Shown piece after piece: positions 1 through 32,000 of a stretch of DNA of 32,000 nucleotides (its first letter is position 1; the number at the start of each line of letters is the position of its first letter). The notes beneath the pieces were generated by a model. It did not search any database, was not told the origin of the DNA, and saw only the letters and a list, made by a program, of their open reading frames with translations. Position numbers and translations under genes: made by a program. Source of the stretch: Candidatus Woesearchaeota archaeon (GTDB lineage Archaea > Nanobdellota > Nanobdellia > Pacearchaeales > GW2011-AR1); the NCBI GenBank assembly GCA_964497435.1, contig CAZCCD010000008.1, forward strand, positions 15,017 to 47,016, in the 5' to 3' direction.

Positions 1-547
1 TATATAGATATTCAATTCCCTGGGAAGCTTTTATTTCATCATTTATTACTTTATCAACTCTTCTATCGACTTTTACGTTGCTTGTTACCCTTGCTTTTTT
101 TAAAGGAGCCCTCATTCCAACAGGTGTTAATACTCTATCTTTTTCTCTCCCAATTTTTAAGTCTCTCTTAAGTTCAATTTCAACATCAACTGGTTTTGAA
201 GCAACTGCAATTTCTTGGGCTATTTGAACAAATTTTTTATTTAATCTAGAATCTTGAACTTTTGTCTGAAATCTTGAGTTAAGAAGACTGTCTCTTAACT
301 TTATTACATCATTAATTCCAAAATCATTATTAGCCCAGTATTTTTCATCATCATAAATCCAGGCATCTTCATCTCTTTCTAAAGGGGATAAAATTCCAAC
401 ATTGACTAATGGGTATTTTAATTTACTGCCAACAAAAACACTTGGAGGAGAATTGCTGTTTAGCTTTGAAATATTTCCTAGCTCTCTATATTTAAACCTA
501 ACATCAGTTATTTTTTTTATTACTTCAAATTTAATATTATCTTGCAT
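1..547 (-). CDS. NreA-like DNA repair protein (DUF650/DUF651-type), N-terminal part; gene continues past the left edge
   Basis: Absent from the ORF track because no stop lies in the window. Manual reverse-strand translation from the ATG (complement of 545-547) stays open to position 1: MQDNIKFEVIKKITDVRFKYRELGNISKLNSNSPPSVFVGSKLKYPLVNVGILSPLERDEDAW... The SPPSVFVG..YP.V.VG block is the motif I associate with archaeal Nre proteins. Confidence 0.5.
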   Translation of the reverse strand, partial: MQDNIKFEVIKKITDVRFKYRELGNISKLNSNSPPSVFVGSKLKYPLVNVGILSPLERDEDAWIYDDEKYWANNDFGINDVIKLRDSLLNSRFQTKVQDSRLNKKFVQIAQEIAVASKPVDVEIELKRDLKIGREKDRVLTPVGMRAPLKKARVTSNVKVDRRVDKVINDEIKASQGIEYLY

Positions 548-575
548 TATAAATAGAAGACAGAGAAGTTTATAT

Positions 576-1343
576 TTATTGCTTGTTACTTGAAAGAGGA
601 TAAGCTTTATCATAGCTATCAATTCCTATCCTGGTAAAAAAAGAAAAAATTTCTGGTGAAAATCTCTCTCTAATTACAAGGTTTTCCCAAACTCGCCTCA
701 TACCTGTATCATTTGAAAGAAGTGCTGATTTACCCTTAGTAAAAGATATAATTCCTGTATAAAGCAAGAGCAGAAAGTCCGTATTACTCAAACCATACTC
801 TTGTCTAAAACCAGAATATCTATTGTTTAAATAATTAAATAATTCTCTTTCTTTATCGTCTAATCTGATAATATGATCCGATAAAGTCAAAGTTTCAATT
901 AATTGAGAAACTGCTTTCCTGAGATTTTTGCCCAATCTCATAACATCTTTAATTTCTTTTTCAAATTTTCTTCTATTTTCTCCAATTCTTCTACGAAAAC
1001 CCATTTTTTGTTGTATTGTGAGAAGTCTTCCACCTTGTTTAATTTTCTTTTTGTAATCCCCTTTTTTCCATAAGCACTCTTCACAAACTTCTTTTATAGT
1101 AAAAATATTACCTCCAGAATCGATAAAATCCTTAAACATCTTGGCAGATTGCATTTCTACATCATAACGCCTCATCCTATCTTTAATATCCACAACATGG
1201 GGGTTGTGATTGTAAACATAAGAATTAAAAACAGAAGTATCAAAAACAAGATATTTATAATTATCTCCAAGCTCGGCTAAAGAAAATAGTTTTTTTTTAT
1301 CTAAATTTAATCTAGTATCTACAACTTGAGTTAAACTTTTCAT
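576..1343 (-). CDS. hypothetical protein, possible split PIN-like nuclease fold
   Basis: 255-aa ORF with ATG start and TAA stop. Acidic positions in PIN-like contexts (LVFDTS near the N-terminus, SNTD and SNDTG towards the C-terminus) flank a basic helical insert. No firm family recognised. Confidence 0.45.
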   Translation of the reverse strand: MKSLTQVVDTRLNLDKKKLFSLAELGDNYKYLVFDTSVFNSYVYNHNPHVVDIKDRMRRYDVEMQSAKMFKDFIDSGGNIFTIKEVCEECLWKKGDYKKKIKQGGRLLTIQQKMGFRRRIGENRRKFEKEIKDVMRLGKNLRKAVSQLIETLTLSDHIIRLDDKERELFNYLNNRYSGFRQEYGLSNTDFLLLLYTGIISFTKGKSALLSNDTGMRRVWENLVIRERFSPEIFSFFTRIGIDSYDKAYPLSSNKQ

Positions 1344-1377
1344 TATGAAAAATCTGTTATCTGTTTTTTAAACCTTT

Positions 1378-2118
1378 TTATATCCATCTTTTTTTGAAAA
1401 TACCTTTATCTTTTATCTCAAAAACTAAATCTTTGTTAGGCAGGCTCCTATGCTTTAATAATACAGCTTTTCTTTTGTTCCCATCTAATTTTAATTCAAT
1501 TATACATTTACTCCAATATTTAAAAAGATCTCCTCCGACTAATCTAATTTCATTTTTTTTGTTTTTTTCTAAGTCTTTCTCTGATTGAAATTCTTTGTAA
1601 ACTTGATTTGTAATTAGTATTGGAATTTGCTGAGTGCGGGAAATTTCAGCCAGATTCCTCATCTGGGCAGCAACTTCTCTATTAACCCCCATTATCTTTT
1701 CTTTCTCTCCAACATTTACAGCGTCTCCAAGCTCAAGTCTATAAAGCATTGCCATGCTATCGATAATAATAAGATTAATATTTTCTTTTTTTACTGTAGA
1801 TAACAAATTTTTAAAAATCTTTTTCTGCTCTTCAAAAGACTTTGGCTCTAAAATCAAGAAATTTTTTAAAATGTCTTTATAATCTTCTCCAACAATTTGC
1901 TTTACTCTCTCGACAGAAAATCCTCCTTCACTATCAATAAAGATAATTTTGTTACCTTTCTTTGCTTGAGAGCACGCAGCCAATAATACAAAATTAGTTT
2001 TTCCGCTTCCAGGAGGGCCTGCAATCATTGTTATTATTCCAGCTTCATATCCTCCATAAAGCCACTTATTCAAGTCAAAGCTTCCTGCAGAAACTTTCTC
2101 TGTTTTTAATTCTACCAT
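1378..2118 (-). CDS. radB: RadB / RecA-superfamily recombinase paralog
   Basis: Walker A GPPGSGKT, then IDSEGGFSVERV (RadA/RadB signature) and a Walker B-like LIIIDS. The 246-aa length lacks the RadA N-terminal HhH domain. Confidence 0.8.
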   Translation of the reverse strand: MVELKTEKVSAGSFDLNKWLYGGYEAGIITMIAGPPGSGKTNFVLLAACSQAKKGNKIIFIDSEGGFSVERVKQIVGEDYKDILKNFLILEPKSFEEQKKIFKNLLSTVKKENINLIIIDSMAMLYRLELGDAVNVGEKEKIMGVNREVAAQMRNLAEISRTQQIPILITNQVYKEFQSEKDLEKNKKNEIRLVGGDLFKYWSKCIIELKLDGNKRKAVLLKHRSLPNKDLVFEIKDKGIFKKRWI

Positions 2119-2180
2119 AAGAAAAAAAGTCTCTATTTATTTATATAAATTGTTATAAAGGAAAATAAAAGATTGAATAT

Positions 2181-2786
2181 ATGTTAACTCAAAAAGAACA
2201 AGAAATAATTAAGAGAGTTGTATCAAGAAACCCAAGAAGAATTCTAGATAAAGAAGAATGTTATGCTTTGTATTATAATGGATTATTTGGAAATAAAGCC
2301 TTGACATGGGATTCTTATGAAGCAGTAATGAAAAGTGGATGGAAAAGCCATGTTTGCATGAGGTTTAGAGAAGGAGGTGATAGAAAAAGAGTTGTTTATA
2401 ATGTTCCTTTAAATGGATTAGATGATGAAATAGGTAAGTTGGAAATTCTTGGCGTTCCTAAACATAAAATAAGCTTCAACCAAAGTATGCCTGATGAACA
2501 TTTAAATATGCAGGGAGAGGTGATGAAAAGTCATCAAGGTTTGTATTTGAGATATTCAACAATGAAAAAGCCAATGAACCTTGCTTTGCAGGGAGAAGAT
2601 TTGACTTCAACAGGATTAAGAGCTAAACATTTATTAGAAGCTAATTTGTGGCCTTCAAGCCTTTCAGATTTAGAGGCATTATTTGAACTTTATCCAAACA
2701 GCGTGGTTGAGTTTAGTGCATATAGTGTGCAAGTAGGCAACATTCCTGGAAGAAATACAGTTATTTGGGAAGTTAGGAATTATTAA
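2181..2786 (+). CDS. conserved-looking hypothetical protein (201 aa), function unknown
   Basis: Clean ORF with ATG and TAA, divergent from radB across a 62-nt TATA-rich spacer. Non-low-complexity globular sequence ending ...GRNTVIWEVRNY. I cannot place it in a family. Confidence 0.55.
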   Translation: MLTQKEQEIIKRVVSRNPRRILDKEECYALYYNGLFGNKALTWDSYEAVMKSGWKSHVCMRFREGGDRKRVVYNVPLNGLDDEIGKLEILGVPKHKISFNQSMPDEHLNMQGEVMKSHQGLYLRYSTMKKPMNLALQGEDLTSTGLRAKHLLEANLWPSSLSDLEALFELYPNSVVEFSAYSVQVGNIPGRNTVIWEVRNY

Positions 2787-2810
2787 CAGCAAAGAATTAG
2801 ATTATAAAAT

Positions 2811-3074
2811 TTACTTCAATTTTTTGAAATCTACAAGAACTTTATCTAGATCTTTTGTTACAGAAGCGACAGCATCATTGATTGCCTTTTTTGGAGTTTT
2901 TCCTTTGGTCTTGACTTTTAATACTGGTTTTTCAGTAGGATGATCTCTTCTCCAAGCAGCAAAAGTTACATAGGAATCTTTATTAAGGTAAACTCTAAGT
3001 ATCTCTGCTAAAGTCGAATTTTCAAGTTCAACCTCTATTTCATCGCCTTCAGATTTCAAAATATTAATTTCCAT
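2811..3074 (-). CDS. rpoL: DNA-directed RNA polymerase subunit L (Rpo11)
   Basis: 87 aa. The pattern MEINILKSEGDEIEVELENSTLAEILRVYL...VTFAAWRRDHPTEKPVLKVKT is typical of archaeal RpoL/Rpb11. Confidence 0.8.
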   Translation of the reverse strand: MEINILKSEGDEIEVELENSTLAEILRVYLNKDSYVTFAAWRRDHPTEKPVLKVKTKGKTPKKAINDAVASVTKDLDKVLVDFKKLK

Positions 3075-3313
3075 ATAAAGAATTCTTTGAGATAGTTTAA
3101 AAAGGTTGTGATTTTTTAAGTCAGTTTTACAGTTTAATGAAAATATAATTACTTAGCTTATATATTAATTAATGAGATTCACAACTTTCATGAATCTCTG
3201 TTATAAATTAGCATTAATGAATAAATCTATTATAATTGCGTTATTCTTTATTATCTATTATTAGATTAATTTGGGTTAAGCAAACTATCAAGTTTAAAGG
3301 TCTTACTTATAAT
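3075..3313. repeat. intergenic module, copy A (upstream of rpoL)
   Basis: Collinear with 30951-31203 and partly with 16689-16881; see findings. Contains the perfect hairpin GAGATTCA-N9-TGAATCTC at 3174-3198. Confidence 0.5.
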
Positions 3314-4033
3314 TTACTCTTTTTCATCTAAATCTTCTTCCTCTATTTCTATCTCTTCTTCAATTTCATCCTTGTTTTTTGACATTTCTTTTAAATTAGC
3401 TATTGTCAAATTTTTCACAGTATCTTTATCAAAAGACAAAGTTTTTTTTATTTCTATATTTCCTTTTTTTGCAGAATCAGAACTTTTTAAAATTTTAATT
3501 CCTAAAAACGCCTCAAGTTTTCTGGCTAATCTATCATAATCACCAGGAGGAGTTCCTCTTTCCATCATTTCAATAGCTGTTTTAGATTCTTCAATTCCCT
3601 TAGCAACCTGCTCTGTTGAAAGTTTTTTAGATCTCCTTCCCATCATAATAACCCAATGGAAATTATCAATTAAATCCTCTCTTCTCTCTACTGAAGCTGG
3701 ATGAACAAGTCTTGATTTATAGTTTTTATCAATTAAATCCTTAAGACTAACTTCCTGTCCTTGTGTCTTGGCAGCTTCCATTTTCCTAGCATCTGCAGGC
3801 CTGAACTTACTGACGTGCTCCATTGGATTTAAACCAGCCATTCTTGAAAGTCTTTCATAGGCTGTTGATGGCTGCTCTGCTGCCTTAAGCTGAAAAGTCG
3901 TAGGAGCTCTTATCACAGGAGAATCCTCTTCCATAAGACAGTTTTCACATACTTTATTTATTCCTTCTTTGGATATAATATCATATAAACTAGAAATTGG
4001 GAAGTCCAGTCCACATTTATAACATTCTACCAT
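3314..4033 (-). CDS. zinc-ribbon plus HTH (XRE/MBF1-like) protein with acidic tail
   Basis: N-terminal CxxC...CxxC (CYKCG...CENC). Central HTH RRSKKLSTEQVAKGIEESKTAIEMMERG resembles archaeal MBF1. C-terminal EEEIEIEEEDLDEKE tail. Confidence 0.55.
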   Translation of the reverse strand: MVECYKCGLDFPISSLYDIISKEGINKVCENCLMEEDSPVIRAPTTFQLKAAEQPSTAYERLSRMAGLNPMEHVSKFRPADARKMEAAKTQGQEVSLKDLIDKNYKSRLVHPASVERREDLIDNFHWVIMMGRRSKKLSTEQVAKGIEESKTAIEMMERGTPPGDYDRLARKLEAFLGIKILKSSDSAKKGNIEIKKTLSFDKDTVKNLTIANLKEMSKNKDEIEEEIEIEEEDLDEKE

Positions 4034-4083
4034 TTGAAATCTAGAATTGTTCTCTTTTTTAATATTTCTGTTGTGAAAAGCTA

Positions 4084-4758
4084 TTATAAAAATCTTAAAA
4101 TATCTCTAGAATTTTCAATATTTTCAATATGGATTTTCTCGTTTAGAACAGCTGTATTTGGACCAGATATTTCATAGGATTTTTTTAAAAGCTCTATTAT
4201 TCCTAAATCAAGATCATAGTCAAAAGAATAGATCATCAGGTTTTGATTGTCTTCTTTAACACTTCCTAAAATTTTCCCTATTTCTTCTGCCCTGTTTTCA
4301 TACTCATCTGAATTTGAGTAAAAAAATAAAATAGTGTCCATGTCCTTATTACATTTTTCTGAGTACTCCTTAACTATTATAAAATGTTGGATCTCAATGA
4401 GCGTATAAGTTTTTTTCTGCTCTATAACATTTTCATCATTTTTTCCAAATCTTGTTTCTAAAATAGAAAGAAGGCTACCAGTCCTATCTAACTCTTCTGA
4501 AAAAACATTGAAGGCATCTTCATTACAATTAAGAAGAAATTCTCCGCTTAATTGAGTGTTTAAAAGGTCTGTTTTTAGAGTGTCTTGAATACTTGACACC
4601 TTCTGATAATTTAAAAAAGAAACCATATATCCAGCTAAGAAAACAAAAACCAAGACAGATAATGAAATAATAAATGCAATAATAACCCTTGGAACATTAA
4701 TTTCTTTTCCTTCTCTTTCAGTTTTGTCATATAGGTCTTTTTTGTCTAATTTTTTCAT
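4084..4758 (-). CDS. membrane-anchored hypothetical protein
   Basis: 224 aa with a single N-terminal TM helix (VIIAFIISLSVLVFVFLAGYMV) and a soluble C-terminal domain. No family recognised. Confidence 0.5.
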   Translation of the reverse strand: MKKLDKKDLYDKTEREGKEINVPRVIIAFIISLSVLVFVFLAGYMVSFLNYQKVSSIQDTLKTDLLNTQLSGEFLLNCNEDAFNVFSEELDRTGSLLSILETRFGKNDENVIEQKKTYTLIEIQHFIIVKEYSEKCNKDMDTILFFYSNSDEYENRAEEIGKILGSVKEDNQNLMIYSFDYDLDLGIIELLKKSYEISGPNTAVLNEKIHIENIENSRDILRFL

Positions 4759-4789
4759 TTTAAATTCATTTTGTCATTGTTTTTATAGA

Positions 4790-6037
4790 TTATTGTCTTC
4801 CCCAGCCAAGTTTGCCAACAAAAAAATAATAAAAAGCTGCTGTAAGCCACCAAAAAGTAAGAAGAATTGAATATGATACGACAAAAAGAGACATACCAAA
4901 AAGAACATTTGCATGTTTCTTGACTCTTCTTTTAGCAAAAACCATGTAACCTATAACTACGAATAAAAAAGCAATAAGTATTATTGATGTTGGCTTGCTG
5001 AAAAAGAAAAATAAGAACCTCTCTATTGTGAACCAAGTAACATCAAAAACCCCTGAAAATGAAAAGTTCGTATTTTTTAAATGTAAAAACTCATCTTTCA
5101 CGTTTGAAAGAGTTGAAGACACAATGAATAGTGTAAGAATTATTGAAAGCATTATAGATAAAACTGCCACAGGAAGGACTATCATACCCATGTGCCCATA
5201 TTCTTTGGAGAAAAGTTTCCTATATTTTAGCAGATTTTGAATCCATCCGTAATACCATCTTCTTCTTTGCATAAACAAATCTTTAAACACTTTTGGTGAT
5301 TCTGTAAAAACAACGGCTTCGTCAGCACATTTAAGCGAGTAACCATAATATTGGATTCTTAATGCAACCTCCATATCTTCAGTAATATTTTCAACTTCAT
5401 AGCCACCATGCTTTTCAAAGAATTTTTTTCTGTATGCAGAAAAAGCTCCAGGGGTAACATGCATGGCATTCATTGTTGAAAAAGACTTTCTCAAAAAAAT
5501 TCCAACAAGATACTCTGCCTGCTGAATCCTCTGCCAAAATCCTTTTGGTTTGTAAATTGCCATTGATGGAGTAACGCACATGACTCTTGGATTTGTGAAA
5601 TAATTAACCATTTTTCTTAAAGAATCTGGCTCTGCATAAGTGTCTGCGTCCATTGAAACAACTATCTCTCCTCTGGCTTTTTTTAAGGCAAAATTTAGAG
5701 CAGTAGCTTTTCCGCCATTTTCTTTTGTAAAAACCCTAAGATTTTTATTCTTAATCGATTTTGCTATTTTATATGTATTATCCTTACTTCCATCGTCGAT
5801 AACAACCACTTCTATTTTATTTTTAGGATATTCTAAATTTAACGCAGACTGAATTGTTCTCTTTATTGTTTTCTCTTCATTATATGCAGGAATCATTATT
5901 GAAACATAAGGGAGTTCATTTTCTTTAAAATCCCTAAGTTTGTCATATTTCCTATAAGCTCTTAAAGACAAAAAATAGTAAGTAACTGCAAAAAAACCAA
6001 TAAATGCCGATAAATAAATGAATATATCTTTAATCAT
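4790..6037 (-). CDS. family 2 glycosyltransferase, processive (cellulose/chitin-synthase-like) integral membrane enzyme
   Basis: VSIMIPAYNEE...VVVIDDGSKDNT (GT2 DxD region), SMDADT, a QRRRWYYGW (QxxRW) motif and several C-terminal TM helices. The ORF track starts at a TTG (6043). The first ATG is at 6037, overlapping the scpB stop as ATGATTAA. Confidence 0.85.
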   Translation of the reverse strand: MIKDIFIYLSAFIGFFAVTYYFLSLRAYRKYDKLRDFKENELPYVSIMIPAYNEEKTIKRTIQSALNLEYPKNKIEVVVIDDGSKDNTYKIAKSIKNKNLRVFTKENGGKATALNFALKKARGEIVVSMDADTYAEPDSLRKMVNYFTNPRVMCVTPSMAIYKPKGFWQRIQQAEYLVGIFLRKSFSTMNAMHVTPGAFSAYRKKFFEKHGGYEVENITEDMEVALRIQYYGYSLKCADEAVVFTESPKVFKDLFMQRRRWYYGWIQNLLKYRKLFSKEYGHMGMIVLPVAVLSIMLSIILTLFIVSSTLSNVKDEFLHLKNTNFSFSGVFDVTWFTIERFLFFFFSKPTSIILIAFLFVVIGYMVFAKRRVKKHANVLFGMSLFVVSYSILLTFWWLTAAFYYFFVGKLGWGRQ

Positions 6038-6605
6038 TTTCAAGAGGTGGTTTTAATTCACTTTTTTTAAAGATATCTTTGTTCACCTCTATTTCTTTCC
6101 TTGATTCAGAAACACCAAAATAATCATAAAAATCATCAGCCAAAGAAAGCTCGTGAGTATGACCTTGTTTTTTCTTTTTAATTAATCCTAAGTCAACAAA
6201 TTTTTTAACATGATCATATGCTTTATGTCCCCTGATGTTAATTATAACTGATTGTTGTATTGGTTGTTTGTAGGCAATTATTGCAAGAGTTTCTTGTTCT
6301 GCCTTGCTGAATTCAGAGCTGCCTGTTGCTAATTTATTGACTATATTTGAATATTCTGGCTTGACATCCATCTTCCACATTTCATTCTTTTCTACAATCA
6401 TCAAAGAAGATTCATCTCTATTATGCTTATCTTTTAGCCTTTCTATTAAATCTCTTATTATTATTGGATTTAAATCTGAAAGAGAAATAAGCTCTTGCAT
6501 ATTCAAAAACCTGCCTGAAACAAAGAAAACAGCCTCTAACTTTTTTAAGTCTTCTTTTTCTCTTGCCTCATCAATCTCTTTTATTGTTTTGCTTCCTATA
6601 TCCAT
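6030..6605 (-). CDS. scpB: segregation and condensation protein B
   Basis: LEAVFFVSGRFLNMQEL..., ETLAIIAYKQPIQQSVIINIRG and ...FVDLGLIKK match the tandem winged-helix ScpB pattern. Confidence 0.75.
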   Translation of the reverse strand: MDIGSKTIKEIDEAREKEDLKKLEAVFFVSGRFLNMQELISLSDLNPIIIRDLIERLKDKHNRDESSLMIVEKNEMWKMDVKPEYSNIVNKLATGSSEFSKAEQETLAIIAYKQPIQQSVIINIRGHKAYDHVKKFVDLGLIKKKKQGHTHELSLADDFYDYFGVSESRKEIEVNKDIFKKSELKPPLEND

Positions 6606-6647
6606 AAAGAAATAGAAAACCCAGGAGTTTTTAAGGATTGTTGATTC

Positions 6648-7289
6648 TCAATAAGTGTCTCTTTTCTTATTTAATCTATTAATCAATGCTATAGAAATAA
6701 TTCCGAATATGACAATCATCACAAAAAATATGGGGAATTCTCCAATGAATTCCAAGTTTACAAGAACAAATCCCAATATAACTGTGATAAATCCTGCAAT
6801 ACCGATGTTAACAAAGATTCTGAAAACACCCTCAATTTTTTGGTAATATCTATTGTTAGAGATTTCTGAAATAGCTATAAGATGTGTCCACAAATATCCA
6901 ATAGAACTCATAATTACTCCTTTAAATTTTCTTTTAAGTACATCATCTATGTTATTAATGAAATATAAAGAATCCTTAACAGGAAAAGAAAAACTCTTTA
7001 TTAACACATATAAAATAAAAAACCCACCAATTACTAAAATAGGTATAGATACTATCGAAATCATATTAGTTAACATTAGTGATATAAAATAAATGAGAAC
7101 AAAGACAAGGGCTAAAATAACTAAATTATAAAATAATTCTGTAAAAAAGAAAAATTTTTGCTTTACTTTTGAAGTAGAGGGAAGAATTTTAAGAAAAACT
7201 ATTGTCCTAAACAAAAACCAAGAAGAAAATAGTATCAATGATACCCAAAAAATTAAAAATATTACAAAATCTATCGTCTCTGAAACCAT
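6648..7289 (-). CDS. polytopic membrane protein, unknown function
   Basis: 213 aa with about 6 hydrophobic helices. One of only four ORFs in the window that end in TGA. Confidence 0.5.
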   Translation of the reverse strand: MVSETIDFVIFLIFWVSLILFSSWFLFRTIVFLKILPSTSKVKQKFFFFTELFYNLVILALVFVLIYFISLMLTNMISIVSIPILVIGGFFILYVLIKSFSFPVKDSLYFINNIDDVLKRKFKGVIMSSIGYLWTHLIAISEISNNRYYQKIEGVFRIFVNIGIAGFITVILGFVLVNLEFIGEFPIFFVMIVIFGIISIALINRLNKKRDTY

Positions 7290-7338
7290 CTTGAAAAAAT
7301 GTAAGATTCGTTTAAATAACTTTCTAAATCTATTTTAA

Positions 7339-8427
7339 CTAATTTATCTTAAACCTCAAAATAGAACCAATCCCTGAAAGATTCATAAATTGTAAGCCTT
7401 CAGGAGTTTCTATTGAGACAATTTCAATTTTCGAACCCATTTGTTCTGCGATTTTTGTTAATTCTTTGATTGTTGATTTTGGCAAATCTTTCGATAAAAT
7501 TAATGTATCAACAGCTCCATATTGCAATGCTTTTCTTGTAGGTGCTTCTTTTAATGTCGCCAAGTCAGGATTGCTTCCAAGTTTCTGAAAGAATTTTTCA
7601 AGCACTTTCTTTTCGTGAATGATTTCCTGGCCTACTAAAATATCTTTTGACCTTTCTACAAGTTCATGCAAGCCCGATTCACTTGTATCTCCAAGATCAA
7701 TCCTCCCTATTACTTTATCTCTAAGCTGAGTCATAAGATATTCCTCATCTAAAAACTCGTCTTTTGTAGGGATAGGCCCGCCGACAAGTATTCCTTTCAG
7801 TTTTTTATTTTCGAAAAACAAGCTCTTCATCTCATTAGCAATCCTTTTGTAAAATTCTTTTGTCAAACCCTCTGTTATTCTGTGAAATCTTTGACTCGAT
7901 TGCCCCCCAGCCCTTACTTTGCTTGGAACTCCTGACGTCATTTTTTGCAGGAGTTCTATTCTTTTTCCTTCAAGCATTCCAATTGTTGCCTCTTTCCTGT
8001 CCATGACAAGAAGACCGAAGACCTCTGTGACTTCCAGCATTTCTTTTAGAGGTTCTAGAATAAATTCTTTATCACATCTATACATTCTTGTTTTTAAAGG
8101 CTGAAAAGGCTCTATATCCCAAAGCCTTAAATCATCCTGGCCTTCAATCTTAGAAATATTTCCGCAAAAAATAGCTAACCCATTTTCAGGGGTTTTTTTG
8201 TATTCTTTCAAATAACGAGTTATCTTATCTAAAGCATTTCCAACATTTTTTCTTGTTGACGTTGATTTTATGTTTTTAGCTGTTGATTTTTCTGTTTCTA
8301 ATTGATCAGCAACAGTGTAAATGTTTTGACCTGCTGGTATGTAAACAGTTATAAGTTCTGTTGCTCTTCCTCTAAACTGTTCGAGCTCTTCAACAAGCTC
8401 TTGAAGTTCGTCTTTTGATATTGGCAT
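7339..8427 (-). CDS. prf1: peptide chain release factor aRF1
   Basis: NIKS motif (TAKNIKSTSTRKN) and GGQ motif (RAGGQSSQRF), with the N-terminal ...ATELITVYIPAG pattern. Confidence 0.9.
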   Translation of the reverse strand: MPISKDELQELVEELEQFRGRATELITVYIPAGQNIYTVADQLETEKSTAKNIKSTSTRKNVGNALDKITRYLKEYKKTPENGLAIFCGNISKIEGQDDLRLWDIEPFQPLKTRMYRCDKEFILEPLKEMLEVTEVFGLLVMDRKEATIGMLEGKRIELLQKMTSGVPSKVRAGGQSSQRFHRITEGLTKEFYKRIANEMKSLFFENKKLKGILVGGPIPTKDEFLDEEYLMTQLRDKVIGRIDLGDTSESGLHELVERSKDILVGQEIIHEKKVLEKFFQKLGSNPDLATLKEAPTRKALQYGAVDTLILSKDLPKSTIKELTKIAEQMGSKIEIVSIETPEGLQFMNLSGIGSILRFKIN

Positions 8428-8435
8428 TTTAAATT

Positions 8436-10787
8436 TTATGTTCCTTCTTTAGGAAATTTATTTTTATCTATTTTAAATTCTTTACCCGCCTCTATTGTAA
8501 TTGCACCTGAAGTTGCTAAAAAACGTTCTTCGTATGGTTTAATTATTTTATAATCTTCGTAAGGCAATGTAATAGTTACTGGAGTGTTTAATGGTAAGCG
8601 ATTACTTGATTTGAATTGGTGGACTTTATATAAATTCTCTTCAATTTTTTCTAAGTTTTTTGTATATCTTTCTTCTCCTGCTTTCGACCATTTACTAATA
8701 TGGATTGATTTATCTTTCTCTGTCTTTCTAAAATGTTCTTGATAAATTTCCTCTGTTATAAAAGGCATAATAGGGGAAATGAGTTTTAATATTGTTAATA
8801 GACTTTGATAAAGAGTATATTGGGCGGATGTTTTTCCATCTTTATTTTCATAAATAACCTTTTTTACAGATTCTAAATAATAGCTACAAAAATCTTTCCA
8901 AAAAAAATCATCAACTTCCTGTTTTGCCCTCGAGTATTCATAATCGTCAAAACTATCTGTAACTATCTTAATAATCTTATTTAATTTTCCTAAAAACATA
9001 ACATCATCTTTTTTTAATTCTTTAGGTTTTTTTCCATTGTAATCTTTTAAATTCATGAAGACAAACCTTGAAGCATTTAACAATTTAATTATAAATCTTT
9101 TTCCGGCAATTAAATCTTTTTCTTGATAATTTAAATCCTCTCCGAGTTTTGAGTTAGCTGCTGCGAATCTTAATGTATCAGCTCCAAACTCATTGATTAC
9201 ATTTTTAGGAGAAATAACATTTCCTTTTGATTTTGACATTTTTTCCCCTTCCAATTTCACAAATCCAGAAATAATAATATCTTTCCAGGGCAATTTATTT
9301 CCATGAAGATAACTCCTAACAATTGTATAAAATGCCCAAGTTCTTATTATATCATGAGCCTGAGGCCTTAAAGACAAAGGCAAACTTATTCCTTTAGCTA
9401 AATTAGAAATGATTTGAGGAGTTAAACTCGATGTTGCCCAGGTATCTAAAACCTTGTTTTCTGGTTTTGCTTCTTTTTTACATTTATGACAGATTTTTTT
9501 AACTTGTATTGGGTCAATGGGAAGCTCTTTTTCACTTGCCAAGATTATTTCATTGCAGTTTTCACATTCCCAAACAGGAATAGGAATTCCAAAATGCCTT
9601 TCCCTTGAAATATTCCAATCCCATTCTAAACCATTAACCCAATTTTCATATCTTTTATACATATATTCTGGATGCCAGTTAATTTTCTTCCCAAGCTCAA
9701 ACCACCTCTTTTTCTTATCGAGAATTTTTATGAACCATTGGCTTGTTGGAAGAAATTCAATCTCTGTCCCACATTTATCATGGACATTAACAGTGTGTTT
9801 TATGTTTTTTTCTTCTTTAATAAGATTTTTTTCTTTTAATTCATGAATAATTTTTTTCCTTGCTTCTTTTATTTTCATCCCATTAAACTCTCCAAAATTC
9901 AAGGTTCCATTTTTGTTAAAAATGATTCTTGGAGTTAATTTATGTCTTTTAACTGCATCAACATCATACTTATCTCCGTAAGAACAAACCATCATTGCTC
10001 CTGTGCCTTTTTCCATGCTGGCAGAGCTGTCAGAAATAATTTGAACTTCATGATCAAATAAAGGAACTCTTGATTTTTTTCCAATTAAACTTTTATATCT
10101 TTTATCATTTGGATTAACAAAAATAGCAACACACGCTCCAAGAAGCTCTGGCCTTGTCGTGGCGATTAACACTTCTTTATTATTGACTCCAAATTTCAGG
10201 GTTAAAAAACTGGATGGAATTTCTTTGTCTTCTAGTTCTGCCTGTGCTATACTTGTTTGGCATTCAGGGCACCAAATTGTAGGAAATTCCTCTTTGTAAA
10301 TTAATTTTTTCTTGTACAAATCCAAAAAAGCTTTTTGAGATATTTTTCTTGAATTATTGTCAATAGTTGAATAATAAGCATCATAATCACATGAAATTCC
10401 TAAGTCTTTCCAGGCTTGGATAAATTCAGGAGTTATTTCTTTAAGGGTTTTAAGACATAACTCAATGAAATTGCTCCTTGACATTTCTTTACTCTTAACA
10501 CCTTTTAGTCTTTCAATTAATCTTTCAGTAGGCAAGCCATTGTCATCTGTTCCAAATGGATAAAATACCTGGCTTTTTCCAAAACCAGTCATTCTTTGAA
10601 ATCTCGCAATAAAATCTTGCTGTGAGTAAGAGAAAGCATGTCCAATATGCATCTCTCCTGAAAGTGTTGGGGGAGGAGTATCAATGCTATAAACTTTCTT
10701 TTTTCCTGGTTTAAACGAATAAATTTTTTCTCTTTCCCAATATTTTTTCCATTTTTCCTCTACTTGTTTGAAATTGTAGTTAGTCAT
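8436..10787 (-). CDS. valS: valyl-tRNA synthetase
   Basis: TPPPTLSGEMHIGHAFSY (HIGH region in the ValRS-type PPP context), KMSKSKGN, and Zn-finger CPEC/CENC/CHKC inserts. 783 aa. Confidence 0.88.
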   Translation of the reverse strand: MTNYNFKQVEEKWKKYWEREKIYSFKPGKKKVYSIDTPPPTLSGEMHIGHAFSYSQQDFIARFQRMTGFGKSQVFYPFGTDDNGLPTERLIERLKGVKSKEMSRSNFIELCLKTLKEITPEFIQAWKDLGISCDYDAYYSTIDNNSRKISQKAFLDLYKKKLIYKEEFPTIWCPECQTSIAQAELEDKEIPSSFLTLKFGVNNKEVLIATTRPELLGACVAIFVNPNDKRYKSLIGKKSRVPLFDHEVQIISDSSASMEKGTGAMMVCSYGDKYDVDAVKRHKLTPRIIFNKNGTLNFGEFNGMKIKEARKKIIHELKEKNLIKEEKNIKHTVNVHDKCGTEIEFLPTSQWFIKILDKKKRWFELGKKINWHPEYMYKRYENWVNGLEWDWNISRERHFGIPIPVWECENCNEIILASEKELPIDPIQVKKICHKCKKEAKPENKVLDTWATSSLTPQIISNLAKGISLPLSLRPQAHDIIRTWAFYTIVRSYLHGNKLPWKDIIISGFVKLEGEKMSKSKGNVISPKNVINEFGADTLRFAAANSKLGEDLNYQEKDLIAGKRFIIKLLNASRFVFMNLKDYNGKKPKELKKDDVMFLGKLNKIIKIVTDSFDDYEYSRAKQEVDDFFWKDFCSYYLESVKKVIYENKDGKTSAQYTLYQSLLTILKLISPIMPFITEEIYQEHFRKTEKDKSIHISKWSKAGEERYTKNLEKIEENLYKVHQFKSSNRLPLNTPVTITLPYEDYKIIKPYEERFLATSGAITIEAGKEFKIDKNKFPKEGT

Positions 10788-10854
10788 AAAAATTAGAATT
10801 AAAACAAGTTTTTAAAAGTGTTTATAAGAAAAAGTTTAACACCTTTCTTTTATT

Positions 10855-11442
10855 TTATTTCTGCAAAGCCTGTCTAAATTGCCTTTTTGGTTCTTTTGAT
10901 TTTATCTTGGTTTCATGCTTCATTTGTTTCGCAGCCGCTTTTTCAAGTTCTTTTCCAGCTTCAATCGTTGCCTGAATTTTTTCTTTTTCCTCTTCTTTTT
11001 TTTCAGTTTCTTCTTTTTTAATTTCCTCTGGTTTTTCTTCTTCAACCTTTTCCTCCAACTTTTTTTCTTCTTTCTTTTTCTTCTCAATTTCTGACGCAGA
11101 TTTCTCAAGCCTTTCTTCTCTCAATTTCTTGAATTTCAAATTAGTAGGGAATTCAATAGCCTCAACTCTAACAATATCCCCTTCCTTCGTAACCTTAACT
11201 TTTATTTTATGTGGAGGATTTCTTATTCCCCTCATCCATAATATTTCATTTAGGTATTTGTCAATTTTAATCTTTTTTAAATCTCTATCATAAATTTTCA
11301 TGTGTCTTACTAAAAATTCTTTGATTGTTTTTACAGCTTTCTCTGTTTTCCTGTATCTAGGAACAACACGAGTTTTCTCTCTAATAGGAATTACATAAAT
11401 TCTTTCAATTTTTTCAGTTTTTGTTTCTGTTTTTTTCGCCAT
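10855..11442 (-). CDS. rpl31e: 50S ribosomal protein L31e with long K/E-rich C-terminal extension
   Basis: ERIYVIPIRE...AVKTIKEFLVRHMK...IDKYLNEILWMRGIRNPPHKIKVKV is the L31e core (~95 aa). About 95 aa of KE-rich low complexity follow it. Confidence 0.85.
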   Translation of the reverse strand: MAKKTETKTEKIERIYVIPIREKTRVVPRYRKTEKAVKTIKEFLVRHMKIYDRDLKKIKIDKYLNEILWMRGIRNPPHKIKVKVTKEGDIVRVEAIEFPTNLKFKKLREERLEKSASEIEKKKKEEKKLEEKVEEEKPEEIKKEETEKKEEEKEKIQATIEAGKELEKAAAKQMKHETKIKSKEPKRQFRQALQK

Positions 11443-11443
11443 G

Positions 11444-11665
11444 TTATTTTGAATAATATAAACAATCTTTTAGTTCGTGATGAGCAGTGTCTCTTAAGTC
11501 ATAGTTACATTTTCCATTATCAAAGCATCTACATAATACTTTAGTTTTGCTACTTTCATATATCATAACTATTGCTGGTTCAGATTCATCTAAAGCCTCT
11601 TCTCTATCTTCATTTATTCCTAAGCATTCAATATCATGTGATTGTATTACTTTATCAATGTGCAT
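11444..11665 (-). CDS. small Cys/His-containing hypothetical protein
   Basis: The ORF-track start (11674) is a TTG. The first ATG is at 11663-11665, 1 nt after the L39e stop. Its own stop abuts the L31e start (11442). Sequence ...VLCRCFDNGKCNYDLRDTAHHELKDC. No family recognised. Confidence 0.4.
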   Translation of the reverse strand: MHIDKVIQSHDIECLGINEDREEALDESEPAIVMIYESSKTKVLCRCFDNGKCNYDLRDTAHHELKDCLYYSK

Positions 11666-11666
11666 T

Positions 11667-11870
11667 TTATCCAAAGTGAGATTTTCTCTGTGTTCTTGGT
11701 TTAATATGTAATTTCGTCCTTCTCCATGATCTTCTATGCCTTGTTATTGCTGAAGGATGAATTCTCTTTCCTTTGCTAAATTTTTTCAAGACAACCCAGA
11801 CAGGAGCCCATTTAGTTCTTCTTCCTGCCTTTGCGAGTTTTATCTTTTTAAGTTGGTTTTTTATCGGCAT
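11667..11870 (-). CDS. rpl39e: 50S ribosomal protein L39e
   Basis: KKIKLAKAGRRTKWAPVWVVLK...HRRSWRRTKL is the L39e signature. Confidence 0.85.
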   Translation of the reverse strand: MPIKNQLKKIKLAKAGRRTKWAPVWVVLKKFSKGKRIHPSAITRHRRSWRRTKLHIKPRTQRKSHFG

Positions 11871-12099
11871 GTTGTTTTTCTCTGTTTAATTTATCAAGGG
11901 CAACTTCAATTCCTCCCATTTTTTTAACCCAAATTTCACTTGTTACCACATAACCATTTACATTTTCTAAGTGAACCTGAGGAGGTATTCCTATTGCACC
12001 GTATAGTTGAATTGTAATAACTTCTTTAGGATCTCTTGTGCCGCGTCTTATTAGATATATTTTATCATCTGCAGAATCTAAATTAACTGTAAGCCCCAT
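11848..12099 (-). CDS. hypothetical small beta-rich protein inside the S19e-L39e-L31e cluster
   Basis: 83 aa with ATG and TAA. Its start overlaps the S19e stop by 1 nt (12099) and its 3' end overlaps the L39e start by 23 nt. No family recognised. Confidence 0.4.
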   Translation of the reverse strand: MGLTVNLDSADDKIYLIRRGTRDPKEVITIQLYGAIGIPPQVHLENVNGYVVTSEIWVKKMGGIEVALDKLNREKQHADKKPT

Positions 12100-12533
12100 T
12101 ATTTTATTCCCTCCAAAAATTTTTTTCCATAAGCAGTTAATTGTCTTCCAGGCCTTCTTTCTCTAATGCCTTTAACAACACTGGCTATTTCAGTAAAACC
12201 AGCTTTATCAGACTGCTGCAAAATTGTCCTGATTATTTTTCCTCCAGCTCTCCTAAATTCTTCAGGCCTCATTCCTCTGTTTTTCTTGCTTCCATATTTT
12301 GTTCTTAATCTATTTACCCCAACAACTTTTTTTCTGTAAATTTGTCTTAAAATACTTGCCGCTCTTTTATGCCAGAAATCCGGCTCATCTATTGGCCTTG
12401 CTTTACTCGGAGATGATTTTACAAATTTAGCCCATTCAGGCTCTTTAAATTCAGGAATTTTTTTCAAAGCCTCTGCTAATTTTTTGTTGTATTCATGTGC
12501 ATCTAATTCATATACAGGATTAAATTCATCCAT
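12099..12533 (-). CDS. rps19e: 30S ribosomal protein S19e
   Basis: ...PEWAKFVKSSPSKARPIDEPDFWHKRAASILRQIY...GSKKNRGMRPEEFRRAGGKIIR matches S19e. Confidence 0.85.
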   Translation of the reverse strand: MDEFNPVYELDAHEYNKKLAEALKKIPEFKEPEWAKFVKSSPSKARPIDEPDFWHKRAASILRQIYRKKVVGVNRLRTKYGSKKNRGMRPEEFRRAGGKIIRTILQQSDKAGFTEIASVVKGIRERRPGRQLTAYGKKFLEGIK

Positions 12534-12663
12534 TTTAAATTAAATAAACAACCACACTTTAACAGTGTTAGAACCTTTGCGGTTTGGTCTAAATGTTAAG
12601 AAGGATTTGGGTTTATAAACCTTCCTAAATAAACTTTTTAAACTAAAACATACAGATTAATTT

Positions 12664-12957
12664 ATGGTGATATTAGACATCTGGAGCATTAGTCATTTCA
12701 TTATATTTGGATTTATATTAATGTTTCTTGTTAATTTTATTAAGATAAAAACCAATCACAAATATCTTTTATTTTTTAGTTTGTTAATTTTATGGGAATT
12801 AATTGAAAGATTGTTTTATTTTGGTTTTACTTTCAATGGTTTTTTTCCTACTAACAACGAAACTCCTTTGAATGTATTTTCAGATTTAGTTATTGGTTTT
12901 TTAGGCGGATTTACATTCATGAAAACTGGAGGAAGATTTTTTAGAGATAAATTTTGA
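12664..12957 (+). CDS. small membrane protein, unknown function
   Basis: 97 aa with 3 hydrophobic segments. Ends in TGA. Shares a palindromic GGTTTATAAACC TATA region with rps19e. Confidence 0.4.
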   Translation: MVILDIWSISHFIIFGFILMFLVNFIKIKTNHKYLLFFSLLILWELIERLFYFGFTFNGFFPTNNETPLNVFSDLVIGFLGGFTFMKTGGRFFRDKF

Positions 12958-12959
12958 AA

Positions 12960-13205
12960 TTATCTTACATTTTTTCTCCACTTCTTTATTATTATTGTAA
13001 ATCCAACAATTTTTATCGTGTAATTCTTTCCTAACTCTCCAAGTATTTCTTCAGCATAAATCTTAATTTTACTTTTTTCATGCCCTGCTGATTTCAAGAC
13101 AGAAATCTTTACATTTTTATGATTCTTGAAATGGTTTTTTAGTGTTTCAATAAAATTTTTAGTTATGCCGTTTTTTCCAAGCTGAATTTGACTTGTAACT
13201 TCCAT
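12960..13205 (-). CDS. YhbY-like CRM-domain RNA-binding protein
   Basis: 81 aa. QLGKNGITKNFIETLKNHFKNHKNVKISVLKS fits the YhbY/CRS1 pattern (iGKnGlt...vKv). Confidence 0.65.
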   Translation of the reverse strand: MEVTSQIQLGKNGITKNFIETLKNHFKNHKNVKISVLKSAGHEKSKIKIYAEEILGELGKNYTIKIVGFTIIIKKWRKNVR

Positions 13206-13206
13206 T

Positions 13207-13584
13207 TTATATTTTTAATTTTTCAATTTCCTCTTTTTTAACCTTTATTAATTTAAATTTTTTAACTCCAAATGTTCCTGTCTTCATGTCTTTTCTTTTG
13301 TAAACATCTTTTCCTTTAAAAACATGAATTAAGACATCATTTTTATTGTCTCTCCAATTCTGACTTTTTCTAGCACAAAAAATTGCAATTTCTTTTAAAT
13401 CTTCATTTTTTATTTTATTTTTATTCTCTAAAATTACACAAAAAGGGCTTCCTGGTTTAGCTGTATGAAAAATTAAATTATTTTTTCCAATGAATTCTTT
13501 TACAAGTTCTTCATTGCTTTCGGCATCTTTTCCAGCTAAAACCATTACATTGTTGCTTGTTGTAAATTCTCTGAATTTTGCCAT
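13207..13584 (-). CDS. NFACT-R / DUF814 domain protein
   Basis: VLAGKDAESNEELVKEFIGKNNLIFHTAKPGSPFCVILEN matches the DUF814 core. The ORF-track start (13599) is a TTG; the first ATG (MAKFREF) is at 13584. Confidence 0.6.
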   Translation of the reverse strand: MAKFREFTTSNNVMVLAGKDAESNEELVKEFIGKNNLIFHTAKPGSPFCVILENKNKIKNEDLKEIAIFCARKSQNWRDNKNDVLIHVFKGKDVYKRKDMKTGTFGVKKFKLIKVKKEEIEKLKI

Positions 13585-13614
13585 ACAAATAAAAAACAAC
13601 CTGATATTTAAAGA

Positions 13615-15000
13615 TTATATATGTATATGTCTAGGCCTTAAAGTTATCTCTAATTGCTTTAATGTTTTTCCTACATGTAACGCTGTGAACTTTTCTATTT
13701 TATTTTTTATATTGAATTTTTTAACTTTCCTTACCTCTTTTATCTTATGGAACATAATAAATGCTACACCAAATCTTAAGACACAGCTTATAAAGAAAAG
13801 AGTTACTATAGGAGCAAGACTAAAAATACTAAAGTTAAGTGATGATATAAAACCTCCAAGTGAAGCACCTAAGAAAATCCCAATTCCATTTAGAACATTG
13901 AAATATGCGACACACAAAGCCATTTTTTCTCTCGTTACATCATCATATATAAAATTCATAATAGAGAGATTAAATCCAGCCCAAGCAAATCCAGAAAAAA
14001 TTTCAACAATTATAAGATAATAAAAAATGTTTTCTATTCCAAATGAGGGCAATATCCACAACAATGGAACAAATGGAATCAAAAAAATCCCTATTTTAAT
14101 AACTTCTATGTTCCCGTATTTATCAGCAAATTTCCCCCAAACAGGCATAAAAAATAATGTAGAAACAGAAGAAGCGACTATAATAATAACCCATTTAGTG
14201 TAGCTGAATTGAAGATCTTTTAACATATATACAGAGAAAAATGGTGAGGCAATTGCAGCGACAAAATGAATTATGGAAATGAATAATACGAATCTACCAA
14301 AATTATTTTTCGTTATATTCTTAACAAAATCCCAGAAGCTAAAGTAATATGTTTTTTTCAATTCTAACTTAGGTTCGTATTGTTTTAGAAACATGAATGC
14401 AGAGATGCCTCTTGCTAAAAACGCGAGTCCGAAAACAATTGCAAAACCAATGAAAATTTTTGTGCTCTTGAAATAATCGAGTATAAACCCGCCTATTAAC
14501 ATAGAAACGAGAGCAACAGTTCCAACAATTCTACTTCTATTCCCGAAATATCTGCCTGTTTTCTCTCCAACAATGTCTTTCATCCAAGAATTCCATGCAG
14601 GTCCTAGAAAAGCACCAAACAAAACCAGCAGCGTGTATATTAATATCAATATCATGGGTGCAATAGTTGAATTTATTCCAAAAACAAAATACATAACTCC
14701 TACACCAATTATAAAGAGCCACGCTAGAGCCTGAAGAAGAGCTCCGTAAAAAACTATTTTTTTCCTCGTTGTTTTTTCCATTAACTTAGGTGTGAACAAT
14801 TGGGAAAAATTTCCGATTAGAGAAGGGAGAGAAGTTATAAAACCAATGTGTGCGTTATTGGCCCCTAAAGAAAGTGCGAAAGGAGTGACATATCTCATTC
14901 CAATCCCTTCACTAACACCATAAATACTCCCTTCTTTTACACTAATCTTTCTTGCTTCTTTTATTTCTTTTTTTTCGTCAATAATATATTTTTCCTTCAT
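13615..15000 (-). CDS. MFS-type transporter
   Basis: 461 aa with about 12 TM segments in two 6-helix halves. A basic loop motif (PKLMEKTTRKK) sits between TM2 and TM3. Confidence 0.75.
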   Translation of the reverse strand: MKEKYIIDEKKEIKEARKISVKEGSIYGVSEGIGMRYVTPFALSLGANNAHIGFITSLPSLIGNFSQLFTPKLMEKTTRKKIVFYGALLQALAWLFIIGVGVMYFVFGINSTIAPMILILIYTLLVLFGAFLGPAWNSWMKDIVGEKTGRYFGNRSRIVGTVALVSMLIGGFILDYFKSTKIFIGFAIVFGLAFLARGISAFMFLKQYEPKLELKKTYYFSFWDFVKNITKNNFGRFVLFISIIHFVAAIASPFFSVYMLKDLQFSYTKWVIIIVASSVSTLFFMPVWGKFADKYGNIEVIKIGIFLIPFVPLLWILPSFGIENIFYYLIIVEIFSGFAWAGFNLSIMNFIYDDVTREKMALCVAYFNVLNGIGIFLGASLGGFISSLNFSIFSLAPIVTLFFISCVLRFGVAFIMFHKIKEVRKVKKFNIKNKIEKFTALHVGKTLKQLEITLRPRHIHI

Positions 15001-15048
15001 ATTTAATAAAATGTAAATCTATTTATATTTGTTATTATATCCCTTTTT

Positions 15049-15264
15049 ATGAAAAAAGGATACACTGATTTAAATGAGGAAAAAGTTGTTAGAGGAACTG
15101 GAAAACCAACAAAATATTGGGATAAAGTTTTAGATAAATTTGATGTAAAAAGGAATGGACATACATTAACAGCCAGGTATTTAATAGAAAAACATAAATT
15201 GTCTGGATGATGGACTCAAGTCATAACAATAAGATATGAATATAAAAAAGAATCGAGAAAATAA
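15049..15264 (+). pseudogene. small conserved-domain ORF (TGK...W...LD...H...GWWxQxxTxxYE type) interrupted by in-frame TGA at 15208-15210
   Basis: Manual translation: MKKGYTDLNEEKVVRGTGKPTKYWDKVLDKFDVKRNGHTLTARYLIEKHKLSG*WTQVITIRYEYKKESRK*. The TGA sits where related small proteins, as I recall them, carry the first W of a GWWAQ..TV.YE motif. Too short for the ORF track. Confidence 0.4.
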
Positions 15265-15266
15265 AA

Positions 15267-16688
15267 TTATAATTTTTTAACAACAACCCCCTTTTCTGTA
15301 TCCTCTATTGAATATCCGAGCTTTTTAATTTCATTCCTAATTTTATCTGCTTTTTCGAAATTTTTTTCTTTCCTATATTTCTCTCGCTGTTTAATTAATT
15401 TAGTTATTTTGTTATCTAGATTAACATCTTTATAAATAATTTCAAATTTATCTTTTATCTTAACACTATGGGTTCTGCTTTTCTTAAGCAAATCCAAACC
15501 AAAAACTTCGTCCATTTTTTTTATTGTATTTATTTTACCTTCAGCCTTTTTGTCTCTTACTAAGTTCCATAAAACTTGTAAAGCACCAGGGGCATCTAAA
15601 TCATCATTAATTTTTTCCTTAAATTTTTCAATATAATTTTCATTTATTTTTTTATCATTTTTTATTTCAAATATAATGTTTTTTAGCCTATCATAAGAAT
15701 TTTTAGCAAATTCTAATTTTTCTAGATTAAAACTTAAAGGTTTTTTGTAATGCGTTGTTAAGACTAAATACCTAAAATCTAAAGGACTGAAATTTAATTT
15801 TTCTAAATCAGAGATTGTGTACAAACCCCCTTTGCTTTTCGATACTTTTTCACCTTTGAATAAAAGCCAGGCTCCATGCATCCAATAATTTACAAATTTT
15901 TTTCCCGTAATACATTCACTTTGTGCTATCTCATTCGTATGATGAATTTGGACATGATCCAATCCTCCTGTATGAATATCAAAATGTTCTCCTAAATATT
16001 TCATTGACATTGCAGAACATTCAAGATGCCAGCCTGGAAAACCCAACCCAAAAGGAGAATTCCACTCTTGTTGTCTTTCTCCAGGTCTTTCAGAAAATTT
16101 CCACAAGGCAAAATCAGTGTTATGTTTTTTTTCTCCTAAAGAAATTCTTTTTCCAGCTTTTAATCCTTCAATTTTTAACCTAGCCAATTTTCCGTACTCT
16201 TTAAATTTTGAAGTATCAAAATAAATTCCGTCATTTGTTTTATAAGTAAAACCTTTTTTTTCTAAAACTTTTATCAATTCTATTTGTTCTTTAATGTGTT
16301 CAGAAGCCCTAGGCCAAAAATCAGGTTCGAGTATATTTAATTTTTTAAAATCATCTTTAAAAATTTTTAAATAATAATTAGAAATTTCTTTTGCTGTTTT
16401 TCCTTCTTTTTTTGCAGCCTTTTCTATTTTGTCTTCTCCTGTGTCAGCATCACTAGTCAAATGTCCGACATCAGTAACATTGATTACATGTTTAACTTTG
16501 TAGCCATTAAATTTCAAAGCCCTTTTTAACAAGTCAGAGAAAATGTAAGTCCTTAAATTTCCAATATGTTGATGAGAGTAAACAGTCGGCCCGCACGAAT
16601 AAATTCTTACATTATTTTTATCAATAGGTTTAAATTCTTCTTTTTTTCTGGTCAGAGTATTATATAACTTTAAGATGCTTATTTCCAT
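15267..16688 (-). CDS. cysS: cysteinyl-tRNA synthetase
   Basis: LYNTLTRKKEEF...YSCGPTVYSHQHIGNLRTY (HIGH), GWHLECSAM, and KVSKSKGG (KMSKS). Confidence 0.92.
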   Translation of the reverse strand: MEISILKLYNTLTRKKEEFKPIDKNNVRIYSCGPTVYSHQHIGNLRTYIFSDLLKRALKFNGYKVKHVINVTDVGHLTSDADTGEDKIEKAAKKEGKTAKEISNYYLKIFKDDFKKLNILEPDFWPRASEHIKEQIELIKVLEKKGFTYKTNDGIYFDTSKFKEYGKLARLKIEGLKAGKRISLGEKKHNTDFALWKFSERPGERQQEWNSPFGLGFPGWHLECSAMSMKYLGEHFDIHTGGLDHVQIHHTNEIAQSECITGKKFVNYWMHGAWLLFKGEKVSKSKGGLYTISDLEKLNFSPLDFRYLVLTTHYKKPLSFNLEKLEFAKNSYDRLKNIIFEIKNDKKINENYIEKFKEKINDDLDAPGALQVLWNLVRDKKAEGKINTIKKMDEVFGLDLLKKSRTHSVKIKDKFEIIYKDVNLDNKITKLIKQREKYRKEKNFEKADKIRNEIKKLGYSIEDTEKGVVVKKL

Positions 16689-16881
16689 AAAAGATCAAAG
16701 AAGAACTAATTTAAAAATTATCTTATTCTGTTAAGTCTGATTTTCCAGTTTATAATATAAATTAAATAACTCTTTGCTATAACTTAATTTTAATGAGCTA
16801 TTTTAGATTTATTATTAATATCAATATTCTTGTTAAAGTTAGTTAAATGTCAGGTTAAATAGTTTATCACATATTCTAAAG
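16689..16881. repeat. intergenic module, copy C (upstream of cysS), shorter
   Basis: Shares with copy A, at nearly the same offsets from the start codon: TTTAAAAA (offset 22-29), TTAAGTC (42/43), TTTT(A/C)CAGTTTA (51/53), and GCT(T)ATA..TTAATT..AATGAG. Confidence 0.4.
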
Positions 16882-17424
16882 TTATTTTATCGTGACAAAT
16901 ATCTGGCTTCCAGAATAAGGAGAACTTCCTTTGTTTACTGTTAATTCATAGATTATTGTGCAAGGAGGCGCTGTTTCAGGAATCGTGAATCTAACAAGTC
17001 TTGGTTGGTCTAGAGAACTTCCTCTGCCGAGGGGAAAACTACCTGTTGCACCCAGAAGATAGCTGTTTGCTTCTTGTTTTGTGAAACCTGTCCCGCATTT
17101 TGATACATCCTGGGCCTCTATGTTGTAGCTAAATGTCGCATCTACAATATCTCTATTTATTACAGAAAACGCAAATCCTTTAGGATCATCTCCTTTTTTT
17201 AATGTTATCGTTTTATCATTTGGAGATACAGCTATCCTATTATTTGGATCAGAAAATACCTCATTTATTTCATTGAGAACCTGGTCATTAATACTATCAA
17301 CAGCATCTACACTCCCCCTAAAAATTTTTTGTACAAGAACAATCCCAAGACCTAGAACAGCCATTAATAAAACTATAGTTACTAAAGTTCCTACACTCAT
17401 TTCCATAGCTGCTTTCTTTTTCAT
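16882..17424 (-). CDS. archaeal type IV pilin-like protein (class III signal peptide)
   Basis: MKKKAAMEMSVGTLVTIVLLMAVLGLGIVLV has a basic N-terminus, a small-residue cleavage context and a hydrophobic helix, as in archaeal prepilins. The C-terminal domain is beta-rich. Confidence 0.55.
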   Translation of the reverse strand: MKKKAAMEMSVGTLVTIVLLMAVLGLGIVLVQKIFRGSVDAVDSINDQVLNEINEVFSDPNNRIAVSPNDKTITLKKGDDPKGFAFSVINRDIVDATFSYNIEAQDVSKCGTGFTKQEANSYLLGATGSFPLGRGSSLDQPRLVRFTIPETAPPCTIIYELTVNKGSSPYSGSQIFVTIK

Positions 17425-17504
17425 TTTTTAAGGGAGAGGTTGTGAGAGCGATTTTGTTTGGACAAAATCTCACTAATCCGCAACCAAACAAGGTCGCGAA
17501 TTAA

Positions 17505-23775: not shown

Positions 23776-25707
23776 TTAACATCTTTGTCCTAATCTATTT
23801 CTAACCTCACTAACATCATTAAATGTAATAAACCCATCTGTGTTAATATCCAAATGTCCTCTACCTGTTAATGATTGTCCTTGATTATAAATAACTAATG
23901 CTAAATCAATAATATTTATGATTAAATCATCGTTTACATCTGCTTGAGCACAAGTCACTATGGGAATTCCAGGATTATATTCATACGCTCCAATGTCAGG
24001 AGCACTGCCGTACCATTCACGACAACCAGAACTATTAGGCCCTGGAGATGTACAGTGATATCCTTGAATCCAAGTTCCATTATCTATTGCAGGAGAGTTA
24101 GGGGCTGGTCTTAAGAAGTCTGGTGAGGAAGGGTTTGTCGAGAGGAATTGGGGATTAAGATTTAACGAGTTACTATCTAAACCTCCAGAACCAGAAACCC
24201 AACTAGCCAATGTATTGTAATTAGTTCCCAAATATCTAAAAAGAAGTGGTGATGATGGGTTGTAAAATAAATTATAATCAGAATCTAAGATAGTTCCAAC
24301 ATCCCAATATTCAATTTGATCTGTCGTCTCATTATAAATTATGTTATTTTTAAATTCAATATCTGTTAAATTTCCACCTCTAGCAAACAATCCTATACCC
24401 GCTCTATTATATACTGTGTTATGTCTTATTTTTGCATTTCTCACATTGTCCCCAACAAAAAAGTCTGCATACCCATACCCTGTTAAAGTTCCATAGTATA
24501 TTATGTTTCCTTCAATCAACAAACCATTAAGGTCCCATGCAATAGTCATAAATGTGAACTCTTTACTATTATGAATAATATTATTTCTGAATGTAACGTT
24601 AGAATTTAGTCTCTTTATAGGGAAACCTCCAATATTATAAAATTCATTTCCTTCAATCAAAGCACCATCTGTTCCATATAGTACTATTCCATCACCACTA
24701 TGTCCCTGTGAATTGCTTAATGCCGGGCCCATATCACTTCCTGTATCATGAATTGTATTATTTATCACTTTTAATCCTGGTTGAGGATCAGAGTGTCCAC
24801 GGAATACTCCTGCAGGATTTTGCCCAACTGTTCCATCTCCTGAAACCCACCCTATATCATTATTAATTACACTTATATATGTTTGACCTCCAGAAAAAGC
24901 AACTCCGTCAGATAAACTATGTCTAATAGTTAAATTTTGTATTGTAAAATAATCAAAATTATAATCAAATCCCGGAGGATAAGGATCCCAAGAAGACCAT
25001 GCAGCAACTCTTCTTGAAGAGCATTCAATAGTGTGTGTATTTGGATTGTCTGAGTTAAAAGGATAAATATAAATTCTGCCAGGTATCTGGTCATAATAAT
25101 ACTGGCCAGGAGAAGTTATATTTGGAACCCCAATACTTGCATCAAAATATTGGCTAACCAAATCAGGTCTTAAATACCAATTAACCGTATTCCCAGTGTA
25201 CTCCCAACAATCTGTCGTATTCATCATACAATTAAAATTACTCCCAAAAACAAAACAATAAGAACTTCTTCCTAAAAGAGATAAATCTTGTGTATATTCT
25301 TCTTCTCTTGTTTGCTCTGGATAAAAATTAGCATACCAAACATTTGTTGATGTGCAAGGATCAATTGCCGGATTACATTGTGTCCAGCCAGTCACATTTT
25401 CACTTCCTAAAAGTACAACTTGATTTCTATCTCCATAACCAGAATATACTGTATATTGGCTTGGAGTTCCTCCTTTTGGAAATAACATCTCTCTATACTC
25501 CCCAGGCATTATGTAAACAGTATCACCTCCAGCATGTCTTGTGTTGGCTGCTGAAATATTACATAGTGGTATTGCTAAAGTTCCTGGACCAGCATCATTA
25601 CATGAAGGATTTGTATTGCTTACATACCAAGTTGCAGCAGAAACAAAGTTTAGATTTACAAATAAGAATCCTAATACAAAAATCAACATTATCAGCTTTT
25701 TTAACAT
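23776..25707 (-). CDS. secreted right-handed parallel beta-helix protein with C-terminal dockerin-like module
   Basis: Signal peptide MLKKLIMLIFVLGFLFVNLNFVSA. Start-of-helix motif WYVSNTNPSCNDAGPGT...GDTVYIMPGEY. Many NNxI/HNxV beta-helix turns. End motif SPAIDNG...DIGAYEY. The last 58 aa are C-x3-DVNDDLIINIIDLALVIYNQG...DINTDGFITFNDVSEVRNRLG-x2-C, two dockerin-type Ca-binding repeats. Confidence 0.8.
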   Translation of the reverse strand: MLKKLIMLIFVLGFLFVNLNFVSAATWYVSNTNPSCNDAGPGTLAIPLCNISAANTRHAGGDTVYIMPGEYREMLFPKGGTPSQYTVYSGYGDRNQVVLLGSENVTGWTQCNPAIDPCTSTNVWYANFYPEQTREEEYTQDLSLLGRSSYCFVFGSNFNCMMNTTDCWEYTGNTVNWYLRPDLVSQYFDASIGVPNITSPGQYYYDQIPGRIYIYPFNSDNPNTHTIECSSRRVAAWSSWDPYPPGFDYNFDYFTIQNLTIRHSLSDGVAFSGGQTYISVINNDIGWVSGDGTVGQNPAGVFRGHSDPQPGLKVINNTIHDTGSDMGPALSNSQGHSGDGIVLYGTDGALIEGNEFYNIGGFPIKRLNSNVTFRNNIIHNSKEFTFMTIAWDLNGLLIEGNIIYYGTLTGYGYADFFVGDNVRNAKIRHNTVYNRAGIGLFARGGNLTDIEFKNNIIYNETTDQIEYWDVGTILDSDYNLFYNPSSPLLFRYLGTNYNTLASWVSGSGGLDSNSLNLNPQFLSTNPSSPDFLRPAPNSPAIDNGTWIQGYHCTSPGPNSSGCREWYGSAPDIGAYEYNPGIPIVTCAQADVNDDLIINIIDLALVIYNQGQSLTGRGHLDINTDGFITFNDVSEVRNRLGQRC

Positions 25708-28700
25708 GTTTGTCCCAACCTATTCCTTACTTCACTAACATCTTGATAATTTATAACAGAGTCTTGACTATTAACATTTAAATGAGCTCTTCCTGTTAAT
25801 GGCTGTCCTTGATTGTAAATTACTAATGCCAAATCAATAATATTAACAATTAAATCATCATTGACATCTGCAGTTTGACAGGTTATTGAAGGAGGTTGAA
25901 CACCTCCACCCATTAATCCAATTTCATAACCAGGATTATCACTTATCCATGCTCCTCTAAAATATCCATCTGTTGCAGGAGTTCTACATGGAGAAGTTGG
26001 AGTAAGTTTAAAATCGTTAGGTGTAAGACCTCCAGGATTAACAAACTGATCTGTTGTTATTAAACTATTTAAATCATAGCCCTGTGCTCTTATCTCTGCA
26101 AGTGTTCTTGAATTAGTTTGCTGTAAATAAAAATTATCTAAAGAAAAACAATTATAATTAGAATCATTCATCCAGGAATTGTCTTGTAAATAAATCATTC
26201 TCGTGCCTTGAACAGCATTATCTCTAAACCTGTTTCCTGATGCATTTTCATCCACATAATCAATTGTTGCATAACCTGTACCAACATTGTAAAATGTATT
26301 ATGTATGTATGTATTATTTTCATAAAGTCTATCAAACTCCCACTGAGTTCCAACACATCCTGCAGCTCTTTGTCCATGAGGATCCTCAACACCATTTGGA
26401 GAATTAGTAATAATATTTTGATAGACTCTTGCATTGTCAGTTCCCATGCTTATACCGTATCTATACATATCATGAATATAATTTCTATAAATCTCAATTT
26501 TTGGTGTATCTCCTGGCTCAGGACAAGCAGCGGTTTTATATCTAATTCCAGTGTTAAAATTATAAATTTCATTATTGTAAATTTTGTGGTTATTTGATTC
26601 AAACATCATTATTCCTGGATTATTATGGAAAGGTTCTCCTACTTTGAATCCGTCATGGATAGTATTATTTCTTATAGTTGTATTATAATTCCACTCACTC
26701 ATTTTAATTCCTGCAGGATTTCCTCCAGCTCCCCCGCAGTGGTGTATGTCATTGTTTTGGATTAATACATTAGTAGCATATTCATGCAACCAGATACATG
26801 AATGTTCTTTTCCATCTGTTGTATTATAATCTCTTATTTCCAAACCCTCAATTGTCCAATTATCTATAAATTCTAATTTAATAACACTCATAGACTCTCC
26901 TTCAGCATCTAAAATTGGATGATGTCCTGGATAAGCTTTTATTCTTACATTATCTGCAGCTGGATAAGCACCAGTATTCATTGAAGCAGCATCACCGCCA
27001 TAAAAAAAGACACCCATTCTTGAATTAAATCCACTACAACCCGCATTATTACCATTTGGGATAGAAGTATTAATTACCCCATCCATAATATAAACAACAT
27101 CATTTGTTGCTAAAGGTGTCCAACCAGGAGGAACGTTTCCCAAACATCCAACATAATATGAATTTATGTTATTAAATGTCTTCCAAGGTCTACTAAAAGA
27201 TCCATTTCCTGTTGCATCATTTCCATTTACTGGGTCTATGTAACGACATCTTCCACCTTGAGTTGCTTCGCAAGTAACACCACCTAAAGGATTATACTCA
27301 TAAGCTCCTATATCGGGAGCAGAGCCATACCATTCACGACAACCAGATGAATTTGGTCCTGCTGATGCACAATGATATCCAGGAATAACTACACCAGCGT
27401 CGATAGCTGGAGAGGTTAAAGGATTTGGCCTTAAAAAATCAGGCGATGAAGGATTTGTTGAGAGGAACTGAGGGTTTAGTTGTTTAGAATTAATTTCTAA
27501 ATCAGGTCTTAATGTTCTAAACTCCGATAAAGTGTAGTGTGCATCTGAAGGATTTGCGCATTCACTAAATGCACCACTGTAGTCAGTACACCAAAATATA
27601 ACATCATTCTCAAAACTGTCATAATAAAGATTGTTGCTAGAGTTATATTCTGGAACTAACTGATTCCAAAACACAGCAGTGTTTTCCGGAGGACCACTAC
27701 CTCCTCCAAAATTTACTATTATGTTATTAAAAGAAGATACATTTTTAATCTCAGACCCTTGAGAAGATTTAAGCAGTATTCCCGTGTTAAATTCGTAAAA
27801 TGCATTGTTAAATATTTTGACATCATGTATAATGTCTTGGTCATAATTTCCCCCACTGGCACCGCAAGATTGAAATACATCATTATGGAGAAATACTCCA
27901 ACATTCCATATCCCATAAAAAATATTTTCATAAATATCTGCTTTTCCAGCTTCATGAGAATTTGAGCCATAATCACAATTTAATCTGTATGCTTCACCAG
28001 CATTAATGTATTTATTTCCTCTGACAGTAGTTCTTCCTGGAGTTCCTACTCTAGTCGAACCTTTAAATGATGTTCCTGCAGGCACATCCTGAAAAATATT
28101 GTCCTCAATGGTTGCATTATTATGCCGATATATAACTATCGCCCCGCAATTCATAGCTCCACACATACCACTTCCATCAGACTCGTGTGTTACGTTATAT
28201 ATGTAATTTCCCCTTATGAGTAGATTTGTAGTATCTCCACCCTCGTCTGGTACACGCAATCCAGCATGGTTACTGCCTCCACTTCCCACAGTATCGTGTA
28301 CAACAGAATCTTGAACAGTAACTCCAATTGATGGCCCTACAATTATTCCTCCTCCAAAGCACTGTGTAAATTCCATATGGTCTGTAGTAACATAATTAGT
28401 AAGGCCGGCGCATCTATTCCAATAATCTCCATCATAAGATGAAAGCAATATAGAATTTGTTGGACCGTTATGTTTTCCCATTACTATCGTCCTTGGATAA
28501 TCTGGATGCCCTTTGAATATTGTTGGATTTCCCAGAGTCCCGCCATTCTGAGGTCGCATGGTCATTCCCACTCCTCCTTCACCACCCTCTATAGGCGCTT
28601 CATTGTAAACTCCTCCTAAAAAAATAACAATATTTCCTGACAGAGCTGTATTTGCCTTTCCCATTGTGCACCACGGCTGTGCATATGTTCCAGCCCCAGC

Positions 28701-28928
28701 ATCGCTACAACTCGGATTTATATTATTTACATATCTAAAAGTTCCCGCAGGACAACTACTATAATAATCCCCCCTAAACCACACCCCATTTGCTCCATTT
28801 CCAGTATCACAACAATAACCGCTTCCATCAGGATATGTTTGACTTCCGCAGGAGATGACGGCTGAGACAGAGTTCAAATTAACTAAAAAAATTCCTAAAA
28901 ATAAAATTAAACTCACCAACTTTTTCAT
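25701..28928 (-). CDS. secreted protein with two tandem right-handed beta-helix modules and C-terminal dockerin-like module
   Basis: Signal peptide MKKLVSLILFLGIFLVNLNSVSA, then a Cys-rich N-terminus. Module 1 ends ...LNPQFLSTNPSSPDFLRPNPLTSPAIDAG...DIGAYEYNP. Module 2 begins RYIDPVNGNDATGNGSFSRPWKTF. The last ~59 aa (CQTADVNDDLIVNIIDLALVIYNQG...VNSQDSVINYQDVSEVRNRLGQTC) are a paralog of the downstream gene's dockerin. Its stop overlaps the next gene's start as ATGTTAA. Confidence 0.8.
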   Translation of the reverse strand: MKKLVSLILFLGIFLVNLNSVSAVISCGSQTYPDGSGYCCDTGNGANGVWFRGDYYSSCPAGTFRYVNNINPSCSDAGAGTYAQPWCTMGKANTALSGNIVIFLGGVYNEAPIEGGEGGVGMTMRPQNGGTLGNPTIFKGHPDYPRTIVMGKHNGPTNSILLSSYDGDYWNRCAGLTNYVTTDHMEFTQCFGGGIIVGPSIGVTVQDSVVHDTVGSGGSNHAGLRVPDEGGDTTNLLIRGNYIYNVTHESDGSGMCGAMNCGAIVIYRHNNATIEDNIFQDVPAGTSFKGSTRVGTPGRTTVRGNKYINAGEAYRLNCDYGSNSHEAGKADIYENIFYGIWNVGVFLHNDVFQSCGASGGNYDQDIIHDVKIFNNAFYEFNTGILLKSSQGSEIKNVSSFNNIIVNFGGGSGPPENTAVFWNQLVPEYNSSNNLYYDSFENDVIFWCTDYSGAFSECANPSDAHYTLSEFRTLRPDLEINSKQLNPQFLSTNPSSPDFLRPNPLTSPAIDAGVVIPGYHCASAGPNSSGCREWYGSAPDIGAYEYNPLGGVTCEATQGGRCRYIDPVNGNDATGNGSFSRPWKTFNNINSYYVGCLGNVPPGWTPLATNDVVYIMDGVINTSIPNGNNAGCSGFNSRMGVFFYGGDAASMNTGAYPAADNVRIKAYPGHHPILDAEGESMSVIKLEFIDNWTIEGLEIRDYNTTDGKEHSCIWLHEYATNVLIQNNDIHHCGGAGGNPAGIKMSEWNYNTTIRNNTIHDGFKVGEPFHNNPGIMMFESNNHKIYNNEIYNFNTGIRYKTAACPEPGDTPKIEIYRNYIHDMYRYGISMGTDNARVYQNIITNSPNGVEDPHGQRAAGCVGTQWEFDRLYENNTYIHNTFYNVGTGYATIDYVDENASGNRFRDNAVQGTRMIYLQDNSWMNDSNYNCFSLDNFYLQQTNSRTLAEIRAQGYDLNSLITTDQFVNPGGLTPNDFKLTPTSPCRTPATDGYFRGAWISDNPGYEIGLMGGGVQPPSITCQTADVNDDLIVNIIDLALVIYNQGQPLTGRAHLNVNSQDSVINYQDVSEVRNRLGQTC

Positions 28929-29031
28929 AAGACGTTTTAACTTCCTGCCGTAAACGGCTTTGACGGAATCTATTTTTGAAAACCTTTTCTAAAGGTTTAA
29001 ATTCCAGTCTTTAACTTACTGATACCAAGCT

Positions 29032-29038
29032 CCCCCCC
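29032..29038. repeat. C7/G7 homopolymer tract adjacent to a TTATAAG TATA-like element
   Basis: The sequence tCCCCCCCttataag lies in the 227-nt divergent spacer between the beta-helix operon and the 29156 gene. It is the only G/C homopolymer run of this length I noticed. Confidence 0.6.
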
Positions 29039-29155
29039 TTATAAGTATTTCTGTTAAATAAGTTAATAGATTATATAAAGTTAATTACATTTATTGTGTT
29101 TTCTTTTCTATGACTGAACCAATATATTTATAAAAGAATTTTATATTTCTGAAGC

Positions 29156-29524
29156 ATGATAAACAAAAGAATAATTCTGTTGGTGTTTTTATTTGGAATT
29201 ATTTTTATCTCAAGTTTTTCTTTTGTTTTAGCACAAGAAAATCTAAGAGATCCAGAAATGGAAGGGTTTGAAGTAGAAAAACTAATATCCTTGATAAATG
29301 GTATCTCGTCATTGGTTCTTTTTACGCTTACCTTTGTTGCTTACAGGAGAAATAAAAACTCAAGGCTTTTATTTGTTAGCTTTGCCTTTGCATTATTTGC
29401 AATAAGGAGCCTCTTAGTTGCTTACGAACTCTTTGGAAATGAACTTCCATTTGTAGATCCAATTACAGTTAGCCTTGACTTTGTAACTATGTTGAGTTTT
29501 TTCTTTGGCATATTAAAGAAATAA
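29156..29524 (+). CDS. small membrane protein (signal/TM plus 3 TM helices)
   Basis: 122 aa. FVAYRRNKNSRLLFVSFAFALFAIRSLLVAYELF. TTTATAAAAG lies about 25 nt upstream of the ATG (leaderless-type promoter). Confidence 0.5.
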   Translation: MINKRIILLVFLFGIIFISSFSFVLAQENLRDPEMEGFEVEKLISLINGISSLVLFTLTFVAYRRNKNSRLLFVSFAFALFAIRSLLVAYELFGNELPFVDPITVSLDFVTMLSFFFGILKK

Positions 29525-29539
29525 ACCTTAATTAATAAA

Positions 29540-30070
29540 ATGGAAGAGAACTTGAGTTTTAAAGAGAGAGAAATACTTAAACTAGAAAACAGGAGAAAAA
29601 TTTACGAGCTAGTTAGAAAAAATCAAGGTCGTCATTTTAGAGAAATTGAAAGAAAATCTATAATGCCTTATGGAACTTTAAAATACAATTTGAATTTTCT
29701 TGTTAAACATAATATTTTGATTGAAAAAAAAGATAAAAATAATCTAAGATATTTTACAAAAGGTCTTAGTTTAGAAGATTCAAATTTAATGAGTTTGCTT
29801 AGACAGGAAAGTGTAAGGAAAATTTTATTATTTTTAACATTAAATAAAAATCCGAAACATAAAGATATTGTTGATTTTGTTAAACTCTCTCCTTCTACAG
29901 TTTCCTGGCATTTAATAAATTTAACAAGGAAAAATATGATTGAAAAAAATAAAACAGGATACACTTTAATTATTGACAAAAATAATATCCTGAGATTATT
30001 GATAACCTATAAAGAATCTTTCTTAGATTCTTTAGTCAATAAAACCATAGAAATGTGGGATACGAGGTAA
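29540..30070 (+). CDS. transcriptional regulator with two winged-helix (ArsR-like) units
   Basis: Unit 1 is RRKIYELVRKNQGRHFREIERKSIMPYGTLKYNLNFLVKHNILIEK. Unit 2 is VRKILLFLTLNKNPKHKDIVDFVKLSPSTVSWHLINLTRKNMIEK, whose STVSWHL resembles the ArsR recognition helix. Confidence 0.65.
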   Translation: MEENLSFKEREILKLENRRKIYELVRKNQGRHFREIERKSIMPYGTLKYNLNFLVKHNILIEKKDKNNLRYFTKGLSLEDSNLMSLLRQESVRKILLFLTLNKNPKHKDIVDFVKLSPSTVSWHLINLTRKNMIEKNKTGYTLIIDKNNILRLLITYKESFLDSLVNKTIEMWDTR

Positions 30071-30074
30071 AGAT

Positions 30075-30090
30075 GGTTTTACCAAAAACC
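30075..30090 (+). terminator. hairpin GGTTTT-ACCA-AAAACC 5 nt after the regulator stop codon
   Basis: Perfect 6-bp stem with a 4-nt loop. It is followed by an A-run rather than a T-run, so terminator function is uncertain. Confidence 0.3.
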
Positions 30091-30136
30091 AAAAATTATA
30101 TATATTTGTTATACCTTATAATTATAGAAAAAAACA

Positions 30137-30160
30137 GGGAAAACAGGGAAAGGGCGAGGG
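30137..30160 (+). other. canonical G-quadruplex motif GGG-N6-GGG-N3-GGG-N3-GGG
   Basis: GGGaaaacaGGGaaaGGGcgaGGG, with G-tracts at 30137-39, 30146-48, 30152-54 and 30158-60. It includes a tandem ACAGGGAAA x2 (30134-30151). Confidence 0.5.
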
Positions 30161-30261
30161 TTTTAATCCTCACCTCTTTAGACATACAGGAAAGGCATCA
30201 CTAGTATAAATACCTTTCTGTAGAGATTTCTCTGTTAGTTGAAAGGAGGAAAACCTTAAAA

Positions 30262-30483
30262 ATGGGAAAACATAGAGGAAGTAATAAGAGGCTAGATAGA
30301 AGGAGATTTAAGAAATATGTCCCTTATTACCAAAACTATTTTAATCCTGAAATAGGTCTAGTTCCTTTAGCTGACGACGAAATTATCGATGAGGAAGACA
30401 ATGGTTGGTATGAAAGACTTGTTAGCAAAAGGCTCGCAAACAAAATAAAAAATAGATTAATTGGTATGAGGGTGCAACACTAA
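30262..30483 (+). CDS. small basic hypothetical protein (73 aa)
   Basis: AGGAGGA lies 10 nt upstream of the ATG and TATAAATA at about 30207-30214. No family recognised. Confidence 0.4.
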   Translation: MGKHRGSNKRLDRRRFKKYVPYYQNYFNPEIGLVPLADDEIIDEEDNGWYERLVSKRLANKIKNRLIGMRVQH

Positions 30484-30590
30484 TCATACATTTATAAGGG
30501 AATATATTTTTATTTATGAGAATGTATCTTTAGTTTGAACTTTAAAAATCATCTAAATCACCTTTAAATAGGGTTCTGTAATTAATAATC

Positions 30591-30950
30591 TTAAGGGCAA
30601 TAAGATTCATTGGTTTTTTCTATTTCACATTTATTATTTATGCAAATTGGTTTTCCACATCCGCAATCTAAGATGCTTTGACAAACAGTTGTGCAAGCAA
30701 TATTAGAACAATCGGGGGCATAATTTTTATTGACAACCTCACTAGCATGACAACAAGTTGCTGAAACACAATCTTCATCTACTTCACAATATTTCTCTTC
30801 CGGACCAAAAACATCATTATCCCCAATCAAATCTCTGTTTCTGTCTTTAAATTCAGAATCAACCTTATCTCTAAGATAAATTATAGAAAACATAATTGAG
30901 AACAATACGAATGCAACAGAAAAACTAACAAAAACCCACCATAATTTCAT
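30591..30950 (-). CDS. membrane-anchored Cys-rich extracellular protein
   Basis: N-terminal TM/signal anchor (LWWVFVSFSVAFVLFSIMFSIIYL), then 14 Cys in the last ~65 aa (CEVDEDCVSATCCH...CSNIACTTVCQSILDCGCGKPICINNKCE...YCP). Confidence 0.5.
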   Translation of the reverse strand: MKLWWVFVSFSVAFVLFSIMFSIIYLRDKVDSEFKDRNRDLIGDNDVFGPEEKYCEVDEDCVSATCCHASEVVNKNYAPDCSNIACTTVCQSILDCGCGKPICINNKCEIEKTNESYCP

Positions 30951-31203
30951 GAAACTAAATAGTTAAGTAAATATAAATACTTTTCTTGAATTTAAACCTA
31001 TTTTACAATCTAACAAAATATCTTTATTTTGGTTTATATATTAATTCTTTGAATAATATATTACATATCTAAATTGTAGACAATATTATATAAATTAATT
31101 ATAATTGCATTATTTTTCAATATCTTATTATTATATTAATATGAGCATTAAGCAAATTAAATTTAAATTAATTGATTTATTTCATACTAAAACAGATTTT
31201 CTT
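30951..31203. repeat. intergenic module, copy B (upstream of the Cys-rich protein gene)
   Basis: TTTTACA at offset 51 and TTATATATTAATT at offset 84 from the start codon, exactly as in copy A. The distal block 31100-31156 is ~80% identical by eye to 3231-3284. Confidence 0.5.
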
Positions 31204-31413
31204 TTATTTTTTCTTTCCTTTTCTATGCCTGGAAAAAATCTCAACTAACCTATCATCAGGTTTAACACTTTCAATAGAACCTGTTTTGGTGTTTACAACA
31301 CTTCTTCTTACAATATCCTCAATCTGCTCTCTCAAAGAAAGCAAGTTCTTTTTCGCCCTTCTATTAAGAACTTTTTTTGCTTCATCACTTATTGTAATTG
31401 TCATTGAAGGCAT
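31204..31413 (-). CDS. ribbon-helix-helix (CopG-like) DNA-binding protein
   Basis: The N-terminus TITISDEAKKVLNRRAKKNLLSLREQIEDIVRRSV fits the beta-strand, helix, helix pattern of RHH proteins. Confidence 0.5.
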   Translation of the reverse strand: MPSMTITISDEAKKVLNRRAKKNLLSLREQIEDIVRRSVVNTKTGSIESVKPDDRLVEIFSRHRKGKKK

Positions 31414-31419
31414 TTTAAT

Positions 31420-31650
31420 CTATAAAAGTCTGCTTAACAAATTTCTTTTAGTTTCTTGACTTACACCATATAAAATCATTGAGCCATTTCTCCTTAATAC
31501 AATGTTTCCGCCCCCACTTATCACATAAGTGCGTCTTACATTACTGTGGGCATTATCACTATCTATTCTAAAACTTTCTGAACTCTCAACCAACATTGTT
31601 AGTGCTTTTTCGTACTGAGATTTTGTCAAATGATGAATTTCTACGCCCAT
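31420..31650 (-). CDS. hypothetical protein (76 aa)
   Basis: ORF with ATG and TAG, 6 nt upstream of the RHH gene. No family recognised. Confidence 0.35.
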   Translation of the reverse strand: MGVEIHHLTKSQYEKALTMLVESSESFRIDSDNAHSNVRRTYVISGGGNIVLRRNGSMILYGVSQETKRNLLSRLL

Positions 31651-31667
31651 TTTTCTTATCTTTGTTT

Positions 31668-31943
31668 TTATTTTTTTCTAACATAAACTTTCTCTACTTT
31701 AAATGATTTGTAAATTCCTTCTAAAATATCTGTTCCTGCATAACCAGCAAGCAATGATAATCTTGGATCAAAATCAAATATAATTCCGACAAAAATACCG
31801 ATGACAACTGCAATAGCAACAGTAATTGCATAATAATTCCATAAAATTCGCCTTTTCAAGCTTAATGCCTTTAATAATCCGACAACTCCTCTTGTTAAAC
31901 CTCCAACTCCTCCAAGTAATCCAGCAGAAAAAATAGGATCCAT
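31668..31943 (-). CDS. small Gly-rich two-TM membrane protein
   Basis: 91 aa. FSAGLLGGVGGLTRGVVGLL plus ITVAIAVVIGIFVGIIF. Confidence 0.4.
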   Translation of the reverse strand: MDPIFSAGLLGGVGGLTRGVVGLLKALSLKRRILWNYYAITVAIAVVIGIFVGIIFDFDPRLSLLAGYAGTDILEGIYKSFKVEKVYVRKK

Positions 31944-32000
31944 ACATGTTTACCTCTTTTTACAGAATAAATTAAAGATATATTTAAGTGTTTTGGTTTT

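What the first reader, a model, noticed from the sequence alone, without database searches (positions are those of the whole stretch)
23776..28928. Translationally coupled pair of secreted beta-helix proteins that both end in dockerin-like modules, with no cohesin in sight
Two adjacent minus-strand genes (1075 aa then 643 aa) overlap as ATGTTAA. Both have near-identical style signal peptides, right-handed parallel beta-helix repeats of the polysaccharide lyase/hydrolase or adhesin type, and the typical SPAIDxG...DIGAYEY closing motif. Each ends in a ~58-aa module with two EF-hand-like dockerin repeats (DVNDDLI(I/V)NIIDLALVIYNQG and D/N-x-N-x-D-x-x-I-x-x-x-DVSEVRNRLG) bracketed by a Cys at each end. 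Dockerins imply a cohesin-bearing partner, and none is recognisable in this window. In a DPANN-type episymbiont the partner could be on the symbiont's own surface or on the host. That would make this a candidate cell-cell attachment or host cell-wall remodelling system rather than a classical cellulosome. The genes are visibly more GC-rich than the flanks (locally up to ~45-48% vs ~25%). This comes partly from G/N/P/S/T-rich composition and possibly from foreign origin. Neighbours are also surface-related: the beta-barrel-like protein, the PepSY protein and a divergent membrane plus wHTH pair.
Basis: partly seen in the sequence, partly recalled or inferred. Interest (0 to 1): 0.7.

Follow-up and report, generated by a model that had tools for sequence, protein, structure and literature searches.

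The report
Dockerin-tagged beta-helix proteins of a DPANN archaeon
Two overlapping genes of a tiny DPANN-type archaeon encode secreted beta-helix proteins that each end in a real dockerin "plug"; the matching cohesin "socket" is absent from this window but sits next to similar genes in related archaea, on a protein with its own membrane anchor, so these proteins are probably displayed on the archaeon's own surface.

Summary
Two minus-strand genes (A, 1075 aa; B, 643 aa) overlap in ATGTTAA. Both have signal peptides, right-handed beta-helix domains and a C-terminal 58-59-aa dockerin with a Cys at each end. B passes Pfam's dockerin threshold. A's module, modelled alone (pLDDT 89), matches only dockerins among solved structures. 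The window is archaeal, and its ValRS is closest to Nanoarchaeota/Pacearchaeota genomes. No cohesin is in the window, by Pfam or by a lineage-specific model. Cohesins do lie beside genes with this dockerin subtype in related low-GC contigs. L091/L092 has a 311-aa protein (signal peptide, cohesin, C-terminal membrane helix) next to at least six dockerin-bearing genes. In L090 a protease-dockerin-cohesin protein directly precedes a 40%-identical homologue of B. L086 has a dockerin gene followed by a cohesin gene. So the partner is most likely encoded by the archaeon itself, not the host. The extra GC sits in codon positions 1-2 (GC3 0.19-0.20, as in neighbouring genes), so it reflects amino-acid composition, not foreign origin. 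The closest folds are beta-helix glycosidases and phage depolymerases; the substrate is unknown. I file this as a new member of the known non-cellulosomal cohesin-dockerin kind, which I did not find described for DPANN.

The parts
25701..28928 (-). Gene A: 1075-aa secreted protein with a signal peptide, a Cys-rich insert, two right-handed beta-helix domains and a dockerin
   Evidence: ORF. Pfam NosD 24 bits and Dockerin_1 14.1 bits. The two-domain junction '...DIGAYEYNPLGGVTCEATQGGRCRYID...' is shared with P0005 and P0008.
28860..28928 (-). Signal peptide of A (aa 1-23, MKKLVSLILFLGIFLVNLNSVSA)
   Evidence: Read directly from the sequence. No signal-peptide predictor was run.
27291..28742 (-). 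Beta-helix domain 1 of A (aa ~63-546), closed by SPAIDAG...DIGAYEY
   Evidence: The cap is 53% identical to B's cap over 136 aa. choice_anch_Q below threshold at 505-546. Motif positions.
25899..27272 (-). Beta-helix domain 2 of A (aa ~553-1010)
   Evidence: NosD hit at 716-848. 32% identity to the core of B over 423 aa.
25704..25880 (-). Dockerin of A (aa 1017-1075), with a Cys at each end; the second Ca loop is non-canonical
   Evidence: AlphaFold2 pLDDT 89. The top 14 Foldseek PDB matches are all dockerins, led by 2ozn_B at TM 0.72 and rmsd 1.5 A. 74% identical to B's module.
25701..25707 (-). 7-nt overlap ATGTTAA between the stop of A and the start of B
23776..25707 (-). Gene B: 643-aa secreted protein with a signal peptide, one beta-helix domain and a dockerin
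   Evidence: ORF. Pfam Beta_helix 1.4e-17 and Dockerin_1 26.8 bits. AlphaFold2 model.
25636..25707 (-). Signal peptide of B (aa 1-24)
   Evidence: Read directly from the sequence.
23977..25635 (-). Beta-helix domain of B (aa 25-577)
   Evidence: Block-mean pLDDT mostly 70-97 over 25-540, with a few blocks at 53-67. Foldseek PDB: GH120 3vst 1.3e-11, BT_1002 5mqp 1.5e-10, GH136, GH110 and capsule lyases. PDB sequence match to 3vst 2.5e-9.
23779..23952 (-). Dockerin of B (aa 586-643), with a Cys at each end and two canonical EF-hand-like loops (DVNDDLIINIID and DINTDGFITFND)
   Evidence: Pfam Dockerin_1 26.8 bits against a gathering score of 22.9, E 6.1e-6. Alignment A2.

Best explanation
A and B are co-transcribed cargo subunits of a non-cellulosomal cohesin-dockerin surface-display system in a DPANN archaeon (Nanoarchaeota in the broad sense).

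Proposed mechanism, with the status of each step:
1. Both proteins are exported through Sec-type signal peptides. (Signal peptides are read from the sequence; export is inferred.)
2. Each folds into right-handed beta-helix domains of the type found in glycan-cleaving enzymes. (The fold is shown; activity is inferred.)
3. Each ends in a Ca-dependent dockerin. Its N- and C-terminal Cys residues probably form a disulfide at the position of the known dockerin 'clasp'. (The dockerin fold is shown; the disulfide is inferred.)
4. The dockerin plugs into a cohesin on a membrane-anchored protein that the archaeon encodes elsewhere in its genome. (Inferred from relatives; not seen in this window.)
5. 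The enzymes are therefore held on the archaeon's own surface, alongside other dockerin-tagged hydrolases such as peptidases, where they can act on extracellular or host-envelope glycans. (The varied set of dockerin carriers is shown in relatives; the target is speculative.)
For: Dockerin identity:
- Pfam Dockerin_1 is above threshold for B.
- A's module modelled alone has pLDDT 89, and its 14 best PDB matches are all dockerins from cohesin-dockerin complexes.
- Peptide stretches identical between A and B are only 73-75% identical in DNA, which indicates purifying selection rather than recent gene conversion.

A dockerin family with varied cargo:
- An exhaustive profile search found 563 cluster representatives with this dockerin subtype.
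- Of the 146 best, 116 carry it at the C-terminus and 101 of 121 full-length ones have an N-terminal hydrophobic segment.
- The carriers include Beta_helix proteins, S8/C11/C1/M64/M6 peptidases, FG-GAP, Laminin_G_3, CBM96 and GH123.

Cohesins encoded next to this dockerin subtype:
- L091/L092 is a 32%-GC contig with L7Ae/S28e/L24e genes. It encodes a 311-aa protein with a signal peptide, a cohesin (Pfam 39.0 bits against 24.1) and a C-terminal TM helix with a Lys/Arg tail. At least six dockerin-bearing genes follow, including beta-helix proteins. Their dockerins are mostly 41-54% identical to those of A and B.
- In L090, P0155 has the order S8, FG-GAP, dockerin, cohesin (Pfam 32.6 bits), dockerin. 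It lies directly upstream of a homologue of B (40% identity over 634 aa, E 1e-117) that itself begins a dockerin at the contig end. The HTH_45 gene pair of L090 is homologous to window 20166-21114.
- In L086 a dockerin gene is followed 79 nt later by a secreted gene with a cohesin (41.2 bits) and the start of a second one.
- A profile of these cohesins matches only scaffoldin cohesins in the PDB.

The C-terminal module behaves as an interchangeable anchor:
- Family members carry in its place a different Cys-bracketed module, or an N-terminal TM anchor in Patescibacteria.

Glycan-active fold:
- Foldseek hits to GH120, BT_1002, GH136, GH110, capsule lyases and PL9, and to phage tailspikes and depolymerases.
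- Profile hits to 9rx2 (3.3e-22) and GH120 (1.4e-17).
- Invariant polar residues inside the helix: E228, the HDxGSDxGP loop, H336 and K365.

Taxonomy.
Against: - No cohesin is present in the 32-kb window, by Pfam or by a lineage-specific HMM. The rest of this genome could not be read.
- The cohesin-bearing loci come from other organisms, and their dockerins are mostly only 41-54% identical to those of A and B. Binding specificity is untested.
- A's dockerin is below Pfam's threshold, and its second Ca loop has Asn at position 1 and an extra residue.
- In the full-length model of B the tail has pLDDT below 50.
- No catalytic residues were identified. In the profile alignment the position of the GH120 nucleophile (Asp382, as I recall it) falls on a non-conserved column.
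- A surface adhesin (PfbA) is also among the fold matches.
- From my own recollection of Peer et al. 2009, many genomes carry dockerins without cohesins. That paper was not available here.
Confidence: 0.6

Rival explanations
1. The dockerin-like modules work without a cohesin. They would be Ca-binding stabilising or linker modules, or would bind glycan or S-layer directly, and this genome has no cohesin.
For: No cohesin in the window. Poly-dockerin proteins with no recognisable cohesin exist among the carriers, for example P0151 and P0152. Non-cellulosomal dockerins have been read as adhesins in Omnitrophota (PMC10066038).
Against: Three independent related loci place Pfam-significant cohesins directly beside genes with this dockerin subtype. 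One of them lies directly upstream of a homologue of B.
Confidence: 0.2
2. The system is a cohesin-dockerin display system as proposed, but A and B are non-catalytic beta-helix adhesins that bind host or matrix glycans rather than cleaving them.
For: The pneumococcal adhesin PfbA is among the fold matches (4mr0, 4.5e-4). No catalytic residues could be assigned. The GH120 catalytic positions are not conserved.
Against: The best sequence and fold matches are enzymes: GH120, BT_1002, GH136, GH110, lyases and phage depolymerases. A cluster of invariant polar residues lies in the middle of the helix. Other carriers of this dockerin subtype are mostly hydrolases.
Confidence: 0.25
3. The cohesin partner is on the host cell, so the dockerins mediate symbiont-host docking directly.
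For: None from sequence. It is only a logical possibility raised by the absence of a cohesin in the window.
Against: Cohesins of a matching lineage are encoded on the same low-GC archaeal contigs as the dockerin genes. One of them has its own membrane anchor.
Confidence: 0.05
4. The two genes are a recent foreign acquisition or an assembly chimera, which would explain the higher GC.
For: Gene GC is 34-36% against 30% for the rest of the window. The family occurs in both DPANN and Patescibacteria at about 33% identity, so ancient transfer between domains is plausible.
Against: GC3 is 0.19-0.20, the same as in the housekeeping genes. The excess lies in codon positions 1-2 and tracks amino-acid composition. 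Close orthologues with the same dockerin occur in related genomes (P0002, P0154, P0157, P0159).
Confidence: 0.03

Closest known systems
Non-cellulosomal cohesin-dockerin modules of archaea (Archaeoglobus fulgidus; ANME archaea)
   Same: Archaeal secreted proteins carry type-I-like dockerins, and cohesins are encoded in the same genomes, with no role in cellulose degradation. The cargo varies (PMC9012536 section 32, citing Bayer 1999, Haimovitz 2008 and Peer 2009).
   Different: Here the lineage is DPANN. The dockerin subtype has a Cys at each end. The cargo is beta-helix glycan-active proteins and peptidases, not the ABC-transporter binding proteins reported for ANME. The anchor seen in a relative is a single cohesin with a C-terminal TM helix. 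I found no paper describing this for DPANN.
Clostridium perfringens NagH-NagJ cohesin-dockerin complex (PDB 2ozn)
   Same: It is the best structural match to A's dockerin (TM 0.72, rmsd 1.5 A over 56 columns, 30% identity). It is a non-cellulosomal system that joins glycan-degrading enzymes.
   Different: It is bacterial and links two secreted enzymes to each other rather than to a membrane-anchored cohesin. Its clasp is electrostatic (Arg-Glu; PMC3821032), not a Cys pair.
Cellulosome of Clostridium thermocellum and C. cellulolyticum
   Same: The logic is the same: signal peptide, catalytic module, then C-terminal dockerin with two Ca-binding repeats. Cohesins sit on an anchoring protein. Dockerin genes are clustered with a cohesin gene in the relatives. 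The DPANN-type cohesin profile matches the CipC and CipA cohesins.
   Different: No cellulase or hemicellulase families and no CBM3 were found. No large multi-cohesin scaffoldin was seen; the most is two or more cohesins in the truncated L086 gene. Anchoring is by a TM helix rather than by SLH domains or sortase.
Beta-helix glycoside hydrolases GH120 (XylC, 3vst), BT_1002 (5mqp; GH141 as I recall) and GH136 (LnbX); phage tailspike depolymerases
   Same: The right-handed parallel beta-helix fold is shared. Sequence-level similarity to the N-terminal part of XylC is 2.5e-9, or 1.4e-17 with the family profile. Foldseek E-values range from 1e-11 to 1e-7.
   Different: TM-scores are only 0.3-0.4 and identity 10-14%. 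The GH120 catalytic Asp and Glu positions are not conserved in the alignment. No CAZy family can be assigned.
Cohesin and dockerin genes in ultra-small CPR bacteria
   Same: These are small-celled, host-dependent lineages from groundwater. Shapirobacterales expresses cohesin and dockerin genes (PMC9123182). Southlakia has an essential dockerin-domain protein that its authors speculate targets host glycans (PMC10633639).
   Different: They are bacterial and have not been linked to this beta-helix family. In the Patescibacteria homologues seen here, the beta-helix proteins have N-terminal TM anchors instead of dockerins.

Membership tests
Dockerin type I (Pfam PF00404) | Score at or above Pfam's gathering threshold (22.9 bits) | tested here: met
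   B scores 26.8 bits, E 6.1e-6. A scores 14.1 bits, so A alone does not meet it. A is 74% identical to B over the module.
Dockerin type I (Pfam PF00404) | Two tandem segments, each a 12-residue EF-hand-like loop (Asp/Asn at positions 1, 3, 5, 9, 12) followed by a helix | tested here: met
   B has DVNDDLIINIID and DINTDGFITFND, both canonical. A's first loop is canonical. A's second loop, NVNSQDSVINYQD, has Asn at position 1 and one extra residue. This variant is conserved in P0157 and P0159.
Dockerin type I (Pfam PF00404) | Dockerin fold (two main helices plus Ca loops) | tested here: met
   The AlphaFold2 model of A's module has pLDDT 89, with helices at 21-29 and 52-60. The top 14 PDB matches are all dockerins, with TM 0.55-0.74.
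Dockerin type I (Pfam PF00404) | Ca2+-dependent binding to a cognate cohesin | not testable with these tools
   Needs complex prediction or biochemistry.
Cohesin-dockerin assembly system | A cohesin-bearing partner encoded in the same genome | tested here: inconclusive
   Absent from the window. Present next to the same dockerin subtype in related loci L091/L092, L090 and L086.
Cohesin-dockerin assembly system | Several different proteins share the same dockerin type | tested here: met
   Two in the window. At least three on one 152-kb contig of a relative (P0002, P0157, P0225). At least six in L091. 563 cluster representatives overall, with varied catalytic domains.
Classical cellulosome | Cargo made of plant-cell-wall glycoside hydrolases (GH5, GH9, GH48 and others) and a multi-cohesin scaffoldin with a CBM3 | tested here: not met
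   No such Pfam families in A, B or the 74 best dockerin carriers. Only single or double cohesins were seen.
Right-handed parallel beta-helix / pectin-lyase fold (PF13229) | Pfam match and a predicted beta-helix | tested here: met
   B hits Beta_helix at 1.4e-17 and A hits NosD at 24 bits against 23.6. Model. Fold matches.
GH120 beta-xylosidase | Catalytic nucleophile Asp382 and acid/base Glu405 of XylC (residue numbers from my memory of the XylC structure paper) are conserved | tested here: not met
   In the profile-to-3vst alignment, Asp382 (LWLDWE) falls on a non-conserved column and Glu405 (FVEVS) lies in a weakly aligned stretch (16 bits). B has no acid at that position. Only the N-terminal 250 residues align significantly.
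choice-of-anchor Q domain (NCBIfam NF041518) | Score at or above the curated cut-off (25 bits) | tested here: not met
   22.2 bits for B and 18.6 bits for A, on the SPAID...DIGAYEY motif. The motif is related, but it is interrupted by a GYHC...GC.W insert.
DPANN archaea (Nanoarchaeota in the broad sense) | Archaeal markers, with housekeeping proteins closest to DPANN genomes | tested here: met
   Archaeal RNase P RNA at 123 bits. eRF1, RadA-like, L31e and S19e genes. The best named ValRS hits, at 64-69% identity, are Nanoarchaeota, Pacearchaeota, Nanoarchaeia and Nanobdellota MAGs. No phylogenetic tree was built.

The most novel reading that the evidence does not exclude
DPANN archaea of the Pacearchaeota/Woesearchaeota type carry a minimal cohesin-dockerin display system anchored in their own membrane. 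It would consist of a single cohesin on a TM stalk, adaptor proteins that carry both a cohesin and dockerins, and a disulfide-clasped dockerin subtype. The system would arm the surface of the tiny cell with depolymerase-like beta-helix glycanases and peptidases. The cell would use these to attach to, or open, the envelope of its host. The pair in this window would be two of the cargo enzymes.
Probability: 0.3. Interest if true: 0.7.

Novelty: new member of a known kind. Interest (0 to 1): 0.5.

Why it matters
How DPANN archaea hold on to their hosts and extract resources from them is largely unknown, and very few of their surface proteins have assignable roles. This finding offers a recognisable plug-and-socket display system with an identifiable membrane anchor and a defined set of dockerin-tagged hydrolases. 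That gives a short list of proteins to test by binding assays, activity screens on host envelope polymers, metaproteomics and cryo-ET. It also extends non-cellulosomal cohesin-dockerin systems to ultra-small archaea. Finally, it points to a compact dockerin with a probable disulfide clasp, which could be useful as an engineering part.

Tried and rejected
Searches that failed or were uninformative:
- The word-indexed search with a dockerin profile returned only 8 short fragments, and not even A or B. I replaced it with the exhaustive profile search.
- Exact-protein look-ups failed for every NCBI-sourced protein: B, ValRS, P0002, P0154, P0157 and P0225. The window's own genome and its closest relatives could therefore not be read.
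- The scan of genome representatives did not contain the window's genome.
- The metagenome scan with the dockerin profile gave only 7 short loci, although one of them (L086) proved useful.
- Peer et al. 2009 is not held in the library, and no paper mentions PDB 9RX2.

Ideas tested and rejected:
- PHROGs gave no hit for A or B, so there is no sequence-level link to viral families. Fold-level similarity to tailspikes remains.
- An HMM built from Firmicute-type cohesins (P0189, P0200 and relatives) found only Firmicute-style proteins. These are not relevant to this lineage.
- The TM-anchored neighbour of the dockerin gene in L089 looked cohesin-like, but it has no Pfam cohesin.
- The wHTH gene next to A is not homologous to the TrmB-type gene inside the L081 beta-helix cluster, so a conserved regulator is not supported.
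- I suspected a heparinase-like enzyme in L082 (793 aa), but Pfam finds nothing.
- Gene conversion between A and B is rejected: the identical peptide stretches are only 73-75% identical in DNA.
- Recent foreign origin is rejected on GC3.
- GH120 membership is rejected on the catalytic positions.


Full report
**What is in the window**

Two minus-strand ORFs lie at 25701..28928 (A, 1075 aa) and 23776..25707 (B, 643 aa). They overlap by the seven bases ATGTTAA, which fits co-transcription and coupled translation. Both begin with very similar hydrophobic signal peptides that end in VSA.

B matches Pfam Beta_helix (1.4e-17) and Dockerin_1 (26.8 bits; gathering score 22.9). A matches NosD (24 bits), and Dockerin_1 only below threshold (14.1 bits).

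A has two beta-helix domains. The first (aa ~63-546) ends in the SPAIDAG...DIGAYEY cap, and the second spans aa ~553-1010. B resembles A's first domain in the caps (53% identity over 136 aa) and A's second domain in the core (32% over 423 aa). The same two-domain layout, joined by a CEAT..C motif, recurs in P0005 and P0008.

The cap motif is related to NCBIfam 'choice-of-anchor Q' but scores below its cut-off.

**Organism**

The window carries an archaeal RNase P RNA (123 bits) and an intron-containing tRNA. It also carries eRF1, a RadA-like ATPase, L31e, S19e, ScpB, ValRS, CysRS and a geranylgeranyl-reductase-like gene.

The best named ValRS relatives, at 64-69% identity, are MAGs labelled Nanoarchaeota, Pacearchaeota, Nanoarchaeia and Nanobdellota. 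Overall GC is 31%. So 'DPANN-type' is supported. An episymbiotic lifestyle is inferred from taxonomy only.

**GC content**

A and B are 36% and 34.5% GC, against 30% for the rest of the window, with a 200-nt maximum of 48%. Their GC3 (0.20 and 0.19) matches that of every other gene (0.19-0.27). The excess lies in codon positions 1 and 2. It follows from about 10-12% Gly, about 10% Asn and only 1-2% Lys, against about 12% Lys in housekeeping proteins. Recent foreign origin is not supported.

**The C-terminal modules are dockerins**

B's module (aa 586-643) has two canonical EF-hand-like loops, DVNDDLIINIID and DINTDGFITFND, each followed by a helix. A's module (aa 1017-1075) is 74% identical. 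Its second loop, NVNSQDSVINYQD, has Asn at position 1 and one extra residue. Orthologues P0157 and P0159 share this variant.

In the full-length model of B the tail is of low confidence, although two helices appear at the expected places. Modelled alone with eight homologues, A's module reaches pLDDT 89. Its 14 best PDB matches are all dockerins taken from cohesin-dockerin complexes. The best is the non-cellulosomal NagH dockerin, 2ozn_B, at TM 0.72 and rmsd 1.5 A.

The stretches that are identical in protein between A and B differ at many synonymous sites (73-75% DNA identity). The modules are therefore conserved by selection, not by recent gene conversion.

The Cys residues sit 2-4 residues before the first Ca loop and at the very C-terminus. 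That is where known dockerins form a non-covalent 'intramolecular clasp' (PMC3821032). A disulfide clasp is therefore a reasonable inference, but it was not tested.

**The beta-helix family**

The word-indexed search found only 21 relatives of B. The genome-representative scan found full-length relatives in a Micrarchaeota MAG and a Patescibacteria MAG (33% identity), then in Paenibacillus (24%). The family is not a widespread protein of free-living archaea.

Its members keep the catalytic-looking core but swap their ends:
- a dockerin (P0002, P0003, P0004, P0013);
- a different ~45-aa Cys-bracketed two-helix module (P0005, P0006, P0008, P0010, P0011, P0014, P0015);
- added F5/8-type-C or metallophosphatase domains;
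- in Patescibacteria, an N-terminal TM anchor.

This pattern is what one expects if the terminal module serves for anchoring.

Structurally, B is closest to beta-helix glycosidases: GH120 XylC at 1.3e-11, BT_1002, GH136 and GH110. Capsule lyases, PL9 and phage tailspike depolymerases follow. At the sequence level it matches the N-terminal part of XylC (2.5e-9; 1.4e-17 with the family profile) and an uncharacterised solved beta-helix protein, 9rx2 (3.3e-22).

The GH120 catalytic positions are not conserved, so no CAZy family can be assigned. Invariant polar residues lie in the middle of the helix: E228, the HDxGSDxGP loop, H336 and K365. They favour an enzyme over a pure adhesin, but this is inference.

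**The cohesin question**

No window ORF matches Pfam Cohesin.

An exhaustive profile search with the dockerin found 563 cluster representatives. Among the 146 best:
- 116 carry the module at the C-terminus;
- 43 end in Cys;
- 101 of the 121 full-length ones have an N-terminal hydrophobic segment.

Their other domains are beta-helices, S8/C11/C1/M64/M6 peptidases, FG-GAP, Laminin_G_3, CBM96 and GH123. This is a varied set of dockerin-tagged secreted proteins.

Three of the 74 scanned carriers also contain a cohesin. Two are Firmicute-type proteins. The third, P0155, is of the low-GC type. It has the order S8 protease, FG-GAP, dockerin (99.6 bits to my profile), cohesin (Pfam 32.6 bits against 24.1), dockerin.

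P0155 lies on contig L090. The next gene there is a homologue of B (40% identity over 634 aa, E 1e-117) that begins a dockerin at the contig end. L090 also has an HTH_45 gene pair homologous to window 20166-21114.

Using the P0155 cohesin as a local query, I found a second case in L086 (GC 32%). A dockerin gene there is followed by a secreted protein with a cohesin (Pfam 41.2 bits) and the start of a second cohesin.

A third case is L091/L092 (GC 32%), downstream of archaeal L7Ae, S28e and L24e genes. It encodes a 311-aa protein with a signal peptide, a cohesin (Pfam 39.0 bits), a Cys/Gly-rich linker and a C-terminal TM helix with a Lys/Arg tail. After it come:
- a 315-aa protein and a 754-aa beta-helix protein, neither with a detected dockerin;
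- a 727-aa dockerin protein that overlaps the 754-aa gene by 4 nt;
- a 91-aa protein that is only a signal peptide plus a dockerin;
- an M14 peptidase with a dockerin-like segment;
- two further dockerin proteins;
- a beta-helix-dockerin protein.

Most of those dockerins are 41-54% identical to those of A and B. A profile of the new cohesins hits only scaffoldin cohesins in the PDB. An HMM built from the four cohesins finds nothing in the window at E <= 5.

**Interpretation**

The most economical reading is that A and B are cargo of a cohesin-dockerin display system whose anchor is encoded elsewhere in this genome. The anchor would be borne by the archaeon itself and tethered by a TM helix.

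- Shown: the dockerin identity, the beta-helix fold, the absence of a cohesin from the window, and the presence of cohesins beside the same dockerin subtype in related archaeal contigs.
- Inferred: that this genome has such a cohesin, that A and B bind it, that they are enzymes, and that their targets are host or matrix glycans.

**Comparison with what is known**

Non-cellulosomal cohesins and dockerins have been known in archaea since Archaeoglobus fulgidus, and they are abundant in ANME archaea (PMC9012536). Cohesin and dockerin genes are expressed by a CPR bacterium (PMC9123182). A dockerin protein is essential in an epibiotic Saccharibacterium (PMC10633639).

I found no paper describing such a system in DPANN. 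The finding is therefore a new member of a known kind. Its modest variant features are the Cys-bracketed dockerin, the single-cohesin TM anchor and the beta-helix plus peptidase cargo.

**Limits**

- The window's own genome and its nearest relatives (NCBI records) could not be read.
- No complex prediction was possible.
- Two fold libraries were unavailable.
- The catalytic mechanism and substrate remain unknown.

Noticed in passing
window 22176-22925 (+): A 249-aa ORF looks like a bacterial outer-membrane beta-barrel protein. Its likely start gives the signal peptide MTKSLTRKLLAPILLTGALTLPLTSRAQ, the sequence is beta-rich, and it ends ...GLKKGF with a C-terminal Phe. Pfam OMP_b-brl scores 20.4 bits, below the 28.7 threshold, and there is no PDB sequence hit. 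GC3 is 0.19, so it looks native. Such a protein is odd in an archaeon with a single membrane.
   Followed up: partly
P0005, P0006, P0008, P0010, P0011, P0014, P0015 (C-termini); L081 7242-9173 and 10001-13345: In these members of the beta-helix family the dockerin is replaced by a different ~45-aa Cys-bracketed two-helix module, C..P.D..PC.CI...EL...I..W..G.ITI..LI.NIK.WK. It has no Pfam match. It may be an alternative docking or anchoring tag.
   Followed up: partly
window 17872-17976 (-): A 105-nt tRNA was found by Rfam (51 bits) but missed by ARAGORN. It probably contains an intron, as is common in archaea.
   Followed up: no
L091 8827-9102 (also P0213): A 91-aa protein consists only of a signal peptide and a Cys-bracketed dockerin. 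It lies inside the cohesin-dockerin gene cluster. It could cap or compete for the cohesin.
   Followed up: no
P0151, P0152, P0163, P0169, P0219: These proteins are made largely of tandem dockerins: Pfam counts 4 to 8 copies and my profile finds up to 13 matched stretches. One (P0219) also carries a clostripain-type C11 peptidase.
   Followed up: partly
L002 9785-20490: A Patescibacteria MAG carries four tandem large surface-protein genes (637-993 aa) around the match to the family; the first two have N-terminal membrane anchors and none ends in a dockerin. The family is therefore shared between DPANN archaea and CPR bacteria, with different anchoring.
   Followed up: partly
L082 3280-8436: Three consecutive genes: the beta-helix-dockerin protein P0013, a 793-aa secreted protein with no Pfam match, and a 171-aa protein (P0160) that ends in the same dockerin.
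   Followed up: partly
window 20166-21114 (+) and L090 111-1083 (-): A pair made of a 227-aa unknown gene and an HTH_45 winged-helix gene is conserved between the window and the cohesin-bearing contig L090 (30% and 49% identity).
   Followed up: partly
L011 8130-11921: A Woesearchaeota MAG has a tandem pair: a 556-aa protein with an N-terminal dockerin-like repeat right after its signal peptide, followed by a 687-aa beta-helix protein with a C-terminal dockerin of another subtype.
   Followed up: no
window 30591-30950 (-): A 119-aa protein with an N-terminal membrane segment and a Cys-rich extracellular domain, with no Pfam match.
   Followed up: no
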